From positions 1,276-65,275 of the forward strand of contig JAILGP010000002.1 in assembly GCA_024696635.1 (NCBI GenBank): a stretch of 64,000 nucleotides of DNA. Reading direction: 5' to 3'. The position numbers were made by a program, and so were the translations under genes. Below the pieces are notes generated by a model. It was not told the DNA's origin. It made no database searches and saw only the letters and a program-made list of their open reading frames with translations. Shown piece after piece: positions 1 to 64,000 of this stretch. The stretch comes from Eubacterium sp. Lineage in GTDB: Bacteria > Bacillota > Clostridia > Lachnospirales > Lachnospiraceae. The number at the start of each line of letters is the position of its first letter. The stretch's first letter is position 1.

Positions 1-1
1 T

Positions 2-1213
2 GACATAGTTAATATGGGAATGGCGAAGCTAGTGGATGCCCCTGTGCTTTTAGTTGGAGATATTGACAGGGGTGGTGTATTTGCCCAGCTCCTTGGAACT
101 CTGGAGCTACTGGAGCCTGACGAAAGAAAAAGGGTTAAGGGGCTTATAGTAAATAAGTTCAGAGGAGATAAGACCATACTTGATCCGGGAATTGACAGCC
201 TTGAAAAAATGGCAAATGTACCAGTAAGCGGGGTGCTTCCCTATATCCGTCTTAATCTTGAGGATGAGGATTCTCTTACAGAAAGATTTTCCAGGAAGAC
301 CAGTGGACAGATAAAGATAGGAGTAATAAGGCTTCCATTTATTTCAAACTTTACTGACTTTGATGTCTTTGAACAGGTTGATGGTCTTGCTATAAATTAT
401 ATAAGCAGACTTGAGGAAGTGGAAAACCAGGACCTTATTATATTGCCTGGAAGTAAGAATACTATAGCCGATATGAGGTGGCTTAGAGAATCCGGCTTTG
501 AAAGTCTTATTAAGAAATTTGTATCAGGTGGTAAACCTCTTTTTGGAATATGCGGAGGCTATCAGATGCTGGGACATAAAATTATTGATGAGGATAATGT
601 AGAAGGCGGTGGAAGTATCAGAGGCTTGGACCTTCTTCCTTTAAGAACAGTTTTGAGGAAGGAGAAGCATACAAGCCAGGTTGAGGGTAAGTGTCAGGAT
701 GCCTGCGGTATATTTGCCGGATTAAAAGGGGCAGACTTTAAGGGCTATGAGATTCACATGGGAGAGACAAGTATCTTATCTGAATATATGACAAATAATG
801 AGGACATATCTGATAATGATAAGAATTCCCTGGATGATAATGCAGCTATATCTGATAATGATAAGAATTCCCTGGATGATAATGCAGCTATATTTGATAA
901 TGATAAGAATTTCTTGGATGATAAGGATACTTTGCAGGGTTTAGTAGAATTTACTCCCAATGGAAGTGGATATTGCAGGGATAACATTTACGGCACATAT
1001 ATTCATGGCTTCTTCGATGAGGCTGCAATTATAAAAGAGATTACTAATAGTCTTGCCAGGGAAAAGGGAACTGGTCTTAATGTAGATAAGCTTATTGATT
1101 ATAAGAGCCTTAAGGAAAAGGAATATGACCGCCTGGCAGATATGATCAGGGAATATATGGATATGGATTATATATATAGTATTATGGGAGTTGATAGAAG
1201 TGACAAGGGATGA
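2..1213 (+). CDS. cobQ: Cobyric acid synthase (CbiP/CobQ), 5'-truncated by the window edge
   Basis: Frame is open to the window start. PVLLVGDIDRGGVFA, VNKFRGD, glutamine amidotransferase motifs LPGSK, GICGGYQMLG, GYEIH and GTYIHG. Confidence 0.95.
   Translation, partial: DIVNMGMAKLVDAPVLLVGDIDRGGVFAQLLGTLELLEPDERKRVKGLIVNKFRGDKTILDPGIDSLEKMANVPVSGVLPYIRLNLEDEDSLTERFSRKTSGQIKIGVIRLPFISNFTDFDVFEQVDGLAINYISRLEEVENQDLIILPGSKNTIADMRWLRESGFESLIKKFVSGGKPLFGICGGYQMLGHKIIDEDNVEGGGSIRGLDLLPLRTVLRKEKHTSQVEGKCQDACGIFAGLKGADFKGYEIHMGETSILSEYMTNNEDISDNDKNSLDDNAAISDNDKNSLDDNAAIFDNDKNFLDDKDTLQGLVEFTPNGSGYCRDNIYGTYIHGFFDEAAIIKEITNSLAREKGTGLNVDKLIDYKSLKEKEYDRLADMIREYMDMDYIYSIMGVDRSDKG
806..924 (+). repeat. 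42-bp tandem repeat (~2.8 copies) encoding ISDNDKNSLDDNAA inside cobQ
   Basis: atatctgataatgataagaattccctggatgataatgcagct at 806 and 848, degenerate third copy at 890. Confidence 0.9.
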
Positions 1214-2297
1214 ACTCTTTAAAATAAATATAGAAAAGCCAAGTAGGGAGGCTTATCAAAAATGTAAAGAAAACTGGGACCATCTGGCAAAGCCCCTGGA
1301 TGGCTTTGGAGACTTTGAGGATCTTGTGGCAAGGATTGGTGGAATCCAGAATAATCCCGACCCTGATATTTCTAAAAGGGCAGCCCTTATTTTTTGTGCT
1401 GATAATGGCATAGTGGAAGAAGGGATAAGCCAGTCGGGAACAGAGGTTACAAGAAAGGTGGCAGGAAGTCTTGGGGCTGGTATAAGTCCAGTTTGTATAC
1501 TTGGAAAAAGTGCAGGGGTCAGAATAATTCCTCTTGATATAGGAATTATAGGTCAGGATAAAATCCCAGGTCTACTTGATAGAAAGGTGGCTGAAGGAAC
1601 CAGGAATTTTCTAAGGGAGCCTGCCATGACAGAGGGGCAGGTTCTTAAGGCTATAGAATGTGGAATCAGTCTTGTAAAGGACCTTAAGGACCAGGGGGTA
1701 AAGATAATTGCATCAGGTGAAATGGGGATTGGAAATACTACCACATCCGCAGCTCTCATTGCGGCGTTAACAGGTAAGGACTTTGATAAGCTTACAGGTC
1801 GTGGAGCGGGACTTGATGACCAGGGATTTGAGAAAAAGAAAAATGTTATAAAGAAGGGGCTTATGAAATACGGGGCTCTGGATAATAGAGAGGATGTTTC
1901 CCGGGAATATGCATTTGAAATTCTAAGAAGCCTTGGAGGCTTGGATATTGCAGGAATTATTGGCCTATTTATAGGTGGAGCCTTATATAAGATTCCTGTT
2001 GTTATGGATGGACTTATTACAGGTGCTGCTGGTATTGCGGCGGAGCTTATGGTTCCCGGAGTTAAAGATTATCTTATTCCCTCCCATAAGGGAAGGGAAT
2101 CGGGAAATGAAACAGCCCTGGATTTTCTTGGTCTTAAGCCATATATAAATGGTGATATGGCACTGGGGGAAGGAACGGGGGCTCTTATGCTCTTTCCGCT
2201 TATGGATATAATGTTTGATTATTATAAAAGAGGAAGTAAATTTTCTTCCTATGAGATGGATGGATATATACGTTTTGATGATGAAGCAAATATATGA
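1191..2297 (+). CDS. cobT: Nicotinate-nucleotide-dimethylbenzimidazole phosphoribosyltransferase
   Basis: AKPLDGFG, FCADNGIVEEG, GEMGIGNTT, GGLDIAG, MALGEGTGA motifs. Confidence 0.95.
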   Translation: MIEVTRDELFKINIEKPSREAYQKCKENWDHLAKPLDGFGDFEDLVARIGGIQNNPDPDISKRAALIFCADNGIVEEGISQSGTEVTRKVAGSLGAGISPVCILGKSAGVRIIPLDIGIIGQDKIPGLLDRKVAEGTRNFLREPAMTEGQVLKAIECGISLVKDLKDQGVKIIASGEMGIGNTTTSAALIAALTGKDFDKLTGRGAGLDDQGFEKKKNVIKKGLMKYGALDNREDVSREYAFEILRSLGGLDIAGIIGLFIGGALYKIPVVMDGLITGAAGIAAELMVPGVKDYLIPSHKGRESGNETALDFLGLKPYINGDMALGEGTGALMLFPLMDIMFDYYKRGSKFSSYEMDGYIRFDDEANI

Positions 2298-2409
2298 AAA
2301 TAATCTAAATATTAAATTTATTAAGTGATCTAATTTAGAAAGAAATCAGAAGATAAATCTAGCAGGAATTACATTTAAAAAGAATTAGAAAAACTTTAGA
2401 GGAATAAAT

Positions 2410-3033
2410 ATGGTGATTTTAGTAATTGGCAGACCAGACAGTGGTAAGTCAGAGCTGGCGGAGGGGCTGATTCTAAAGCTGGCTGATATTAATCCAAAAT
2501 TTTATATTGCTACCATGATTCCCTTTGGTAAAGAGGGAGAAAGGCGGGTTGAGAAACACCGTAAAATGAGAGAAGGCAAGGGATTTATTACTATTGAATG
2601 TCCTTATAATATTTCTTCTTTGAAGGATAAATTTGGTGAGTATATATTTGGAGAAAGTAAGACTTGCGAATATAGATCTTATGAAAATAAAATTTTTAAA
2701 GAAAGATCTGGCCAAAATATGTCTGAAGAAGAAAGCACTGCTTCTAAAATAAATATCCTGCTGGAATGCATGTCTAATCTGATTGGAAATGAAATGCATC
2801 TTGATAGTAATAAGGATTTATCAGATAAGGAGCTTGTGGATTATATTCTTTCTTCTGTTAAAACCTTAAGTGACCTGGCTGATAATATGGTCATAGTTAC
2901 AAATGAATTCCAGCTTGAAGAAGGCTTTGACCAAGATACTATAAGATATGTGAAGCTTGTAAATGAAACTAATGAAGAGCTGTGTAATATTGCAGACAGA
3001 GTTTATAAAAATATAGATGGAGAATGGATATAG
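2410..3033 (+). CDS. cobU: Adenosylcobinamide kinase / cobinamide-phosphate guanylyltransferase
   Basis: P-loop GRPDSGKSELAE, YIATM, RVEKHRKMR, LLECMSNL, VIVTNE; cob operon context. Confidence 0.9.
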   Translation: MVILVIGRPDSGKSELAEGLILKLADINPKFYIATMIPFGKEGERRVEKHRKMREGKGFITIECPYNISSLKDKFGEYIFGESKTCEYRSYENKIFKERSGQNMSEEESTASKINILLECMSNLIGNEMHLDSNKDLSDKELVDYILSSVKTLSDLADNMVIVTNEFQLEEGFDQDTIRYVKLVNETNEELCNIADRVYKNIDGEWI

Positions 3034-3810
3034 ATGAAACTGATGAGAAATATAGCAGTTGCATTTTCCTTATATTCCCGTATACCTATGCCACAGTTTA
3101 AATGGCAGGACCAGGATATGAAGCATAATCTGGTTTTTCTTCCCTGGATAGGGGGAGTAATCGGAGGAATCTATTTATTATTGATCAAGATTTTTTCCAT
3201 GGTAGAATTACCTCTTATTTTTAGGGTGGCTTTTTTTACTCTGATTCCACTGGTGGTTACAGGAGGCTTTCACTTGGACGGCTTTATGGATGTGGAGGAT
3301 GGACTAAGGTCCTACAAGTCAAAGGAAGAGAAGCTGGAGATACTTAAGGATCCCCATATTGGAGCATTTGCAATAATAGGTCTTATTAAGCTTGGCCTTG
3401 TATGGTTAGGTAGTATGGGTCTTATATTGGATAATTTAGACCGTGGAATTATGGTGATCATGGCTATAATGTTTTTCACTGTCAGAGCTATGGCAGGAAT
3501 AACATCGATTATATTTAAACATGCAAAGAAAGATGGCATGCTTAATATGGAAACCCAAAAAATAAGTAGGATAGACCTTATTAGTCTGATTGCAGAACTT
3601 TTGATCTCCATTATTTTAATGCTTTTGGTGGATTGGGTGGCAGGCCTTAGTCTTATTATTGGAATTCTTATTTTTACTATTTATTATAAGAATCTTACTT
3701 ATAAGGAATTTGGGGGAGTCACTGGAGATACGGCTGGTTTCTATATTGTATTTGGTGAAGGAATCTGTCTCTTTATTCTTGCAATGATCAGCCTTTTTAA
3801 GCTTATGTAG
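3034..3810 (+). CDS. cobS: Cobalamin synthase (adenosylcobinamide-GDP ribazoletransferase)
   Basis: Multi-TM protein with YSRIP, TGGFHLDGFMD, ILKDPHIGAFA, FGGVTGD motifs. Confidence 0.95.
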   Translation: MKLMRNIAVAFSLYSRIPMPQFKWQDQDMKHNLVFLPWIGGVIGGIYLLLIKIFSMVELPLIFRVAFFTLIPLVVTGGFHLDGFMDVEDGLRSYKSKEEKLEILKDPHIGAFAIIGLIKLGLVWLGSMGLILDNLDRGIMVIMAIMFFTVRAMAGITSIIFKHAKKDGMLNMETQKISRIDLISLIAELLISIILMLLVDWVAGLSLIIGILIFTIYYKNLTYKEFGGVTGDTAGFYIVFGEGICLFILAMISLFKLM

Positions 3811-3832
3811 GATTCAACTGGAGGATGCTTTT

Positions 3833-4540
3833 GTGGAATTAAATAGCCAAAAGAGAGTCCGGATTTTTCTTATAAGACATGGGAAGACATCTGGAAATAT
3901 AGAAAAAAGATACATAGGAAAAAGGACGGATATAAGTCTTTCAAAAGAAGGTATAGAGGAATTAAAGGCCTTATCTCCCCAATATAGAAGTCTTATTGAA
4001 GGAACCAGGAATTCCCTTTCAAAATCTTCGCAGGATGATTTATGTTCAGAGAAAACCATATATTTATCCGGCTCTATGAAAAGGTGCCGTGAAAGTATGG
4101 AGACTCTTTTTAAGGGAAAAAAATATCATGTAATAGAGGACCTCAGAGAGATAGATTTTGGGGACTTTGAGGGTTATAATTATAAAGAACTTTCTGATAA
4201 TCCTGACTACCAGAAATGGATTGGTTCCAATGGGACAATTGCATTTCCCAATGGAGAGGGCAGGGAAGAATTTATCAGAAATACAATGGTATGCTTCAAT
4301 GATATTATGGAGACATATGTTTATAATACTTATGCTGATAATAAATTAGATTGTCCTGATAATCTTGTGATTGTCTGTCATGGCGGAAATATTATGGCTA
4401 TTATGAGTACCTTGACCGGAGAGGATTATTTTTCTTTTCAGTGTCAGGTGGGTCAGGGATATATTTTAGATATGGAAGCAGGTAAAGGAGTTTCAGATGT
4501 TATATCATTTAATCGCATTTTTGCTGGGTTACCTTCTTGA
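3833..4540 (+). CDS. cobC: Histidine phosphatase, probable alpha-ribazole phosphatase
   Basis: LIRHG, LREIDFGDFEG, VCHGG motifs; GGAGG RBS; lies between cobS and cbiB. Confidence 0.85.
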   Translation: MELNSQKRVRIFLIRHGKTSGNIEKRYIGKRTDISLSKEGIEELKALSPQYRSLIEGTRNSLSKSSQDDLCSEKTIYLSGSMKRCRESMETLFKGKKYHVIEDLREIDFGDFEGYNYKELSDNPDYQKWIGSNGTIAFPNGEGREEFIRNTMVCFNDIMETYVYNTYADNKLDCPDNLVIVCHGGNIMAIMSTLTGEDYFSFQCQVGQGYILDMEAGKGVSDVISFNRIFAGLPS

Positions 4541-5486
4541 TATGATAATAGGTGATCCGGTGAATCTTCCACATCCAATCAGACTGATAGGTGGTGTAAT
4601 AAGCTTCATAGATGAGAAGTTTATGGATAAAAGAGTTAAGGGAAAGAGGAATAAATTTATAGAGTTTATTCTTGGCTTTATTATGTGGCTTTTTGTTACA
4701 GCTGGTACATTTATACTTACAGGAGCCCTTGTTTTTGTTTCCTATAAGGCGCATTTTATTGTGGGGATAGTAGTAGAAGCAATACTAACTTCCTATATCC
4801 TTGCAGCCAAGAGCCTTGAAAAGGAAAGTATGAGGGTTCATAAAAAGCTGACTGAGGGAACTATAGAAGAGGCTCGCTTTGCAGTTTCTATGATAGTGGG
4901 AAGAGATACTAAGGAACTGGATGATGCGGGAGTTACCAGGGCGGCGGTGGAAACCGTGGCAGAAAATACTTCTGATGGTGTTATAGCACCTCTTATCTAT
5001 ACGGCTATTGGGGGACCTGCACTTGGTCTTATGTATAAGGCTGTTAATACCATGGATTCAATGGTGGGCTACCACAATGATAGATATGAATATTTTGGCA
5101 AGGCGCCAGCAAGACTGGATGATATTTTTAATTTTATTCCTGCCAGGATAAGCGCCCTTCTTATGATTCTTGCAACAAAACTTAGTGGTCCTGAATATTC
5201 AGCAACTGATGCAATGAGGGTTTATAAAAGCGACAGAAAAAAAACTAAGAGTCCTAATGCAGGTCAGACTGAAAGTGTTGCCGCAGGAGCTCTTGGTATA
5301 AGACTTGGTGGAAATGCATCTTATTTTGGTAAGGTGGTGGAGAAGGAATATATAGGTGATGAGTTTAGAAAAATAGAGCCTTCTGATATAGAAAAAATCT
5401 GTAAGCTTATGTATCTTACTGAACTTATATGTGTAGTGATCTGTACAGCCATAATTTCAGTGGCAGATGCATTTGTTTCATTTTAA
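4497..5486 (+). CDS. cbiB: Adenosylcobinamide-phosphate synthase CbiB
   Basis: GDP..LPHP, VSMIVGRDT, ETVAENTSDG, YKAVNTMDSMVG, SPNAG motifs. Confidence 0.95.
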   Translation: MLYHLIAFLLGYLLDMIIGDPVNLPHPIRLIGGVISFIDEKFMDKRVKGKRNKFIEFILGFIMWLFVTAGTFILTGALVFVSYKAHFIVGIVVEAILTSYILAAKSLEKESMRVHKKLTEGTIEEARFAVSMIVGRDTKELDDAGVTRAAVETVAENTSDGVIAPLIYTAIGGPALGLMYKAVNTMDSMVGYHNDRYEYFGKAPARLDDIFNFIPARISALLMILATKLSGPEYSATDAMRVYKSDRKKTKSPNAGQTESVAAGALGIRLGGNASYFGKVVEKEYIGDEFRKIEPSDIEKICKLMYLTELICVVICTAIISVADAFVSF

Positions 5487-5531
5487 ATTTTAAGTCTAAA
5501 AAAACACTTGGTATAATCGGGGAGTATATAA

Positions 5532-6722
5532 ATGCTACATGGCGGCGATATTTATACAAGAAAAATTAAATATGATTTTTCAGTAAATACTAATCCAAAT
5601 CCTTGTCCAGGTGAAATTATGGAGGCTATTAGCGGGAGCCTTAAATATATTGGTAATTATCCGGACCCACTTCAAAGAAGGGTAAGACATGAACTTTCTC
5701 TTCTTGAAGGAATTAAAGAGGAATATATTATATGTGGAAATGGGGCATCGGATCTTCTTATGGCTGGTGTTCAGGCCATTAAGCCTAGGGTGGCATATCT
5801 AATATGTCCTTGCTTTTATGGTTACCGTCATGCATTAAATTCCTGTCAGGACATAGTAGTAAAAGAATACTATTTAAGGGAGGAAGAGAACTTCATTCTT
5901 GGGAATAGTCTTTTGGATAAGGTTCATGATGATATTGTATCAGATTTCCATAATAGTGATAAAAAAAGTCCGGGTATTCTATTTCTAACTAATCCCAATA
6001 ATCCTAGTGGTAAAAATATAAGTCCTGAAGTTATTGAAAATTTATTAGATACCTGCAGCAGATGTAACATTTCGGTGATTCTTGATGAGTGTTTTCTAAG
6101 AATGTCAGATAAGGGCGTAAGCTTTAAGAAAAAGGTTTTAAGCTATAATAATCTTTATGTGGTAGATGCATTTACCAAATTATTTTCAGTGCCGGGAATC
6201 AGGGCCGGCTATATGATTTCCAATAAGGATAATATTGAAAATATTAAAAGATATTTACATGAATGGAACCTGTCTATACCTGGAGAAGCAGCCCTTGTGG
6301 CAGGAGCAAAGCTTCTTAGAAAATCTGATTTTTGTGAAAAGACAAGGTCTATTATAAGAGAGGAAAGAAAGTATCTTTATGAAGAATTAAGGAATATATA
6401 TTTAATTAATTCTCTATCAGAAAAAACAGAATTAAGAGATATTGAATCAAAAACTGAATCCAAAGCTTTATCAAAAACTGAATCAAAAACTGAATCAAAA
6501 CATGCATTTACTCTAATGGATTCAGATACCAGCTTTATTCTTTTTAAAGCTAATGAGTCGGGGCTGAAACTTTTTGATAAGCTCCTGGAAGAGGGGATTC
6601 TGATCAGAAGCTGTAAGGGATTTTCTGGACTTAACCAGGACTGGTACAGGATAGCGGTGAAGAGTCATGAAGAAAATAAGATTCTGATTAGTCACTTAAA
6701 GAGAATGTTTGAAAATGTGTAA
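5532..6722 (+). CDS. cobD: L-threonine-O-3-phosphate decarboxylase (class I/II PLP enzyme)
   Basis: MLHGGDIY, DFSVNTNP, GNGA, NPNNPSG, DECF, AFTKLFSVPGIRAGY. Confidence 0.9.
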   Translation: MLHGGDIYTRKIKYDFSVNTNPNPCPGEIMEAISGSLKYIGNYPDPLQRRVRHELSLLEGIKEEYIICGNGASDLLMAGVQAIKPRVAYLICPCFYGYRHALNSCQDIVVKEYYLREEENFILGNSLLDKVHDDIVSDFHNSDKKSPGILFLTNPNNPSGKNISPEVIENLLDTCSRCNISVILDECFLRMSDKGVSFKKKVLSYNNLYVVDAFTKLFSVPGIRAGYMISNKDNIENIKRYLHEWNLSIPGEAALVAGAKLLRKSDFCEKTRSIIREERKYLYEELRNIYLINSLSEKTELRDIESKTESKALSKTESKTESKHAFTLMDSDTSFILFKANESGLKLFDKLLEEGILIRSCKGFSGLNQDWYRIAVKSHEENKILISHLKRMFENV

Positions 6723-6802
6723 ATACTATTTAGCTATATGATTTACCTGGGAATATAAGTATTATTTTCTGGTTTTCTGGCTAAAGAATAGAAAAAATAA
6801 GT

Positions 6803-7468
6803 TTGAAAAATTTAATGGATAGAATAATGAATATAGAACATATAGAACCAAAGGATATAGAAAAAAGAAGCTTTGAAATAATAAGTCAGGAGCTAAAAAA
6901 GAGGCAGATAGAAATTCCGCAGGATAAGGCATTTGTCATAAAAAGAGCCATACATACCACTGCGGATTTTGAATATGCCCAAACTCTTTGTTTTTCAAAG
7001 GACGCTATTTCCAAGGTGGCAGAACTTATAAGGCAGGGAGCCATTATAGTCACCGATACTAATATGGGACTTTCTGGGATTAATAAGGCTGAGCTTGGGA
7101 AATATGGGGGAAAGCTTATGTGCTTTATGGCAGATCAGGATGTTGCCATTGAGGCGAAATCCAGGGGACTAACCAGGGCCACTGTCAGCATGGAAAGAGC
7201 TTCAAAATTAGGACAAAGGATAATATTTGCAATTGGAAATGCACCTACAGCTCTTATTGAATTAAGGCGTATGTATGATGAGAAAATTTTTATTCCTGAT
7301 TTTATAATAGGTGTCCCTGTGGGGTTTGTAAATGTAGAAGCGGCTAAGGAAATGATTATGGAGACAGACATACCTTACATAGTAAATAAGGGACGTAAGG
7401 GTGGAAGCAATGTGGCGGCAGCCATCTGTAATGCAATTCTTTATGAGATGAAAAAAGGAAATATTTGA
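6803..7468 (+). CDS. cbiC: Cobalt-precorrin-8 methylmutase (start may be ATG 6815)
   Basis: IEKRSFEII, RAIHTTADF, IGNAPTAL, GVPVGFVN, GRKGGSNVAAA. Confidence 0.95.
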   Translation: MKNLMDRIMNIEHIEPKDIEKRSFEIISQELKKRQIEIPQDKAFVIKRAIHTTADFEYAQTLCFSKDAISKVAELIRQGAIIVTDTNMGLSGINKAELGKYGGKLMCFMADQDVAIEAKSRGLTRATVSMERASKLGQRIIFAIGNAPTALIELRRMYDEKIFIPDFIIGVPVGFVNVEAAKEMIMETDIPYIVNKGRKGGSNVAAAICNAILYEMKKGNI

Positions 7469-7469
7469 T

Positions 7470-7593
7470 AAAAGAAAATACTAAAAAGGAATGTTAAAAA
7501 AGGAATATTTAAAAAGGAATATTTTAACAGAAATACTTAAATAGAAAAGCTTAAATAGAAATACTTAAATAGAAATACTTAAATAGAAAATAT
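7470..7593. repeat. Intergenic tandem repeats: ~14-bp aaaaaggaatattt-like x3, then gaaatacttaaata-like x4
   Basis: Read directly between cbiC and cbiD. Confidence 0.8.
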
Positions 7594-8826
7594 TTGATAA
7601 AAGGGAAATGTATGAGATACGGGTTTACAACTGGAAGCTGTAGTGCGGCAGCGGCTAAGGCGGCAACCTACATGCTGCTAAGTGGAAAACTGAAGGAAAG
7701 TATATGTATTACAACCCCCAAGGGTATTGATTTTAATGCAGAGATTCTTAATATAAAGTGTTCAGAAAATGAGGTTACCTGCGGTGTTCTGAAGGATGGT
7801 GGGGATGATCCGGATGTGACCAGTGGTTCCATAGTTTACGCCACGGTTTCTTACTTGGATGAATTAGATAAGATAGACCAGTCAGATTATAAGTCGGCTG
7901 AATCAGATCTTAAGTCGAATCTGGCAGATTATAAATCAAATAATCTGGATAATGGAGATTCTCAAATTATAATCGATGGAGGTCAGGGTGTGGGCAGGGT
8001 AACTATGCCTGGACTTGATCAGCCAGTGGGAAATGCGGCTATAAATTCTGTTCCAAGGATCATGATCGAAAAGGAAGTAAGACAAGTGATGGAGGTCCTG
8101 GATTATAAGGGTGGACTTAAAATTATCATTTCCATTCCAGGAGGAGAAAAGATAGCTGAGAAAACATTTAATCCAAGACTTGGTATAAAGGGTGGACTTT
8201 CTGTTCTGGGGACCTCAGGAATAGTTGAACCTATGAGCTCACAGGCTCTTTTAGATACAATTAAAGTAGAATTAAATCAGAAGAAGGCCCTTGGCTATAA
8301 GACTATAGTCATTGCCCCTGGAAATTATGGAATGGACTTTATGAAGGAGACCTATTCCTATAATCTGGACCAGGCTGTTAAGTGCTCCAATTTCATAGGA
8401 CAGACCTTGGATATGATAGGTGACCTTGGTTTTGAAGAGGTTCTCCTATGTGGACATGTGGGTAAACTTATTAAGCTGTCCGGTGGAATAATGAATACTC
8501 ATTCTCATGAGGCTGATTGCAGGATGGAACTTATGGCTGCGGCTGGAGTCAGGGCAGGTCTTCCTTTTGAAAGCCTTAATGAGATACTTAAATGTGTATC
8601 AACAGATGGAGCCTACGATATAGTTCTTAAGACTGGTCTGGAGAAAGAATTTATGGCCCAGGTCATGGATAAGGTTGATTATTATCTTAAGAAAAAAGCA
8701 GAGGATAGATTTAATATAGAATGCATGATTTATTCAAATATTTATGGCCTTATGGGTAAGACAGGTGGAGCAGATGACCTTATAAATAAGGTGGTGAATG
8801 GGGAGAGGGAATTAAAGAATTCATAA
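7594..8826 (+). CDS. cbiD: Cobalt-precorrin-5B C1-methyltransferase (start TTG 7594 or ATG 7612)
   Basis: RYGFTTGSC, KDGGDDPDVT, GVGRVT, AINSVPR, TFNPRLGIKGGLSVLGTSGIVEP. Confidence 0.95.
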   Translation: MIKGKCMRYGFTTGSCSAAAAKAATYMLLSGKLKESICITTPKGIDFNAEILNIKCSENEVTCGVLKDGGDDPDVTSGSIVYATVSYLDELDKIDQSDYKSAESDLKSNLADYKSNNLDNGDSQIIIDGGQGVGRVTMPGLDQPVGNAAINSVPRIMIEKEVRQVMEVLDYKGGLKIIISIPGGEKIAEKTFNPRLGIKGGLSVLGTSGIVEPMSSQALLDTIKVELNQKKALGYKTIVIAPGNYGMDFMKETYSYNLDQAVKCSNFIGQTLDMIGDLGFEEVLLCGHVGKLIKLSGGIMNTHSHEADCRMELMAAAGVRAGLPFESLNEILKCVSTDGAYDIVLKTGLEKEFMAQVMDKVDYYLKKKAEDRFNIECMIYSNIYGLMGKTGGADDLINKVVNGERELKNS

Positions 8827-8827
8827 A

Positions 8828-9694
8828 TTGAAATATTTTGAGGATATAAATTTGGAATATAAGAAGGAAATTAAAAAGGAAATTAAAAAGGAAATTAAAA
8901 AGGATATAGATCAGGAAATAAAGAAGGAAATCAGGATACATTTTGTGGGAGCAGGTTCGGGAGCCAAGGATCTGATAAGTATTAGGGGGGCAAGACTACT
9001 TGAGAAAGCAGATATTGTCATATATGCAGGTTCCCTTGTTAATCCTGAGCTTCTGGAATATTGTCCTCAGGCTGAGATTTATAACAGTTCAAATATGACT
9101 CTTGAGGAAATCCTTGATGTAATGAAGGCAGGACATGATGATGGAAAAGAAGTAGTAAGACTTCATACAGGGGACCCAAGTATATACGGAGCAATACGGG
9201 AGCAAATGGATGAACTGGATAAATCAGGAATAGAATATGATTCCTGTCCAGGGGTTACTGCCTGCTTTGGTGCGGCTTCAAGTCTTAATCTGGAATATAC
9301 ACTTCCAGGAATATCACAATCACTTATTATTACCAGAATATCGGGAAGGACTCAGGTGCCTGAATCAGAAAGTATAGAAAGCTTTGCCAGTCATAAGGCT
9401 AGCATGGCTATATATCTTAGTGCTTCTATGGTAGAAGAAGTGGCTCAAAGTCTTATCAGGGGTGGCTATGACAAAGACACTCCTGCGGCCATAGTTTATA
9501 AGGCAACCTGGCCAGAGGAAGAAAAATATATATGTACCATAGAAACACTTTCTGAAACAGCCAGGGTCCATAATATTACCAAGACTGCTATTATTCTTGT
9601 AGGTCAGGTTATAAATAGTTCTAATTATGAAAAGTCCAGACTTTATGCTGCAGATTTTTCTACTGAGTTTAGAAAGGCTAAGGATATAAAATGA
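8828..9694 (+). CDS. cbiF: Cobalt-precorrin-4 C11-methyltransferase with KKEI-repeat N-terminal extension
   Basis: HFVGAGSG, YAGSLVN, RLHTGDPSIYGA, PGVTA, YKATWP. Confidence 0.95.
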   Translation: MKYFEDINLEYKKEIKKEIKKEIKKDIDQEIKKEIRIHFVGAGSGAKDLISIRGARLLEKADIVIYAGSLVNPELLEYCPQAEIYNSSNMTLEEILDVMKAGHDDGKEVVRLHTGDPSIYGAIREQMDELDKSGIEYDSCPGVTACFGAASSLNLEYTLPGISQSLIITRISGRTQVPESESIESFASHKASMAIYLSASMVEEVAQSLIRGGYDKDTPAAIVYKATWPEEEKYICTIETLSETARVHNITKTAIILVGQVINSSNYEKSRLYAADFSTEFRKAKDIK

Positions 9695-10740
9695 TAATTC
9701 GTATATGCGCTTTTACTCTAAAGGGCTGGGAGCTTGCGGATAAAATTGAAGAAAGCTTTAAAGAACACATTTTTGAAAGAAGATCTACAGATATTAAGCT
9801 TGATGCTTGGGCCAGGGATTCCTTTTTTATTAAGGCTCCGATAATTTTTATAGGGGCAGCCGGAATTGCTGTCAGGGCAATTGCAGGGTCAGTCAGTGAC
9901 AAGCTTACAGATAGTCCCGTGCTTGTTATAGACCAGTCAGGAAAATATGTTATTCCGATTTTGTCAGGTCATGTGGGCGGAGCAAACAGGCTGGCTTTGG
10001 AAATAGGGGAAAGACTCAGTATGATACCTGTAATTACCACGGCAACAGATGTAAATTCAAGTTTTTCAGTGGATGAATTTGCTGTGGCTAATAGACTTAC
10101 CATAGTAAATAGAGAGGGTATAAGAAGAGTTGCTTCTAAAATTTTAGAGACAGGTTCTATTACAATGTCCATAAGTCCGGATATAGATAGTGAGACTTTA
10201 AAGGCTGATAATTTTTTTGTTGATAATAATATTAAGCTTTTAGCTTATCCACCAGAAAACAGGGTGGACCTTATTATATCAGGTGATGATAAGCTTATAG
10301 ATAAGGCAGAGCTTTTCCTTAAACCCAAGGAATATATTCTTGGAATCGGATGTAAAAGGGGAAGCTCAGAGGGAAATATAAGGAAGACTGTGGAAGAAGT
10401 TCTGGCCCAATATGATATAGATATAAATAGTATAGCAGCCATAGGAACAATTGATATTAAGGAAAGGGAATATGGACTTTGCGCTTATGCTCAGAAGGAG
10501 AAAATTCCATTACTTACATTTAGCGCCCAGGAATTAGAGACTGTGGAGGGAAATTTTGCCCAGTCAGAATTCGTAAAGTCAGTGACGGGAGTTTCAAATG
10601 TCTGCGAAAGAGCGGCCGTATGCGGAGCTATTTATTATGGGGGAGATTCTGATAATACCAGCATTATAATTCCTAAAAGATCAGGGCAGGGTATTACCAT
10701 AGCCCTTGCCAGAAGAAAGGTAAAATTAATAAGTGGATAA
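9691..10740 (+). CDS. cbiG: Cobalt-precorrin-5A hydrolase
   Basis: FIGAAGIAVR, DSPVLVID, PILSGHVGGAN, VITTATD, LGIGCKRG, GVSNVCERAA. Confidence 0.95.
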   Translation: MIIRICAFTLKGWELADKIEESFKEHIFERRSTDIKLDAWARDSFFIKAPIIFIGAAGIAVRAIAGSVSDKLTDSPVLVIDQSGKYVIPILSGHVGGANRLALEIGERLSMIPVITTATDVNSSFSVDEFAVANRLTIVNREGIRRVASKILETGSITMSISPDIDSETLKADNFFVDNNIKLLAYPPENRVDLIISGDDKLIDKAELFLKPKEYILGIGCKRGSSEGNIRKTVEEVLAQYDIDINSIAAIGTIDIKEREYGLCAYAQKEKIPLLTFSAQELETVEGNFAQSEFVKSVTGVSNVCERAAVCGAIYYGGDSDNTSIIIPKRSGQGITIALARRKVKLISG

Positions 10741-11470
10741 AGTGATTTATATAATTGGAATAGGTCCTGGAGCTGAGGAGTATTTAACCAATCAGGAGAG
10801 AAATGCTATAGAAAAAAGCGACATAATAGTTGGATATAGCCTCTATGTGGAACTTCTTAAAAAGGTTTATCCGGACAAGGAATATCGTATTACGGGAATG
10901 AGACAGGAGATAGAAAGATGCAGACTCTGTTTTGAACTATCAGAGGAGGGCAAAACTGTTTCTATGATATGTAGTGGCGATGCAGGTATCTATGGAATGG
11001 CATCTCCTATGTATGAATTATTAAATGACTATCCTGATACAGACCTTGTAGTAGTGCCAGGGATTACAGCCGCAAGCAGTGGGGCAGCAATTTTAGGTGC
11101 ACCTCTTAATCATGATTTTTGTGTAATCAGTCTTAGTGACCTTATGACTCCCTGGGAAGTAATAGAAAAGAGAATTCGTGCAGCCATAGCAGGGGACTTT
11201 GCTATAGCATTTTACAATCCATCAAGTAATAGAAGGGCTGACTATCTTGAAAAGGCCTGCAATATTATGCTGGATGCAGGGGCTGATCCTGACAGGGCCT
11301 GTGGCTATGTTGAAAATATTGGAAGGCAGGGGACAAGAGCCCTATGCTGTACCCTTAAGGAGCTTAAAGCTACTAAGGTAAATATGTTTACAACAGTTTT
11401 TGTTGGTAACTCCATGTCATATATTAAAGATAATAAGCTTATTACAAAAAGAGGTTATAGATGTGAGTAA
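10733..11470 (+). CDS. cbiH: Cobalt-precorrin-3B C17-methyltransferase
   Basis: IGIGPG, SGDAGIYGMA, GAPLNHDF, ISLSDLMTPW, FYNP, LITKRGY. Confidence 0.95.
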   Translation: MDKVIYIIGIGPGAEEYLTNQERNAIEKSDIIVGYSLYVELLKKVYPDKEYRITGMRQEIERCRLCFELSEEGKTVSMICSGDAGIYGMASPMYELLNDYPDTDLVVVPGITAASSGAAILGAPLNHDFCVISLSDLMTPWEVIEKRIRAAIAGDFAIAFYNPSSNRRADYLEKACNIMLDAGADPDRACGYVENIGRQGTRALCCTLKELKATKVNMFTTVFVGNSMSYIKDNKLITKRGYRCE

Positions 11471-13655
11471 GGTACTTATATTTGCAGGAACTACAGAAGG
11501 AAGAGAGCTTGCGAAAATACTGGTGAGGTCTGGTATATCCTGTCATGTCAGCGTTGCAACTCAATATGGCAGCATGGTCATGAAGAATTTGGAATCAAAG
11601 AATTCGGAATCAAAGAATTCGGAATCCGGGAAAATGGAATCTGACGAATCCGAATTAATACAAATTCATCAGGGTCGCCTTGACCAGGAGGAAATGAGGG
11701 AACTTTACAAATCCACGGAATGTCAGGTGGTGGTGGATGCAACCCATCCTTATGCCCAGGTGGTGACAGAAACAATACTTAAAAGTATAGAAGGAAGCAC
11801 AATTAAATATATTCGCCTTCTTAGAGAAAATAGTAAATATACCTTAGGTGGGAATAGTGAATATAATTTAGATAGTAGCGATATGCTAATAAGTCATGAC
11901 TCTAATGATCTAATCAGAGATTATAAATCTGTTTCTGATTGTGCAAGAGAGCTTGAGAATACAGATGGAAAGGTTCTTATAACTACAGGCAGCAAGGAAT
12001 TAAGGTATTTCTGTGAAAAGGAAGGATTAAGAAAGCGTCTTCTTGTAAGAGTACTTCCCGGTATGGAAAGTCTTAAGCTTTGTTATGACTGTGGACTTGA
12101 GGGTAAGCAGATTATTGCTATGCAGGGGCCCTTTACTAGTGAGATGAATAAAGCGATTATTAATCAGTATGATATAAAGCATCTGGTAACTAAAGAAAGT
12201 GGAAATCTGGGTGGATTTGATACAAAGCTTGAAGCGGCCTATGAATCCAGAATAATGGTTCATATGATAAAAAGACCTGACTCAAGTGTATATGGCATGA
12301 ATATGAAGGAGTGCCTTGAAAAACTGGAGGAATATCTTGATATAAAGATAAAAAAATCAAGTCTCAACATCACTCTTGCAGGAATAGGCTGTGGTTCTTA
12401 TGAGGGTATGACTATTGAAGTGAAGAATGCTATAAGTGAGTCTGATTATATATTTGGTGCAGCCAGGATGCTTGAGGGTATATCTGCTCCGGGGGTGACA
12501 TTTCCCTATTATATGGAGAAGGATATAATTCCAATTCTCGATAAGCTTGAGGAGGAAAGAATAGGAAATACAAATATTGTTATACTTTTTTCTGGAGACA
12601 GTGGATTCTACAGTGGGGCTGAAAATATGTATAAGGCCCTAAAGAACAGGAAGGATACATATGTTAAGCTTCTTCCTGGGATTTCGTCCATAAGTCTTCT
12701 TGCTGCAAGAACAGGAATAAGCTGGCAGGATGCAAAAATTCTGAGCCTTCATGGAGTAAGTGAAGAGGTATGGATTTCTCAGCTTATGGATGCTGTAGCT
12801 TGCGAGGAGAAAACATTTTTTATCTCATCAGGTCTTAAGGATATAAAAAGACTTGGGAAACTGCTTAATGACATGGCAGATAAGAATCTTATAAATGAGG
12901 CTGATATAGATATAAAGCTTGGATACAGGCTTTCCTATATGGATGAAGAGGTGACAAGTCCTTCATTTTCTGATATGGAGAAATATGAAAAAGAGGGACT
13001 TTATGTTGGCCTTATATTAAATAGAAATACAGATAAAAGAGTGGATAGAAATATTGATAGAAATATAGATAGAGCAAATCTTGCCCCATCTATATCGGAC
13101 CAGGAATTTATTCGTGGAAAGGTACCTATGACCAAGGAAGAAATCAGGCATCTATCAATCTGTAAGCTTAGGCTAAAGAGTGGAGATGTGGTTTATGATA
13201 TAGGTAGTGGTACCGGTTCTATAGCTATTGAGGTGGCAGGCCTTTCTAAAGATATTAAGGTATATGCCTTTGAATATAAAAATGAAGCTACAGAACTAAT
13301 AAAAGAAAATATTAAAAAACATAATAAATCAAATATAAAGCTTATTCAGAAAAAGGCCCCGGATGGACTGGACCAGGTGGATAAGGGGGACGCTGCATTT
13401 ATAGGTGGAAGTGGAGGAAGGCTGAAAGAGATTTTAAATAGACTTTTCCAGATAAATCCTCAGATGAAAATAGTTATAAATGCAGTAAGTATGGAAACTA
13501 TAGTAGAAATGGACCAGATACTTAAAGATATTCCAATAAAAAATCTCGATATTTGTCAGGTATCTATTTCTAAAATTAAAGAGCTTGGTGCTTATCATAT
13601 GATGCAGGCTAATAATCCAGTATTTATATACTCCTTTGAGTTTTGTCAGGTTTAA
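11463..13655 (+). CDS. Fused precorrin-6A reductase / C5-methyltransferase / C15-methyltransferase-decarboxylase (CbiJ-CbiE-CbiT)
   Basis: N-terminal FAGTTEGR, VDATHPYA, AMQGPF, TKESG (CbiJ); middle GIGCG, LFSGDSGFYSGA, LPGISS (CbiE); C-terminal VPMTKEEIR, DIGSGTGS, FIGGSGG, MMQANNPV (CbiT). GTG 11463 overlaps the cbiH stop. Confidence 0.9.
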   Translation: MSKVLIFAGTTEGRELAKILVRSGISCHVSVATQYGSMVMKNLESKNSESKNSESGKMESDESELIQIHQGRLDQEEMRELYKSTECQVVVDATHPYAQVVTETILKSIEGSTIKYIRLLRENSKYTLGGNSEYNLDSSDMLISHDSNDLIRDYKSVSDCARELENTDGKVLITTGSKELRYFCEKEGLRKRLLVRVLPGMESLKLCYDCGLEGKQIIAMQGPFTSEMNKAIINQYDIKHLVTKESGNLGGFDTKLEAAYESRIMVHMIKRPDSSVYGMNMKECLEKLEEYLDIKIKKSSLNITLAGIGCGSYEGMTIEVKNAISESDYIFGAARMLEGISAPGVTFPYYMEKDIIPILDKLEEERIGNTNIVILFSGDSGFYSGAENMYKALKNRKDTYVKLLPGISSISLLAARTGISWQDAKILSLHGVSEEVWISQLMDAVACEEKTFFISSGLKDIKRLGKLLNDMADKNLINEADIDIKLGYRLSYMDEEVTSPSFSDMEKYEKEGLYVGLILNRNTDKRVDRNIDRNIDRANLAPSISDQEFIRGKVPMTKEEIRHLSICKLRLKSGDVVYDIGSGTGSIAIEVAGLSKDIKVYAFEYKNEATELIKENIKKHNKSNIKLIQKKAPDGLDQVDKGDAAFIGGSGGRLKEILNRLFQINPQMKIVINAVSMETIVEMDQILKDIPIKNLDICQVSISKIKELGAYHMMQANNPVFIYSFEFCQV

Positions 13656-13661
13656 AGAAAT

Positions 13662-15050
13662 ATGAATAATTCATTTATGATTGCGGCAACGGCAAGTGGC
13701 TGCGGGAAAACTACAATTACATGTGGAATACTTGAGGCATTTAAAAGAAGAGGTCTTAGTGCCGCGTCATTTAAATGTGGCCCTGATTATATAGACCCTA
13801 TGTTCCATAAGGAGGTTCTGGGAATTCCCTCTAAGAATCTGGATCTTTTCTTTACGGAGGCAGAGGAAACAAGGAATCTTTTTACCTTGGATAATAATAG
13901 TCAGATATCCCTTGTGGAAGGTGTCATGGGTCTTTATGATGGTATAAGTCCAACTACCAATGAAGCCTCTTCCTATAATCTTGCTTCCGTGCTGGATATT
14001 CCAATAATTCTGGTCCTTGATGCTAAGGGCATGGGCAGGTCTATGCTTGCGGTGATCAGGGGATTTCTGGATATGGATGTGGAGAAACGTATTAAGGGAA
14101 TCATTCTGAATAGAATATCTGCGTCCTATTTCGATACAATAAAATCGGTTATAGAAGAAGAGATTGATATTAGGCTTGTGGGCTATCTTCCTCCAAAGAA
14201 GAACCTAAGTCTTCAAAGCAGATACCTTGGATTAAAGCTTCCTTCAGAGATAGATGATATTAAGAATAAGGTGGAAGACCTGGCAGAAAATTTGGAAAAA
14301 ACATTAGATATAGATATGATACTTGATATAGCCGTCTGCAAAACCAGTTCTAATAATATAGATACAGCTGACTCAGAAAAAGAAATCATAAATAAGGATA
14401 AAAAGGATGAAAAGGTAAGAATAGCAATAGCAAAGGATCAGGCCTTTTGTTTTTACTATGAAGATAATCTAAGACTTTTAAGGCAGGCAGGGGCAGAGCT
14501 TGTGGAATTTTCTCCTCTTCATGATGACAGGCTTCCGGATAATATTCAGGGTATTATTTTAGGTGGCGGATATCCTGAACTATATGCAAAGGAACTTAGT
14601 CAGAATAAACTTATGCTTCAGTCTATAAGGGATGCATTTTCCAGTGATATTCCTTCTCTTGCTGAGTGCGGTGGATTTATGTATCTCCATGATGAACTTC
14701 AAACTGAGGATGGAAAAGCTTATCCCATGCTTGGAATTATTAATGGCAAATGTCAATATATGGGCAAGCTTGTAAGGTTTGGTTACGTGACTATTAAAGA
14801 AAAAAATCCATCCTTCCTGTCTGGGCCTGATATTGAGATTAAAGGTCATGAATTTCATTATTATGATTCGATTGCTAATGGTAGCGATACTGTGTCAGTT
14901 AAACCGATTAGCAAAAGAAGCTGGGAAGCAGGTTTTGTTACAAATAATCATTGGTGGGGCTTTGCCCATCTTTACTATCCATCAAATAAAAGCTTTGCAA
15001 AGGCATTTGTAGATAAATGTAAAAGCTGGAGCGGGAAAAACAGAAAGTAA
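13662..15050 (+). CDS. cbiA: Cobyrinate a,c-diamide synthase
   Basis: SGCGKTT, FKCGPDYIDPMFH, EGVMGLYDG, GGGYPE, AECGGFMYL, GHEFHY. Confidence 0.95.
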   Translation: MNNSFMIAATASGCGKTTITCGILEAFKRRGLSAASFKCGPDYIDPMFHKEVLGIPSKNLDLFFTEAEETRNLFTLDNNSQISLVEGVMGLYDGISPTTNEASSYNLASVLDIPIILVLDAKGMGRSMLAVIRGFLDMDVEKRIKGIILNRISASYFDTIKSVIEEEIDIRLVGYLPPKKNLSLQSRYLGLKLPSEIDDIKNKVEDLAENLEKTLDIDMILDIAVCKTSSNNIDTADSEKEIINKDKKDEKVRIAIAKDQAFCFYYEDNLRLLRQAGAELVEFSPLHDDRLPDNIQGIILGGGYPELYAKELSQNKLMLQSIRDAFSSDIPSLAECGGFMYLHDELQTEDGKAYPMLGIINGKCQYMGKLVRFGYVTIKEKNPSFLSGPDIEIKGHEFHYYDSIANGSDTVSVKPISKRSWEAGFVTNNHWWGFAHLYYPSNKSFAKAFVDKCKSWSGKNRK

Positions 15051-15114
15051 TAGTGAATTGTAAAAGTGGATTAGGTCTATTTTATACTTTCATCTTATAC
15101 GAGGAGAAATAAAC

Positions 15115-15357
15115 ATGGATAATTCATATAAATTTTTTGAAAATACAGATTGCCAGTATTATCCTTGTCATGAAGGCTTGGACCATATTAACTGCCTATT
15201 TTGTTACTGTCCTCTTTATAATCTTGATAATTGTCCAGGAAATCCGGAATATAAGGAAAAGGATGGAAGGAGAATAAAAATATGCAGTAAATGTACATTT
15301 CCCCATAAGCCTGAAAATTATGATAAGGTAATAGGAATTTTGAAAAATAAAAAATGA
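15115..15357 (+). CDS. Cysteine-rich small (zf-like) protein
   Basis: SYKFFEN..CQYYPCH, NCLFCYCPLY, CSKCTFPH; GAGGAG RBS. Confidence 0.8.
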   Translation: MDNSYKFFENTDCQYYPCHEGLDHINCLFCYCPLYNLDNCPGNPEYKEKDGRRIKICSKCTFPHKPENYDKVIGILKNKK

Positions 15358-15477
15358 ATCTTTATAAATTAATTTTATGGTGTAAATTATTGAATTTAAT
15401 TTCTTGGGTTTAAGTTTTTCTGTGCTATACTTATTTTTAAGATATTTGAAATAAGAAAAGTAGGGAGGAATTATGAT

Positions 15478-16035
15478 ATGGGATATGATATGGAGAAAGA
15501 TAGGATTAATAAGATTATAGAAAAGCTTAAGGGTATGGAAATCAAAAAGATTTATTTTGATATGGATGGAGTACTGGCTGACTTTGATAGAGGAGTAAGA
15601 GAATTCTGTCATATGGAACCATCTCCACAGAATGAAGGCTGGAAACCTGGAATGGATGACAATATGTGGGCTAAGGCAAGGCTTGTAGATCATTATTATG
15701 ATAAGCTTGAACTTATGCCTGGTGCTAAAGAAATGTTTGATCTTGTTTATGGAAAGTATAAGGAAAGATGTGAGATACTTACGGGAATTCCTAAACCAAA
15801 GCGAGGAATGGTAGGCTCTGCTGAGGATAAAAAGGCCTGGACCAAGAGGCTTCTTTCAGAGGACATTATAGTAAATACAGTATATAGAGAGGAAAAACCT
15901 GACTATTGTAGTGGAAAGGACTGTATACTTATTGATGACCTTAAGGCCAATATTGCATCCTGGGAGGAAATTGGAGGTACAGGAATTCTCTTTGAAAATG
16001 CTCAGGATATTATTGAAATTTTTAAAGCACTTTAG
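15478..16035 (+). CDS. HAD-superfamily hydrolase, 5'(3')-deoxyribonucleotidase-like
   Basis: FDMDGVLADF, ILT, ILIDD motifs; GGGAGG RBS. Confidence 0.75.
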   Translation: MGYDMEKDRINKIIEKLKGMEIKKIYFDMDGVLADFDRGVREFCHMEPSPQNEGWKPGMDDNMWAKARLVDHYYDKLELMPGAKEMFDLVYGKYKERCEILTGIPKPKRGMVGSAEDKKAWTKRLLSEDIIVNTVYREEKPDYCSGKDCILIDDLKANIASWEEIGGTGILFENAQDIIEIFKAL

Positions 16036-16127
16036 GATATATTTTCTATTTAACATATAGTCTAATAACAACTAATTCCTTTCAGGTAGTAGAGGAGAAG
16101 TAACGATAAGCTATTAGAAAATGTATC

Positions 16128-16787
16128 ATGATAAGGGGGAGTATAAGATTGAAAGAAACAATAGTAGATATTTTATATGGGATTAAGCTTATTTCTACAT
16201 GGATGCTTATTCCTTTTCTACTTATGTTTATTCCACTAATTTATCAAGAATTCTCAGTTAAGTTTACAGTAGCAGATGTTATTCTTGAGGAAGATTATTA
16301 TAGTAGTTATCCAGATGAAATACTATGTTTTAAGACACATATTGATGATAAGGAGAGAGTCGTATTCGCTCCTGTTACCAGTAAGGTTGGCGATAATATT
16401 AAGGTTATACTTAAAGATGGAGATTATTATAAATCAATTCTAGATGAAAATGACTATAAGGATTATTTAACATTTTCAGGACGTTTTTTAAGAATATGTA
16501 ATAATTTTTACGGATATACTGTTATAGGAATGTCATTGATACTACTGATTAGTTTTCTGGTTACAAGAAAAAAGAGGAAAGAGATTAGATCAAGTTATCC
16601 TAATCTTACTAAGGCTACAGATATAGCAGGAATAGTATGCTCATTGATTTTGTCTTTTCTACTTTTGTATGGAGTGATTGACAATACGCTGACAAGTATC
16701 GGTTTAGTAATGATTGGGTTAGTTATTGGAATAGTCTATATAGTTGTTTTTATTTTTGGGTGGATATTGGTTCATACCTTATATTAA
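16128..16787 (+). CDS. Hypothetical membrane protein
   Basis: About four hydrophobic segments; no family recognised. Confidence 0.6.
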   Translation: MIRGSIRLKETIVDILYGIKLISTWMLIPFLLMFIPLIYQEFSVKFTVADVILEEDYYSSYPDEILCFKTHIDDKERVVFAPVTSKVGDNIKVILKDGDYYKSILDENDYKDYLTFSGRFLRICNNFYGYTVIGMSLILLISFLVTRKKRKEIRSSYPNLTKATDIAGIVCSLILSFLLLYGVIDNTLTSIGLVMIGLVIGIVYIVVFIFGWILVHTLY

Positions 16788-16846
16788 GTAAATGTTATTT
16801 TTGTCAGTTGACATTTATCTGGTCAACCAATATAATGTACGAGAAG

Positions 16847-16885
16847 CAAAGGAGCTGCAGTAGTTGGCAGCTCCTTTTCTTATTT
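16847..16885. terminator. Intrinsic terminator-like hairpin
   Basis: aaaggagctgc-agtagttg-gcagctccttt followed by a T-rich tract. Confidence 0.7.
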
Positions 16886-16957
16886 TATAAAATATTATTA
16901 TGGGTGCAAAATATATAAAAGGGGGGATTTTATATATAATCAGTAAGGAGAATAATA

Positions 16958-17740
16958 TTGAAAAATTATAGTAATAATATATGGTTAGGCATATTGAATT
17001 TAATATATAGAATTCATAGTAGTGAATCCATTGGAGAGATGGGAGATACAATTCTCAAGCAGATTCAATGGTTGGTTCCTTTTGACCAGGCATTGTTTTT
17101 TATAGCGCATGAAAATGGAGATATACATGTGGTGGCTTCTGAGGGGCTGGATGAAGATTATATAGATATGTATGAGACAAATTATAAAAAATATGATTAT
17201 GCTTCAGGGATTAAGATAGCTGGAAACAGTATAGTTTATAAAGATTCAGATATAATAGAAGAAGCAGTTTTCTTGAAATCATCTTTTTATAATCAGTTTT
17301 GTGAGCCTAATCATATTCGTTATGGTATACACGTGGTAATGATATATGCAAGTAAGTATTGTGGAGAAATAGTACTTTTCAGGGATAATGATACTATAAA
17401 TGCTACTAATTTCGGTGAAACTGCAGAATTTATACTGAATCTTCTTAAGGAGCATTTATCAATTTCATGTAACAGGCTCTTACTAAACAAGCCATATCAA
17501 AGAGAGATGTCTTCTTCAGAAGAAATTTTTACTAATCCTGAAGATAAGTATAGGGTTATGTATAATCTGACTAAAAGAGAATGTGAGGTTTTAATGCTTT
17601 TGTTGGAAGATATGTCAACAAATCAGATATGTGATGAATTAATCATATCTTTAAATACATTAAAGAAACATATTGCAAATCTGTATAGGAAACTTGAGGT
17701 GAGTTCAAGAGTACAACTTATACAAAAGATGAAGAGTTAA
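16958..17740 (+). CDS. LuxR-family transcriptional regulator with N-terminal GAF-like sensor domain
   Basis: C-terminal LTKRECEVLMLL...ICDELIISLNTLKKHIANLYRKLEVSSR HTH; AAGGAG RBS before TTG. Confidence 0.85.
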   Translation: MKNYSNNIWLGILNLIYRIHSSESIGEMGDTILKQIQWLVPFDQALFFIAHENGDIHVVASEGLDEDYIDMYETNYKKYDYASGIKIAGNSIVYKDSDIIEEAVFLKSSFYNQFCEPNHIRYGIHVVMIYASKYCGEIVLFRDNDTINATNFGETAEFILNLLKEHLSISCNRLLLNKPYQREMSSSEEIFTNPEDKYRVMYNLTKRECEVLMLLLEDMSTNQICDELIISLNTLKKHIANLYRKLEVSSRVQLIQKMKS

Positions 17741-17760
17741 ATATATGAAGAGATACTTTG

Positions 17761-17793
17761 CCGGGTGTTCAATTTAGAATATCCGGTTTTTTT
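17761..17793 (+). terminator. Intrinsic terminator after the LuxR gene
   Basis: ccgggtgttc-aattta-gaatatccgg then T7. Confidence 0.75.
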
Positions 17794-18060
17794 ATACTAC
17801 TCAAGGGTTATAAGAGTAGTATATTTGGTAAAAGTATTAGAAAAAATAATTATGGAGTAGGAAGAATGGTACTAAAAGATATTAAAAAATTTCATGCATT
17901 GGTGTAATTGTTAAAGTATAGAAAATGCTTATAATAGGAAACATCTTAAGAAAAGGCAAACAAAGAGGTTTGATACATAAATGTGTCAAGCCTCTTTTCT
18001 GTTTTAAAGGAAAGATAGTTTTCTTATAGCCTGAGATAAAGAATAAAGGAGGAAAGAAAC

Positions 18061-18822
18061 ATGAGAATAGATTTGAATTGCGATCTGGGAGAAAGCTTTG
18101 GAAATTTCACGATGGGAAATGATAACGAGATGATGAAGTATATAACATCTGCAAACATAGCATGTGGATTTCATGCAGGGGATGCAAATGTAATGTGTCA
18201 AACGGTAAATATGGCTAAGAATGCAGGTGTTGCAATAGGAGCTCATCCAGGCTTTCCTGATCTTGAAGGCTTTGGTAGAAGAAATATGACATGTACTAAT
18301 AATGAAATAAAGAATTATATAAGGTATCAGGTTGGAGCCTTAAGGGAGTTTTGTAACTTCGCAGGAGTTGAGTTACAGCATGTAAAGCCACATGGAAACT
18401 TATATGTAATGGCTATGGAGGATGATGAGATGGCCAGGGCTATTCTAGAGGTGATTGCATCATTAGGAAAAAATGTTATTACATTTGCTCTTAATGACTC
18501 AGCTATTTCAAATATGGCTAAAAGTATGGGCGTTCCAGTAGCTATTGAAGGATATGGAGATAGGGAACATACAAATAATGGTCATATAGTTCAAATTAGA
18601 AAGGGGCCTGACGAAGACCGTGTTGAAAGGCTTACTAAGAGAGCTATTCGATTGGTTAAAGAGGGAAAGGTTATTACTAACACGGGAGACGATATAGATT
18701 TAAGGGTTCAGACCTTATGTGTACATGGTGATACATATGGTGCATGGGATCTTATGAAAAATATCAGAGAGAAACTTGAAAAGGAGAATATAGAAATTAC
18801 AGCCATAAGTAACTTCTTATAA
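18061..18822 (+). CDS. LamB/YcsF family protein (PxpA-like)
   Basis: DLNCDLGESFG, SANIACGFHAGD, IGAHPGFPDLEGFGRR, HVKPHG, TLCVHGDT. Confidence 0.92.
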   Translation: MRIDLNCDLGESFGNFTMGNDNEMMKYITSANIACGFHAGDANVMCQTVNMAKNAGVAIGAHPGFPDLEGFGRRNMTCTNNEIKNYIRYQVGALREFCNFAGVELQHVKPHGNLYVMAMEDDEMARAILEVIASLGKNVITFALNDSAISNMAKSMGVPVAIEGYGDREHTNNGHIVQIRKGPDEDRVERLTKRAIRLVKEGKVITNTGDDIDLRVQTLCVHGDTYGAWDLMKNIREKLEKENIEITAISNFL

Positions 18823-18828
18823 AGGAAG

Positions 18829-19596
18829 GTGATGGATATGTTAGAGGTAAAGAACATAAGAAAAAGCTTCGCCAGTAGTGAGGTGCAGGTACTTAAGGAT
18901 ATTAGTTTTACAATAGAAACTGGAGAATTTGTATGTCTTCTTGGAAAGAGTGGTTGTGGAAAAAGTACACTACTTGATCTTTTGGCTGGTTATACAAAGC
19001 CAGATGGTGGGGAATTGATAATTGATGGAAAAAAGATTAAAGGGCCTGGTATTGATAGGGGATTGGTTTTTCAGGAACATGCTTTATATCCCTGGTATAC
19101 CGTATATCAAAATATATGTTTTGGACCAAAGATTCAGAAAAAGAAAAATTATAACGAAGTTGCAGATGAATATCTGAATCTTATAGGTATGAAAAAATAT
19201 AGAGACTATTACCCCGATAGTCTTTCTGGAGGAATGAAACAGAGAGTAGGAATCGCAAGAGCTCTTGCTGCTGAACCAGATGTATTACTCATGGACGAAC
19301 CTTTTAGTGCATTAGATCCATCAACCAGGGCAAAGTTAAGAGATGACTTGATCGAAATCTGGCAGAAAACATCTAAAACAATAGTATTTGTTACCCACAG
19401 TGTTCCTGAAGCGGTGTATTTGGCTGACAGAGTCATAGCAATGAAAGATGGAACAATACAGTTTAACGAGAAGATAGATATAAAACGAAAAAGAGATATG
19501 AATGATCCCAAGTTTGTTGAATATGTAAATAAAATAGAAAACTTTATTTCAAGTAAGAAAAAGAATAAAGAAAAGCTGGTGGTGACAAATGATTAA
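18829..19596 (+). CDS. ABC transporter ATP-binding subunit (TauB/SsuB/NrtD type)
   Basis: GKSGCGKST, LSGGMKQR, LLMDEPFSALD, VFVTH. Confidence 0.92.
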   Translation: MMDMLEVKNIRKSFASSEVQVLKDISFTIETGEFVCLLGKSGCGKSTLLDLLAGYTKPDGGELIIDGKKIKGPGIDRGLVFQEHALYPWYTVYQNICFGPKIQKKKNYNEVADEYLNLIGMKKYRDYYPDSLSGGMKQRVGIARALAAEPDVLLMDEPFSALDPSTRAKLRDDLIEIWQKTSKTIVFVTHSVPEAVYLADRVIAMKDGTIQFNEKIDIKRKRDMNDPKFVEYVNKIENFISSKKKNKEKLVVTND

Positions 19597-19650
19597 AGGT
19601 CTGAATATCAGATAAAGCTATTCTAAATATATAGGATAGGAGGAAAGACT

Positions 19651-20448
19651 ATGAAAAATCATAATAAGAAAAGATATAAAGTCATAAGCGTAATTTCATT
19701 AATCATGTTTTTCGTCATATGGCAGATATATGCAATGCTGAATGCAAAGATGGGATGGATGAACAAAGCATTTCTCCCTGCCCCAACAGAAGTGCTTCTG
19801 ACATTTCAAAAGTTTTTCGAGGAAGGAACTTTGTTTGAACATATTACTGTGAGTCTTATGAGAATTTTTAAGGGCTTTTTTATAGGAAGTATCATAGGAG
19901 TGGTGGCGGGATATATTATGGCTAAGTTACCTGTTTTTGAAAGTATCCTACAGCCTATTATAAATATATTGGGAGCAATTCCACCATATGCATTTATGCC
20001 ACTGCTGATTATATGGTTTGGTGTAGGAGAATTTGCCAAAATCATAATGATTGTATTAGCAACATTTATTCCTGTACTTGCATCTACTATTCAGGGTGTA
20101 AAGAGTATAAATCCATTACATATCAGGGCGGCCAAAACCCTTGGCTGTAATGAATTTCAGTTGTTTTACCATGTGATTGTAAAAACAGCATTACCATTTA
20201 TTATTGCAGGAATGAAGACTAGTATATCACTTTGTTTTTCCGCATTGGTTGTAGCAGAGATGATTGGTTCAGATACAGGATTAGGTTTCATTATAGTTGA
20301 TGGACGAAATTGGTTTAAGGTTGCAAATATGTTTATGGCAATGACATCTATAGCTATATTGCAGACAGTATTTCAGGCTATTCTGACAATGCTAGAAAGG
20401 AAACTTTTTAAGTGGAAGAAGGAAGGTTTGTCTGCAGCAATTGAATAA
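19651..20448 (+). CDS. ABC transporter permease (TauC/SsuC type)
   Basis: FLPAP, IPPYAFMPLLIIWFGVGE, LVVAEMIG..TGLG. Confidence 0.92.
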   Translation: MKNHNKKRYKVISVISLIMFFVIWQIYAMLNAKMGWMNKAFLPAPTEVLLTFQKFFEEGTLFEHITVSLMRIFKGFFIGSIIGVVAGYIMAKLPVFESILQPIINILGAIPPYAFMPLLIIWFGVGEFAKIIMIVLATFIPVLASTIQGVKSINPLHIRAAKTLGCNEFQLFYHVIVKTALPFIIAGMKTSISLCFSALVVAEMIGSDTGLGFIIVDGRNWFKVANMFMAMTSIAILQTVFQAILTMLERKLFKWKKEGLSAAIE

Positions 20449-20561
20449 TAGATTTAGATATAGTTATTAAAATAGTGAGAGGACAAGGATCTTTAAAATC
20501 TAAGATCTTTGAAATAAATGACAACAATGTTAATGCATTGTTAGTAAAGGAGGAAAAAATT

Positions 20562-21602
20562 ATGAGGAAGAAAATTGGTGCGATTATTTTATCAGTAATG
20601 CTTAGTTTATCATTGTGTGCCTGTGGAGGAGATACTTCACAGACTTCAGCTAAATCAACAGAGGCTTCGGATTCTAATATGAAATTGAAGGTGATTGCAA
20701 CCCCGGCTCCAGCTTCATGTTCTCAGGTGGCTGTGGCTGAAGAAATGGGATATTTTGAAGAAGAAGGAGTAGATGTTGAAATCCAGTACGTAACTAATCT
20801 GTCTGATATGGCGTCTATTATAGCTGGTGGCGGATGCGATGCTGCATTTAATTCTTACTATACAGTTTTAACATGGATTGATTCAGGGCTTGATGTTAAG
20901 GTCATCGCTGCAAACAATGATATGGGTGGTACTCAGGCAGCAGCTATTAGAACAGATATAGAGATTAATAGTCCAAAGGATTTGGAGAATTGTAAGCTTG
21001 GTCTTGTTCCAGGTGCTGAGGTAAATGTGGCTATTATGAGAATGTGTGATGAATATGGAGTTGATTTTGATGCAATTAATAAGGTTGAAGTTCAGCCTGC
21101 AGATCAGTTATCAGCTTTTGAATCAGGTGATATTGATATTATTGCATGTTGGGAGCCTTGGTTAACAAAAGCAGAATCAATGGGAGGACGTTTTCTTCTT
21201 TCAGGAAACAAGGCAGATATAGAAGGTATTCCTTCTGATGTTGATTGGCTGACATTATATGAGACTACAGTTGTTCCTACATCTGCAGTTACTGAAAAGG
21301 CTGATGCTTTGGCAGCTATGCTTAGAGCAGTAAAGAAGGCAGAGTGTTATATTAATAGCAATCGTGATGAAGCAGTTGAAATAGTTGCTAAGGTTTGTGA
21401 AAGTGATGTAGACGAAATTGCAGGTATTATGGAAAAGAACGATTACAGATGGGGAGTAGATTCTCAGTATAAGGATACTATGTCATCACTTGAAGATTTC
21501 ATGTTTGAACATAAAATTATTCAGAATGATATTGAGTTTGATGATGTACATGATTTTTCGATATTAAAGAAGGCAGTCCCTGATGCATATACATTAGATT
21601 AG
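20562..21602 (+). CDS. ABC transporter substrate-binding lipoprotein (SsuA/TauA/NMT1-like)
   Basis: AAGGAGG RBS, lipobox LSLCACG, GYFEEEGVDVE, WEPW. Confidence 0.85.
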   Translation: MRKKIGAIILSVMLSLSLCACGGDTSQTSAKSTEASDSNMKLKVIATPAPASCSQVAVAEEMGYFEEEGVDVEIQYVTNLSDMASIIAGGGCDAAFNSYYTVLTWIDSGLDVKVIAANNDMGGTQAAAIRTDIEINSPKDLENCKLGLVPGAEVNVAIMRMCDEYGVDFDAINKVEVQPADQLSAFESGDIDIIACWEPWLTKAESMGGRFLLSGNKADIEGIPSDVDWLTLYETTVVPTSAVTEKADALAAMLRAVKKAECYINSNRDEAVEIVAKVCESDVDEIAGIMEKNDYRWGVDSQYKDTMSSLEDFMFEHKIIQNDIEFDDVHDFSILKKAVPDAYTLD

Positions 21603-21646
21603 TTGTTGATTATTGTATATTGGGTTGAGCCTATGGGAGGAATAGT

Positions 21647-22246
21647 ATGACTAATAACTATGTGATTACATTTACCAGACAGTTTGGAAGTCTGGGAAGG
21701 CAGGTGGCACAAAAGGTCTCTGAGATTATGGATATAGAATACTATGATAGAGATATAGTGGAGCATGCAGCGAAGAAAATGAATCTACCATCTGGAACCG
21801 TGACTGAGGCAGAGGAGTCGGTTAAGACTTCATTATTCAATATGCAATATCCCTTGGGACTGGGTACTACAAAGATTCAAGATAAGATTTTTGAGACGCA
21901 AAAAGAATTGATTAATGAATATGTTGAAAAGGAAAACTGTATAGTGGTTGGAAGATGTGCGGATTATATTCTGAGAGATCATCCAAGAAGCTTACATGTT
22001 TACTTATATGCGTCCTATGAGGAAAGAATAGTGAATTGTGTAAATGCACTTTATCTGACAGCGGCTGAAGCAAAGAAGATGATTAAAAGTGTTGACGCAG
22101 CAAGAGCTTCTTATCACAAACACTATGCAGGATACCTGCCTGGAGCTAAAGATCATTATGATATTCAGATTAATACATCTCTTCTTGGAGTAGATGGAAC
22201 TGCAGAGCTTATTGTTAATCTTGCTAATAAAAAATTTGGACTATAG
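21647..22246 (+). CDS. Cytidylate kinase-like family protein
   Basis: ITFTRQFGSLGR, CIVVGRCADYIL, HVYLYA, YDIQINTS. Confidence 0.8.
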   Translation: MTNNYVITFTRQFGSLGRQVAQKVSEIMDIEYYDRDIVEHAAKKMNLPSGTVTEAEESVKTSLFNMQYPLGLGTTKIQDKIFETQKELINEYVEKENCIVVGRCADYILRDHPRSLHVYLYASYEERIVNCVNALYLTAAEAKKMIKSVDAARASYHKHYAGYLPGAKDHYDIQINTSLLGVDGTAELIVNLANKKFGL

Positions 22247-22299
22247 AAGGGCGTCCTAATAAGAATCCCTTCAGTACTGATATAAGGAGGTAACGAGAT

Positions 22300-23283
22300 A
22301 TGAACAAGTATGATGTTATTATTTCTTCATTACCTGCCACAGAATGCAGAAAAGAGATATTTTTCAGACAAGCCGGAGATGGCTTTTTACAGGTTGAATA
22401 TGGCAAAATCCCAACTGTGGAGCTGATGGATTCTTTTAGAATGCTTGCGGTAGATGCAGAAATCAGAAAGATGAATATTCCTGGTTTAATTGAGACATTA
22501 CCTGGGGTTAGAACAAATCTTATACATTTTAATCCCCTGGTTATGTCTTATAAGGATTTGATAGATTATCTTACAGAAGCAGAGAATAAGATACAAAGTG
22601 TGGATGACATGGTTATTGATTCAAGGATAATAACCTTACCAATTACATTTGAGGATAGCAAAACGAAAAGTGCAGTTGAGTTATATGAGAAGTCTGTCAG
22701 AAAAGATGCTCCTAATGATATGGGTGGCTACAATCTGGAATACACGGCTCTTTGTAATGGTTGTACTGTTCAAGATATTAAGGATATGGTTAAAGGGACA
22801 TATTGGTATAACAGTGGATGCGGTTTTTATCCGGGAAATGCATTCTGGTGGCCTATGGATCCAAGATGTAAGATTTGTGTTCCCAAGGCTAATCCACCTA
22901 GAACCTGGACTCCAGAAGGTGCTGTTGGAATAGGAGGTGTTTCTCTTTGTACATATCCAAGTGATTCTGGAGGAGGAAATCAGTTATTTGGAAGAACTAT
23001 TCCTGTAATACAGATGAAAATGCTGCATCCTCAGTTTAAGGAATCTCCATTTCTATATAAAAGGTACGGTGATCGTATTAAATTCAGGGAAGTAGAAGAA
23101 ACAGAATTAAATGATATATGTGATATGGTCAACAATGGAACTGGATATGAATATGAAATTGAGGAAGGGAAAATTGTTGTTAAGGAATATCTGGAATTTA
23201 TTAATTCTAAAGAAGTAAAGGAAGGTGCGGCGGATCTTGTGAGACGTCAGCAGGAAGCTTCAAAAATAATTCCTAGAGTCTAG
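22300..23283 (+). CDS. Carboxyltransferase subunit, AHS1 domain, urea-carboxylase type
   Basis: RQAGDGFLQVEYG, PMDPR, NPPRTWTPEGAVGIGG, GGNQLFGRT resemble the urea carboxylase CT domain. Confidence 0.85.
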   Translation: MNKYDVIISSLPATECRKEIFFRQAGDGFLQVEYGKIPTVELMDSFRMLAVDAEIRKMNIPGLIETLPGVRTNLIHFNPLVMSYKDLIDYLTEAENKIQSVDDMVIDSRIITLPITFEDSKTKSAVELYEKSVRKDAPNDMGGYNLEYTALCNGCTVQDIKDMVKGTYWYNSGCGFYPGNAFWWPMDPRCKICVPKANPPRTWTPEGAVGIGGVSLCTYPSDSGGGNQLFGRTIPVIQMKMLHPQFKESPFLYKRYGDRIKFREVEETELNDICDMVNNGTGYEYEIEEGKIVVKEYLEFINSKEVKEGAADLVRRQQEASKIIPRV

Positions 23284-23296
23284 AGGAGGTGAAAAC

Positions 23297-24283
23297 ATGA
23301 TTAAAGTTCTAAATGGTGGAATTGAGATTGTAGTTGAAGATTGGCCTGGCAGAGTTGGATATATGGGACTTGGAATGTCACCTTCAGGAGCTCTAGACAA
23401 CCTTGCACTTCAGATAGGTAATATTATTGTTGGAAATGAACCCGGTGAGGCGGGAATAGAAATAACGGCTGGATATTGTTCCTTTGAGTTTACAGAGGAT
23501 AAGGTTATATGTCTGACTGGAACCGATATGTCGGCAAGAGTAAATGGCGAGATAGTACCTGTATGGGAAGCCTTTAAAGTAAAAGCTGGTGATCAGATAA
23601 AGTTCGATCATTTTTCTGAACAGGGATTTAGGACTTATATTTTAATAGCAGGAGGGATTGATGTTCCGCTTTACCTAGGTAGTAAATCAACCTGTTTATT
23701 TGGGTCATATGGTGGATATGAGGGAAGAAAGTTAAAGCCAGGGGATGAGCTTATGGGATTTGAGGTGGCAGATCAGGATAAGCTGATAGGAAGAAAGGTT
23801 AATCCTAAGTATAAGCCTCAATATAAAAATACATGGGATGTAAGGTTGATTGTGGGACCTGCTTCTGTTCCAGATTATGTTTCAGAAGAGGGAATGGACT
23901 ATCTGTTCTCGCATGAGCATAAGGTTAGACATGATTCTAATCGTTCTGGATATCGATTAGAAGAATTACCGTCATTTTTCTTTGCAAGGGAAAATGGTGG
24001 AGAGGGAGGAGACCATCCTTCTAACTGGATAGAATCCGGTTACAATATGTTGGGAGCTCTTAATATTAATGGTAATTTTCCAACCTTGTTAATTGGTGAT
24101 GGTCCTACATTTGGAGGCCTTATGTGTTCTGCAAATATTGTATATGCAGATTTATGGAAAATAGGTCAGACAATTCCTGGAAGAGACAAGATAAGATTTA
24201 TTCAGACAACACAGGAAGCTGCAGTGGAGGCAAGGATTGAGAGGATACAGATGTTAAAAAAGCCTGATTTAGTAATTGGATAG
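23297..24283 (+). CDS. Carboxyltransferase subunit, AHS2 domain (PxpC/KipA/urea-carboxylase type)
   Basis: DWPGRVG, GMSPSGALD, GNIIVGN, GGIDVPLYLGSKST, SNRSGYRL, HPSN, DGPTFGG. Confidence 0.88.
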   Translation: MIKVLNGGIEIVVEDWPGRVGYMGLGMSPSGALDNLALQIGNIIVGNEPGEAGIEITAGYCSFEFTEDKVICLTGTDMSARVNGEIVPVWEAFKVKAGDQIKFDHFSEQGFRTYILIAGGIDVPLYLGSKSTCLFGSYGGYEGRKLKPGDELMGFEVADQDKLIGRKVNPKYKPQYKNTWDVRLIVGPASVPDYVSEEGMDYLFSHEHKVRHDSNRSGYRLEELPSFFFARENGGEGGDHPSNWIESGYNMLGALNINGNFPTLLIGDGPTFGGLMCSANIVYADLWKIGQTIPGRDKIRFIQTTQEAAVEARIERIQMLKKPDLVIG

Positions 24284-24325
24284 TCAGGATAGCTATGTGA
24301 AATATAATAAATGGAGGAATAAGAT

Positions 24326-24547
24326 ATGGCTTTTACATTAGAGGCGCATATGCCAGGGCTTGTAGCTAGAGTTACATGTGAAATTGGTCAGGAAGTAGAA
24401 GAAAATCAGGAGCTTGTAGTTCTTAATTGTATGAAAACGGAAATTAGTTGTTTAAGTCCTAAGGCTGGAAAGGTAAAGGAAATTCTTGTAGCTGAATGGG
24501 ATGAAATGGATGTTGGAGTTCCTATGATTATATTAGATGAAATTTAA
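24326..24547 (+). CDS. Stand-alone biotin carboxyl carrier protein
   Basis: 73-aa biotinyl domain, HMPG...VVLNCMKTE (biotinyl-Lys in an MK motif); GGAGG RBS. Confidence 0.85.
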   Translation: MAFTLEAHMPGLVARVTCEIGQEVEENQELVVLNCMKTEISCLSPKAGKVKEILVAEWDEMDVGVPMIILDEI

Positions 24548-24560
24548 AAGAGGCGATTAT

Positions 24561-25187
24561 TTGAAGGTATTATTGATTAACGGGAGTCCTCGGATTAAGG
24601 GCTGTACCTATACGGCCCTTAGCATTGTTGAGGAGAGCCTGAAAGAAGAAGGAATTGAAACTGAAATATTCCATATTGGTACAAAGCCTATTAGAGGATG
24701 TGTAGAATGTAAGGCATGCTGGGATAGGGGGCAATGTGTATTTGAGGATGATATTCTAAAAAAATTGTATCCTAAGGTGGCTGATGCTGATGGGTTTGTT
24801 TTTGGATCACCAGTATATTTTGCTTCTGCAAATGGTAGCATGATAGCGTTAATGGATAGATTGTTTTATACAGCTAAAGATTTATGGCTGAAACCAGCTA
24901 CCTGTGTAGTTGCGGCCAGAAGAGGAGGAACAACGGCTGCGCTAGATGTATTGAATAAGTATCCTTCTAACAGAAATATGCCAATAATTTCATCGCAATA
25001 TTGGAATATGGTACATGGAAATGAACCTGAAGAGGTGATGAAGGATTTTGAGGGACTGCAGACAATGCGTACTTTAGGAAAAAATATGGCTTGGATTCTT
25101 AAATGTATTAAGGCTGGTGAAAATATGGGAATTAGTAAACCCCAGATAGAAGAAAAGATTAAAACTAATTTTATCCCTTCGGAATAG
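24561..25187 (+). CDS. Flavodoxin-like iron-sulfur flavoprotein / NADPH-dependent FMN reductase
   Basis: INGSPR, CxxCxxCxxxxxC (CVECKACWDRGQC), GSPVYF, ARRGG, WNMVHG; TTG 24561 chosen for its AGAGG RBS. Confidence 0.85.
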   Translation: MKVLLINGSPRIKGCTYTALSIVEESLKEEGIETEIFHIGTKPIRGCVECKACWDRGQCVFEDDILKKLYPKVADADGFVFGSPVYFASANGSMIALMDRLFYTAKDLWLKPATCVVAARRGGTTAALDVLNKYPSNRNMPIISSQYWNMVHGNEPEEVMKDFEGLQTMRTLGKNMAWILKCIKAGENMGISKPQIEEKIKTNFIPSE

Positions 25188-25202
25188 AAATGAGGTGACA
25201 TT

Positions 25203-26558
25203 ATGATCAGAAAGGTTTTGATAGCAAATAGGGGAGAAATTGTAAATCGCGTAATAAGAACATGCAAGAAAATGAATATTCAGACGGTAGTTATTTATTC
25301 AGATGCTGATAAGGATGCAACATATATAGCGGAAGCTGATGAGGCATATTATATAGGACCATCTGCTCCGGTTAAAAGCTATCTGAATAAGGATGCAATC
25401 ATTGACGTGATTAAAAAGTCTGGAGCAGATGCAGTACATCCTGGCTATGGATTTTTGTCAGAGTCTGCTGATTTTGCTAAAGAGGTTGCAATGACTGGTG
25501 CTATCTGGATCGGTCCTAAGCCTGAATTTTTAGAAAATATAGAATCAAAATGCTATTGTAGAAAGGTGGCTGAGAAGGCTGGTGTTCCAATTACACCTGG
25601 TACAACCAGTCCTGTCTCAAGTGTTGAGGAGATATATGATATAGCATCTGAAATTGGTCTCCCAGTACTTTTAAAATTGGATAAGGGAGGCGGAGGAAAG
25701 GGAATTGAGAAAATTAATTCTTTTGAATCTGAGGAACAGACAGAATCTATATTCTTAAATATGAAGAAGATAGGTGAGATGGCATTTGCATCAGGTGATG
25801 TGTATGTAGAAAAAGCTGTTCTAAACCCTAGACATATAGAAGTTCAATTTGTTTGTGACAATAAGGGAAATGTGGTTTGCCTTGGAGAACGCGAATGTTC
25901 AATACAGAGAAGATATCAGAAAATGATTGAGGAATCGCCTTCACCAGTGGTTACTGATAAGGACCGAGAAAGATTGTATGATTATACAAAAAGGCTTGTA
26001 AAAGCGATGAATTACACAGGAGCGGGAACGATAGAAATGCTCCGTGCTGGTAATGGTGAATATTATTTCATGGAAATAAATGCCCGACTTCAGGTGGAAC
26101 ATCCGGTTTCGGAATTTGTTACTGGTATTGATATAGTTGAGCAGCAGATTAAGATTGCAGACGGTTTACCATTATCATTTACACAGGATGATATTTATAT
26201 TAAAGGTCATGCAATTGAATGTAGGGTAAATGCAGAGGATCCTGTATCATTTACTCCAATGCCAGGTTCTATATCAAAGATAGCATTTCCTGATGTATCA
26301 AGTGGAAATATTCGTATAGAACATGCACTTTGTGATGGTTATAGAATTACGCCATATTATGATTCTATGATATTCAAACTTATAGCCTGGGGAGATGACA
26401 GACTGACATGTGTGGAGAATATGAAGAATGCTCTTAAACAGTTTAAAATTGAAGGGGTAAATACGACTATATCAACAGATCTTAGGATTTTGGAAAATGC
26501 TCATTTTTTATCAGGTAAATTCACTACTTCATTTTTGAAAGATGAAAGGTTTATTTAA
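25203..26558 (+). CDS. Biotin carboxylase subunit
   Basis: KVLIANRGEI, HPGYGFLSE, GGGGKG, PRHIEVQ, ERECSIQRRYQK, EINARLQVEHPV, YYDSM. Confidence 0.95.
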   Translation: MIRKVLIANRGEIVNRVIRTCKKMNIQTVVIYSDADKDATYIAEADEAYYIGPSAPVKSYLNKDAIIDVIKKSGADAVHPGYGFLSESADFAKEVAMTGAIWIGPKPEFLENIESKCYCRKVAEKAGVPITPGTTSPVSSVEEIYDIASEIGLPVLLKLDKGGGGKGIEKINSFESEEQTESIFLNMKKIGEMAFASGDVYVEKAVLNPRHIEVQFVCDNKGNVVCLGERECSIQRRYQKMIEESPSPVVTDKDRERLYDYTKRLVKAMNYTGAGTIEMLRAGNGEYYFMEINARLQVEHPVSEFVTGIDIVEQQIKIADGLPLSFTQDDIYIKGHAIECRVNAEDPVSFTPMPGSISKIAFPDVSSGNIRIEHALCDGYRITPYYDSMIFKLIAWGDDRLTCVENMKNALKQFKIEGVNTTISTDLRILENAHFLSGKFTTSFLKDERFI

Positions 26559-26608
26559 TATTAGTTCAAATTAATGATAGTAATTTTATTGGGAAAGAAT
26601 GTGATAAT

Positions 26609-27379
26609 ATGTTTGACAAATTATGTTATGAATATTATGAGTCTCTTGATTCTACAAATGAAAGAATTAAGGAAAGGGCAAGAAATGGAGCTGAGGAGGG
26701 ACTTGTAATCAGTGCGGATAGACAGACTGCAGGAAGGGGACGGATTGGAAGGAAATGGCAGAGCCCACAAGGTGAATGTGTGGCAACTTCTATGCTTATT
26801 TATCAGAACGATATTCCTTTAGATTCAATACCATCGATTACTGTTTTATGTGGACTGGCAGTGAGAAGTGCTTTAAGTCAGCTTTATGGGATGGAATGTC
26901 TGATTAAATGGCCTAATGATATTATTTTAAATGGGAAGAAAATATGTGGAATATTAGTGGAATATGAAACCTTGAGTAATGGATTATCCTTTTTGGTGGT
27001 TGGAATTGGTGTGAATGTACATCAGAAAAGTTTTTCTGATGATCTTGCTGATAAAGCTACATCAATTGATATGGAATTATTAGATACTACCATAAGACCT
27101 GTTCATAGAAGAGAGATTGTTGAGGTGATATGGACAAGCTTTATGACCTATTATAAAGAGTTTATTTTATATAACAATTTAAGTATTTTTAAGGAAGAAT
27201 ATGAAAAGCATTTGGTGAATATAGGAAATAGAGTGAGAATAGAAAGGGCTGAGGCAAGTTATGATGCAATTGCCCGTGGAATATCGGATTCAGGTGGATT
27301 AATTATTTATGTGAATGGAGAGGAACAAGAAATTAGAAATTATGAAGTGTCTGTACGTGGACTTTATGGATATGTTTAA
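26609..27379 (+). CDS. Biotin-protein ligase without a DNA-binding HTH
   Basis: LDSTN, QTAGRGRIGRKW, IKWPND, KKICGIL, GIGVNV. Confidence 0.92.
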   Translation: MFDKLCYEYYESLDSTNERIKERARNGAEEGLVISADRQTAGRGRIGRKWQSPQGECVATSMLIYQNDIPLDSIPSITVLCGLAVRSALSQLYGMECLIKWPNDIILNGKKICGILVEYETLSNGLSFLVVGIGVNVHQKSFSDDLADKATSIDMELLDTTIRPVHRREIVEVIWTSFMTYYKEFILYNNLSIFKEEYEKHLVNIGNRVRIERAEASYDAIARGISDSGGLIIYVNGEEQEIRNYEVSVRGLYGYV

Positions 27380-27390
27380 TTGTTTGTATT

Positions 27391-27422
27391 AAAAAGCTTG
27401 TAATAGACAGGCTTTTTATTTT
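27391..27422 (+). terminator. Intrinsic terminator ending the carboxylase operon
   Basis: aaaaagcttgt-aatag-acaggcttttt then attttt. Confidence 0.7.
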
Positions 27423-27474
27423 TATTAAGAAAATGCCTTGACAAATTCGATTTAACTAACTATTATTTAGCAAA

Positions 27475-27757
27475 TGGGCGTTGAAGAGAAGAGTAAGGTA
27501 AAAACAGCCTACAGAGAGGTTCGTGAATTCTGAGAACGAAACCAGGAAATGCTTACCCCAAGACCACCTCGGAGCCGTTGGTGATGAATCAACCGTAGAA
27601 CTACGTTACAGTTATTAATTGAGAGTCCTATATGTTTTGAGATATGTTTAATCAATATTTTAGATTAAATATGTGATATAGGAAATCGGGGTGGAACCGC
27701 GAGAATATCGTCCCCGGTGTACTTAGTAAGTACGCCGGGGTTTTTTATTTGTTAAGA
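27475..27757 (+). promoter_or_regulatory. Thr T-box riboswitch leader of thrS
   Basis: TTGACA-N17-TATTAT promoter upstream (27438); AG box agagag; GAA-ACC putative specifier (Thr codon 27541-27543); T-box aatcggggtggaaccgcg 27684-27701; terminator ccccggtgtac...gtacgccgggg-T6 from 27712. Confidence 0.93.
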
Positions 27758-27864
27758 TATTTATAAACATGATTAAAACTTTGTTTTTGCTTATTAGTTT
27801 TAATCTATAAGTTTCATTTATTTATAAAGACACTAATTTATAATATTTTGAAAGGAGAAGCATT

Positions 27865-29898
27865 ATGATTATCACATTAAAAGATGGATCAACAAAAGAG
27901 TATGATGTCCCTATGTCAGCCATTGATATTGCTAAGGATATCAGTGAAGGACTTGCCAGAGTTGCATGTGTTGCTGAGATTAATGGAGAGGTTAAGGATC
28001 TTAGAACCGTAATTTCTGAGGATTCTACTCTTAATATCCTTACCTTCGATAGTGAAGAGGGTAAGAAAACATTTTGGCATACAGCAAGCCATGTACTTGC
28101 TCAGGCAGTAAAGAGGCTTTATCCTGATGCTAAATGCACAATAGGACCTGCTATTGATAACGGATTCTATTATGATTTCTATATGCCTTCACTTACTAGA
28201 GATGATCTGGATAAGATTGAGGCTGAGATGAAGAAGATTGTAAAGAAGGGTGATGATGTTACCTACTTTACACTTCCAAGAGAAGAGGCTATTAAGCTTA
28301 TGGAGGAAAAGGAGGAGCCTTTCAAGGTTGAACTTATTAAGGATCTTCCTGAAGGCGAAGAGATAAGCTTCTATACACAGGGTGATTTTACAGACCTTTG
28401 TGCAGGACCACATATTATGAACACTAAGGCTATTAAGTTCTTTAAGCTTACATCTTCATCAGCTGCTTATTGGCGTGGTGATGCAAACCGTGAATCACTT
28501 ACACGTATTTACGGTACTGCATTTACAAAGAAGGCTGATTTAGAGGAAAGACTTGAGTATCTTGAGACAGTTAAGCTTCGTGATCATAACAGACTTGGAC
28601 GAGAGCTTGAGTACTTTACAACTGTTGATGTTATCGGACAGGGACTTCCACTTATTATGCCTAAGGGAACTAAGATTATCCAGACATTACAGAGATGGAT
28701 TGAGGATCTTGAGGACTATGAATGGGGTTATGTAAGAACAAAGACTCCACTTATGGCTAAGTCAAATCTTTATAAGCTTTCTGATCACTGGTTCCACTAT
28801 AAGGATGGAATGTTTGTATTAAATGATGACCTTATGAGTGAAGAGGATGCAAAGGAAGATCAGAAGTTTTATAATGATCCTGCTGTTGCACTTAAAAATG
28901 CACAGGAAAATGTATATACAGATAAAAATGGAAGAGAGGTTATGGCTCTTCGTCCTATGACATGTCCATTCCAGTACTTCGTATATAAGGCTAAGCAGCA
29001 TAGCTATCGTGATCTTCCATATCGTATGGGTGAAACTTCAACACTCTTTAGAAATGAAGATTCAGGTGAAATGCATGGACTTACAAGAGTAAGACAGTTT
29101 ACTATTTCTGAAGGACATCTTATCTGTACACCAGAGCAGATTGCTGATGAATTTAAGAATTGTGTAAGGCTTGCTAAGCATTGTCTTACAACACTAGGAC
29201 TTGAGGGAGATGTATCCTACAGAATGAGTAAGTGGGATCCTGAAAATCCTGATAAGTATCTTGGAACTGCAGAGGATTGGGACAGAGTTGAAGGTGCTAT
29301 GCGTGAAATCCTGGATGACATCGGACTTGAATATGTTGAGGCTGCAGGTGAAGCTGCATTCTATGGCCCTAAGCTTGATATTCAGGCAAAGAACGTATAT
29401 GGTAAGGAAGATACAATGATTACAATTCAGCTTGATATGTTCCTGTCAGAAAGATATGACATGACTTATATAGATCAGAATGGTGAGAAGAAGAGACCTT
29501 ATATCATTCATAGAACTTCTATGGGATGCTACGAGAGAACACTTGCATGGCTTATCGAACACTATAACGGAAATCTTCCTACATGGTTATGTCCTGAGCA
29601 GGTTCGTATTCTTCCTATTTCTGAGAAATATATGGATTATGCTGAAGAGGTTAAGAAGGAACTTAGAAAGGCTGATGTCAAGGTTGAAATCGATTCTCGT
29701 TCCGAGAAAATTGGATATAAAATCAGAGAGGCGAGAGTTGACAGACTTCCATATATGCTGATTGTAGGTGCAAATGAAGCTGAAAGCAAAACAGTTTCTG
29801 TTCGTAAGCGTGGAGATGATGGAGACCTTGGTTCCATGGGACTTGGAGAATTTGTAGATAAGATTGCCAAGGAAATCCGTGATAAAGTTCACGAATAA
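27865..29898 (+). CDS. thrS: Threonyl-tRNA synthetase
   Basis: TGS domain, FWHTASH, DLCAGPH, RDHNRLG, ALRPMTCP, AAFYGPKLD, IHRT, EKIGYKIRE; T-box upstream. Confidence 0.98.
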   Translation: MIITLKDGSTKEYDVPMSAIDIAKDISEGLARVACVAEINGEVKDLRTVISEDSTLNILTFDSEEGKKTFWHTASHVLAQAVKRLYPDAKCTIGPAIDNGFYYDFYMPSLTRDDLDKIEAEMKKIVKKGDDVTYFTLPREEAIKLMEEKEEPFKVELIKDLPEGEEISFYTQGDFTDLCAGPHIMNTKAIKFFKLTSSSAAYWRGDANRESLTRIYGTAFTKKADLEERLEYLETVKLRDHNRLGRELEYFTTVDVIGQGLPLIMPKGTKIIQTLQRWIEDLEDYEWGYVRTKTPLMAKSNLYKLSDHWFHYKDGMFVLNDDLMSEEDAKEDQKFYNDPAVALKNAQENVYTDKNGREVMALRPMTCPFQYFVYKAKQHSYRDLPYRMGETSTLFRNEDSGEMHGLTRVRQFTISEGHLICTPEQIADEFKNCVRLAKHCLTTLGLEGDVSYRMSKWDPENPDKYLGTAEDWDRVEGAMREILDDIGLEYVEAAGEAAFYGPKLDIQAKNVYGKEDTMITIQLDMFLSERYDMTYIDQNGEKKRPYIIHRTSMGCYERTLAWLIEHYNGNLPTWLCPEQVRILPISEKYMDYAEEVKKELRKADVKVEIDSRSEKIGYKIREARVDRLPYMLIVGANEAESKTVSVRKRGDDGDLGSMGLGEFVDKIAKEIRDKVHE

Positions 29899-29921
29899 AA
29901 TGATTTTACTTGTTTTTTGGG

Positions 29922-29951
29922 GGCTGATTAGTTTGACTGATCAGCCTTTTT
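29922..29951 (+). terminator. thrS terminator
   Basis: ggctgattag-tttga-ctgatcagcc-ttttt. Confidence 0.75.
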
Positions 29952-30121
29952 ATATTTTGTAATCATATAATAATGATGGGGTATATTCCTTCTAGTTTAC
30001 ATTTATTCCTATGATTATCTTGTTTATATTTGTTTTAATGATTACCTTGTTTGTATCTATTCCTACGATTATAATGTAAAGGTAATTTTTATTTGGTTTT
30101 GAGTATTAAAGAGGTGGGAAA

Positions 30122-31843
30122 ATGAAAAAAATTAAGGCAGTATTAATAATATTTTTTTCAATGATGTTTTTTTTGGCGTCTTTTGTTGGTATTAATGCAG
30201 AAGCGGCAGAAAGTAATGATGATAATAGAAAAGCAGAACATGGTATACCTGTTCTATATTTTGATATAGATGAAAGCAAGGGTACTATACAGGCTATGAA
30301 TTCTAGTCCTGATCATAGTGCTGAGTGCTATGGAAGTGTCAGTATAAAGGTTCCGCAGGGTTATACCTCTGAATATACTGATGAAGAAATTAAAGACATG
30401 GATGATCTTAAGCTTGAATATGTTAGAGGGCGAGGTACATCCTCCTGGTTTATTCCTGATAAAAAGCCATATAAGGTAAAGCTTGATAAGGGTGTTGATC
30501 TTTTTGGTATGGGTAAGAATAAACACTGGGTTCTTCTTGCAAATGCACTTGATTCAACAAATTTGAGGAATAAAGTTACTTATTGGATTGGTCAGGAAAT
30601 GGGAATGGATTATGTAAGTAAGTCTATTCCTGTTGAAGTCGTAATGAATGGCGAATACTATGGTTTATATTATCTTACTGAGCAGGTAAGGGTAGGAAAG
30701 ACCAGAGTAAATATAGATGAACTTAAGGAAAAGGATGATTCTCAGGATAAGATAAGTGGTGGTTATCTTCTTGCTATGGACCCGGATAATCAGTCGGTAA
30801 CAGATGAGATGTTTACAACCACAAGGGATGTAAAATTCGAATATGATACACCAGATTTTCTGGAATATTCTAATGATGTCCAGAGAAATTATATATGTAA
30901 TTATCTGCAGAAAACAGAAAATGCTATCTTTGGTCAGGATTTCAAAGATGAGAATGGCGTGAGCTACAAGGATTATATGGATCTTCAGTCGGCTGTAGAT
31001 TATTGGCTTATACAGCAATTTACCCGTAATGGTGATGGATTTAGGACATCAAGTACATATCTATATAAAAAGAGAGATGGGAAGCTTTATTGGGGACCTA
31101 TATGGGATTTTGATGTTTCAACTTATGGCGATCTGTCTCAGGAATTTGCAGATACAGAGGGCTTCAATCCTTCTATGGTCTGGTTTGAACGAATGAAGAA
31201 GGATGAGGATTTTGTTTCTCTTGTAAAAGAAAGATGGAATCTGATGTATGAAAAACTTTTAGAATTAACTGCAACAGATGGACCTATCGATGTACACTAT
31301 AATGCTATAAAGGTTGCAGAAAAGTATAATGCAGAAAAATGGTCATCCGATGCCGGAACCGGTACATTTGCCGGAGATGTAGAAGTACTTAAGCTATGGA
31401 TTGATAAGAGAAGGGAATGGATTAATAATAATCTTGATAAAGCCTTTGACCTTTTCCCTATTTATGAATATCAGTGGATTGATGGACAATGGTATGACAT
31501 TAATGGAAGTGATTATTACCAGGCGAAAGGGTCTTGGAAGCAGAATGATAAGGGCTGGTGGTTTGAGGATTCTAGTGGCTGGTATGCAAAAAATGGCTGG
31601 TATAAAATAGATTTTACCTGGTATTACTTTGATCAAAATGGTTATATGGTATCTGATTCCTGGAAGGATGGATATTATCTTAGTAAGGATGGCGGGCTAA
31701 AGGACTTTGCCAAGGGTCAGTGGAAGAAGAATGATACTGGTTGGTATTATGAAGATAGTCTTAATTGGTATCCGGTGGACTGCTGGCAGAAAATAGATGA
31801 AAGCTGGTATTATTTTAATTCCAATGGTTATTGGGAAGAGTAA
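30122..31843 (+). CDS. Secreted CotH-family kinase-like protein with C-terminal Trp-rich cell-wall-binding repeats
   Basis: Signal peptide; RGRGTSSW, KKPYKVKL, WVLLAN, YYGLYYLTEQV, WGPIWDFD; GSWKQNDKGWWFEDSSGWY...WYYF repeats. Confidence 0.85.
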   Translation: MKKIKAVLIIFFSMMFFLASFVGINAEAAESNDDNRKAEHGIPVLYFDIDESKGTIQAMNSSPDHSAECYGSVSIKVPQGYTSEYTDEEIKDMDDLKLEYVRGRGTSSWFIPDKKPYKVKLDKGVDLFGMGKNKHWVLLANALDSTNLRNKVTYWIGQEMGMDYVSKSIPVEVVMNGEYYGLYYLTEQVRVGKTRVNIDELKEKDDSQDKISGGYLLAMDPDNQSVTDEMFTTTRDVKFEYDTPDFLEYSNDVQRNYICNYLQKTENAIFGQDFKDENGVSYKDYMDLQSAVDYWLIQQFTRNGDGFRTSSTYLYKKRDGKLYWGPIWDFDVSTYGDLSQEFADTEGFNPSMVWFERMKKDEDFVSLVKERWNLMYEKLLELTATDGPIDVHYNAIKVAEKYNAEKWSSDAGTGTFAGDVEVLKLWIDKRREWINNNLDKAFDLFPIYEYQWIDGQWYDINGSDYYQAKGSWKQNDKGWWFEDSSGWYAKNGWYKIDFTWYYFDQNGYMVSDSWKDGYYLSKDGGLKDFAKGQWKKNDTGWYYEDSLNWYPVDCWQKIDESWYYFNSNGYWEE

Positions 31844-32042
31844 TACTTGTAGTTAGAATAAATAAAGCTTGCAAATATTTTGAATAGATAACATAATGGC
31901 TCTATTGCAAAATTGGTTAAATCATATTTTATTGATTTATAAAATTGATTTTACTTTTGGAGTCTTTATAATACTTGATAAAAAAGTTATTTGATTTAAT
32001 AAAAATAACAAATAAATATTTATAAATAAAAGAGGGAAAAAA

Positions 32043-33641
32043 ATGGACGAATTTAATCAAAACACTAATCAGGGTTATTCGCAGGAAGGTTATGGTCAGC
32101 CACAGCAGGGATACGGCCAGCCACAGCAGCCAGATTATGGTCAGCCACAGCAGCCAGATTATGGTCAGCCACAGCAGGGATACGGCCAACCACAGCAGCC
32201 AGGATACGGTCAGCCACAGCAGCCAGGATACGGTCAGCCACAGCAGGGATACGGTCAGCCACAGCAGCCAGGATACGGTCAGCCACAGCAGGAATACGGT
32301 CAGCCACAGCAGGGATACGGCCAGCCACAGCAGGGATATGGTCAGCCACAGCAGCCAGGATATGGTCAACCACAGCAATCGATACCTCAACCCCAGCAAT
32401 TAAAGGGGCCTCAGGGACCAGGTGGAAATGGTGGTAAGAAAAAGGGACCTATTGGTCTAATAATAGGAATAGCTGTTCTGGCTCTTCTGATAATCATTGG
32501 AATAATAGTTCTTGTTGGAAAGCTCTTTAATATAAAATTTGAAAATGGATATACAAGTTCAGATGAAGTGATAGAAAAGGTATTTCAAGCTTTGAATGAT
32601 GGAGATAAAGATGATTTCTTTAAGTGTTTCCCGGATGAAAAGTATTTAACTGGTAAGGAAAGCCTTGAAACTGCATTTACAACAATTGTTGATGACAATG
32701 ATATAACTTTTGATATAGATTCTATTGAGGTTCTTAATGAAGAAGCTATGTCTAAAGAAGAAATTAAAAGAAGTATACATGGTATAAAGGTAGAGGAAGG
32801 ACTGAGTAAAAGAATTAAGATAGTAGCCACTCAAAAAGTAGGCGATGTAACTGGAGATTTCTCACAGGAATATGACCTTAATATGGTAAAGGTTAAGGAT
32901 CATTGGGTGCTTCTTTTGTTTGAATCAGACCTCGACTCAGTAGAAGTTATATCTTCAGAGGAAGCAACTACAGAAGAAGTTACAACAGAAGCTACAACAG
33001 AAGCAACAACAGAAGCAACAACAGAAGCTACAACAGAAGCTACAACGGAGGCAACCACAGAAGCCGCTACAGAGGCTGCATCAGCGACGGATGCTTCTGT
33101 TAATACTCCAGCTGATTTATCAGATGACATTTACTCAGAGCAGATTTCTATAGATGGAGTTGTGTATCATCTTCCATTTGCTTATTCATTAATAGCAGAT
33201 AAGTATACATTTGATCTCGCAGATTATGGTGAAGATGAAAGCTATTCATTAGATTCAAATTCATATATTATCAGTACTGTAAATCTTGAAAATCCAAATT
33301 TCGATGAGGATTTTGATTTCTATGTTGGCTTTATGAATAATAGCGGATCATCATTACCTATAAAAGAAACAGATGTATGGAATATTGATTTCGATATAGC
33401 ATGGTGTGAAACTGAAAATTATCCTGAGGTTATTCTTCCTAAGGGAATTACCTGGGGATCTACAATAGATGAGATTAAGGCTGCATATGGTGAACCTACT
33501 AGTGATCCTTATTATGCTGACAGTCTTAAATATTGGGAATATAGATATGAAGATGAAGAATATGACTATAGTTTAACATTAACTATTTATGAAGATGGTG
33601 GCCTTAAGGGTATAGATATAAAGAGCTATAAGAACGATTAA
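32043..33641 (+). CDS. Single-pass membrane protein with GYGQPQQ(P) repeat cytoplasmic tail and TTEA-repeat linker
   Basis: GAGGG RBS; repeat N-terminus; KKK followed by a TM helix; acidic extracellular domains. Confidence 0.75.
32090..32375 (+). repeat. 21/24-bp coding tandem repeats (GYGQPQQ / GYGQPQQP)
   Basis: About 12 units of ggatacggtcagccacagcag(cca). Confidence 0.9.
32960..33075 (+). repeat. 12-bp coding repeat (ATTE/TTEA)
   Basis: gcaacaacagaa / gctacaacagaa units. Confidence 0.85.
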
Positions 33642-33765
33642 TAATTAGAATATATCTCCTCTAAGTTTTAAACTTGGAGGAGATTTTTTTGTGCAAAAAT
33701 TTTTTCGCTGGCTTAATTATAATAAATATATCTTAAAAAAATCTTTTATTAGGAGGATTAATGAT

Positions 33766-34119
33766 ATGTTTAGAGGAAAGCCCTCAGGAAGAATATTAAT
33801 AATAATTGGGATAATATTAGCTGCTTTTGTTATAGCTTTAATTATTATTGGATTATGTAATAAGACAACGGTCAATAATGCTTTTTTTTCGAATTTAATC
33901 CAAAATATAAAATATTGGTTTGCTTATTCATTGGCATTATGGATATTTGTATTTATTCCGTTGAGAAGATTATTTGGGAGATGGGTGGTGAGATTCGGTT
34001 TTTTTGCTTCAGGCATTTTAGTAGCATTAGCATATATGATTCCTGCTGTTAGTACATATATTATTGCCGCGGTTATTATGATTCTGTTATTTAGATTTGT
34101 TCTTGGTAAACTCTTTTAA
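33766..34119 (+). CDS. Small hypothetical membrane protein
   Basis: AGGAGG RBS before ATG 33766; hydrophobic segments. Confidence 0.65.
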   Translation: MFRGKPSGRILIIIGIILAAFVIALIIIGLCNKTTVNNAFFSNLIQNIKYWFAYSLALWIFVFIPLRRLFGRWVVRFGFFASGILVALAYMIPAVSTYIIAAVIMILLFRFVLGKLF

Positions 34120-34271
34120 GGCTTGGATTTGATAATTCTTGAATGCTGATTTAATATCTTTGTGGTATACTTACACTTGATTTTTGGCTTTACATGTTAT
34201 AGCATTTAGAAATTATAGGTGGCTAAATATGCTGCGTTAAAGATTTATTTAAATTTTTTGGAGGAAAAAAC

Positions 34272-35624
34272 ATGGCTGGAATTATTGAACCACGCACACT
34301 TTCAGGATTTATGGAATTATTACCACAGGATCAGGTTGTTTTTGAAAAAATAAAGAATCAGCTTGAGAAAATATATTTGCAATATGGATTCTATCCTCTT
34401 GATACTCCGATTTTAGAGGATAGCAGAATACTTCTTGCAAAGGCCGGAGGTGAGACCGAGAAACAGATTTATAGATTTACTAAGGGAGATACAGATCTTA
34501 CTATGAGATTTGATCTTACTGTTCCTCTCGCTAAATATGTGGCTAAGAATTATTCTGACCTTACATTTCCTTTCAGAAGATATCAGATTGGAAAGGTTTA
34601 TAGGGGAGAGCGTGCACAGAGAGGAAGATTCAGAGAGTTTTATCAGGCAGATATAGATATCATTGGAGATGGTAAGCTTAGTATAATAAATGATGCTGAG
34701 ATTCCAAGTATTATTTATTCTATATTTACTGGTATAGGAATTGACGAATTTATTATACATATTAATAACCGTAAGGTCTTAAATGGTCTGTTTTCACTTT
34801 TGAATATAAAGGATTATTCAGCTGATATCATGAGAACTATCGATAAGATTGAGAAGATAGGAAGAGAAAATGTTAAGGCTGAGATTTTGGATATGGGTGT
34901 AAGTGAAGATGCAATTGATAAGATATTAGAGACTATTACATTTAAGGGAAGCAAAGAGGATATACTTAATTATCTTGGACAGTTTACAGGAAAGGATGAG
35001 ACCTTTGATACAGGTCTGGAAGAGCTTACATCTGTTGTAAATAATATAAAGGGCTTTGGTGTTCCTGATGAATATGTCATGATTGATCTTGCTATTGCCC
35101 GTGGTCTTGATTATTATACTGGAACCGTTTACGAGACATTTATCACAGGACATCCTGAATATGGCAGTGTCTGCAGTGGTGGAAGATATGATAATCTGGC
35201 TGAATATTATACTAAGAAGTCCCTTCCTGGAGTTGGAATATCGATTGGTCTTACAAGACTTTTCCATGTTCTTTCAGATAATGGTTTCCTTAATAGAAAA
35301 CACGAGAATCCAATCGATGTTCTTGTAATTCCTGTATCTGATCAGGTTGAAAATGCATTAACTGTTGCTACAGCTTTTAGAGCTGCTGGTATCAATACCG
35401 CAGTTTATACTGAGACAGCTAAGCTTAAGAAAAAATTGACATACGCAAATAAGCTGGCTATTCCTTTCTCGGTATTTATAAATGAAGAAAGTGCTGAGAA
35501 TGTAGAGCTTAAGAATATGGAATCTGGTGATCAGGTTACAATTTCAGTTGACGAGGCTATTTCTCAGATTCTTGCTGCAAAGGCTGAGCTTGGCAAAGAA
35601 AAGTTTGTTGAGATGAAAAAATAA
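34272..35624 (+). CDS. hisS: Histidyl-tRNA synthetase
   Basis: PRTLSGFMELLP, RFDLTVPLA, YRGERAQRGRFREFYQAD, RGLDYYTG, GGRYDNL. Confidence 0.97.
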   Translation: MAGIIEPRTLSGFMELLPQDQVVFEKIKNQLEKIYLQYGFYPLDTPILEDSRILLAKAGGETEKQIYRFTKGDTDLTMRFDLTVPLAKYVAKNYSDLTFPFRRYQIGKVYRGERAQRGRFREFYQADIDIIGDGKLSIINDAEIPSIIYSIFTGIGIDEFIIHINNRKVLNGLFSLLNIKDYSADIMRTIDKIEKIGRENVKAEILDMGVSEDAIDKILETITFKGSKEDILNYLGQFTGKDETFDTGLEELTSVVNNIKGFGVPDEYVMIDLAIARGLDYYTGTVYETFITGHPEYGSVCSGGRYDNLAEYYTKKSLPGVGISIGLTRLFHVLSDNGFLNRKHENPIDVLVIPVSDQVENALTVATAFRAAGINTAVYTETAKLKKKLTYANKLAIPFSVFINEESAENVELKNMESGDQVTISVDEAISQILAAKAELGKEKFVEMKK

Positions 35625-35690
35625 ATTTGAAAAAATAAATTTGAAAAAATAGATTTGAAAAAATAGATTTGAATTAGATTATTTAAAAAT
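35621..35690. repeat. 14-bp intergenic tandem repeat (ata[ag]atttgaaaaa x4)
   Basis: Units at 35621, 35635, 35649 and 35663. Confidence 0.85.
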
Positions 35691-35738
35691 ATTTGAATAA
35701 TTGGATTTGATAAGCAGATTTAAATAAGGAGATTTAAA

Positions 35739-37091
35739 ATGGTTGTAAGAGAAGAAGTTAGGAAAATGAAAAGTGTGGCGCCTCTTGTAGCCGGTCTTAG
35801 TAATGAAAAAAGATGTAATGCCCTTATTCTTATAGCAGATAGACTTGAAGAAAAGAAGGAAGAAATATTCATAGAGAATAAGAAGGATCTGGATTTTGCG
35901 GCTCAAAATGGGGTTGCTGAGTCTATTGTTAAGAGGCTTAAGTTTGATGAGGGTAAGCTTAGAGATGTGGTAGCCGGAATTAAGCAGCTTATAAGTCTTG
36001 AGGATCCTATTGGAAAGCTTACTCTTCATAGAGAATTGGATACTGATCTTATTCTGAAGCGTATTACATGTCCTATTGGAGTTATTGGTATCATCTTCGA
36101 AGCCAGACCTGATGCTCTTGTTCAGATTTCGACACTTTGTATCAGAAGTGGAAATTGCCCTGTATTAAAGGGAGGTAAGGAGACTACCAATACTAATCGA
36201 ATTCTCTTTAATATTATATATGAAGCTGTTTTAGAGGCTGGCTTTCCAGAGGGATGTATGCTTGCAGTTGAGCAGCATAATGAGATAGATGAGCTTCTTA
36301 AGTGTGAGGGACTGGTTGATCTTCTTATACCAAGAGGTTCGAATGCATTTGTCAGATATATAATGGATAATACGCATATTCCTGTAATGGGACATGCTGA
36401 TGGAATATGTCATATTTATGTGGATGAATGGGCCGATATTGATACAGCTATCAAGGTTATACTTGATGCAAAGACACAATATACAGCTGCTTGTAATGCA
36501 GTTGAGACATTACTTATAAATAGAAACCAGCTGCTTATAAAGAATTTTATTCCTCGTCTTATTGAAGCCCTTGCAGAAAATGGAATTAAGCTTAGGGGTA
36601 CTAGTGAGATTACAGCTTTAGCTGATGAATTTTATAAGAATCATCCTGTAAATACAGAAGCTGATAATAGTGAAAATGTTAATCAAAAGCTTGATTATGA
36701 AACTATAGATGAATCAGAATTCAAGGAATATCTTTCACTGATAGTTTCAGCCAGATTTGTAGATAATCTGGATGAGGCTGCAGATTTTATTAATCAGCAT
36801 GGTTCCCATCACACAGATTGTATAATTACCTCTAGTGATGATAATGCTGACAGATTTATGCAGCTGGTTGATTCAGCAGGAGTTTATAGAAATTGTTCTA
36901 CTAGATTTGCTGATGGATTCAGATACGGATTTGGAGCTGAGGTTGGAATAAGTACAAGCAAGATTCATGCAAGAGGTCCTGTTGGACTCGAGGGTCTTGT
37001 AACATATAAATATATGCTTACCGGACGTGGCCATATTGTAGGAGAATATGCAAGTGGTCAGAAGAGTTTTCACCATAAGGATTTATTATAA
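35739..37091 (+). CDS. proA: Gamma-glutamyl phosphate reductase
   Basis: PIGVIGIIFEARP, LKGGKE, IPRGS, GHADGICH, ACNAVETLL, STRFADG..YGFGAEVGIST, HARGPVGL. Confidence 0.96.
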   Translation: MVVREEVRKMKSVAPLVAGLSNEKRCNALILIADRLEEKKEEIFIENKKDLDFAAQNGVAESIVKRLKFDEGKLRDVVAGIKQLISLEDPIGKLTLHRELDTDLILKRITCPIGVIGIIFEARPDALVQISTLCIRSGNCPVLKGGKETTNTNRILFNIIYEAVLEAGFPEGCMLAVEQHNEIDELLKCEGLVDLLIPRGSNAFVRYIMDNTHIPVMGHADGICHIYVDEWADIDTAIKVILDAKTQYTAACNAVETLLINRNQLLIKNFIPRLIEALAENGIKLRGTSEITALADEFYKNHPVNTEADNSENVNQKLDYETIDESEFKEYLSLIVSARFVDNLDEAADFINQHGSHHTDCIITSSDDNADRFMQLVDSAGVYRNCSTRFADGFRYGFGAEVGISTSKIHARGPVGLEGLVTYKYMLTGRGHIVGEYASGQKSFHHKDLL

Positions 37092-37159
37092 AGATTATAT
37101 ACAAAATAATTTAATGATAATTTAACAGAAATATTAAGGATAAAAATAGGGGACCAGCT

Positions 37160-37378
37160 TTATAGAAGCTGGTCCTCATCACTTTCTATGTAGGATACAA
37201 TATTCTCAACCGGACAGTTGAATATACGACATAGGTCATTTATGGTTGTGGTGCTCATAGGCATGTCATGTCTTAATTTCTGTATTGTTGAGCTTGATAT
37301 TTTGTGATAGGAAATAAGAGAATAAGTACTTTCATTGGATTCCTTAAGGGTCTTCCAAAATGGTTTGTAACAAATCAT
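37160..37378 (-). CDS. Small Cro/C1-type HTH protein
   Basis: MICYKPFWKTL...STIQKLR...TINDLCRIFNCPVENIV pattern; AGAGG RBS. Confidence 0.8.
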   Translation of the reverse strand: MICYKPFWKTLKESNESTYSLISYHKISSSTIQKLRHDMPMSTTTINDLCRIFNCPVENIVSYIESDEDQLL

Positions 37379-38086
37379 AATATACCTCTTTTAAATTTAT
37401 AATCCCATACTATAGTTTTTTATGTTTATCATTAAAAGATTAACTGTTCCCCATTTGAATCATATAAAATCTTATTTAACCCCCACTTTTAGTAACCCTG
37501 TTTTCCTTTTTTTTTCGCCCCCTTTGCCCCTGTGATATTTGCGCCATGCTAACAAGGTGCTTGGTCATTTTAAGGGACTTGATATTAAATTAATATGCTC
37601 GAAAAAACAACTATATAAAAAATGACTAAAACGGAATTGCAAATAAAAATATGATTTTTGCAAAACAATTAAATGATTAATACAAATATAGTATTGATGT
37701 TAGCGGTAAAAAATATTAGAATTTGTAATTTATTTTCCTGTTTTGTCATCATACAGCTTTTATTATTTTATGAATATGTTTAATAATTTGATTCTAAACT
37801 ACTTGTATATAAAGATACTTAAGAAATCATAAAGAAACATTGTAAGATCCCATCATTTACTAAAAAATAAGGTCGTTCACTAAGAAATAATGTCGTTCAC
37901 TAAATTAAAATGGCAATTCACGACAAATTTGTTATAATGTTATCTTTATTAAGGTAATCTTAAGAAAAATTTTAAGTTTTATGTATAGAATGCAAAAGTA
38001 CTGTATGATATTATAATCGAGGTACTGAAAAGTAACTTTCAGTGAAGGGACTTTGCAATATTTTAACTAATGTGAAAGGATGGAAC

Positions 38087-39622
38087 ATGGACAAGGACGT
38101 TGAAAACACAAGTAAAGTAGAAACTCAGGAGACTTCAGAACCAAAGCTTAGCTGGGAAGAAAAGTATGGTAAAAAAGGAAAAAACGGTAAAAAGAAGAAG
38201 GCAAAGCCTGGGGTTGTAATTGCAATAGTTGCAGCTGTTCTTATTGTTTTGGGTCTTGTTGTTGTATGGGGCTATCGTACATACACGAATGCAATGCAGT
38301 CTGTTCAGGAAGCTATGGGTGATGGAACAGTGGTAGAAGCCTATGGACCTCAGGATATGACAGCTTATATCGATGTTAATGGTGTAGTAGAAAGTGATAA
38401 TGTTGAAACTGTTACAACTGAACTCACATATGCCGTAAAGGAAATAAAGGTTGAAGTGGGAGACCATGTAAAGAAGGGCGATGTTGTAGCGGTTATAGAT
38501 TCTGAAGGTATTGAAAGACAAATAGAGGATCTTGAGGCTCAGGCTTCTGATGCTGAAAGAATTAAGGCTAAGGAACTTGAGACTGCAAGACATAGTCTTA
38601 ATAATGCATCAAATGCTCAGAGTCAGACTATGGATGCTGCAAATAAGAGTATTAGCGAGGCAAAGAAGGCATTTGAAGATGCAGATACAGATTATTATGA
38701 CAAGCTTGATGCATATAATGATGCCTGGAATACAGTTGCTGAGTATGCTACAAGTACAGATGCTATAGAGAGTAATCCTGCAGTTTCATCTGCAAAGGCT
38801 TCTCTGGATGCAGCAGAAGAAATGTGGTATGTAAAGCAGTATGCTTATGATCAGGCTACAAGCAATTATTCAGACACTGCAACATCTGCTTCAAGCACAT
38901 ATCAGTCTGCTAAGGATTCTTATGATATGACACAGATAAGTAATACATCTTCTTATTCAGCAACAGCATCACAGCTTGCTGACCTTTATGAAAAGAAGGG
39001 CGATACAGTTATAATTGCCCAATCAAGTGGAATAGTTACATCAATAAATGCAGTTGTAGGTCTTCCTGTAACAGGTTCAATCATGACAATTCAGGATGAT
39101 GAGAATCTTGTAATAAATGTAGGTATCAAGGAAAAAGATATATTTTCAGTAAAAGAGGGAATGACTGTTGAGTTTTCCAATAATCAGCTTGAAAATGTAA
39201 CTGGTAAGGGTCTGGTTACAAAGGTTAATACATTTGCAGTACCAGATACATCTTCAGTATCTGCAGTTAAAAGTGTTAATACAGCGGCACTAGATAATAC
39301 ATTTAATGCAAAGCTTTCTATTACTGAGAAGAATGATATTCTTATTGGAATGAAGCTCAAGGGACGTATTTCAACTGGAGAAGAGTCCAGAGTTAATGCA
39401 GTTCCTTATACAGCTATTCTTGCTGATGAAGATGGTGAGTATGTATATGTAGCTGAGGAAGTGCAAAATGGTATGTACTCAGTAGTCAGAAAGAGTGTTG
39501 AAAAAGGTATGAGTGGAGATTACTATGTGGAAATAACAGGTGGAGATCTTGTTGAAGGCGATAAGGTAATTTGTTATCCAAATACTGTAATGGAAGGCGG
39601 AATAGTAACTATAACTGAGTAA
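38087..39622 (+). CDS. HlyD/MacA-like membrane fusion (efflux adaptor) protein
   Basis: N-terminal TM, VKEIKVEVGDHVKKGD hairpin, coiled coil, IIAQSSGIV, VPYTAI; adjacent to ABC genes. Confidence 0.85.
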   Translation: MDKDVENTSKVETQETSEPKLSWEEKYGKKGKNGKKKKAKPGVVIAIVAAVLIVLGLVVVWGYRTYTNAMQSVQEAMGDGTVVEAYGPQDMTAYIDVNGVVESDNVETVTTELTYAVKEIKVEVGDHVKKGDVVAVIDSEGIERQIEDLEAQASDAERIKAKELETARHSLNNASNAQSQTMDAANKSISEAKKAFEDADTDYYDKLDAYNDAWNTVAEYATSTDAIESNPAVSSAKASLDAAEEMWYVKQYAYDQATSNYSDTATSASSTYQSAKDSYDMTQISNTSSYSATASQLADLYEKKGDTVIIAQSSGIVTSINAVVGLPVTGSIMTIQDDENLVINVGIKEKDIFSVKEGMTVEFSNNQLENVTGKGLVTKVNTFAVPDTSSVSAVKSVNTAALDNTFNAKLSITEKNDILIGMKLKGRISTGEESRVNAVPYTAILADEDGEYVYVAEEVQNGMYSVVRKSVEKGMSGDYYVEITGGDLVEGDKVICYPNTVMEGGIVTITE

Positions 39623-39625
39623 AGG

Positions 39626-40348
39626 ATGTGTGCATTTATGAATAAAGTAATCGAGATGCAGCACATCAATAAGAAATACTACGAAGGTAAAGAAAATGAG
39701 CTGCATATACTTCACGATATAGATTTTACCGTAAACAATGGTGAGTTTGTATCACTGGTAGGTGAATCCGGATCTGGTAAATCTACCATGATGAATATAA
39801 TAGGCGCTTTAGACAGACCTACCTCAGGAAATTATTATCTGGCAGGAGAAGATATCTCTAGTCTTGATGATGATCGTCTTAGTGAAATAAGAAACAGAGA
39901 AATAGGATTTGTCTTCCAGAGCGCATATATGATTCCACGTATTTCAGCGGTGGAAAATGTGGAAGTGCCTCTTATGTATGCTGGAGTATCCAGAAAACAG
40001 AGGAGGGAAAAGGCTATGGATCTGCTGGAAATGGTAGGTATGGGCAAAAGATATAAACATAAGGCTAATGAACTATCGGGTGGACAGAATCAGAGGGTGG
40101 CGATAGCCAGGGCTTTGGCCTGTGACCCATCAATAATTCTTGCGGATGAACCTACTGGAGCTCTGGACTCTAAAACAGGACATCTGATAATGGATATATT
40201 TCACAGGCTTCATGAGGAACAGCATAAGACTATAGTTCTTATTACACATAGTAAGGAGCTGGCTCAGGAAACTGAAAGAATTATAACAATTAGTGATGGA
40301 TTTATAGTAAGTGATGAACAGAATATATCGAGGGGAGGGATCAACTAA
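39626..40348 (+). CDS. ABC exporter ATP-binding subunit (MacB/LolD type; start may be 39638)
   Basis: GESGSGKST, IGFVFQ, LSGGQNQR, LADEPTGALD. Confidence 0.93.
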   Translation: MCAFMNKVIEMQHINKKYYEGKENELHILHDIDFTVNNGEFVSLVGESGSGKSTMMNIIGALDRPTSGNYYLAGEDISSLDDDRLSEIRNREIGFVFQSAYMIPRISAVENVEVPLMYAGVSRKQRREKAMDLLEMVGMGKRYKHKANELSGGQNQRVAIARALACDPSIILADEPTGALDSKTGHLIMDIFHRLHEEQHKTIVLITHSKELAQETERIITISDGFIVSDEQNISRGGIN

Positions 40349-41643
40349 TGAATTTTGCAGAAAATCTCCGCCTGGCATGGTCTTGTGTAAAGTCCAATAA
40401 AATGCGTTCTATCCTGACTATGCTTGGTATAATAATCGGTATAAGTGCGGTTATTACTATTTCAACTCTTGGTTCATCTCTGAGACAGACTATATCAGGT
40501 ACTTATTCAGATATGATGAGTACCAATCAGCTTGCATTTTTCTGGGCGTCATATTCAGATGAAGTGGAAGAAGAACCATGTCAATTTGATCTTGAGACTA
40601 CCTATGAATTTAAAAAAGCATTTGCTGATCAGATTTCATCGGTAATGCTCCAGGAAAATGTGGGAACAGCTACATATCACTATGATGATCAAACGAAGGA
40701 TGTTAATGTTATAGGAATGTCTGAGGGTTATCTGGAGACAAATAAATACGAAATTATTATGGGACGAGATGTGGAATATGGTGACAGCTTTAGTAATAAG
40801 AAGGTTTGTGTCGTATCAGATAATTTTGTAAAATATGCTCTTGGTGGTATGGAAAATCCTATAGGCCAGAGATTGGAATTTGAAGTTTCTGATAACACAA
40901 TGACAGCTTATATAATAGGCGTATATAAGATGTCGGATAAGGCTACAAAGCTTACTGGACAGGCAAAGGTTTCTGAAAAAGATCAGGTAACAGATATGGT
41001 TATTCCTGTTTCTTATGCCTGGGATTTTTTGGAGGTTCCTGAAGATATAAGAAGTAATTATTACCTTTACGTTAATGCAAATAACGGAGTTGACAGTGAA
41101 GAACTTATGGAAAATATTAAAACATATTTCGAGTCAAAAAAGTCTCCTGAAAGTTCGTATTTCCTTTATGTCGAGAGCTTGGAGCAGCAGCTTAAGATGA
41201 TAAGTAATGTTTTGGATGTAATTACTATTATCATATCCATTATTGCAGCTATATCCCTTATAGTAGGTGGTATAGGAGTAATGAATATCATGCTGGTATC
41301 CGTTGTGGAACGTACTAAGGAAATAGGTATAAGAAAGGCTCTTGGTGCTAAAAATAAGGTTATAGAGGCTCAGTTTCTGGTGGAATCAGTTCTTATTTGT
41401 GCTATTGGTGGTATTGTAGGAATTCTTTCTGGCTTACTAAATGGTGGAATTATTGCTGCGGTGGCTAAGGCGATAGTATCGCGGTCAGAGGAATTTAATT
41501 TCCTTTCTGTAAATGTAAGCCCTCCAGTGACTATGATAATTGTTGCATTCCTGTTTTCTACACTTGTAGGTATAGTATTTGGATTATATCCTGCAAGAAG
41601 GGCTGCAAGACTTTCACCAATTGATGCTCTTAGATATGAGTAA
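40348..41643 (+). CDS. ABC exporter permease (MacB/FtsX type)
   Basis: RSILTMLGIIIGI, GGIGVMNIMLVSV.ERTKEIGIRKALGA, FGLYPARRAARLSPIDALRYE. Confidence 0.93.
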   Translation: MNFAENLRLAWSCVKSNKMRSILTMLGIIIGISAVITISTLGSSLRQTISGTYSDMMSTNQLAFFWASYSDEVEEEPCQFDLETTYEFKKAFADQISSVMLQENVGTATYHYDDQTKDVNVIGMSEGYLETNKYEIIMGRDVEYGDSFSNKKVCVVSDNFVKYALGGMENPIGQRLEFEVSDNTMTAYIIGVYKMSDKATKLTGQAKVSEKDQVTDMVIPVSYAWDFLEVPEDIRSNYYLYVNANNGVDSEELMENIKTYFESKKSPESSYFLYVESLEQQLKMISNVLDVITIIISIIAAISLIVGGIGVMNIMLVSVVERTKEIGIRKALGAKNKVIEAQFLVESVLICAIGGIVGILSGLLNGGIIAAVAKAIVSRSEEFNFLSVNVSPPVTMIIVAFLFSTLVGIVFGLYPARRAARLSPIDALRYE

Positions 41644-41684
41644 AATATCATACAATTGTATACTTGAAATTATTATTTGATTTA

Positions 41685-41725
41685 GATTCCTGTCTTGCGA
41701 ATATTGTGAGGCAGGAATTATTATT
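41685..41725 (+). terminator. Hairpin after the exporter operon
   Basis: attcctgtcttgcg-aatat-tgtgaggcaggaat then an AT-rich tract. Confidence 0.6.
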
Positions 41726-41814
41726 TTATATGGATTTGATGTTTTCTTTATGTTGACAAGTTATTTTCTATATTGTATGTTTGAAAATAATTACAAAGGT
41801 TGAGGAGTATAATT

Positions 41815-42048
41815 ATGATATTTGATAAAATAATTGAATTACTTGTAGATTTTTCTATACAGCCACAGGATATTACTATGGAAACTTCTTTTAAGGATGA
41901 TCTGGCTATTGATTCCCTGGAGCTTTATAATCTTGTTATGGCTCTTGAGGAAGAATTCAATATTGAAATGCCAGAGGAAAGAACTGGAGAGATTGAGACC
42001 ATAGAGGATTTAATTCGTGTCCTTAAAGAGCTTGGTGTAGAGGAATAA
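41815..42048 (+). CDS. Acyl carrier protein (monocistronic)
   Basis: DDLAIDSLELYNLVMALEEEFNIEMP with DSL phosphopantetheine site; GAGGAG RBS. Confidence 0.9.
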   Translation: MIFDKIIELLVDFSIQPQDITMETSFKDDLAIDSLELYNLVMALEEEFNIEMPEERTGEIETIEDLIRVLKELGVEE

Positions 42049-42094
42049 AAGATTTAATTCGTGTCCTTAAAGAACCAGGTTTTAAGGAATAAAA
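42007..42094 (+). repeat. 44-bp tandem duplication of the ACP gene 3' end
   Basis: gatttaattcgtgtccttaaaga...aggaataaaa at 42007 and 42051. Confidence 0.9.
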
Positions 42095-42116
42095 ACTTTG
42101 AAAATCAGATTATAAT

Positions 42117-42154
42117 AAAAGGGCCAGTCTATAAGTGTAGACTGGCTCTTTTTT
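42117..42154. terminator. Bidirectional intrinsic terminator
   Basis: aaaa-gggccagtcta-taagtg-tagactggctc-tttttt. Confidence 0.85.
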
Positions 42155-42270
42155 GAAGAATCGATAGGGAATATTTCAAAAAGTTTTTTAAACTATTTTG
42201 AATATGGTTTTGGATTAGAATTGCCCCACGGGTTAAATGGGGCAATTCAGTATCAAAGGAGTTTATCATT

Positions 42271-42288
42271 AGTTAGATTTGCCTAACT
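42271..42288. promoter_or_regulatory. DtxR/MntR-family operator-like palindrome AGTTAG-N6-CTAACT
   Basis: agttagatttgcctaact; TTAG-N6-CTAA geometry of Sir/MntR boxes; adjacent to a DtxR-family gene. Confidence 0.65.
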
Positions 42289-42333
42289 GACATGTATAAT
42301 ACAATTTTTTTATTCGTTTGTCAATAGAAATAC

Positions 42334-42362
42334 TTGCCTTTTGGGTTAAATTATGCTAACAT
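42334..42362 (+). promoter_or_regulatory. Putative regulator promoter TTGCCT-N17-TAACAT (TGn extended) containing a second operator GTTAA-N6-CTAAC (42345-42360)
   Basis: Read directly; box spacing is identical to the one at 42272-42287. Confidence 0.55.
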
Positions 42363-42446
42363 TTGTTAAGATTTCAAATGTAGAATTAACATTTGTTTAT
42401 AATATGTAAGTAGGATAAAGAATAATTAATTTGGGAGGAAGGTAAA

Positions 42447-42830
42447 GTGACAATGGAGATTCATCAGTCTGCAGAGGATTATCTTGAGGCTATACTAATG
42501 ATTAAGGAAAAAAAAGGTTATGTAAGGTCTATAGATATAGCAAATCAGTTGGAGGTTTCAAAACCAAGTGTAAGCTATGCAACTAAGAGGCTTCGCGAAA
42601 ATGGATATATATCATTTAATGAAGATGGAATGATATCACTTACAGAATCTGGTTTTGAGATTGCAGACAAGATTTATACAAGACATAAGGTTCTGACTTC
42701 TATATTTAAAAAACTTGGGGTTGATGATAATATTGCAGCAGAAGACGCATGTAAGATTGAACATGATTTGGATCCTCAGACATTTGATGCTATACGTAAG
42801 TATGCTAAAGAGCATGGTCTTTGTGAATAA
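42447..42830 (+). CDS. DtxR/MntR-family metal-dependent transcriptional regulator (short form, no FeoA domain)
   Basis: SAEDYLEAI, VRSIDIA..LEVSKPSV, RHKVL, AAEDACKIEH. Confidence 0.92.
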   Translation: MTMEIHQSAEDYLEAILMIKEKKGYVRSIDIANQLEVSKPSVSYATKRLRENGYISFNEDGMISLTESGFEIADKIYTRHKVLTSIFKKLGVDDNIAAEDACKIEHDLDPQTFDAIRKYAKEHGLCE

Positions 42831-42930
42831 ATTGATTAAAATTAGTTAGAATATGAAATCATATATTTAATAAGTAAATCATATATTTAATAAGTAAATT
42901 ATATTTATTTGAATAATTCAATAAATTATA

Positions 42931-42972
42931 AAAAGACGTTTCCAGTTTGAATGGAAGCGTCTTTCTTTTTGT
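42931..42972. terminator. Bidirectional terminator between the regulator and the virD4-like gene
   Basis: aaaagacgtttcca-gtttgaa-tggaagcgtcttt-cttttt. Confidence 0.8.
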
Positions 42973-42978
42973 TAAAGG

Positions 42979-44367
42979 TTAAATGGCATCCTGCCTGAAG
43001 TAATCAGGTGTATATTTTTCGACCTTTATACCACCCTTGGTATTGCCGGATTCAAATACATATGCTGTATTTAGTGCCATATTAAGTACGTTGTAATATG
43101 GGATATTTAATTTTTCGCCTATATATTTTGCAGTCTCAACCTCTGGAGTTCCAAGGAAGAGCATGTGGTCGCAGTTAGCCATAATAGTGTTGGATTCGTA
43201 GGTTGTATAATTTTCGTTCAGCTGTGATACAGACTGAAGTATAATGCTGACGCTGATTTCACGGGATCTTATTACAGAAATAAGCTTAGAAAAATTAGGA
43301 ATAACTGTGTTGGTTGCAAAATCATCCAGTATGAATCTTACAGGAACCTTCAGTCTATGGTCTGGAAGGGAATCCGCATAATTAATAATCTTATTCATGG
43401 CCTGGGAATAGAATATATTTACTATTTTGTCACTGGATCTGTCACTGTCGCTGACATTGAGGAAAAGTGCTATTTTTTCTTTTCCGAGATCCGTAAAATC
43501 AAAATCGCTTTTAGAGCTATATATATAACGGGACTCCTTGATATCAAAACCTACAATGGAAGTTGCTACAACTATCATGATGCAGGAATAGGTTTTTTCT
43601 GCCTGGGATACTGTCTTAAACAATTTGTATCTTGTAACCGCGAAGCTGTTTGGAGATTCCGATTCCAGTTCATCAAAAATCGAATCTGTGAATTTGCTAT
43701 TGGAACATTCAGAAATTAATTCTATAAGTTTTTCAGGAGTATGATCACTATCTGGTGTTGCTTCAAGAAGAAAAGAAATAAGAGCAGTAAGGAATATCTG
43801 AGCGCTTCTTGGCCAGAAGGGATCTTTTTCATCAGGCTTAACAGGACAGAGATTTTCTGCTATAGTGGAAATATCCTGATTGTTATAGGTATTTGTTTCT
43901 TTGTCGTAAGTGATAAAGTCAAAGGGATTATAATGATTGGAATTGGTTCTTCCCATAAAATCAATTTTTAAAACCTTGTAGCCGGCTTGTTTAAGTTCAT
44001 TGGCATGTCTGTCATATAGGCAGTTCTTTGTATCGGAAATAATCATGCTGCCGCATTTCTGGGATATAAGTGGGTCCACATAACCGGTGGTCTTGCCTCG
44101 TCCTGAAGCGCCGATTATAAGGTCATTATTATTAAGACCTGTTATATGTGAATTGTTATTAACAAAGAAATCCTTTGCCAGCATACGGTATTCCGGACTG
44201 CTCATATTGGGTTTGGAGTTGCTTTCTAGAATCTTATCAAGGGGCTTTGTTTTTTTGCTTTGAACTTTTGGGGTTCTTGACTTTGTTTCCTTATTCTGAA
44301 CTTTTGGGGTTCTTGACTTTGTTTCCTGGCCCTTTGTTTTTTGGGGTGTTGAAGTATTAGTATTCAT
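42979..44367 (-). CDS. VirD4/TraG-like type IV coupling ATPase lacking N-terminal TM anchor
   Basis: TGLNNN.LIIGASGRGKT (Walker A), ISDTK, YNPFD, DPFW, PVRFILDDF (Walker B-like), IRSREISVSIILQS, IMANCD. Confidence 0.85.
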   Translation of the reverse strand: MNTNTSTPQKTKGQETKSRTPKVQNKETKSRTPKVQSKKTKPLDKILESNSKPNMSSPEYRMLAKDFFVNNNSHITGLNNNDLIIGASGRGKTTGYVDPLISQKCGSMIISDTKNCLYDRHANELKQAGYKVLKIDFMGRTNSNHYNPFDFITYDKETNTYNNQDISTIAENLCPVKPDEKDPFWPRSAQIFLTALISFLLEATPDSDHTPEKLIELISECSNSKFTDSIFDELESESPNSFAVTRYKLFKTVSQAEKTYSCIMIVVATSIVGFDIKESRYIYSSKSDFDFTDLGKEKIALFLNVSDSDRSSDKIVNIFYSQAMNKIINYADSLPDHRLKVPVRFILDDFATNTVIPNFSKLISVIRSREISVSIILQSVSQLNENYTTYESNTIMANCDHMLFLGTPEVETAKYIGEKLNIPYYNVLNMALNTAYVFESGNTKGGIKVEKYTPDYFRQDAI

Positions 44368-44442
44368 AGTTTTATACCTTTCTTACATAAATTATTAAGC
44401 TTTATTGATATTTGTTTTGAGGTAAACCTAAATTATATGCAT

Positions 44443-45024
44443 TTAGAACTCGGTGATTATTTCTGTCGCCAGACCGAATTCCAGTGCTTCCTCTGCATTG
44501 AAATATGAGTCTCCCTTGGTTTTGGAGTAAACAGTGCGAAGGGGTTTTCCAGTTCTTTCAGCTATTATTCTGGCCAGTTCTTCTCTGGTTTTCATGAGAT
44601 TTTCTAAAGTATCCTGAACCGCCAGAGCCTTTGACGGTGTATTTCCAAGGGTAACAGATGGATCATGAATCATAATCTGGGAATGCTTTGTCATACATCT
44701 TTTATCTCCTGCCAAAAAAATGATGGATCCCATGCTGGCTGCAATTCCTATACAGACTGTTTTTACGGGAGACTTTGCCATTCGGATAATGTCATAGAAA
44801 ACAAGACCTGAGGTAACTTCTCCGCCGGGTGAGGTGATATAGAGTGTTATCTCTTTGCCTGGGTCAATACGGTCCAGGTACATAAAACGTTTAATCATTT
44901 CCGACATGGTTTCACTGTCTACACCGTCAGAAAGAACTAACTCTCTGTTAGAAAACATATAATCATCAACTGAATAAATCTGTTTTCCGCTATTTGTTGT
45001 TTCAAGAATATTAACTGGTTTCAT
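44443..45024 (-). CDS. ClpP-family serine peptidase (non-housekeeping paralogue)
   Basis: LYITSPGG, GIAASMGS (Ser), IMIHDP (His), GDSYF (Asp), AEEALEFGL; AAGGAG RBS. Confidence 0.9.
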   Translation of the reverse strand: MKPVNILETTNSGKQIYSVDDYMFSNRELVLSDGVDSETMSEMIKRFMYLDRIDPGKEITLYITSPGGEVTSGLVFYDIIRMAKSPVKTVCIGIAASMGSIIFLAGDKRCMTKHSQIMIHDPSVTLGNTPSKALAVQDTLENLMKTREELARIIAERTGKPLRTVYSKTKGDSYFNAEEALEFGLATEIITEF

Positions 45025-46003
45025 ACTTTTCTCTCCTTAAATAAGTAATATGTATATTTTTATCTAAGCTTTTTATTTTATCCTCGCTAAGCATGGGGAT
45101 TACACCGATGATAAAGACCAATCTTTTTATGTATATGCATTCATCGGATGGGGAAAGCTTGTTTGGGATCTGATTTGGGATCTGATTTGGAATCTGATTT
45201 AGAACTTCTTTATCCATATATTTACGTAGATCTTTTTTTTCTGTTTCGATAAAGTTCTTAATATATTTATCATTATTGTATAAATCCTTAGGCCAATTAT
45301 CCGATCTATTATATAAGAAGAAATCAATGTAGCTTATTGCCTCGGCTAAAGTGATATTATCAGAGGTATTATCAAAGCTTTTATCAGTTAGGTTCTCAAA
45401 ATAATAGGTTTGGAGTATTTTTATAAATATGTTAATGCCATTAATTTCTGATTCATAAAAAAATAGGGCATCTGGGGTTTTTTTATCAAGATATTTAAGT
45501 ATCTGATCAAAACTTGTGTTCATTATCCTTTGGAGGCAGAAGGTGTATTTTCTTAATAAATATATTTTTTCAAATGTTTTGTTAGGAATAATAGAAGCTG
45601 AATTTTTTCCTGCCTTAAAACTTGCAGCTTTCTTTATTTTATTTTTTTGAATTATACTATCCAGACTTTGGGGTAAATTATTATTGATAAAACTATTTGG
45701 CTGCTTTTTTTTCATGTTATTCTGTTCAGCTTTTTGAATGTTGGCTATATATTTACTGATGAAGTAAATGATTTTGCTTATTTCATTAAAATTATCATCC
45801 AGCCAATTGTTTGTAATAAGGTCATTCAGCGATTTATCCCAACTTGGAATATCAGATGGATTTTTAAGTAGGATACTTAAATTATAATCTGTAATTTCAT
45901 TAAAATATTTATCAAGTACCGGCGGTCTGCTTATTTTGTTAGAGTGATAGTTGGTGATTATTTCATCCAGACTGATGGGGGTCGCCGTGTTATAAGTACT
46001 CAT
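45011..46003 (-). CDS. Hypothetical protein (Asn/Lys/Ile-rich), overlapping the clpP-like gene by 14 nt
   Basis: 330-codon ORF with AGGAGG RBS; no motif recognised. Confidence 0.7.
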   Translation of the reverse strand: MSTYNTATPISLDEIITNYHSNKISRPPVLDKYFNEITDYNLSILLKNPSDIPSWDKSLNDLITNNWLDDNFNEISKIIYFISKYIANIQKAEQNNMKKKQPNSFINNNLPQSLDSIIQKNKIKKAASFKAGKNSASIIPNKTFEKIYLLRKYTFCLQRIMNTSFDQILKYLDKKTPDALFFYESEINGINIFIKILQTYYFENLTDKSFDNTSDNITLAEAISYIDFFLYNRSDNWPKDLYNNDKYIKNFIETEKKDLRKYMDKEVLNQIPNQIPNQIPNKLSPSDECIYIKRLVFIIGVIPMLSEDKIKSLDKNIHITYLRREKYETS

Positions 46004-46319
46004 ATCAGTGTCCTCCTATTTTATAAGAAAATAGTTTTATTTTTTGACTATGGCTAAAACCAAAACATATTTGAATGTCTACATATTATTTAGCTCAAAA
46101 AAATATAAAAAAAAGTGTCCTGGTAGTTTAAAAATATTTATGGATGGTAATTTTTTTCTGGGATTATTATTGAAAGTGGTTAGGTGTAAATATATAATTT
46201 TGTTTATGGGGTTATAAGTGAAATATATTTGTTGCGCTTTTGTTATTAGCCTTAGTATAAAATGTGCATCAATATGAATAAGTAAAAAAAAGAAATTTAA
46301 ATTCTTATGGGAGGGTATT

Positions 46320-49300
46320 ATGCCAAAGAAAAAACATAGCCGTGAGGAAAAAGCAGACTACAAGAAAAAAATGTCCCAGTTTATTCTTTTTAGTGATCAT
46401 AAATATGATGAAATCACTTCCATCTATGGCCCTAATGGTAAATTGGAAGATATGTATGGAAAAGAAAATAAAGATAAATATGATGGGATAGAAATTAATG
46501 TACCAAATAATATGGATATAAATGAGTGTACTGGTATTATTTTGGGAGCTATGATTGATCCTAATGGTTTAGATGCAGATAATATATCTATGGGGAATAA
46601 ACTATCTAAAAATGAAAAAATTGAAGGGCATCAGATGCTGATAATTGAAAATATCAATTCTGATAATAACCCTAATAGGACAAAAAATGTAGTTCCACTT
46701 TTGATTGAAAGAAAGAAGGTGGCCAGTAAAGCAATAAATTATTTTTCCAGAACTGGAAAAAATGTGGGGGTAAGTCCACTTGCTAAAAATATGGTTGATC
46801 ATGGAAGCGGTCTGGCAACTTCATGTATTCCATTTAATCCAAGGAATTCATTTTCTAAAAATTTGTTTAGTAAAAGGAATATGTCTATATACCTGGCTAA
46901 TCATGTGTATGGAAAAAAATTTGGAACATTAATGGATGAAAATAAGAAGATACAATATAAGAAACTTATTAACGTAAAAAAACAGATGGATGCAGCCGAA
47001 AAAGCTGGAAGAATTAAGGCGGAGCTTCTAAATTCTAATAATATTATTCCGGGTTCAAAAGATAGAAAGAGGCTTGTTGAAGAATTGATGTTTAATCAAC
47101 TTCTGGCTGCTACATCATGTGCTGCAATGGAAGAAATTAATAAGAAAGATAGTAATCTGCTTGACTCTATATTAAAGAAACATGGTATTACTGGCTCTAA
47201 CTTTGAAAACAATGAGTATGACGGAGACTATCGAAAACTTAATAATAATAATGAGTATAGTGTTGCTGAAAGAGAATTGAAGGAAACTATATTAGCTGCA
47301 TATCGAGAAAATACCATTACTGATATAGAAGCAATTTTGTCAGATGAAAATGGTATTGAAAAGTTAAAAAATGCTTATAAGAAGGCAATTGAAGGATCTT
47401 CCTTATATAAGGAAATGGTTAATGCTTCCAATGAAGATTTATTAGACTTAGTTATGAACTTTGATAATGAATCAAGAAAAGGACTCAATATGTTTGAGGG
47501 CGTTGATTTAAAAAATGCTGCTGAACCATATAATAATGAAAAAAAGTCTACTTTAGAATCCATAATTAAGAAAGAAACGGAAAAGATTTCTGAAGCTATA
47601 GTTAATGCTAATGTTGAATTAAATGGAGAAGAATGTGGAATTGATGATTTTGGTAATCAACAATTTATAAATAATGCATTAATAATTAATGATCTATATG
47701 ACGATTTGGATAATCTTACAGGAATTAGAGGAAGTGGACAGAATTTTAAGGATTTACAAAAGAGTCTTGGAAACTTCAAAGATTATACAAATATGTTAAA
47801 GGATACAGAGGCGGGTAATAGTTTTACAAAACAGCAATATGATGAATATATAAGACGAGGAAAAGAAGTCTTAAGGCTTACGGATAAGTATCTTGATAAT
47901 AAAGTTATAAACAGTGATTATGCTCAGACAAGATTTAATGGAGTAGCTGACTTTAAGAGGAAGTTTGCGACAAATCTTAAGATGTTTGAGAATACTTATA
48001 CTGGGTTATCGGCAAATCAAAAAGAAGCAATTGATGATTATAATAAAAAATTAGAAGAAAAATGTGATGATGCTTATAAGCAAATTGATTACTATAGAGT
48101 GCATAGAAAACCGTATGATCCTTTTACGAAGGGTAAGAATCCTCCTGGAACCCAAATTAATTCTCCGGAAGGATATTCGGTCACTAGAAATGCTGTCTAT
48201 TCTATAGCAATCATGGCTTTAGCTGCACAAAATAAAGACCCGAATAAACCGCATTATACACTTGAAGAAATTATGAATCCTAATAAGCTGGGAAAAGAAA
48301 AGGCTGAAATGTATGATAAAGCAGTGGAATGTGTAACAAACAATACTGCGGAAAATCAGAAGTGGATAGCTGAGAATATTTATAATGGCTTATTTGAGGT
48401 AGGTAAGATTGTAAATACAGAAGCTGGAAAAATTGATTTTAATAATCCGGCTTATAAAGATAGTAAGCTTTTTAATATGATTTCTTCCATTAGTTATTAT
48501 CAGTTTGATGCATGGCAGGAGCTGGCACATTGTAAAAATGAGACAGTAGCTATAGTTAAAGAAAATAATAAAAATATAGAAATTAATGATTATGATGATG
48601 CAAAACATTTTCTTTCTGGTCAGACTTCATATTTTGATGAATTTGGATCGGTTGGATTAAATAAGTTTATTTATTTAAATAAATATTTTAAAAATGGTGA
48701 TACTGCGAAATTAGGTGAATGTCTGGATAGTCTAGTGGCTCAGAGGGCTTATGAGAAAATAAATAAGGATGCCATTGAAAAAGGGGGAGACTTTAATGGA
48801 TATCTGAATGTGAAGCAAAAAGAAAAATTAGCAACTTTTGTTCATTCTAAAATGGCTGCTTTCTTTAAAGATTTAAAGAATATAGATAACAGCCCTGAAG
48901 TTAAAGATAAGATTTATAGAAAGATAGCAGACGAATCCATCGTAAAGAATATGACTCTTACGCTGGATCTGGATAATCCTGATGAGAGCAAGATTATAAG
49001 AGTAAAGGGTATTCCTAGTCTGGAGGATATAAAAGAGGAAATTGAATTTGAAAAAATCCCTGAAAAGATGGTGGCTGATTCTTTCGAAGAAAGAATTAGT
49101 AAATATGAAAAACTAAGTAATAAGGCTGAAAGGTCAGAGCAAAACAAAGGATATATGAAAGATGCTTTCGATGCTTGTAAGAAATTGCAGTCCTTGACTA
49201 AAGGTAATGAAGCTATAAGTAATGATAAGAAGAATGAAGCTATAGAATGTATCAATAAGATTATAAAGGCTGAATATATTGATATTCTTGAAAAGTCTGG

Positions 49301-49919
49301 TCTTAAAGGCCGGGATCTGGATGAATCGCTTGATGATGTAGCTAAAGAGTTTAGAGATATGCGTAACAGGGATTATATAGATAAGGCTACATTATTTAAA
49401 TATGGTGGCAGCAATTTTGTAGAGAATATTGTTACCATGAAAAAAGATAATATAGTTAAATATGCAAAAGCTCAGCTAAACAATAAAGAGTTTAAAGCTC
49501 TGGTTCAAAGAGCGGAGAATGATTTGAAGGCTAATAATTACGGAAGTAATAAGAAAAAATTTATTAAAGATGCAGTTTTGGTTATGACTAAGAAGATGAA
49601 TGACTATACTGGTCTTGGCTTTACAAAGGGTAACAAGAATTATGGTGATCTTATGGAAAGTGCAAATCTTTCGCTTCAGGATAAGAGATTTCTTGAGTTT
49701 ATTAAGAATGAAAAAAATCCTGAAAGAGCTATGACAGCTTCTGAATTTCTTGATTGGGTAAATAATGAGGAAAATGTAAAAAAATTTGTTAATGATTATA
49801 ATAAGAAATCTCATGAGATGATTGAACAGAAGAAGGCGGCTGCAGAAGCTAAGAAGAATAGTAAAAAGACTGATAAGAAGACTAATAATAAGAAGGAAGA
49901 GAAAAAGATAAAAAAATAA
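46320..49919 (+). CDS. Large hypothetical protein (1199 aa), no signal peptide or TM, Lys-rich C-terminal tail
   Basis: Long uninterrupted ORF with GGGAGG RBS and downstream terminator; no family recognised. Confidence 0.85.
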   Translation: MPKKKHSREEKADYKKKMSQFILFSDHKYDEITSIYGPNGKLEDMYGKENKDKYDGIEINVPNNMDINECTGIILGAMIDPNGLDADNISMGNKLSKNEKIEGHQMLIIENINSDNNPNRTKNVVPLLIERKKVASKAINYFSRTGKNVGVSPLAKNMVDHGSGLATSCIPFNPRNSFSKNLFSKRNMSIYLANHVYGKKFGTLMDENKKIQYKKLINVKKQMDAAEKAGRIKAELLNSNNIIPGSKDRKRLVEELMFNQLLAATSCAAMEEINKKDSNLLDSILKKHGITGSNFENNEYDGDYRKLNNNNEYSVAERELKETILAAYRENTITDIEAILSDENGIEKLKNAYKKAIEGSSLYKEMVNASNEDLLDLVMNFDNESRKGLNMFEGVDLKNAAEPYNNEKKSTLESIIKKETEKISEAIVNANVELNGEECGIDDFGNQQFINNALIINDLYDDLDNLTGIRGSGQNFKDLQKSLGNFKDYTNMLKDTEAGNSFTKQQYDEYIRRGKEVLRLTDKYLDNKVINSDYAQTRFNGVADFKRKFATNLKMFENTYTGLSANQKEAIDDYNKKLEEKCDDAYKQIDYYRVHRKPYDPFTKGKNPPGTQINSPEGYSVTRNAVYSIAIMALAAQNKDPNKPHYTLEEIMNPNKLGKEKAEMYDKAVECVTNNTAENQKWIAENIYNGLFEVGKIVNTEAGKIDFNNPAYKDSKLFNMISSISYYQFDAWQELAHCKNETVAIVKENNKNIEINDYDDAKHFLSGQTSYFDEFGSVGLNKFIYLNKYFKNGDTAKLGECLDSLVAQRAYEKINKDAIEKGGDFNGYLNVKQKEKLATFVHSKMAAFFKDLKNIDNSPEVKDKIYRKIADESIVKNMTLTLDLDNPDESKIIRVKGIPSLEDIKEEIEFEKIPEKMVADSFEERISKYEKLSNKAERSEQNKGYMKDAFDACKKLQSLTKGNEAISNDKKNEAIECINKIIKAEYIDILEKSGLKGRDLDESLDDVAKEFRDMRNRDYIDKATLFKYGGSNFVENIVTMKKDNIVKYAKAQLNNKEFKALVQRAENDLKANNYGSNKKKFIKDAVLVMTKKMNDYTGLGFTKGNKNYGDLMESANLSLQDKRFLEFIKNEKNPERAMTASEFLDWVNNEENVKKFVNDYNKKSHEMIEQKKAAAEAKKNSKKTDKKTNNKKEEKKIKK

Positions 49920-49969
49920 TAATAATTTGATAAAAGTTGAAAATTTCTATTATTCGATATGGGGTTACA

Positions 49970-50006
49970 GGATGTCCTTCCTTTGGGGAGGGCATCCCTT
50001 ATTTGT
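49970..50006 (+). terminator. Terminator after the large hypothetical gene
   Basis: ggatgtccttcc-tttg-gggagggcatcc-cttattt. Confidence 0.7.
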
Positions 50007-50393
50007 TTGGGGCATTATGAGATTATTATAAAAAATTTAAAAAAATATTACAAAAATCCAACATTATTTATATTAATTTGATTCGGTCTAACAAGTATGC
50101 CCAATATTTACTTAAAAATAACTTAACTTTTGTTTGTTTTTCTGTCTTGAAGAAATCTAAATAAAGTAGTATAACAAACACTCAGACAGCAAATGTTGTA
50201 CTTGACCTATGTTTTTTATGCGTAGTATGTGATAAAAAGATAGTTGGGATATGGTTTGAGATGTAATTAGATCTGCTCCTAAGTGGTTTGTAAAATGTCA
50301 CTTATATTTTGCTGATATGTTATTACAATGGAAAGCAGATGTTTATTACTGTCGAGTGGACTTACTTTCATGATATTTAAGGAGGTAGAAGAT

Positions 50394-51779
50394 ATGACTA
50401 AAAAGAAGACAGTAGACATGACAAATGGATCACCTTTTAAGCATATAGTTGGTTTCATGCTGCCTACACTGGTAGGGCTTATTTTCCAGCAGCTTTATAG
50501 CATGGTGGATATGGTGATCATAGGAAGATATCTGGGAGAGGATAGTCTTGCGGCTGTAGGTTCTACAGGTGCTATTAACTTTATGATAATAGGCTTCTGT
50601 ATGGGTCTTTGTACAGGCTTTGCAATTCCTATAGCACAGAAGTTTGGTGCTAAGGATTTTGTTTCTATGAGACGTTTTGTGGCTAATTCTATGTGGACAG
50701 CTGGATTTTTAGGTGTAGTCATAGCAATCATAGTTTATATATTTAGTATGGATATACTTGAACTTCTGAATACCCCATCCAATATTATAGATGAGGCCTG
50801 TATTTACATTTCCATACTCTTTATTGGTATTCCAGTTACTATTATGTATAATCTGGCAGCTGGTATTACCAGAAGTCTTGGAGACAGCAGGACTCCTGTT
50901 TACTTCCTGCTTATTTCATCGGTACTGAATATTGGTCTTGATTTTCTTATGGTTGAGTCTATGGGTATTGCGGGACCTGCCTGGGCAACTGTTATATCTC
51001 AGCTTGTATCAGGACTTCTGTGTATCAGATATATGAAACATAAATTTGATATACTCAGTCTTAAAAAGGAAGATCTTAAGCTTGATTTTAATTATGTAAC
51101 AAAGCTTCTTTATGTTGGTGTACCTATGGGACTTCAGTATTCTATAACAGCTATAGGAAGTGTTGTACTTCAGTCAGCTGTTAATATACTTGGTAGTACT
51201 TATGTTGCATCATCTGCAGCGGCTATAAAGATAAGTATATTCTTTTCAGCTCCATTTGATGCTCTTGGTTCAACAGCTGCAACCTATTCGGGACAGAATA
51301 TGGGGGCTGGAGAATATGACAGAATTAATAAGGGTATTAAGTGGTGCGTAATAATTGGAAGCGTATATTCTCTTGTGGCATTTGCAATTCTTAGCTTCTT
51401 TGGAGGAAACCTGGCGGCTCTTTTCCTGGAGAAACCAAGTGAACTTCTTATACAGAATACTTCAATGTATCTAAGATATAATGCAATGTTTTATGTGTGG
51501 CTTGCGCTTGTAAATATAATAAGATTTTCAATTCAGGGAATGGGATACTCAGTGCTTGCTATAATGGCTGGAGTATTTGAAATGATAGCGAGAAGCCTTG
51601 CGGGATCAGTTCTGGTTCCTGCATATGGTTATATAGCTGCCTGCCTTGCCAGCCCTCTTGCCTGGATACTGGCTGATGTATTCCTGATAGCTGCATATTT
51701 TGTAATAATGAGAAGACTGAAGAATAGAGATAGTATTGCAGAGAGTAGAATCAGAACTATAAAAGCAGTCGTTAGATAG
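50394..51779 (+). CDS. MATE family efflux transporter
   Basis: DMTNGSP, FQQLYSMVDMVIIGRYLG, RSLGDSRTP, NIGLD, AWATVISQ; AAGGAGG RBS. Confidence 0.93.
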   Translation: MTKKKTVDMTNGSPFKHIVGFMLPTLVGLIFQQLYSMVDMVIIGRYLGEDSLAAVGSTGAINFMIIGFCMGLCTGFAIPIAQKFGAKDFVSMRRFVANSMWTAGFLGVVIAIIVYIFSMDILELLNTPSNIIDEACIYISILFIGIPVTIMYNLAAGITRSLGDSRTPVYFLLISSVLNIGLDFLMVESMGIAGPAWATVISQLVSGLLCIRYMKHKFDILSLKKEDLKLDFNYVTKLLYVGVPMGLQYSITAIGSVVLQSAVNILGSTYVASSAAAIKISIFFSAPFDALGSTAATYSGQNMGAGEYDRINKGIKWCVIIGSVYSLVAFAILSFFGGNLAALFLEKPSELLIQNTSMYLRYNAMFYVWLALVNIIRFSIQGMGYSVLAIMAGVFEMIARSLAGSVLVPAYGYIAACLASPLAWILADVFLIAAYFVIMRRLKNRDSIAESRIRTIKAVVR

Positions 51780-51810
51780 TGTTTTTAGTGCTTTATTTTG
51801 GAAAATGCTT

Positions 51811-51839
51811 AAAAAGCCACAAAATATTGTGGCTTTTTT
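51811..51839. terminator. Bidirectional terminator
   Basis: aaaaagccaca-aaatat-tgtggctttttt. Confidence 0.75.
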
Positions 51840-51912
51840 GAATATATGATGATACAATGTCTCTGTCTATGTTCTGTAAACCAGTTAGAAGAGAAACTGT
51901 TGAGGATAAGTA

Positions 51913-53433
51913 GTGAACAAGGGAAAAAGAAAATTATTATTTGTCTTTCTGGCAATATGTATGATTATGGCTACAGTAACCGTGGGAAGCGGTAGAGCCT
52001 ATGATGTGAATCTGAATAGCGAGATTTTAAGTCCTGATAGGACTTCATCTACATCTGGTAAATCAAAGGATTCGGTCATACTTGCTTCAGATGGACAAGG
52101 AAAAAAAGATATATATGGTAATCTGGTATACAGCGTCAGTGATGAAGATACTGAGGCTGATTCTTTTGATGTTTCAGAGGATGTAAATTATAATTCGAAT
52201 AGTGGAATAGATGGTCAGCTTCTTACTGATTCTAGCGAAGAGATTGATGAAAATGTTAATCAGGATATGAATCAGGATTCAGACCAGGATTCAGGTCCTA
52301 ATGCATTAGATTATATGGATGGCAGCCAATCAGAATCTGTATCAGAATCTGTATCAGAATCTGTATCAGAAGAGAATGATACAAATAAAAGTCAGGCAGA
52401 GAAAATTTTGGACGCAATGACACTTGAAGAAAAGGTGGCACAGCTTTTTGTGGTAACACCAGATGCTCTTACCGGCGCAGTGGGGGTAACAATGGCTGGT
52501 GAAACGACTAAGACAGCTATTGATGAAAGACCTGTTGGTGGAATTATTTATATGGCGGATAATTTGATTAATCCTTCCCAGGTTCAGAAAATGCTTTCTA
52601 ATACCAATACCTATAGTGAGGAAAGGGTTGGACTTCCTATGATGCTTTGTGTTGATGAGGAAGGTGGTACGGTTGCCAGAATTGCAGGATGTGGAAGATT
52701 TATTGTAGAGGACGTAGGGAATATGTCTACAATAGGAGAGACAGGAACTGTTGATGATGCCCATAGGGTTGGTAATACAATAGGTTCCTATATGTCAGAC
52801 CTTGGCTTTAATGTTAATTTTGCTCCTGTTGCAGATGTTCTTACTAATTCTGAGAATTCTATAGTTAAGTACAGGTCCTTTGGTTCTGATGTTAATTCCG
52901 TTTCAGATATGGCAATAGCTGTGGCCGAGGGATTGAAGGAAGAAGGAATAGAAGCAACCTTTAAACATTTTCCTGGACATGGTGCAACTGCTGGAGACAC
53001 GCATCTTGGAGCTGCATTTACTACTAAAACTAAAGATGAGCTTATGGAAGTGGAGCTTGTTCCTTTCCAGAAGGCAATAGATTATGGTGCTAAGTTTATT
53101 ATGGTATCACATATTTCTGTTCCTAATATAACAGGACATGATACACCTGCTTCCCTTTCACCTGAAATGATAGATGGAATACTTAGAGGCGATATGGGAT
53201 ATAAAGGCGTTGTAATAACAGATGCTATGGATATGGGAGCTGTTTCTTCTAAGTATACTTCTGATGTGGCAGCAGTGATGGCAATTCAGGCTGGAGCAGA
53301 TATGCTGCTTATGCCGGAGGATTTTGATCTTGCTTACCAGGGACTTATGGATGCTCTTGACGCAGGAGAAATCAGTGAAGAAAGAATTGATGAGTCAGTG
53401 CTTAGGATAATAAATGCAAAGCTTGAATTATAA
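51913..53433 (+). CDS. Exported GH3 glycoside hydrolase (beta-N-acetylhexosaminidase-like) with acidic N-terminal linker
   Basis: MTLEEKVAQLF, VDEEGG.VAR, FAPVADV, KHFPGHG...DTH, MVSH, ITDAMDM. Confidence 0.88.
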   Translation: MNKGKRKLLFVFLAICMIMATVTVGSGRAYDVNLNSEILSPDRTSSTSGKSKDSVILASDGQGKKDIYGNLVYSVSDEDTEADSFDVSEDVNYNSNSGIDGQLLTDSSEEIDENVNQDMNQDSDQDSGPNALDYMDGSQSESVSESVSESVSEENDTNKSQAEKILDAMTLEEKVAQLFVVTPDALTGAVGVTMAGETTKTAIDERPVGGIIYMADNLINPSQVQKMLSNTNTYSEERVGLPMMLCVDEEGGTVARIAGCGRFIVEDVGNMSTIGETGTVDDAHRVGNTIGSYMSDLGFNVNFAPVADVLTNSENSIVKYRSFGSDVNSVSDMAIAVAEGLKEEGIEATFKHFPGHGATAGDTHLGAAFTTKTKDELMEVELVPFQKAIDYGAKFIMVSHISVPNITGHDTPASLSPEMIDGILRGDMGYKGVVITDAMDMGAVSSKYTSDVAAVMAIQAGADMLLMPEDFDLAYQGLMDALDAGEISEERIDESVLRIINAKLEL

Positions 53434-53548
53434 GTGTTAAATAATATAAGGAACAATAAATGTGTCAGACTGCAAAGAGCGGATTGGCACATTTTCTGCC
53501 TAAAAATAGTTTTATATATTACATATATAGTGATAAGGAGATATTATC

Positions 53549-54769
53549 ATGAGAGTATTTAACAAATCGGTAAAACTTAATAATGTATGTTATGATATAC
53601 GTGGACCTGTTATGGATGAAGCTAATCGAATGACTGCGGCAGGAGAGAAGATTCTTAAGCTAAATATTGGCAACCCTGCACCCTTTGGTTTCAGAGCTCC
53701 AGATGAACTTATCAAGGTTATGTCGCATAATCTTACATTTACAGAAGGTTATTCGGATTCCAAGGGAATAAGTGAGGCCAGGGAAGCTATTCTTGAATAT
53801 GATAAGAAGAAGGGGATTCCAAATGTAAATATAGATGATATTTATACAGGAAATGGAGTCAGTGAACTGATTACTCTTTCTATGCAGGGGCTTCTTGACT
53901 ATGGTGATGAAATCTTAGTTCCATCACCTGATTACCCTCTCTGGACTGCATCGGTTACACTTGCTGGAGGTACAGCGGTTCATTATATATGTGATGAAGA
54001 GTCTGGCTGGTATCCTGATCTTAAGGATATAGAGAGGAAAATCACTCCAAGAACCAAAGGTATTGTTATTATTAACCCTAATAATCCTACGGGGGCCCTT
54101 TATCCAAAGGATCTTCTTGAGAAGATAGCTGATCTTGCAGTTAAGCATGATCTTATTATTTTTGCTGATGAAATATATGACAGACTTGTAATGGATGGCA
54201 AGACGCATACATCAATTGCCAGCCTTGCTCCGGATACACTTTGCATAACATTTAACGGTTTATCCAAGTCTCATCTTATAGCGGGCTATCGTGTTGGCTG
54301 GATGTCGATTTCAGGAAACAAGGAAGGGGCTAAGGGCTATATAGAAGGAATAAAGCTTCTTTCATCCATGAGACTTTGTTCAAATGTACCTGCTCAGTCA
54401 CTTATTGCTCCTGCTCTTGGAATGCTTGAAGAAACTGAGAAGCTGGTTGAACCAGGCGGCAGAGTGTACCAGCAGAGAGAATGTATAGTTAATCTTTTGA
54501 ATGATATTCCGGGAGTTAGTGTGGTTAAGCCGGAAGCTGCATTTTATTGTTTCCCTAAGCTGGATATAAAGAAGTTTAATATTCATGATGATGAAAGATT
54601 TGCTCTGGATGTGCTTCGTAAAAAGAAGATACTCTTCACACATGGTGGCGGTTTCCATTGGGAGGTTCCGGATCATTTCCGTATAGTTTATCTTCCTGAT
54701 GAGAAGGTGCTTACAGAAGCGGCACTTGCTCTTAAGGACTTTTTGGTTGACTATAGACAGATTGATTAA
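53549..54769 (+). CDS. Class I/II aminotransferase, AlaA/AlaT (alanine-forming) type
   Basis: YDIRGPV, LNIGNPAPFGF, GNGVSELI, INPNNPTGA, DEIYD, GLSKSH..AGYRVGW. Confidence 0.9.
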   Translation: MRVFNKSVKLNNVCYDIRGPVMDEANRMTAAGEKILKLNIGNPAPFGFRAPDELIKVMSHNLTFTEGYSDSKGISEAREAILEYDKKKGIPNVNIDDIYTGNGVSELITLSMQGLLDYGDEILVPSPDYPLWTASVTLAGGTAVHYICDEESGWYPDLKDIERKITPRTKGIVIINPNNPTGALYPKDLLEKIADLAVKHDLIIFADEIYDRLVMDGKTHTSIASLAPDTLCITFNGLSKSHLIAGYRVGWMSISGNKEGAKGYIEGIKLLSSMRLCSNVPAQSLIAPALGMLEETEKLVEPGGRVYQQRECIVNLLNDIPGVSVVKPEAAFYCFPKLDIKKFNIHDDERFALDVLRKKKILFTHGGGFHWEVPDHFRIVYLPDEKVLTEAALALKDFLVDYRQID

Positions 54770-54800
54770 TAAGATTAATTTATGAAAGGTTTCTTTTAAT

Positions 54801-55532
54801 ATGGTAATTGCATGTATATTTGCTGGTGGTGTGGGCAGGCGTATGAAAAGCACTGATATGCCTAAACAATTTTTGATGGTAGGGCAGAAGCCTATTATTA
54901 TCCGCACTATGTGGCATTTTGAAAAACATCCAGAGGTGGATCATATAGTGGTAGCCTGTAAGGAGGAATGGATTGACCATCTTAATGGACTGATTCAGGA
55001 ATATGGTCTGAAGAAGGTTACTGCAGTTATACCTGGTGGAGAAACTGGTTATGCGTCTATTCATAATGGAATTATGAAGGCGGCAGAGATAATGGAGAAT
55101 AAGAAAGATATTGTGCTTATCTGTGATGGGGTAAGACCTATTTTGTCAGAAAAACTGATATCGGACTCCATAAATTATGCGAGAAAGTATGAGACAGCTG
55201 TTCCTGTAACACCAAGTATAGATTCCCTTTTATATAGTGAGGATGGTGAGGAATGCCAGAAGAGCTATGAAAGAAGCTCCATGTATGTTACTCAGGCACC
55301 TCAGGGTTATACTATGGAGAAAATTCTTTGGGCCCATGAGGAAGCTGAGAAAAGGGGAATAATAAATGCTGTTTCCTCAAGTGAGCTTTTGATTGAACTT
55401 GGAGAAAAGGTTCATCTGTTTAAAGGAGAGAGATCTAATATAAAGGTTACTACTCCAGAAGACCTGGAACATCTTCGCGCGACATTTTTTTATAGAGCAA
55501 TGCGTACCTATGCTAATGAGGAGATACAATGA
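54801..55532 (+). CDS. IspD/TarI-family cytidylyltransferase
   Basis: FAGGVGRRM, PKQFL, ICDGVRP, QAPQ, NIKVTTPED. Confidence 0.88.
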   Translation: MVIACIFAGGVGRRMKSTDMPKQFLMVGQKPIIIRTMWHFEKHPEVDHIVVACKEEWIDHLNGLIQEYGLKKVTAVIPGGETGYASIHNGIMKAAEIMENKKDIVLICDGVRPILSEKLISDSINYARKYETAVPVTPSIDSLLYSEDGEECQKSYERSSMYVTQAPQGYTMEKILWAHEEAEKRGIINAVSSSELLIELGEKVHLFKGERSNIKVTTPEDLEHLRATFFYRAMRTYANEEIQ

Positions 55533-55603
55533 AATAGTATTGCGATTTTTGGCAAAAGATGTTAGACTATATTAGTTAAATTAGGTGAAGGACAATGGTC
55601 TAA

Positions 55604-56710
55604 ATGATAAGAATTGTTAAAATGATAATAGGCCTTATGGCCGCATTTATGCTTGTCCTGATTGTTAAAGATTATATCGGTGATTACCGGGATGCTTATA
55701 ATCAGGAGCTTACAAGTACAGAGTCTAATCCGGGTGAAGAGGTGGTTGTTGAAATACCAAAAGATTCTTCAGCCAAGGAGATAGCTGAAATATTACACGA
55801 GGAAGATTTGATCCGGTTTGAACGCGCTTTTGTAAAGAGGCTTCAGTCTTCACAGTACAGAGGAAAGCTTCAGAGTGGTAAATTTACTTTGCGTAAGGGT
55901 ATGAATACCCTGGAAATGATGGAAGTCATGGCAAAGGAAGATGAGGATTCTAAGGTTATAAAATCACTTACCATTCCTGAAGGCTATTCTGTTGATATGA
56001 TTGCTGAAAAATGTCAGGAAGAAGGAATATGTTCTAAGACGGATTTTATAAACGCAGTTAAGTCGATTACTGCAAATGATTTTGAGTATCTGAGTGATGT
56101 TCCTTCGGGAGCAAGTGTAAGATATAAGCTGGAGGGTTATCTTTTTCCTGCAACTTATGATATAGCGAAGAATACAACGGCACAGGATATTGTAAAAATG
56201 ATGCTGAATGCATTCCAGTCTTATTATACAGGTGATATAAAGGCTAAGGCGCTTGAACTTGATATGAACTCATATGAGGTTCTTACAGTTGCGTCTATGA
56301 TCGAAAGGGAGGCTAAGCTTTCGCATGAAAGACCTATGATAGCTTCTGTTATATACAATCGTCAGAATAAAGGAATGTTGCTTCAGATAGACTCGACTGT
56401 ATTATATCCGCTTACTGAAGGAATGTATGACAAGGCAGAACTTGCCATCAGTGACCTTTCTTTAGATTCACCATATAATACATATGTATATGAGGGCTAT
56501 CCGGTCGGACCTATTTGTAATCCCGGACTTGCGTGTATAAGTGCAGCAGTAAATCCTGATGAGACCACATATCTATATTATCGTATAGTTGATGAAGAAA
56601 AGGGTGAGCATACATTTTCTGAAACCCTTGAAGAACATGAAGGTCTTATAGGCGGAAGCGATACAGATGGAGATGGCATAGCAGATGTGGATCCATCATC
56701 TGGTGATTAA
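55604..56710 (+). CDS. mltG: Endolytic transglycosylase MltG
   Basis: N-terminal TM, TIPEGY, LEGYLFPATY, VASMIERE, LQID, SPYNTY, GPICNPG. Confidence 0.9.
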   Translation: MIRIVKMIIGLMAAFMLVLIVKDYIGDYRDAYNQELTSTESNPGEEVVVEIPKDSSAKEIAEILHEEDLIRFERAFVKRLQSSQYRGKLQSGKFTLRKGMNTLEMMEVMAKEDEDSKVIKSLTIPEGYSVDMIAEKCQEEGICSKTDFINAVKSITANDFEYLSDVPSGASVRYKLEGYLFPATYDIAKNTTAQDIVKMMLNAFQSYYTGDIKAKALELDMNSYEVLTVASMIEREAKLSHERPMIASVIYNRQNKGMLLQIDSTVLYPLTEGMYDKAELAISDLSLDSPYNTYVYEGYPVGPICNPGLACISAAVNPDETTYLYYRIVDEEKGEHTFSETLEEHEGLIGGSDTDGDGIADVDPSSGD

Positions 56711-56771
56711 AAGAATCATTCGGAATATGACGTCTGGTCAACCGGGCGGAATGACATAATAGGAGGTAAAG

Positions 56772-58364
56772 ATGAGAAGCTTTAGATTTACAGCAAAGAA
56801 TATAGGACATGAACGCTATCTCACATACATAATGGGTGAGGGCATGGACGTCGATGAGGATGTCCTTGACTATTGTGAGGAAAATGATATCCCTGAAATA
56901 ATGACAATTATTTATGAAGAGGATGATGATTTTGATTACCTCACATATGACGTGACAGGGCGTACTTCACTGGAAGATTATATTAAGAATGTAATGGGAA
57001 AAGAAAAGGTTCTTAATATTCTCAGAAATGTGGCTATGGGGATGATTAACATTAAGGAATATGCTATTCCTATGTCATATATTATTCTTAATAGATCCTT
57101 TATGTACATAGATCCTGATAATATGGCATTGAGATTCATGTATCTACCTGTTGAGGGTGATGCATCGGTATCTATGGAATTTAAGAGTTTCGCAAGACAG
57201 CTGATTGCCTCTATGAAGTTTGATGTTGAAGAGAATCTTTCCTATGTTGGTCAGCTTCTTACATACATAAATGGTGACAGCTTTAATCTTAGAGGTCTTA
57301 TAGGACTGACAGAGGCTTTGATGCAGGATTCCGGAATTGGATTTGGCGGAATGGCGGATATTAAGTCTGATGATGGATCTGAAATTGTAGACAGTATGGA
57401 TCCTTCTCTTGTTGCTTCTGAAGAAAAGAATGCCGCGGACTTTATGAGTGGACTTGAGGAAGTTGGTGATTCACTTCCTGAAATAGGTGGGGATGAAGAG
57501 GATGAAGCCCTGGAGGCAGCTGAGTCTGCTGCTGTGGATACGCCTGTTATAGATGAAGAAAAGGCTGAGAATGCGGCTGGTGATATGGAAGCTGATTCTT
57601 CGGAAGATATACCATCTGATTCTTCAGGAACCAAAGAGAAAGATAAGACTCAAGATGTAGCGACTGATATAAATACAGAACAGGTGGTTCCTTCTGGAAC
57701 AGATGCCCTCAAGTCGGATTCTGTAGACGATATAAAAGCGAGAATTTCAGAGATTGTTGGTGACAAGAGTATTAATCCTAAGAACAGTGGAGTTAGCATG
57801 TCTAAACCAGTCAGAGTTAACAAAGCGGCTGTTATGAAGGCAAGTGCTGAAATAAGTCATGAGGAGGAGGCGGCTGCTGCGGCTGCTGCGGCTGCTGCGG
57901 TAGATCAGGCGGTTGAAGCGATTTCTTCTGAATCTAGAAATTCCAAGGAAAAGAATAATGTGGTGACTGAATCTGCATCAGATGTAAAGAAAGAAAGTGC
58001 ACTTGCTCCTGCCAAAAAGGAAGCGGTCATTGACAATACAATTCTTGGAAATGCAGGAACGATAAAGATCAATCCTTATCTGATCAGGGTAAATACTGGT
58101 CAAAGGATAATGATTAACAAGCCTGTATTCAAAATTGGAAAGGCCAGCCGTGGGGTTGACTTCCATGTAAGTGGAAATGGAGCTGTTAGCAGACAACATG
58201 CGATAATCCTTCATAAGGGAGATTCGTATTATATTAAAGATAATAAATCAACCAATCATACATATGTAGATGGTAAAGAAATTGAACCGGATGTAGAAGT
58301 GCTTTTAAAAGACAATAGTGTTATAAGTCTTGGTGATGAAGACTTTACATTTAAGGTTGGATAA
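56772..58364 (+). CDS. FHA-domain protein with N-terminal DUF6382-like (kinase-like) domain and acidic linker
   Basis: C-terminal FKIGK...VSRQHA..IKDNKSTNHTYV FHA; N-terminal YDVTGRTSL..Y...ILNRSFMY; AGGAGG RBS. Confidence 0.85.
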   Translation: MRSFRFTAKNIGHERYLTYIMGEGMDVDEDVLDYCEENDIPEIMTIIYEEDDDFDYLTYDVTGRTSLEDYIKNVMGKEKVLNILRNVAMGMINIKEYAIPMSYIILNRSFMYIDPDNMALRFMYLPVEGDASVSMEFKSFARQLIASMKFDVEENLSYVGQLLTYINGDSFNLRGLIGLTEALMQDSGIGFGGMADIKSDDGSEIVDSMDPSLVASEEKNAADFMSGLEEVGDSLPEIGGDEEDEALEAAESAAVDTPVIDEEKAENAAGDMEADSSEDIPSDSSGTKEKDKTQDVATDINTEQVVPSGTDALKSDSVDDIKARISEIVGDKSINPKNSGVSMSKPVRVNKAAVMKASAEISHEEEAAAAAAAAAAVDQAVEAISSESRNSKEKNNVVTESASDVKKESALAPAKKEAVIDNTILGNAGTIKINPYLIRVNTGQRIMINKPVFKIGKASRGVDFHVSGNGAVSRQHAIILHKGDSYYIKDNKSTNHTYVDGKEIEPDVEVLLKDNSVISLGDEDFTFKVG

Positions 58365-58511
58365 GCAGAATAGTCAGTTCAGGGCGTGAAAACGTCCTGG
58401 ACTTTACGTGTTTATAATGGGATAGAAATTTTTTAACTAAAAAATATACAAGTTTAATCAAAATTTAGCAAGTTGATTCATCGTAAAATAAACCATGCGG
58501 GGGAGTGTAAT

Positions 58512-61373
58512 ATGGAGAAGAACAATGTAGTATTTGAGAATAATGGCAGAAACATAACTATGAAATATCAGCTTACACCTTCAGAGGCTTTAGATGATAT
58601 GGTACTGGATAGACTGAAAGCTAATTATTTAGAGGCGGTTGGTCCGGTTCAGTATAGCGAGAATGCAGGTGACAGGGTGATTTATTCTCATATTCCTGTT
58701 TCTGTATCTTTTGCGTCATTTGCAAGAAAAGCACTTACAAAAGCTCAGGTTCTAACTATTCTCAAGAATCTTATTTCTGGAATGGATATAGGAAAATTTG
58801 GTATTCCTGTAAGCTATATTCTCAAGGATAAAGACTGCATTTATATTGATGAAAATACACTCGGAATCTACTATTTTGTTGTTCCGGTAAAGGATAATGG
58901 TAAAGCAGGCGTTATTGATGTCAATGAAACTCAGGAGTTCTTTAGATCTCTTGTAGCAGGCCTGAAATTTGATGAGTCAGATAAAGATAACTATGTGGCA
59001 AGAATCTTGACTGCTATTAACTCTGATAGATTTTCAACTGGAGAGCTTAATATTCTTGTGAATGAAATGCTTGTTGACTTGGGAGATGAGCAACTGGCAT
59101 CTGTTAATCAATCAACAGCTAAGGTTGATAAGCTTGGTGTTATGAGAAATAGAACTGCAATGGGCCAGCCAATGCAGCAGGGAATGCCACAGGGTCCGAT
59201 GGGACAGCCAATGCCACAGGGCTCAATGGGACAGCCAATGCAGCAGGGACGCCCAATGAATCAGCCACAGGGAATGCCACAAGGCTCAATGGGCCAGCCG
59301 ATGCAGCAGGGACGCCCAATGAATCAGCCACAGGGAATGCCACAAGGCTCAATGGGACAGCCGATGCCACAGGGACGCCCAATGAATCAGCCACAGGGAA
59401 TGCCACAAGGTCCAATGGGACAGCCAATGCCACAGGGACGCCCAATGAATCAGCCACAGGGAATGCCACAAGGCCCAATGGGACAGCCAATGCCACAGGG
59501 ACGCCCGATGAATCAGCCACAGGGAATGCCACAAGGTCCAATGGGACAGCCAATTCAGCAGGGACGCCCGATGAATCAGCAGCAGGGAATGCCGCAAGGT
59601 CCAATGGGAATGCCACAAGGTTCAATGGGACAGCCACAGGGGCCAGCTAAAAGGTTTGATCCAATGACAGGAAAACCTATAGAGGAAAAACCTGAAGAAA
59701 AATTAGAGGAAAAGATAGAAAACAAAATAGAAGATAAAACAGAAGATAAAACAGAAGATAAAATAGCTGCTACTGCTGAAGAGATAAAGGCAGAGGAGCC
59801 AGCAGAAGAAGCAAAGGCAGAGGAGCCAGCAGAAGAGATAAAGGCAGAAGAGCCAGCAGAAGAAGCGAAGGCAGAAGAACCAGCAGAAGAAGCAAAGGCA
59901 GAGGAGCCAGCAGAAGAAGCAAAGGCAGAAGAATTAGTTGATAAAAAAGGAACAGAAGATACATCATCTGTTGAAAAAAATATAAATGGTCAGCTTCCTA
60001 ATGGACCTATGAGCACAGGGCATCCAATGGGACAGCCACAGGCGCCACGGGGACCGCAGGGAACGCCGATGGGTCAGCCTCAGGGACCAGCAAAGAAATT
60101 TGATCCAATGACTGGAAAGCCAATAGAAGAAAATAAGGTTCAGCCAGGACCAATGGGACCTATGGGAACAGGACATCCAATGGGACAGCCTCAGGGACCA
60201 CAGGGAATGCCAATGGGTCAGCCTCAGGGAATGCCGATGGGTCAGCCCCAGGGACCAGCAAAGAAATTTGATCCAATGACTGGAAAGCCAATAGAAGAAA
60301 ATAAGGTTCAGCCAGGACCAATGGGACCTATGAGCACAGGACATCCAATGGGACAGCCTCAGGGACCACAGGGAATGCCAATGGGACAGCCTCAGGCACC
60401 GCAAGGAATGCCACAGGGAATGCCAAAAGCACCACAGGGACCACAGGGACCAGCAAAGAAATTTGATCCAATGACTGGAAAGCCAATAGAAGAAAATAAA
60501 GTTCAGCCATGACCGATGGGACCTATGAGCACAGGACATCCAATGGGACAACCACAGGCACCACAGGGAATGCCAATGGGACAGCCTCAGGCACCGCAAG
60601 GAATGCCACAGGGAATGCCAAAAGCACCACAGGGACAACAGGGTCAGCCACAGGGACCAGCAAAGAAATTTGATCCAATGACTGGAAAGCCAATAGAAGA
60701 AAATAAAGTTCAGCCAGGACCAATGGGACCTATGAGCGCAGGACATCCAATGGGACAGCCACAGACACCGCAAGGAATGCCACAGGGAATGCCAAAAGCA
60801 CCACAGGGAATGCCACAGGGACCACAGGGAATGCCGCAGGGTCCAATAAAGAAATTTGATCCAATGACTGGCAAGGCTATAGAAGAAAATAAAGATCAGG
60901 ACATTGTGAAGGCTCCGGAAGCATCAAAGGATGCTGGAAAGGCGCCGGAAGATACAAATTCTCCTGAGAATTCAAAACAGGATGATATGTTCTCAATAGA
61001 TGATTTAATGAAAATGGGAGAAGAGGGCAGTGAATCAGATAATCCTGTTGTTGATGTTAAGAAACCTCGTCCTCATTTTGTCAGAGTAAAGACTGGGGAA
61101 AAGATTTTTATAGAAAAAGATGAGTTTAAGATAGGAAAATCTAAGCTTCATTCTGATTATGCTATAGAAAATAATTCAGCAATAAGCCGTGTACATGTAA
61201 TTATAATACGTAGAAATGGAATAAATTATCTGAAAGATAATGCTTCTACAAATGGAACATATGTTGAGGGCGAAAGACTTGAACCGGGAAGAGAAGTACT
61301 TCTTCGCGATAATATGCATATTAAGTTTGGAGATGAGGACTTTACATTTCTCCTTAGGGAAGGAAATAACTAA
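58512..61373 (+). pseudogene. DUF6382-like / Pro-Gln-Gly-Met repeat / FHA protein interrupted by one in-frame TGA at 60510-60512
   Basis: ORFs 58473-60512 and 60516-61373 are in the same frame; sister repeats have GGA at the TGA position; FHA motif FKIGK...ISRVH...LKDNASTNGT in the distal part. Confidence 0.75.
59160..60895 (+). repeat. Nested coding repeats: 60-bp QGRPMNQPQGMPQGPMGQPM, 27-bp AEEPAEEAK, and larger units containing KKFDPMTGKPIEE
   Basis: Read directly from sequence and translation. Confidence 0.9.
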
Positions 61374-61375
61374 TT

Positions 61376-62146
61376 ATGGAATACGCAGCAACTTATAATA
61401 CCGATATAGGTATAAGAAAGAGCACCAATCAGGATTCTGTGGCTCTTAGAATCATAGATACACCTGATGGAAAGGTAGCCTTTGGAATAGTATGTGATGG
61501 AATGGGTGGACTTGCTAAAGGTGAGCTTGCGTCTAAGGAAGTAATTACATCGTTTTGTAAATGGTTTGATGAAGAATTTACAAGTCAGGTAGTTGAAGGA
61601 ACATTTTCAGTACTTAGACTTAGAGATGAATGGAACAATATAATTCAGACTGAAAACAGGGTCCTTGGAATATATGGTTCTGATAATAATATAATGCTGG
61701 GAACTACTATATCAGCAATTCTTATGTATAAAGATGAATTCTATATAGTACATGTCGGTGATAGTCGTGTATATGAATTGCATGATTCGGTAAGAATACT
61801 TACTAAGGATCAGACCTTCGTAGCGAGAGAAATTGCTGCGGGAAGAATGACTCCTGAAGAGGCTAAAGTAGATCCTAGAAGAAGTGTACTTTTGCAGTGC
61901 GTGGGGGCGTCAGCAACAGTAACACCTGACTTTCTTAAAGGAAAGATTCAGAGAAATGCGGTATATTTTGTGTGTTCTGATGGTTTTAGACATCAAATAT
62001 CCAATGAGGAAATCATGGAAAAGATTGGGCCTAAGCATGCTTCCAATCTTGAGGAACTTAAGTATGGGTGTGTATATTTGACAGAACTTGTTAAAAATCG
62101 TAAGGAAACAGATAATATTACTATAGCAGCTATAAAAACAATGTAG
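61376..62146 (+). CDS. PP2C-family Ser/Thr phosphatase
   Basis: TDIGIRKSTNQD, VCDGMGG, HVGDSR, LTKDQT, CSDG, TDNIT. Confidence 0.93.
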   Translation: MEYAATYNTDIGIRKSTNQDSVALRIIDTPDGKVAFGIVCDGMGGLAKGELASKEVITSFCKWFDEEFTSQVVEGTFSVLRLRDEWNNIIQTENRVLGIYGSDNNIMLGTTISAILMYKDEFYIVHVGDSRVYELHDSVRILTKDQTFVAREIAAGRMTPEEAKVDPRRSVLLQCVGASATVTPDFLKGKIQRNAVYFVCSDGFRHQISNEEIMEKIGPKHASNLEELKYGCVYLTELVKNRKETDNITIAAIKTM

Positions 62147-62157
62147 AGGGGTACGCT

Positions 62158-64000
62158 ATGTTAAAAGAGGGCACAGTCCTGGATGAAAAATACGAGATAC
62201 TCAGAAAAATTGGCGAAGGCGGTATGTCTGTCGTATATCTGGCTCGTAATAACAGAATGAACATGCAGCTTGCTGTAAAGGAAATCAAGAATGATGGTTC
62301 CAAAGAGGTTGAAATACTTCTTAAGGGTCTTGAGCGAGAGGCAAATATACTGAAGGATGTGGATCATCCTGTTATACCAAGAATCATCGATATCGTAAAG
62401 CATGGTTCGACTATTTGCGTTGTCATGGACTTTGTAGAAGGAGAGAATCTTGCTGATAAGCTTAGAGAAGTCGGAGCATTTGCTCAAGAAGATGTAATTG
62501 AATGGGGTATTGAACTTGCATCTGCTCTTGAATATCTTCACTCTATGAATCCGCCAATCATATATAGAGATATGAAGCCTTCAAATGTAATGCTTAAGCC
62601 GGATGGAAGCGTGAAGTTGATCGACTTTGGTACAGCTAAAACCTATGATGTAGAGAACAATGCTGATACAACAGCGCTTGGTACAAGAGGTTATGCTGCA
62701 CCTGAGCAGTTCGGTGATGCCCAGGGTCGAGGCATTTACAAGACAGATGCTCGTACAGATATCTATAATTTAGGTGCTACACTTTACCATATGGTAACGG
62801 GAAAAAATCCTCAGGAACCTCCATACGAGATTCTTCCTATTAGAGAGGTGAATCCTGCACTTTCCACAGGACTGGAGCAGATTATCCTTAAGTGTACCAA
62901 ACCTAATCCTAATGAAAGATATCAATCCTGTTCAGAGCTTATTTATGCGCTTGAGCATTATACAGAGCTAGACGTAAGCTACATACAGTCAAACAGAAAA
63001 AAGGTCAGACTGTTTGCAACAACAGCTATTCTTGCGGTTGTATTTGCGGTTGTTTCTGTAGCTGGTAAAAGTGGTATGAACAGAATAGATGCTGAAAATT
63101 ATACTGCATATATTGAAGATGGAAATGATTATAAAACCGAGGGATCTTATGCTAAGGCTGCTGGTAAATACAAAGAAGCCTTTGAACTGAACGGAGAAGA
63201 TTCTGAGGCCTATGTAAAATATATAGATCTTTATATTGATGCTTCCAATGATATAGAATCTACAGAGGGCTTAAAGCTTGATGATGGACTTAATGTTGTT
63301 GCTAACCGTATCAAGAATGGATATGGCGATGTAGATAAGAATAGTGAAGTACTCTATAGAATGGGACTTGCATACTTTACAGAAGTAGGCGATTATAGTG
63401 CTGCAGCAAAGTACTTTAAGATGGTTGATCCAAGTGATGAAAGCTATGGAGAACTTGCTGATTATTATGGAAGTATAGCACTTATCCTTTCCAGTACAAA
63501 TGTAAATGTAAATGAACTTATTGGTAAGGTGAATGGTTTCGCTTCTTACAATTCCTCAAACCTCAGTAATGATAATAGACAGAAGTTTGAAAATTACAGT
63601 ACGGTTGGAAAAATATATGTTACCTATCTTGGAGTTGAAGGAGTTCCTGAGCAGGCAGAAACAGTTATGACTCAGGCTATTAAGGATCTTGACTCATATA
63701 CAGGTGCAGATGCTGCAGGATTCTACTATAATTATAGTAGTAATTTAGCTGAGATATATTATGCACTGGCGGAAAAAGATCAAAGCGAAGCTAATTATAA
63801 ACTTGCGCTTAATTATTATCAGGAAGTAATTGATCAAATACAGGGTACAGTAAAGGTTGATCAGGAACCAAGTAATGATACTATTAAGGCATATGTTCAA
63901 TCCTATGTTAATAATATGTGTCGAATGGCTGAAATATATAGCAAACTCAATGATTTCGACTCAGCAGTTGAAATATATGAGAAAGCAGAAGCTGATATGG
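62158..64000 (+). CDS. Hanks-type Ser/Thr protein kinase with TM and extracellular TPR-like region, 3'-truncated by the window (absent from the ORF track)
   Basis: ATG 62158: IGEGGMSVVYLA, AVKEI, YRDMKPSN, DFG, GTRGYAAPEQ, DIYNLG; TM FATTAILAVVFAVVSVAG; frame open to 64000. Confidence 0.93.
   Translation, partial: MLKEGTVLDEKYEILRKIGEGGMSVVYLARNNRMNMQLAVKEIKNDGSKEVEILLKGLEREANILKDVDHPVIPRIIDIVKHGSTICVVMDFVEGENLADKLREVGAFAQEDVIEWGIELASALEYLHSMNPPIIYRDMKPSNVMLKPDGSVKLIDFGTAKTYDVENNADTTALGTRGYAAPEQFGDAQGRGIYKTDARTDIYNLGATLYHMVTGKNPQEPPYEILPIREVNPALSTGLEQIILKCTKPNPNERYQSCSELIYALEHYTELDVSYIQSNRKKVRLFATTAILAVVFAVVSVAGKSGMNRIDAENYTAYIEDGNDYKTEGSYAKAAGKYKEAFELNGEDSEAYVKYIDLYIDASNDIESTEGLKLDDGLNVVANRIKNGYGDVDKNSEVLYRMGLAYFTEVGDYSAAAKYFKMVDPSDESYGELADYYGSIALILSSTNVNVNELIGKVNGFASYNSSNLSNDNRQKFENYSTVGKIYVTYLGVEGVPEQAETVMTQAIKDLDSYTGADAAGFYYNYSSNLAEIYYALAEKDQSEANYKLALNYYQEVIDQIQGTVKVDQEPSNDTIKAYVQSYVNNMCRMAEIYSKLNDFDSAVEIYEKAEADM

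What the first reader, a model, noticed from the sequence alone, without database searches (positions are those of the whole stretch)
18061..27379. Self-contained split urea-carboxylase-like system of unknown substrate
One operon carries LamB/YcsF, a TauABC/SsuABC-type importer, AHS1 and AHS2 carboxyltransferase halves with urea-carboxylase-type motifs, a free BCCP, biotin carboxylase and a dedicated biotin ligase. Established: PxpABC (LamB + AHS1 + AHS2) is 5-oxoprolinase and needs no biotin, while urea/guanidine carboxylase is a fused BC-CT-BCCP normally paired with an amidase-type allophanate hydrolase. This locus mixes both and has no amidase. Inference: it carboxylates an imported N-compound (lactam, ureide or guanidine derivative), with the LamB protein as hydrolase.
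Basis: partly seen in the sequence, partly recalled or inferred. Interest (0 to 1): 0.62.

Follow-up and report, generated by a model that had tools for sequence, protein, structure and literature searches.

The report
Biotin-driven lactam-opening operon in anaerobes
This rumen-type anaerobe carries an acquired eleven-gene operon, one branch of a widespread but untested enzyme family, that most likely imports a small ring amide, tags its nitrogen with CO2 from biotin and then opens the ring.

Summary
Window 18061-27379 (+) is one operon: LamB/PxpA, an SsuABC-like importer, split urea-carboxylase-type carboxyltransferase halves, a 73-aa BCCP, biotin carboxylase and a BirA-type ligase.

The core LamB+AHS1+AHS2+BCCP+BC recurs in Clostridia, Negativicutes, Desulfotomaculia and Desulfobacterota. 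In 52 loci with full flanks, LamB and AHS2 are present in 52, BCCP in 49 and BC in 46. GABA-type aminotransferase, aldehyde:ferredoxin oxidoreductase or Fe-alcohol dehydrogenase genes often sit beside it, so the product is probably an omega-amino acid and the substrate a lactam.

The split carboxyltransferases form their own clade, sister to fused urea carboxylases. They keep the catalytic Lys/Tyr and HPSN loop that E. coli PxpBC lacks. They lack the Asp of the urea-carboxylase GLGDVY motif. The genome has no allophanate hydrolase or DUF1989 gene.

The window's subtype (four loci) is a fast-evolved branch with its own importer and regulator, so its substrate differs and remains unknown. Sampled congeners lack both the operon and any biotin carboxylase, which explains why it is self-contained.

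No biochemical characterisation was found. The scan has flagged related PxpBC-type biotin systems on other DNA before.

The parts
16958..17740 (+). LuxR/GerE-type regulator with a GAF-like N-terminal ligand domain; probable activator of the operon
   Evidence: Pfam GerE at residues 203-256. The N-terminal domain resembles GAF/autoinducer-binding folds in the protein atlas. It is conserved upstream of the operon in L001, L002 and L089 at 50-79% identity.
17908..17997 (+). Promoter-like site (17908-17935) followed by a conserved leader hairpin with a U-run (17962-17997); possible attenuator
   Evidence: Consensus scan. The -10 box and hairpin are conserved in WIN, L001 and L002 with G-C/G-U exchanges, although synonymous sites are saturated. 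The fold has z = -4.8. No Rfam family matches.
18061..18822 (+). LamB/PxpA-family hydrolase; proposed ring-opening amidohydrolase
   Evidence: PF03746 at 305 bits. NCBIfam NF003814 PxpA subfamily at 313 bits, cut-off 226. PDB 1v6t at E 2.5e-73. In the tree it is sister to the other BC-linked LamBs, on a 0.69 stem.
18829..21602 (+). ABC importer: ATPase 18829-19596, permease 19651-20448, NMT1/SsuA/ThiY-like binding protein 20475-21602
   Evidence: Pfam ABC_tran, BPD_transp_1 and NMT1. TIGR01728 SsuA_fam scores 111 bits, below its cut-off. The best solved relative is ThiY 3ix1 at E 1e-8. Only the four window-type loci carry it.
21647..22246 (+). Cytidylate-kinase-like PF13189 protein with a degenerate P-loop (GSLGRQ); accessory subunit of unknown role
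   Evidence: PF13189 at 160 bits. PDB 3hdt 'putative kinase' at E 7e-22. Sequence. It lies next to BC or AHS1 in about 10 Clostridia loci.
22300..23283 (+). Carboxyltransferase half AHS1 (CT subdomains C and D), urea-carboxylase type, 327 aa; carries the catalytic Lys196 and Tyr219
   Evidence: PF02682; TIGR02712 at 221 bits against PxpB at 53. It aligns to 3va7/5i8i residues 824-1118. K196 corresponds to KlUA K1605, the general base (PMC5770610). Motif comparison.
23297..24283 (+). Carboxyltransferase half AHS2 (CT subdomains A and B), urea-carboxylase type, 328 aa; carries the GGxGGxHPSN loop
   Evidence: PF02626 at 247 bits; TIGR02712 at 298 bits against PxpC at 163. It aligns to 3va7 residues 479-787. 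The HPSN loop is shared with fused UC and absent from E. coli PxpC.
24326..24547 (+). Free 73-aa biotin carboxyl carrier protein; biotinyl-Lys in the motif NCMKTE
   Evidence: PF00364. Sequence. NCMKTE is found in 28 of 45 family BCCPs.
24537..25187 (+). FMN_red family flavin reductase; a recent insertion that is not part of the conserved system
   Evidence: PF03358. It is present only in WIN and L002 and absent in L001 and L089. A paralogue on contig C8 is 48.5% identical.
25203..26558 (+). Biotin carboxylase (ATP-grasp); the only one in this genome
   Evidence: Pfam Biotin_carb_N, CPSase_L_D2 and Biotin_carb_C. Motifs GGGGKG and EINARLQVEH are intact. No other BC is found in the 97%-complete genome.
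26609..27379 (+). Group-I biotin-protein ligase (no HTH), dedicated to the operon
   Evidence: TIGR00121 at 175 bits, cut-off 83. A second ligase, 33% identical, lies on contig C137. BirA also occurs in 8 of 52 related loci.
27390..27418 (+). Terminator-like hairpin that ends the operon
   Evidence: The T-box leader of thrS follows at 27472-27718.

Best explanation
The operon encodes a self-contained, biotin-dependent machine that opens ring amides (lactams). It is the split, bacterial counterpart of the fungal LamA/LamB pair.

Proposed steps:
1. The GAF-LuxR regulator senses the compound and switches the operon on.
2. The SsuABC-like ABC system imports the compound.
3. BirA biotinylates the 73-aa carrier.
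4. Biotin carboxylase uses ATP and bicarbonate to make carboxybiotin.
5. The AHS1/AHS2 heterodimer, a urea-carboxylase-type carboxyltransferase, passes the carboxyl group to the ring amide nitrogen. This turns an inert lactam into an activated N-carboxy-lactam.
6. LamB hydrolyses the activated ring.
7. The resulting carbamate loses CO2 spontaneously and leaves an amino acid.

The net reaction is lactam + ATP + H2O -> amino acid + ADP + Pi, with bicarbonate acting catalytically, as in urea amidolyase.

Shown here: the gene content, operon structure, conservation, family placement, retained catalytic residues and genomic context.

Inferred: the chemistry, and lactam as the substrate class. In the main family the product is probably GABA or a close omega-amino acid. 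The window's own fast-evolved subtype has its own importer and 27 changes at otherwise near-invariant carboxyltransferase positions. It probably takes a different, possibly bulkier, ring amide that cannot be named from sequence.
For: (1) Gene identities and tight operon structure.

(2) Core conservation. In 52 loci with full flanks, AHS2 and LamB are present in 52, BCCP in 49 and BC in 46. The hosts span Clostridia, Negativicutes, Desulfotomaculia, Desulfobacterota and Myxococcota-labelled MAGs.

(3) Context in related loci.
- A class-III aminotransferase lies within 6 kb in 23 of 52 loci. The C. ljungdahlii copy passes the TIGR00700 GABA-transaminase cut-off (507.4 against 506.65 bits).
- Aldehyde:ferredoxin oxidoreductase, Fe-alcohol dehydrogenase and PucR or sigma-54 regulators also recur.
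- Candidate uptake genes are a TorT-like binding protein with an ABC system, and DUF1097 membrane proteins.

(4) Phylogeny. The CT halves form a monophyletic clade (SH-aLRT 99) sister to all fused urea carboxylases.

(5) Residues. They keep K196 (the KlUA K1605 general base, PMC5770610), Y219, the DPR motif and the HPSN loop. All of these are absent from E. coli PxpBC. BC and BCCP motifs are intact.

(6) Precedents.
- A. nidulans lamA/lamB are lactam-catabolic genes co-regulated with the GABA genes gatA and gabA (PMC8016842).
- The P. putida PxpABC paralogue PP_2920-2 is a butyrolactam hydrolase (bioRxiv 10.1101/2021.12.09.472016).
- Mycobacterial PxpBC homologues bind the biotin of a BCCP in a carboxylation-ready position (PMC13012033).

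(7) The genes are under strong purifying selection: dN 0.04-0.08 with dS saturated.
Against: - No biochemical or expression data exist for any member.
- The window's operon has no aminotransferase or aldehyde-oxidising gene, and no close Fe-ADH lies elsewhere in the genome. The lactam-to-omega-amino-acid argument is therefore borrowed from relatives whose CT halves are only 53-65% identical and whose LamB is 36-45% identical.
- The aminotransferase type does not fix the ring size; C3 to C5 omega-amino acids are all possible.
- OYE or FMN reductase genes in some loci hint at an extra redox step that is not explained.
- That A. nidulans LamA is urea-carboxylase-like is recalled from UniProt, not tested here.
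- The roles of D1584 and Y1628 in KlUC are recalled from Fan et al. 2012, which could not be read.
Confidence: 0.55

Rival explanations
1. It is a 5-oxoprolinase. 5-Oxoproline is imported or formed in the cell and converted to glutamate, with the biotin module as a variant energy-coupling device.
For: LamB scores above the NCBIfam PxpA subfamily cut-off (313 against 226 bits). It is 45-49% identical to LamBs that sit next to short PxpB/PxpC genes. The genome has no other LamB, AHS1 or AHS2 gene. 5-Oxoproline is itself a lactam, so the proposed chemistry would be the same.
Against: AHS1 and AHS2 fail the PxpB and PxpC equivalog cut-offs by a wide margin (53 against 146 bits; 163 against 500 bits). 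They belong to the urea-carboxylase side of the tree. Related loci carry GABA-type aminotransferase, AOR or Fe-ADH genes, which a glutamate product would not need. None of the 30 sampled relatives, 18 of them congeners, has AHS1, so the operon is not a housekeeping repair function here.
Confidence: 0.15
2. The AHS1/AHS2 pair does not transfer a carboxyl group. It only docks on or sequesters biotinyl-BCCP, as mycobacterial MSMEG_0435/0436 do. LamB+AHS1+AHS2 would then work as a PxpABC-like ATP-dependent lactamase, with BC and BCCP acting as regulators.
For: MSMEG_0435-0436 bind and sequester the biotin of AccA3 BCCP domains and lower propionyl-CoA carboxylase activity, and no carboxylase activity was detected (PMC13012033).
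Against: The mycobacterial proteins lack key urea-carboxylase residues. This family keeps K196, Y219, DPR and HPSN. A dedicated BC, BCCP and often BirA are co-inherited with the CT genes in 46 of 52 loci. In this genome no other biotin carboxylase exists to be regulated.
Confidence: 0.1
3. It is a split urea or guanidine carboxylase used for nitrogen assimilation.
For: The best NCBIfam and PDB matches of both CT halves are urea carboxylase. Public sources name some homologues 'urea carboxylase'.
Against: - The Asp of the GLGDVY motif present in bona fide UC/UA sequences is deleted (GCG-F[WY]PG).
- The genome has one amidase-family gene only, probably GatA, so no allophanate hydrolase candidate, and no DUF1989/CgdAB gene.
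- No guanidine riboswitch or any other Rfam element lies upstream.
- The family is a separate clade, not nested in UC.
- LamB is present in 52 of 52 loci, and neither the urea nor the guanidine pathway needs it.
Confidence: 0.05
4. BC, BCCP and BirA are the cell's housekeeping acetyl-CoA carboxylase parts that happen to sit in this operon. They serve the accD/accA genes found on contig C126.
For: The genome has accD/accA next to an AMP-binding enzyme, an ACP and a FabK-like gene, but no other BC or AccB-type BCCP.
Against: BC and BCCP travel with AHS1, AHS2 and LamB across phyla. The 73-aa carrier lacks the AccB N-terminal part and carries the family-specific NCMKTE motif. None of 18 same-genus genomes has any BC at E <= 1e-40. 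A shared, moonlighting use in this strain cannot be excluded.
Confidence: 0.05

Closest known systems
Fungal lactam utilisation pair LamA/LamB (Aspergillus nidulans; AmdR regulon)
   Same: A LamB/YcsF protein is paired with a biotin-type, urea-carboxylase-like enzyme for lactam (2-pyrrolidinone) use. It is co-regulated with omega-amino-acid genes (gatA, gabA; PMC8016842), just as related bacterial loci carry a GABA-type aminotransferase. Fungal UC-only proteins of about 1240 aa share the loss of the Asp in GLGDVY.
   Different: LamA is one fused BC-CT-BCCP chain. Here there are five separate proteins in the gene order AHS1-AHS2, plus an importer, a biotin ligase and a kinase-like protein. In the tree the split family is sister to all fused forms, not nested with the fungal clade. 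The LamA mechanism has never been shown.
Urea carboxylase / urea amidolyase (K. lactis 3VA7, 5I8I; TIGR02712)
   Same: Both have a four-subdomain CT fold that matches along its whole length. Both have the catalytic Lys (K1605 = K196), the conserved Tyr, the DPR and HPSN motifs, and BC and BCCP partners. The logic is the same: N-carboxylation of an amide followed by hydrolysis.
   Different: This system is split into subunits. The Asp of GLGDVY is deleted. There is no allophanate hydrolase; a LamB hydrolase takes its place. It forms a separate clade on a 0.91 stem. It occurs in strict anaerobes.
Prokaryotic PxpABC 5-oxoprolinase and its lactamase paralogues (E. coli YbgJKL, B. subtilis KipI/KipA/YcsF, C. 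difficile KipOTIA, P. putida PP_2920-2 butyrolactam hydrolase)
   Same: Both have LamB/PxpA plus the AHS1 and AHS2 folds in the gene order B-C. Both do ATP-dependent lactam ring opening, and substrates vary among lactams.
   Different: PxpB is about 220 aa, without the N-terminal subdomain and C-terminal extension. E. coli PxpBC lacks K196 (it has Arg), DPR and the HPSN loop. No BC or BCCP is encoded. The CT halves here fail the PxpB and PxpC model cut-offs.
PxpBC-type operons with their own BC and BCCP in Proteobacteria, E. coli islands and Lactiplantibacillus pentosus (earlier scan notes e1-5248339, e1-104647, e1-2547789, e1-2893337; PMC12427679)
   Same: They share the idea of a LamB plus KipI/KipA-like pair wired to a dedicated biotin carboxylase and a minimal BCCP, sometimes with GabT/GabD. 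They are likewise uncharacterised.
   Different: By their descriptions those use short PxpB/PxpC-type subunits. Here the halves are full urea-carboxylase-type CT domains from a different, anaerobe-centred clade. The relationship was not tested by a tree.
Mycobacterial MSMEG_0435/0436 (Rv0263c/Rv0264c) bound to the long-chain acyl-CoA carboxylase (PDB 9YX5)
   Same: AHS1/AHS2-fold proteins physically engage biotinyl-BCCP with the biotin poised in the pocket.
   Different: They lack the urea-carboxylase catalytic residues, have no dedicated BC, BCCP or LamB partner in the complex, and act as inhibitors of another carboxylase.

Membership tests
Urea carboxylase (EC 6.3.4.6, TIGR02712) | Single BC-CT-BCCP polypeptide scoring above the equivalog cut-off (1303.85 bits) | tested here: not met
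   The system is made of separate proteins. Partial scores are 221 bits (AHS1), 298 (AHS2), 466 (BC) and 37 (BCCP).
Urea carboxylase (EC 6.3.4.6, TIGR02712) | Catalytic general base Lys1605 (KlUA numbering) in the CT domain | tested here: met
   K196 of AHS1 aligns with K1605. It is invariant in the family. Its role is stated in PMC5770610.
Urea carboxylase (EC 6.3.4.6, TIGR02712) | Asp in the GLGDVY motif (KlUA D1584; its role in urea binding is recalled, not verified) | tested here: not met
   The residue is deleted. The family reads GCG-F[WY]PG, while UC/UA sequences read GLGDVY.
Urea carboxylase (EC 6.3.4.6, TIGR02712) | Partner allophanate hydrolase (amidase signature family) | tested here: not met
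   There is none in the locus. The genome has one PF01425 gene, probably GatA. No amidase family was seen among the gene families Pfam-annotated here; not every cluster was annotated.
Urea carboxylase (EC 6.3.4.6, TIGR02712) | Placement inside the UC clade | tested here: not met
   The split family is a sister clade: SH-aLRT 99 for the split family and 98 for the fused forms (quick search, rooted on a single long outgroup branch).
Guanidine carboxylase pathway | Carboxyguanidine deiminase CgdAB (DUF1989) partner and a guanidine-I riboswitch | tested here: not met
   No PF09347 match in the genome. No Rfam hit upstream of the operon.
PxpABC 5-oxoprolinase | PxpA (LamB/YcsF) subunit | tested here: met
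   NF003814 subfamily at 313 bits, cut-off 226. The equivalog models fall below their cut-offs.
PxpABC 5-oxoprolinase | PxpB and PxpC equivalog-level subunits | tested here: not met
   TIGR00370 at 52.7 bits against 145.55; NF045499 at 163 against 500; TIGR00724 at 214.8 against 230.2.
PxpABC 5-oxoprolinase | Activity on 5-oxoproline without biotin | not testable with these tools
   This needs an enzyme assay. The context (dedicated BC, BCCP and BirA) argues for biotin use.
Biotin-dependent carboxylases (general) | ATP-grasp BC with its glycine loop and E/N/R/Q/E/H motif, BCCP with a Met-Lys biotinylation site, and a biotin-protein ligase | tested here: met
   GGGGKG and EINARLQVEH in BC; NCMKTE in BCCP; TIGR00121 ligase.
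Fungal LamA/LamB lactam utilisation system | UC-like biotin enzyme paired with a LamB protein | tested here: met
   The pairing holds in 52 of 52 loci, in split form. That LamA is UC-like is recalled from UniProt, not tested.
Fungal LamA/LamB lactam utilisation system | Link to omega-amino-acid (GABA) catabolic genes | tested here: inconclusive
   Met in related loci: the aminotransferase is present in 23 of 52, with AOR or Fe-ADH in others. Not met in the window-type operon.
Fungal LamA/LamB lactam utilisation system | Growth on or turnover of 2-pyrrolidinone | not testable with these tools
   This needs culture or enzyme work.

The most novel reading that the evidence does not exclude
N-carboxylation by carboxybiotin is a general and so far unproven way to make inert ring amides hydrolysable. 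This anaerobe-wide split family would be its free-standing form and a mechanistic key to how LamA/LamB, and perhaps PxpABC, work. Within it, the window's subtype has been re-tooled for a new ring compound of the rumen or gut that has not been recognised as a substrate. The re-tooling comprises long stems in LamB and in the carboxyltransferase halves, Tyr-to-Ala and Tyr-to-Asn changes next to the catalytic Lys region, a new SsuA-like importer and a GAF-LuxR sensor. A cytidylate-kinase-like protein would be an additional, undescribed subunit.
Probability: 0.3. Interest if true: 0.75.

Novelty: new variant of a known kind. Interest (0 to 1): 0.55.

Why it matters
How LamB-type lactamases spend ATP has been open since lamA/lamB were described genetically and PxpABC was found in 2017. 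A 2026 structure showed mycobacterial PxpBC homologues gripping biotinyl-BCCP with no known reason.

A split system whose parts can be expressed separately makes the idea directly testable: carboxylate the amide nitrogen, hydrolyse, lose CO2. It occurs in culturable anaerobes such as Clostridium ljungdahlii.

The finding also corrects routine annotation. These genes are usually named 'allophanate hydrolase subunit', 'urea carboxylase' or 'extra acetyl-CoA carboxylase copy'.

It points to anaerobic use of lactams (2-pyrrolidinone and relatives, including nylon-type monomers) in guts and sediments. It also offers ATP-driven lactam-opening enzymes, binding proteins and regulators as biocatalysis and biosensor parts.

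Tried and rejected
- Contexts came from the search for related loci, the genome search and the fetch from genomes instead.
- **Papers not held.** Niehaus 2017, Fan 2012 and Katz and Hynes 1989 could not be read. The roles of D1584 and Y1628, and the statement that LamA is UC-like, therefore rest on memory.
- **Literature searches.** Searches for a characterised biotin-dependent bacterial lactamase found none.
- **Bicarbonate importer idea.** I considered that the ABC system imports bicarbonate or nitrate like CmpA/NrtA. The matches are marginal (E about 2e-4), weaker than to ThiY or SsuA, so it was set aside but not excluded.
- **u201 protein.** I considered that the 201-aa protein between BCCP and BC in Desulfobacterota loci equals the kinase-like protein. 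There is no similarity and it looks like a membrane protein.
- **Separate origin of LamB.** I considered that the window LamB was recruited from a canonical pxpABC operon. The tree places it as a long-branched sister of the other BC-linked LamBs (support 90), so no separate origin is shown.
- **Insertion borders.** DNA synteny with congeners could not define them because the species are only 65-75% identical.
- **Protein atlas.** Searches on the binding protein and on the regulator's N-domain gave family-level names only.
- **Structure prediction.** None was run. The pocket lies between two chains and only single chains can be folded.

Full report
**Observation**

The stretch 18061-27379 on the + strand holds eleven co-directional genes. 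Gaps are 54 nt or less, and one pair overlaps by 11 nt. Pfam and NCBIfam identify them as follows:

| Coordinates | Gene |
|---|---|
| 18061-18822 | LamB/PxpA |
| 18829-19596 | ABC ATPase |
| 19651-20448 | Permease |
| 20475-21602 | NMT1/SsuA-like binding protein |
| 21647-22246 | Cytidylate-kinase-like PF13189 protein |
| 22300-23283 | CT_C_D (AHS1, 327 aa) |
| 23297-24283 | CT_A_B (AHS2, 328 aa) |
| 24326-24547 | 73-aa biotinyl carrier |
| 24537-25187 | FMN_red reductase |
| 25203-26558 | Biotin carboxylase |
| 26609-27379 | BirA-type ligase without an HTH |

Everything else is as described.

A GAF-LuxR regulator (16958-17740) lies upstream. It is followed by a promoter-like site and a conserved leader hairpin. 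A terminator-like hairpin lies at 27390-27418, and the T-box of thrS follows.

**Which carboxyltransferase family**

Both halves score far better against urea carboxylase TIGR02712 (221 and 298 bits) than against PxpB (53) or PxpC (163). They align along their whole length with the CT domain of K. lactis urea carboxylase 3VA7/5I8I. PxpBC-type structures (5DUD, 3MML, 9YX5) match only partly.

I built a tree from the concatenated AHS2+AHS1 regions of 31 split sequences, 23 fused urea-carboxylase-type proteins and E. coli PxpBC.
- The split proteins form one clade (SH-aLRT 99, stem 0.91).
- That clade is sister to all fused forms (SH-aLRT 98).
- This was a quick search with a single, long outgroup branch, so the root position is provisional.

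Column comparison gives three results:
- The split family shares several features with the fused enzymes: K196, Y219, a DPR motif and the GGxGGxHPSN loop of AHS2. K196 corresponds to KlUA K1605, described as the essential general base in PMC5770610.
- E. coli PxpBC lacks all of these.
- Bona fide urea carboxylases and amidolyases read GLGDVY. The split family reads GCG-F[WY]PG, so the Asp is deleted. The fungal UC-only proteins of about 1240 aa also lack it.

BC keeps GGGGKG and EINARLQVEH. The carrier has the family-typical NCMKTE motif, found in 28 of 45 family BCCPs.

**How widespread the system is**

A scan of one genome per GTDB species found 125 loci encoding a relative, and 80 were fetched. 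Hosts include Clostridium ljungdahlii and C. ragsdalei, Propionispira, Lachnospiraceae, Anaerovoracaceae, Desulfotomaculia and many Desulfobacterota.

In the 52 loci with at least 5 kb upstream and 6 kb downstream, the counts within 6 kb of AHS1 are:

| Gene | Loci (of 52) |
|---|---|
| AHS2 | 52 |
| LamB | 52 |
| BCCP | 49 |
| BC | 46 |

Clustering all neighbouring ORFs across the 80 loci and annotating the common families gave:
- a class-III aminotransferase in 32 loci (23 of the 52 within 6 kb). The C. ljungdahlii copy passes the GABA-transaminase equivalog cut-off;
- sigma-54 activators in 28 loci;
- DUF1097 membrane proteins in 22;
- a TorT-like binding protein with an ABC system in about 18-20;
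- aldehyde:ferredoxin oxidoreductase in 18;
- OYE-type flavoenzymes in 13;
- PucR regulators in 8;
- Fe-alcohol dehydrogenases in 7.

An aminotransferase followed by an aldehyde oxidoreductase or reductase is the standard route for omega-amino acids. The product of the core enzyme in most loci is therefore probably GABA or a close homologue. That makes the substrate a lactam such as 2-pyrrolidinone.

**The window's own subtype**

Only L001, L002 and L089 share the window's layout: LuxR, LamB, SsuABC-like importer, kinase-like gene, AHS1, AHS2, BCCP, BC, BirA. The FMN reductase is present only in the window and L002.
- These genes are under strong purifying selection: dN 0.04-0.08 with dS saturated.
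- In the CT tree the subtype sits on a 0.51 stem inside the Clostridia subclade.
- Its LamB sits on a 0.69 stem as sister to the other BC-linked LamBs.
- 27 columns that are nearly invariant in the other split proteins are changed. They include Y197A, next to the catalytic Lys, and Y227N, a Tyr kept in all 23 fused enzymes.
- It has no aminotransferase or aldehyde enzyme in the operon, and the genome has no close Fe-ADH.

I read this as a coordinated shift to another ring amide. Whether the changed residues line the pocket was not tested.

**Why the operon is self-contained**

The genome is 3.15 Mb and 97% complete. It has no other biotin carboxylase, LamB, AHS1 or AHS2.
- Its other biotin protein belongs to an MmdA/MmdC-like decarboxylase.
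- None of 18 same-genus genomes has a biotin carboxylase at E <= 1e-40.
- None of 30 sampled relatives has AHS1.
- No operon DNA was found in 25 congeners.

The operon is therefore an acquired accessory module that had to bring its own BC, carrier and ligase.

**Mechanism proposed (inferred)**

BC makes carboxybiotin on the carrier. AHS1/AHS2 transfer the carboxyl group to the lactam nitrogen. LamB hydrolyses the activated N-carboxy-lactam, and the carbamate then decarboxylates. This parallels urea amidolyase, which carboxylates urea and then hydrolyses allophanate.

It fits three precedents:
- the fungal lamA/lamB genes, co-regulated with GABA genes;
- lactam specificity differences among PxpABC paralogues in P. 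putida;
- the 2026 structure of mycobacterial PxpBC homologues holding biotinyl-BCCP.

**Alternatives**

A urea or guanidine carboxylase is unlikely for four reasons:
- the Asp of the GLGDVY motif is missing;
- the genome has no allophanate hydrolase candidate and no DUF1989 gene;
- no riboswitch lies upstream;
- LamB is always present.

A 5-oxoprolinase role cannot be excluded for the window subtype, but it is not favoured. A purely regulatory biotin-binding role and a housekeeping-ACC reading are weaker. The second has one point in its favour: accD/accA exist on contig C126 without accB/accC.

**Novelty**

No paper describing this system was found. One genome paper lists such BC/BCCP and PxpB/PxpC genes of Lactiplantibacillus pentosus as an extra ACC copy and an incomplete 5-oxoprolinase.

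Earlier notes of this scan describe PxpBC-type operons with their own BC and BCCP in other genomes. The general idea has therefore been seen before on other DNA. What is new here:
- an anaerobe-wide clade with full urea-carboxylase-type CT halves;
- its context evidence;
- the divergent window subtype.

I class it as a new variant of a known kind.

Noticed in passing
window 17908-17997: A conserved promoter-like site is followed, about 25 nt after the likely transcription start, by a 16-bp hairpin with a U-run. The sequence and pairing are kept in WIN, L001 and L002 although synonymous sites are saturated. The fold has z = -4.8 and no Rfam family matches. It may be a transcription attenuator or a stabilising 5' hairpin.
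   Followed up: partly
G000 contig C126:66700-68700 (L081 10757-12645): The genome has accD and accA beside an AMP-binding enzyme, an ACP and a FabK-like gene, but no accB or accC. None of 18 same-genus genomes has a biotin carboxylase at E <= 1e-40. How this genus makes malonyl-CoA, or what these AccDA proteins do, is unexplained.
   Followed up: partly
window 24537-25187: An FMN_red reductase gene is inserted between BCCP and BC, overlapping BCCP by 11 nt. It is present only in the window and L002, not in L001 or L089. A paralogue 48.5% identical lies on contig C8.
   Followed up: partly
window 24326-24547 and family BCCPs: The carrier proteins of this family use an unusual biotinylation motif, NCMKTE, with Cys before Met-Lys, in 28 of 45 members. 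This may be why several loci carry their own biotin ligase.
   Followed up: no
window 21647-22246; L003, L008, L011, L015, L016, L022: A PF13189 'cytidylate kinase-like' protein with a degenerate P-loop (GSLGRQ) is linked to BC or AHS1 in about ten Clostridia loci. Its closest structures (3HDT, 3FDI) have no known function.
   Followed up: partly
protein P0253 (1235 aa; metagenomic): This protein has an odd fused architecture. A truncated AHS2 part (residues 1-178) and a full AHS1 (193-517) are joined to what sources call a pyruvate/oxaloacetate carboxyltransferase and a biotin carrier. It is a possible further variant of the family.
   Followed up: no
window 27472-27718: A T-box leader lies upstream of thrS at 91.4 bits, just under the Rfam gathering score of 93. 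It has its own terminator at 27712-27740.
   Followed up: no
L018, L026, L049, L050, L057, L060, L066, L074: A hydrophobic protein of about 201 aa with no Pfam match sits between BCCP and BC, or after BC, mainly in Desulfobacterota loci, with a few Bacillota. It may be a membrane channel for the substrate, analogous to DUF1097 in the Clostridia loci.
   Followed up: partly

Follow-up and report, generated by a model that had tools for sequence, protein, structure and literature searches.

The minus strand of the window (the whole stretch of DNA analysed here, 64,000 nt) carries, back-to-back with the gene of a DtxR/MntR-family metalloregulator, a predicted transcription unit that we consider, with a probability of about 0.6 and on comparative sequence evidence, to be a free-standing copy of a genus-specific, metal-repressed small RNA (sRNA) directed against ribosome-binding sites (RBSs) and tied to feoAB. 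Its hallmark is the exact 15-mer ATAAACTCCTTTGAT (window 42266-42252), which occurs once per genome in 25 out of 64 genomes of the genus; the reversed pattern, used as a control, matched no more than a minority of genomes even when one mismatch was tolerated, and the features go far past what chance would produce. Twenty-four of the 25 copies share one layout and one orientation, namely a 5' hairpin, the unpaired 15-mer and a 3' terminator hairpin, behind which there is usually a U-tract. The remaining copy, in genome G086, looks like a chance RBS of the opposite strand and was left outside the set of 24 modules. Comparison of these copies establishes the predicted shape of the RNA (5' hairpin, exposed 15-mer, 3' terminator hairpin), its placements, the type of its operator and its RBS complementarities, and it indicates that the RNA module is real and conserved in about 24 species of rumen Lachnospiraceae. 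The RNA family is best read as new but of a known kind, that of metal-repressed base-pairing sRNAs. The initial annotation had proposed a metal-repressed, RBS-pairing sRNA with an Mn/Fe-sparing role; the former part is retained as the best reading, since the same operator precedes feoA, other metal-transporter genes and the regulator gene, while the sparing role found no support, the conserved predicted partners being transporters.

Among the homologues the flanks diverge freely and the 15-mer is invariant. The mean unpaired probability of the anti-Shine-Dalgarno-like (anti-SD-like) octamer ACUCCUUU within it is 0.71, compared to 0.37 for the rest of the RNA (24 homologues), and the octamer is likewise unpaired in the centroid structure of a 182-nt window RNA, whose fold has a z-score of -8.0 against 200 shuffles. 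Thus, the earlier assignment of this motif to a single-stranded stretch stands, and the hairpin next to it is now read as the RNA's terminator in relatives. The stem of this 3' terminator exhibits compensatory changes at 11 of 11 pairs, and 92% of the cells are paired, versus 37-50% when the partner strand is slid. Covariation of the 5' hairpin is weak because its sequence is conserved in the copies linked to feoB. A covariance model recovers all 24 loci within the genus and returned nothing convincing from one genome of each of 150 other genera of the family, where its matches are generic terminators or opposite-strand RBSs; one-mismatch variants of the 15-mer inside the genus lie in coding sequence or RBSs and do not represent diverged copies. 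When all species genomes were scanned, the motif and the hairpin turned up together in the rumen isolates "Lachnospiraceae bacterium" AC2031, NE2001 and LC2019 and in rumen metagenome-assembled genomes (MAGs), along with a few matches in unrelated taxa that look like chance. In a DNA search of relatives, the region upstream of the regulator orthologue in genome G004 has the promoter, the arms of the palindrome and GATAAACTCCTTTGATAC, and then a different hairpin with a U-tract, and three other relatives combine ATAAACTCCTTTGAT with a hairpin of the GAATCGCC type in another context. A permissive scan of window positions 40000-45000 with Rfam 15 gave only sub-threshold chance matches on the RNA region (STnc630 reached 22.8 bits where 55 are required, and rteR and RgsA fell well short of their own thresholds), and we found no feoB-3'-UTR sRNA and no metal-related sRNA of Lachnospiraceae described in the literature. 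As judged from these comparisons, the family is a real, genus-restricted and previously undescribed one that is absent from Rfam.

At the window locus, the initial annotation had listed a promoter, a palindrome, ACUCCUUU, a hairpin and a terminator on the minus strand, and all of them are present at the coordinates that follow. The predicted sigma-70-type promoter (42296-42324, minus strand) comprises TTGACA (42324-42319) and TATTAT (42301-42296), separated by 17 nt; it is the top promoter-like site in a 2-kb scan, with 11 of 12 positions matched. About 7 nt past the -10 element, at the predicted +1, begins the palindromic operator AGTTAG-N6-CTAACT (42271-42288, spacer gcaaat), which, if transcribed, doubles as the 5' hairpin of the RNA. 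It is followed on the minus strand by the invariant single-stranded core AUAAACUCCUUUGAU (42266-42252), the proposed seed, which contains ACUCCUUU at 42262-42255, and by a perfect 11-bp hairpin (42248-42238 with 42228-42218) that in relatives is the terminator stem of the RNA itself. The U-tract behind this hairpin is degenerate in the window (UUCUAAUCC at 42220-42212). Further downstream lies a bidirectional intrinsic terminator (42117-42152), an inverted repeat (I2) whose GC-rich stem occupies 42146-42123 and whose U-tail runs to 42117; it also ends the convergent acyl carrier protein (ACP) gene (41800-42048, plus strand). Accordingly, two forms of the minus-strand RNA are predicted: a short one of ~80 nt (42210-42289) with the 5' hairpin, the 15-mer and the 3' hairpin, based on promoter geometry and on those homologues that have a proper U-tract, and a long read-through one of ~172 nt that extends to the bidirectional terminator at 42117. 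The 3' end is uncertain, as the hairpin has no proper U-tract, and the RNA may have either length. In the relative G064 a stem identical to that of the window precedes UUCUUUAUUUU, and the ACP gene comes immediately next. In the window, ~170 nt of extra sequence lead up to the bidirectional terminator. This extra sequence includes a tandem duplication of the ACP 3' end. The duplication (42001-42088) has a 44-nt unit, is 82% identical, spans the ACP stop codon and is absent from G064; its second copy repeats the 3' end of the ACP gene within non-coding sequence.

The regulator gene (42447-42830, plus strand) encodes a two-domain DtxR/MntR-family protein of 127 aa (Pfam Fe_dep_repress and Fe_dep_repr_C) that lacks the SH3 domain. 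Its closest solved structures are MntR proteins, and it scores under both NCBIfam MntR equivalog cut-offs (89.3 bits versus 153 for NF008273 and 78.8 bits versus 138 for NF003025). An ungapped alignment to Bacillus subtilis MntR reveals that D11, E14, H80, E105 and H106 are kept, and that Cys102 is aligned with Glu99 of the B. subtilis protein; a Cys at the Glu99-equivalent position is typical of the iron-responsive DtxR/IdeR proteins. The promoter of the regulator gene (42334-42362, plus strand) lies back-to-back with that of the RNA and consists of TTGCCT at 42334-42339, a 17-nt spacer and TGcTAACAT at 42354-42362. Within it, at 42345-42360, is a box of the same type as the operator of the RNA (GTTAAATTATGCTAAC, plus strand), and this promoter stretch is the best-conserved intergenic part upstream of the orthologues in at least 7 relatives. 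A second type of palindrome, TAACA-N2-TGTTA, occurs twice just downstream of the regulator's -10 element (42356-42401, plus strand; CTAACATTTGTTAAG and TTAACATTTGTTTA). Its first copy is conserved upstream of the regulator gene in many congeners, and neither the sRNA promoters nor the feoA promoters contain this type.

In 24 of 29 genomes, the 200 nt ahead of feoA contain a box of the form [AG]TTA[GAC]-N6-[CT]TAA[CT], as a rule immediately after a TTGACA-N17-TATTAT-like promoter. The window genome (G000) also has such boxes in the feoA-feoB spacer and before a second feoA, a ZIP transporter gene and a gene for a heavy-metal P-type ATPase. It is only the position of the boxes at metal-gene promoters that is informative and not their genome-wide counts, the loose pattern being not enriched across the genome (31 sites versus ~75 expected from base composition). 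The RNA gene has, as a metal-repressed sRNA gene should, an operator that overlaps its promoter, and the co-location, together with the box that the regulator gene has in its promoter, leads us to infer that the divergent DtxR-family protein binds it. The feoA-feoB spacer of the same genome (L072:3490-3840, minus strand) is unusually long (~300 nt) and AT-rich, and its own box, AGTTAAATATATCTAACA, suggests separate control of feoB.

The 24 modules occupy three kinds of place. In 18 genomes the module begins a few bases past the feoB stop codon of a feoA-feoB operon; as in 3'-UTR-derived sRNAs, it lies between the stop codon and the shared mRNA terminator, and no consistent internal promoter could be read upstream of the 5' hairpin in these feoB-linked copies. 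The window copy does not fit this class, as it has its own promoter. With G064, G069 and G004 it forms a group of four species in which the module is back-to-back with the promoter of the DtxR/MntR-family gene and is headed by TTGACA-N17-TA(t/a)TAT and by an (A/G)GTTAG-N6-CTAACT box at +1. In G001 and G008 the module precedes feoA as a unit in its own right, complete with promoter, GTTAGA-N5-CTAAC box, 5' hairpin, 15-mer and terminator, and feoA has another promoter for itself. All six standalone copies thus share TTGACA-N17-TAtTAT and a GTTAG-N5/6-CTAAC box. The -35 and -10 elements are kept and the spacers differ in the standalone homologues (G064, G069, G004, G001 and G008), and in G064, G069 and G004 the same is true of the operator, whose arms are kept while its spacer varies. 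Neither the set of 24 genomes nor the genus-wide search revealed two module copies in one genome, and no second copy was found in the window's own genome, whose feoAB operon is 87% identical to that of AC2031 and whose feoB is followed by another terminator that lacks the 15-mer. The FeoB tree is too poorly resolved to indicate the ancestral placement or to tell one origin of the free-standing form from two. According to the initial annotation, a metal-transporter gene at this place in relatives would have made the promoter an orphan left by deletion. Such a gene does appear, only in an unexpected way, with the module as the 3' UTR of feoB in 18 relatives, and others have a small gene for a Cys-rich membrane protein divergent from the regulator gene; the idea of an orphan promoter has to be abandoned, since four species have conserved the free-standing form intact. 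After the RNA terminator, G001 (L052) has three direct repeats of the terminator's 3' half, cgggagtttttcttaataaaa, and G008 (L067:3500-3590) has two copies of cattacagagattttta.

To identify candidate partners, duplexes of the 15-mer with RBSs were compared with those at 1930 SD-led ORF starts of the window genome (median -7.6 kcal/mol; 1.1% reach -13.8 and 3.8% reach -12 kcal/mol). The comparisons were made among related, non-independent genomes, and the leader of the gene for an MntP-ZIP fusion protein is largely shared by descent. The best-conserved candidate is the RBS of this gene, with duplexes of -14.4 to -19.0 kcal/mol in all nine RNA-bearing genomes that have the gene; the RBS keeps the core (U/A)UCAAAGGAGUUUA, while its flanks vary. 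In RNA-lacking genomes the corresponding values are -5 to -12 kcal/mol in six out of eight, and the other two, G026 and G086 (MAGs that are 79% and 82% complete), have the same complementary leader. The feoA RBS reaches -13.8 kcal/mol or lower in 13 of 23 RNA-bearing genomes (background 1.1%) by means of differing sequences, e.g. AUCAAAGGGG or AAGGAGUUUAU, and the feoB RBS reaches -12 kcal/mol or lower in 13 of 22 (background 3.8%), with (A/U)UCAA(A)GGAGG as a recurrent form. In the window genome itself the MntP-ZIP RBS ranks 11th of 2598, with a duplex that needs two G-U pairs, and a FeoA-FeoB fusion gene ranks about 20th; the RBSs of the main feoA (-7.8 kcal/mol) and feoB (-9.8 kcal/mol) are ordinary, poor partners. 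Anti-SD seeds yield many false target predictions, and two metalloprotein candidates were rejected as targets: hydF, the top RBS match of the window genome, is not conserved as a partner in the other RNA-bearing genomes, nor is the complementarity of a nifH-like gene. The conserved predicted partners are transporters and not the dispensable metal-using proteins that a sparing response would target. A Fur-like candidate target is encoded by a gene unique to the window genome among the genus. This Fur-family-like gene (131 aa; G000:C5:1189-1584, L232) sits on a contig of 3.4 kb; the remaining 63 genomes of the genus yielded no orthologue at E ≤ 1e-30, and the gene may represent accessory DNA or contamination.

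We propose that transcription starts at ~42289 from the TTGACA-N17-TATTAT promoter and is probably blocked when the metal-loaded divergent DtxR/MntR-family repressor occupies AGTTAG-N6-CTAACT at +1, so that the RNA would be made together with feoAB under metal scarcity. The 15-mer would mimic the anti-SD of 16S rRNA with extra flanking bases and could pair with RBSs of the (A/U)UCAAAGGAGUUUA type, chiefly those of the MntP-ZIP fusion, feoA and feoB; such pairing would block the initiation of translation and tune the metal flux post-transcriptionally. Upon release of feoAB by the repressor, the co-produced RNA would lower the synthesis of a metal exporter or exchanger and feed back on the importer. 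In most congeners, with the module as the 3' UTR of feoB, transcription of the uptake operon itself would deliver the regulator, and in the window lineage the module stands under its own copy of the same operator. As a tentative extension, which we put forward as a possibility and not as the expected outcome, the RNA would be a lineage-specific, Hfq-independent riboregulator that couples metal uptake to metal export, the feoB-3'-UTR form silencing MntP-ZIP and damping feoAB, and a few species having it, newly gained or retained as such, as an independent gene under a copy of the same operator. No Hfq gene was detected in the window genome, which is 97% complete, and the preferred reading is of an RNA that would act without Hfq.

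Could the module be a purely cis-acting element of the feoAB 3' UTR, whose 15-mer pairs with the feoA or feoB RBS of the same mRNA and sets its translation or stability, the window copy being a relocated one with little or no function in trans? Most copies (18 of 24) do lie in the feoB 3' UTR, the complementarity to feoA is strongest in feoB-linked genomes and weak in the free-standing cases G000 (-7.8 kcal/mol) and G069 (-6.1 kcal/mol), and in G005 a stretch of ~19 nt of the feoA leader recurs in inverted form in the 3' UTR. There are also Firmicute precedents for a 3'-UTR anti-SD-like motif that acts against the SD region of its own mRNA, namely icaR of Staphylococcus aureus (PMC3868564) and hbs of B. 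subtilis (PMC5737220), which differ from the present family in that they work in cis only, are not separate genes and have other motif sequences (UCCCCUG in icaR). Nonetheless, we regard this explanation as unlikely, as a purely cis role cannot account for the six species that keep the 15-mer, both hairpins and the boxed promoter as a separate transcription unit; moreover, the best-conserved complement is on another transcript, that of the MntP-ZIP gene, and every genome has exactly one copy whatever its placement, which argues that the placements are functionally equivalent. It is a good deal less probable that the window unit is a functionless or decaying leftover, in which the operator promoter that in other species serves a Cys-rich membrane-protein gene has been joined by rearrangement to a fragment of the feoB 3' UTR. 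A small gene of this kind does stand behind the same kind of box, divergent from the regulator, in G021, G026 and G033, and decay would be consistent with the degenerate U-tract, the 44-nt duplication in the downstream region and the different, 15-mer-free terminator of the genome's own feoB. However, the unit shares undamaged promoter hexamers, operator arms, 15-mer and hairpin with G064 although the bases around them have diverged, G069 and G004 retain this arrangement with another, compensated hairpin, and the unit is the sole copy of the module in the window genome.

We consider it similarly improbable that the 15-mer is not a base-pairing seed but a protein-binding site, either on the RNA (an entry site for an RNase or chaperone, or a decoy for the ribosome or S1) or on the DNA. 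The absolute invariance of 15 nt across species exceeds what most seeds need, Hfq was not found and predictions of anti-SD-like targets are noisy, all of which would suit such a site; yet the 15-mer is non-palindromic and has a fixed orientation relative to the hairpins and to transcription, a sign that it acts in RNA and not in DNA; it contains no known protein-binding motif of the kind of the GGA in CsrA sites; and the complementarity to transporter RBSs reaches beyond the SD in both directions and goes hand in hand with the presence of the RNA. The idea that the locus encodes a peptide can practically be dismissed. The only frame in the region, which opens with the ATG at 42269 and runs for 46 codons (42269-42129), has no SD and no Pfam match, its ATG is ATA in 11 of the 24 homologues and GTG or another codon in several more, and the frames downstream of this position are unrelated among homologues; hence the earlier statement that the flagged stretch contains no SD-led ORF is confirmed. 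On the plus strand, AAAGGAG might be taken for the genuine SD of a tiny ORF, but it is followed by ATT AGT TAG and by no usable start codon.

With respect to known systems, the nearest precedent for an sRNA controlled by a DtxR-family protein is MrsI of Mycobacterium tuberculosis, which is under the DtxR-family repressor IdeR. MrsI is described as required for an iron-sparing response (PMC6016810); it differs from the predicted RNA in that it comes from an unrelated phylum, has an unrelated sequence, uses a short seed on mRNAs of non-essential iron proteins and exists in a free-standing form only, with no link to feoAB. Like RyhB of Escherichia coli, FsrA of B. subtilis and IsrR of S. aureus, the last of which works without Hfq in a Firmicute (PMC9410917), the window RNA has a putative metalloregulator operator over its promoter and an exposed pyrimidine-rich stretch predicted to pair with Shine-Dalgarno regions. 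Unlike these RNAs, it has no sequence or Rfam similarity to them, its likely regulator belongs to the DtxR/MntR family and not to Fur, its conserved predicted partners are metal transporters and not iron-using enzymes, and most members of its family are embedded in the 3' UTR of feoB. The 18 feoB-3'-UTR copies resemble OppZ and CarZ of Vibrio cholerae (PMC7398697), which come from the 3' end of an operon mRNA, share its terminator and feed back on it, as the complementarity to RBSs within the same operon (here feoA and feoB) would allow. In their Gram-negative host OppZ and CarZ require RNase E and Hfq; unlike them, the present family also occurs free-standing with its own operator and has its better-conserved partner outside the operon.

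If the proposal is true, the genus offers a natural series of an sRNA that moves between 3'-UTR-embedded and free-standing states with its seed unchanged, and one invariant seed in three placements within one genus would be a clean natural case of such interconversion. Regulatory RNAs and metal homeostasis of the rumen and gut Lachnospiraceae, which are strict anaerobes, are almost unknown, and the locus provides a concrete, testable circuit of a DtxR/MntR-family repressor, feoAB and an anti-RBS RNA with named candidate targets, for which the strains AC2031, NE2001 and LC2019 are available in culture.

Two further observations on these genomes deserve mention. In AC2031, directly after the feoB-linked RNA (L021:8728-9102), there is a gene for a 124-aa protein that combines a FeoB-associated Cys-rich membrane segment with an HMA-like (heavy-metal-associated) domain, followed by a P-type ATPase gene at 9665-11746. 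The MntP-ZIP fusion of the window genome (G000:C79:10853-12223; L216:1501-2871) is a 456-aa protein with an N-terminal MntP (manganese efflux) domain and a C-terminal ZIP-like domain; many congeners have an orthologue of ~455 aa, and MntP alone is found in G077, G082, G087 and G022. Searches of Rfam with the MntP-ZIP leaders gave no match, including to the yybP-ykoY Mn riboswitch. The conserved leader (L201:1390-1500 in G072, and its equivalents in L203, L204, L206, L208 and L210) reveals a terminator-like hairpin, CCCAAGTA...TACTTGGG, then UUUUAUU, just before the RBS, which may be an undescribed attenuator or riboswitch.

Follow-up and report, generated by a model that had tools for sequence, protein, structure and literature searches.

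Positions 42979 to 46003 of the 64,000-nucleotide Eubacterium stretch analysed here (the window) carry one copy of a cassette of accessory genes. This cassette, found in gut and rumen Clostridia, is conserved and has a patchy distribution. As read from sequence, the core of this cassette is made up of one or two small helical proteins carrying a domain that we call SD, a dedicated ClpP paralogue, and a soluble ring ATPase derived from coupling proteins. The cassette is widespread, yet apparently undescribed: a full-text literature search returned no paper on a ClpP/VirD4-like pairing, and the two words occurred together only in unrelated contexts.

Layout of the locus

The cassette operon lies on the minus strand. 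Its first gene encodes a 330-aa protein, hyp330 (45011..46003), and is followed by genes for a full-length, 193-aa accessory ClpP paralogue (44443..45024) and for a 462-aa soluble, VirD4/T4CP-derived P-loop ATPase, here called D4s (42979..44367). Divergent from the operon and outside the cassette, the plus strand encodes an adjacent all-helical protein of 1199 aa without a family match (46320..49919), which we refer to as the giant. An earlier note, made from the letters of the window alone, had described this three-gene operon and its large divergent neighbour, and all four ORFs are where it placed them. The 14-nt overlap between hyp330 and clpP (45011-45024) and the 75-bp gap between clpP and the ATPase gene (44368-44442) are exact, and each gene is preceded by a Shine-Dalgarno sequence (AGGAGG for hyp330, AAGGAG for ClpP, GAAAGG for the ATPase, GGAGGG for the giant). 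The block was also said to be bracketed by terminators, and terminator-like hairpins indeed flank it. The first (42932..42964; a 13-bp stem, then a T-run) lies between the convergent DtxR-type repressor and ATPase genes and marks the 3' end of the cassette operon; the second (49970..49997, plus strand; a 12-bp stem with 7 GC pairs, then a T-run) lies 3' of the 1199-aa gene. The 316-bp divergent intergenic region between hyp330 and the giant (46004..46319) contains two back-to-back promoter-like sites, TTGAAA-17-TATAAT on the plus strand (46170-46198) and TTTACA-16-AATAAT on the minus strand (46190-46163), both from a consensus scan only, in which the total number of sites did not exceed that in shuffled sequence.

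The lower GC content that the note counted in the unknown genes holds: it is 0.29-0.32 across 45-50 kb (hyp330 and the giant), against ~0.34-0.40 in the flanks and 0.36-0.39 in the ClpP and ATPase genes. The tested genes flanking the cassette in the window encode a DtxR-type repressor, a MacB/FtsX ABC transporter, a MATE exporter and a GH3 hydrolase; in line with the note, none of them belongs to an integrase, relaxase, VirB4 or phage structural family, and a family search of the cassette flanks in the window found no T4SS genes. The island is bounded by the MATE and DtxR genes, and the cassette and both flanks are syntenic in the closest congener.

In three species (that of the window, its closest congener and Lachnospiraceae bacterium NE2001) the cassette abuts a DtxR-type repressor gene, an arrangement that could point to proteolysis with a housekeeping or regulatory function, linked to the DtxR/MntR-type metal regulon next to it. 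We consider such a role very unlikely: the DtxR and cassette genes are convergent with a terminator between them, in other congeners the DtxR gene is accompanied by Feo-type iron transporter genes and not by the cassette, and most cassettes elsewhere have no DtxR neighbour.

ClpP and the ATPase form a conserved unit

The linkage between a VirD4-like ATPase and ClpP, suspected from this single locus, is conserved. ClpP lies beside the ATPase in 6/6 congeners. Across 86 ATPase copies from 79 public loci in Lachnospiraceae, Oscillospiraceae and other groups, ClpP is the immediate D4s neighbour in 59 and lies within 4 kb in 18 more (77/86 at ≤4 kb). This adjacency is a conserved unit, far beyond chance. 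Pairwise distances of ClpP and D4s co-vary (rho 0.69; 300 permutations reached at most 0.25). Between syntenic cassette copies, identity is 92% for ClpP, 68% for D4s and ~28% for the SD protein. The distribution of the cassette is patchy (10 of 300 genera of the family; 7 of 25 genomes of the genus), and some genomes hold several copies. Cultured carriers include Lachnospiraceae bacterium NE2001, Roseburia sp. 499 and Scatolibacter rhodanostii.

These data bear on a deflationary explanation raised in the earlier note, that the locus is the decayed fragment of an ICE or conjugative plasmid, in which a truncated T4CP pseudogene happens to sit beside a ClpP gene. Annotation pipelines do name these proteins 'VirD4-like conjugal transfer protein, CD1115 family'. 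Conservation refutes the explanation, and we regard it as virtually untenable: the ClpP-ATPase linkage is strongly conserved, SD partners are conserved as well, and at least 1824 intact D4s clusters at 90% identity have a uniform length of ~400-470 aa. These ATPases form a monophyletic clade with invariant signature residues of its own and conserved nucleotide-binding motifs.

The 1199-aa neighbour is a bystander

The giant had been put forward as a component of the system. Its membership in the cassette was rejected on synteny and distribution, and the protein is a bystander from an unrelated lineage-specific family. The closest congener, in three assemblies, has the hyp-ClpP-ATPase genes at the same MATE/DtxR site without the giant. 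Homologues occur in 26 of 64 genomes of the genus, on contigs other than those of the cassettes, and the giant's own paralogue (contig C69) stands alone among transporter genes, away from the cassette. One of 200 other genera of the family gave a match. The cassettes of the 79 loci contain no homologue of the giant, and the 1197-aa cassette neighbour in NE2001 is unrelated. The giant family is genus-restricted and multicopy, with proteins of 1000-3000 aa. The giant, five homologues and its own paralogue had no match in Pfam, NCBIfam, PHROG or PADLOC, and the giant had none in phage, plasmid and viral collections; a word-indexed protein search returned the giant alone. Its AF2 model is poor (mean pLDDT 50), and no Foldseek match reached E≤0.001.

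Under one hypothesis of the earlier note, the ATPase and ClpP would recruit and process the 1199-aa protein and pass it to a type IV channel encoded elsewhere. Divergent genes with a shared 316-bp control region fit this idea, as does the low GC common to hyp330 and the giant. Elsewhere in the genome, an ICE-like contig carries a 680-aa T4CP and a VirB4-like ORF, which can be counted on the same side. With the giant absent from the syntenic site of the closest congener and its homologues away from cassettes, the hypothesis loses its basis. D4s, moreover, lacks the transmembrane (TM) anchor that tethers a coupling protein to its channel. The comparative data largely refute this hypothesis, and we give it hardly any credence.

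A soluble ATPase related to type IV coupling proteins

The assignment of the ATPase to the VirD4-like family is upheld by matches to PF02534 (6e-42, 144 bits), PF10412 (62 bits) and PF12696, and by a score of 275 bits against NCBIfam NF045973 ('VirD4-like, CD1115 family'), above its cut-off of 250 bits. D4s has the Walker A motif GASGRGKT and an RSR arginine motif; its all-alpha region is variable, and its basic N-tail (residues 1-60) is disordered and contains repeats. In its Walker B motif, ILDD, Asp349 replaces the catalytic Glu. The nearest PDB relative is Cag5 (E=6e-6).

We compared the soluble clade with canonical T4CPs taken from the same genomes. The two groups have Walker A, the arginine motif and many residues of the core in common. 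The soluble ATPases are shorter (~435 aa versus 675 aa) and have no N-terminal TM segment: N-terminal to Walker A, the 19-residue hydropathy peak does not exceed 1.36 in any of the 81 clade members, against a median of 2.2 in canonical T4CPs. Walker B reads DD in 81/81 members of the clade and DE in 11/12 canonical T4CPs. These features suggest that D4s descends from Gram-positive type IV coupling proteins through loss of the membrane anchor and the C-terminal tail. The uniform replacement of Glu by Asp at Walker B counts against a processive motor; from general P-loop enzymology, DD would be expected to slow hydrolysis.

The cassette ClpP and its potential partners

The ClpP family call likewise stands (PF00574, 5e-48, 164 bits). 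Against the equivalog TIGR00493 the protein scores 132, below the cut-off of 309 that marks housekeeping orthology, and it is ~35% identical to the housekeeping ClpP of congeners, which scores 283-291 bits and is encoded upstream of clpX in 5/6 copies. By these comparisons the cassette ClpP is a paralogue of the housekeeping enzyme. That it might be the sole ClpP of its genome is true of the assembly and was rejected biologically. The window genome's clpX sits at a contig end, and the congener clpP lies just upstream of clpX; the housekeeping clpP is therefore probably unassembled.

The cassette ClpP has the triad Ser97/His120/Asp172 and a canonical-type N-terminal region. In an alignment of 57 cassette ClpPs and one housekeeping reference, Ser, His and Asp are kept in 58, 57 and 54 of the 58 sequences, and the enzyme is predicted to be catalytically intact. 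Position 82 is Ala, Met or Leu in the cassette form and aromatic in the housekeeping form, and Tyr62 is kept; we take both to be putative docking-pocket residues.

The closest variants of the cassette encode a ClpX-like AAA+ protein (AAA_2 plus ClpB_D2-small) with an 'IFGF' loop, read by eye, at the position of the ClpX IGF. It is ~90 N-terminal residues shorter than ClpX, in the place of the zinc-binding domain, and its length and domain matches suggest that this domain is missing. The window, like most cassettes, has no AAA+ gene of the cassette's own. The presence of a ClpX-like gene with an IGF-type loop in the nearest relatives' cassettes suggests that the cassette ClpP still needs an AAA+ partner.

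Alternatively, the ATPase itself could be the partner of ClpP, as the earlier note had envisaged. A D4s hexamer would then dock on the cassette ClpP tetradecamer and thread substrates into it, forming an FtsK/HerA-class, non-AAA+ ClpP machine. The tight two-gene linkage, the co-diversification of the pair, the scarcity of cassette-borne AAA+ genes and the altered residue at position 82, presumably in the docking pocket, all favour this arrangement, and it is the general view that coupling proteins translocate relaxase in unfolded form. It is weakened by the invariant Walker B substitution (81/81) and by the dedicated ClpX-like AAA+ gene of the nearest relatives. In addition, no IGF-like ClpP-docking motif specific to the D4s clade was found, a conserved [FY]LGG being present in canonical T4CPs as well, and the full-length ClpP retains its canonical N-terminal region and Tyr62. 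We consider direct threading by D4s improbable. We are equally doubtful of a version in which the nucleotide-gated DD ring, as a new type of non-AAA+ ClpP partner, binds invading DNA (DNA arriving by conjugation, for instance) or its pilot protein and, with an SD adaptor, opens or feeds the dedicated ClpP. If true, the DD ring and ClpP would constitute a DNA-triggered proteolytic immune machine, for which there is no described counterpart.

hyp330 and the SD domain

We use SD for a small (~115-aa), all-helical domain that accompanies ClpP and D4s and carries the N-terminal motif [KR]-I-[PS]-L-x-x-R-L...G. The SD superfamily is present at 60/80 loci, directly beside ClpP/D4s. Its 329 library representatives are nearly all standalone proteins of 105-125 aa, and a search for domain fusions found no Pfam domain in ten longer members.

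hyp330 had no match in Pfam, NCBIfam, PHROGs or PADLOC, and its fold drew nothing from Foldseek or a PDB profile search. Its N-terminal ~100 residues (45704-46003) may be a divergent SD copy, although the similarity is weak when tested directly: residues 3-108 match an iterated SD HMM at E=0.006, hhalign gives E=2.7e-4 with a probability of 42%, and a profile built from the SD library representatives does not match. Placement in the SD family rests on an intermediate sequence, a 106-aa ORF of a congener, which matches hyp330 at 1e-11 (phmmer) and SD profiles at 2e-10 and 3e-6. The AF2 model of hyp330 has a pLDDT of ~80 for residues 1-100 and <50 beyond, where it suggests, at low confidence, a helical extension. 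hyp330 is ~27-31% identical to its syntenic homologue, a sign of very fast evolution.

Genomic settings

The nearest neighbours of the cassette (142 genes at 36 loci, with 105 families matched) include replication-type families: DnaB_C-like 8, RNase H 5, RepL 3, DEAD 2 and ResIII 2. The DnaB_C-like ATPases often come in pairs, and RecQ/DEAD helicases and DUF5688 also recur beside the cassette or in its operon. One unrelated locus is flanked by a D5-type primase and by large serine recombinases accompanied by a RelB/ParE pair, and the closest cassette variants lie behind a 1130-aa phrog_8308 protein, beside a transposase. Some loci sit beside defence genes (Cas6/Cas8, Wadjet JetC, type III R-M, CARF-HEPN, Dodola, AbiE); the defence share of the nearest neighbours is modest, at roughly 8% of 142, a figure without a control set. 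Relaxase, mating-pair-formation (VirB4 etc.), integrase and T4SS families are absent from the 25 commonest of the 105 neighbour families, and seven Pfam-annotated cassette contexts contain no relaxase or mating-pair-formation genes.

One could envision from these settings that integrated plasmid-like or mobilisable elements carry the cassette as cargo, and that it would serve their DNA replication, establishment or anti-defence, for example by degrading host defence or repressor proteins upon entry. The window copy would then be a stranded, vertically inherited remnant. Recurrent replication-type neighbours, the recombinase-flanked locus, the transposase-associated variants, the patchy distribution and the multiple copies in some genomes are consistent with such cargo. 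On the other side, housekeeping genes surround the cassette in the window and in two further species; recombinase, relaxase and replication genes are absent nearby, and there is synteny across species. The D4s clade was not found in IMG/VR viral contigs, no match in the phage or plasmid collections exceeds ~36% identity, and integrase and T4SS families are not among the 25 commonest neighbour families. We think a cargo role unlikely, if by no means far-fetched.

Proposed function

We tentatively favour, at somewhat short of an even chance, a model in which the cassette is a conflict-related proteolysis module, with the ATPase ring as sensor or recruiter and ClpP acting together with a ClpX-type unfoldase. 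The D4s ring would be a nucleotide-gated sensor or recruiter and not a fast motor. Its variable all-alpha domain and tail may recognise the sort of DNA or protein ligand that is bound by coupling proteins; transferred DNA and relaxase-like clients are examples. The SD protein, which evolves fast, could be an adaptor, a regulator or a client. Proteolysis would fall to the cassette ClpP working with an AAA+ unfoldase of the ClpX type, which in the window genome we assume to be the housekeeping ClpX. The most likely biological role would be in conflict with mobile DNA, as defence or exclusion.

Several observations temper this model. Replication-type neighbours and the recombinase-bearing element fit a role on behalf of a mobile element equally well, no toxic effector is evident in the core, and the association with defence neighbours is modest. 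The assignment of hyp330 to SD is weak, the window has no cassette ClpX-like gene, so that host ClpX has to be assumed, and slowed hydrolysis by a DD ring is extrapolated from P-loop enzymes in general.

Thousands of proteins of gut and rumen Clostridia that are annotated 'conjugal transfer protein VirD4' have, on this evidence, no place among conjugation proteins; they are the hallmark of a separate cassette in which a DNA/protein-translocating coupling ATPase appears to have been repurposed alongside a private ClpP. Working out the function of the cassette could bring to light a new way of regulating proteolysis or a new system of conflict with mobile DNA, and would also correct predictions of conjugation or ICEs that count these genes. 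The question concerns a major group of gut and rumen bacteria, and the cultured carriers make it directly testable.

Comparison with known systems

D4s resembles type IV coupling proteins (VirD4/TraG/TrwB; NF045973) in its homologous nucleotide-binding and all-alpha domains. It differs in having neither the N-terminal TM anchor nor the C-terminal extension, in its Walker B DD in place of DE and in forming a separate monophyletic clade. Unlike coupling proteins, it is linked to ClpP and SD, and relaxase and T4SS genes are absent from the contexts examined.

The cassette ClpP is similar to the peptidase of ClpXP and ClpCP in its full length, intact Ser-His-Asp triad and canonical-type N-terminal region, and the close variants of the cassette add a ClpX-like AAA+ protein, which has ~90 fewer N-terminal residues than ClpX. 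In contrast to the housekeeping enzyme, the cassette ClpP falls below equivalog cut-offs at ~35% identity, lies outside the tig-clpP-clpX setting and is paired with a ring ATPase that is not of the AAA+ type and with a small domain that is novel. Phage ClpP-type prohead proteases share the ClpP fold, and the cassette ClpP gives strong PHROG head-maturation protease matches. Its score against the NCBIfam head-maturation model is 89.9, below the cut-off of 120, it has a cellular-type N-terminus, its neighbourhood lacks portal, capsid and terminase genes, and its D4s partner belongs to a clade not found in viral contigs.

A search of PADLOC-DB 2.0 gave no convincing match for any cassette protein, and nothing for ClpP, hyp330 or the giant; D4s weakly matches mad8, a component of MADS (E=1e-5), and no other MADS genes are present. 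The cassette is reminiscent of IetAS, an ATPase-plus-protease anti-phage pair, in that a P-loop ATPase is combined with a protease in accessory islands. The protease of the cassette, however, is of the ClpP type and neither subtilisin- nor trypsin-like.

Results

A cassette of a small helical protein (the SD family), a ClpP paralogue and a soluble VirD4-like ATPase (D4s) is conserved and is distinct from conjugation machinery. In the window, D4s (462 aa) lies at 42979-44367 and ClpP (193 aa) at 44443-45024, both on the minus strand. Six congeners among 40 relatives carry ATPase orthologues of ~430-450 aa at 41-52% identity. We also scanned one genome per species, which yielded 265 stretches encoding a relative of the ATPase; the best 79 loci of these came from Lachnospiraceae, Oscillospiraceae and other Clostridia. 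The VirD4-ClpP linkage, whose conservation the earlier note had singled out for testing, is maintained: a ClpP paralogue directly adjoins the ATPase in 6/6 congeners and, by tblastn in the 79 loci, in 59/86 ATPase copies (directly upstream in 57, directly downstream in 2), with ClpP ≤4 kb away in 18 more. Nine of the 86 copies have no ClpP nearby, including one with too short an upstream sequence to judge. Pairwise distances of the adjacent ClpP and ATPase genes are correlated (Spearman rho 0.69; maximum of 300 permutations, 0.25). We give almost no credence to the cassette being the decayed remains of an ICE.

In a large protein collection, D4s-type proteins of ~400-470 aa (E≤1e-60) make up 1824 clusters at 90% identity, labelled conjugation proteins where the source gives a name. 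D4s is patchy both across the family, with a match in 10/300 genera, and within the genus (7/25 genomes, the window genome counted), and some genomes hold multiple copies: one congener has two cassettes, another a cassette plus an extra accessory ClpP. A search of IMG/VR found no member of the clade, the best matches in phage and plasmid collections were at most ~36% identical, and a full-text literature search found no paper on a ClpP/VirD4-like pairing. An ordinary ICE-like element is also present in the window genome, away from the cassette, as judged from a separate contig (G000:C156:14-24 kb) that encodes a canonical coupling protein of 680 aa with a TM anchor and Walker B DE, and an ORF of 1561 aa matching VirB4-like AAA_10.

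Most of what was first read at the locus stands. Four ORFs are present, the other two being hyp330, the 330-aa first gene of the minus-strand operon (45011-46003), and a 1199-aa plus-strand ORF, here the giant (46320-49919). The 14-nt overlap of the first two minus-strand genes, the 75-bp gap before the third, a recognisable Shine-Dalgarno sequence ahead of all four genes and bracketing terminator-like hairpins (42932-42964 and 49970-49997) were likewise found. The VirD4 call is supported by PF02534 (6e-42) and NCBIfam NF045973, 'CD1115 family' (275 bits, cut-off 250), and the ClpP call by PF00574 (5e-48), with scores far under the ClpP equivalog cut-offs. Low GC, noted earlier for the unknown genes, holds for hyp330 and the giant (0.29-0.32); ClpP and the ATPase are at ~0.36-0.39 and the flanks at 0.34-0.40. 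Neither hyp330 nor the 1199-aa protein has a match in Pfam, NCBIfam, PHROGs or PADLOC. The flanks are of housekeeping type, as described: a DtxR-type repressor, a MacB/FtsX ABC transporter, a MATE exporter and a GH3 hydrolase. The DtxR/MntR-type repressor gene (window 42447-42830; loci L195 and L197 in other genomes) adjoins the cassette in three species. A housekeeping role in a metal regulon we regard as very unlikely. In more distant congeners, FeoA/FeoB, a small Cys-rich protein and an HD-domain protein lie between DtxR and MATE, and this differing gene content marks the site as a variable spot in the genus. Elsewhere in the window, 59001-61000 has a GC of 0.49-0.51, high for the window, and an extreme AT skew of 0.46-0.48, both out of line with the remainder, and coincides with a repeat/FHA-protein region.

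The giant, which the earlier note had made part of its candidate system, is a bystander outside the cassette. The closest congener (MATE 80% identical, DtxR 92%, ClpP 92%, D4s 68%) carries the cassette at the same site without it, in the order MATE, 106-aa and ~325-aa hypothetical genes, ClpP, D4s, DtxR, with 0.3 kb from MATE to the first cassette gene; this arrangement occurs in a GTDB genome and two independent metagenome assemblies. Giant homologues occur elsewhere, in 26/64 genus genomes (≤6 matches per genome, open frames of ~1000-3000 aa), and in genomes with a known cassette they lie on contigs other than the cassette's. Only 1/200 other genera of the family gave a match, and none of the 79 cassette loci has a homologue. 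We consider it exceedingly improbable that the cassette serves secretion of the giant. A same-sized cassette neighbour in strain NE2001 (Lachnospiraceae bacterium NE2001, a cultured carrier) proved unrelated. A paralogue in the window genome (G000:C69:5586-9095; 24.5% identity) sits by itself between transporter genes. Pfam domains are lacking in the family, as are matches in phage, plasmid or viral collections, and the AF2 model of the giant is all-helical, of low confidence and yielded no structural match. The family (loci L173-L194) is multicopy, large (1000-3000 aa), all-helical and almost genus-restricted; GGSQNFKDM, PENQKWIAE and FDAWQE..HCK are among its conserved motifs, and some members form tandem arrays or show internal duplication in ORFs of 2000 aa and longer.

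The cassette ClpP is full length and retains its catalytic residues. The triad Ser97, His120, Asp172 is intact in the window protein, and Ser, His and Asp are conserved in 58, 57 and 54 of 58 aligned sequences (57 cassette ClpPs and one housekeeping reference). The N-terminal region is cellular-ClpP-like and Tyr62 is retained. Identity to housekeeping ClpP is only ~35%. Position 82, presumably a docking-pocket residue, is Ala, Met or Leu in cassette ClpPs and aromatic in the housekeeping enzyme, a difference that we treat as a lead only. In congeners, accessory ClpPs (165-202 bits) occur alongside a housekeeping clpP (283-291 bits), which is directly upstream of clpX in 5/6 copies. The cassette ClpP is the sole ClpP detected in the window genome assembly; that it is the genome's only ClpP was rejected as an assembly artefact, since clpX reaches the end of contig C142 and congeners have a separate housekeeping clpP. 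The clpX ORF (G000:C142:11295-12932) is open to the contig end, and the N-terminal region it encodes is unusually long, with an abundance of Asn, Asp and Glu; directly upstream, where a housekeeping clpP would be expected, the assembly has none.

The small proteins just upstream of ClpP were merged by iterative HMM searches into the SD superfamily, with 88 proteins in 60/80 loci, often as a tandem pair and sometimes downstream of D4s. Searching 1.84 billion representatives with a profile yielded 329 members (E≤1e-3), almost all of them standalone and 105-125 aa long; known domains were sought in the longer members and none was found. The consensus is M-x(2-4)-[KR]-I-[PS]-L-x-x-R-L...G...P-E-Y. 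The N-terminus of hyp330 (ISLDEIITNYHSNKISRP...) may be a divergent member. Its direct match to the iterated SD HMM is weak (E=0.006; by hhalign, E=2.7e-4, probability 42%). A link runs through the 106-aa ORF of the syntenic congener, which hyp330 matches at 1e-11 and which in turn scores 2e-10 and 3e-6 against SD profiles. In the window, hyp330 resembles the two congener genes of 106 aa and ~325 aa fused or contracted into one. AF2 predicts a five-helix domain in residues 1-100 (pLDDT ~80), the rest of the model being unreliable; a structural search returned no match.

Cassettes vary in their additional genes. The closest variants encode, in order, a ~1130-aa phrog_8308 protein, a ~330-aa ClpX-like AAA+ protein (AAA_2 and ClpB_D2-small matches), a ~300-aa unknown protein, ClpP, D4s, a ~310-aa unknown protein and two SD proteins. 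By eye, the ClpX-like protein has an 'IFGF' loop in place of the ClpX IGF. The phrog_8308 protein (L046:4370-7762, also L043 and L045; E=8e-85), upstream of the ClpX-like gene, has a 'GGADFDSD' motif reminiscent of the catalytic loop, DxDGD, in double-psi-barrel RNA polymerases such as YonO. In other variants, DnaB_C-like ATPases are encoded within or near the operon, often paired; in some, RNase H follows directly or a RecQ-like helicase is present.

The surroundings are mixed. Among the two nearest non-cassette genes per side at 36 loci (142 proteins), Pfam families include DnaB_C (8), RNase H (5), DUF5688 (3) and RepL (3), and PADLOC gives scattered Cas6/Cas8, WYL, JetC, type III R-M, CARF-HEPN, DolA and PbeA. 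Integrase, relaxase and T4SS families are all missing from the 25 most frequent Pfam families of these neighbours. Pfam annotation was precomputed for seven contexts, and these differ greatly. Three have purely housekeeping flanks, one of them beside the dcw (cell-division) gene cluster. Two have a DnaB_C-like neighbour and one is an element with recombinase, primase and toxin-antitoxin genes. In one more, Roseburia sp. 499 (L198, CP135164.1:2808347-2829600), the cassette is directly preceded by an AbiEii/DUF6088 pair of AbiE type and a gene for a DnaB_C-like ATPase. This strain is a cultured isolate with a complete genome.

Discussion

Between the window and the syntenic congener, the SD-bearing protein is only ~27-31% identical, against 92% for ClpP, 68% for D4s and 69% to 93% for flanking genes. 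Such fast turnover of putative specificity parts round a conserved catalytic part would be typical of conflict systems. We tentatively propose, with somewhat less than even confidence, that the cassette is a proteolysis module related to conflict, in which the D4s ring would act as sensor or recruiter and the SD protein as adaptor or regulator, and ClpP would be partnered by a ClpX-type unfoldase, cassette-encoded in close relatives and the host's own in the window. A function on behalf of mobile elements, whether in their replication, establishment or anti-defence, is unlikely in our judgement, if the likeliest of the rival readings.

The 81 soluble D4s proteins form a monophyletic clade when set beside 12 canonical coupling proteins from the same genome set, with a handful of clade-specific residues. 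Variation is concentrated in the counterpart of the all-alpha domain and in the basic N-terminal tail. In the window, this tail (residues 1-60, 44188-44367) holds two copies of a 12-residue tandem repeat, ETKSRTPKVQ[NS]K, and it is hypervariable among orthologues. The sole relative found in the PDB by sequence is Cag5 (E=6e-6). Walker B reads Asp-Asp in 81/81 D4s proteins, whereas it is Asp-Glu in 11/12 canonical coupling proteins. In P-loop ATPases of the ASCE class, the catalytic base is the residue that follows the Walker B Asp, and Asp at this position suggests that D4s may hydrolyse ATP slowly, in the manner of a switch, and not work as a processive motor. That D4s is itself the motor of ClpP is improbable. 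Compared with the membrane-anchored coupling proteins, D4s proteins are short (median 435 aa versus 675 aa) and lack a hydrophobic N-terminal segment (0/81), yet they have kept Walker A, the RSR motif and the majority of core positions.
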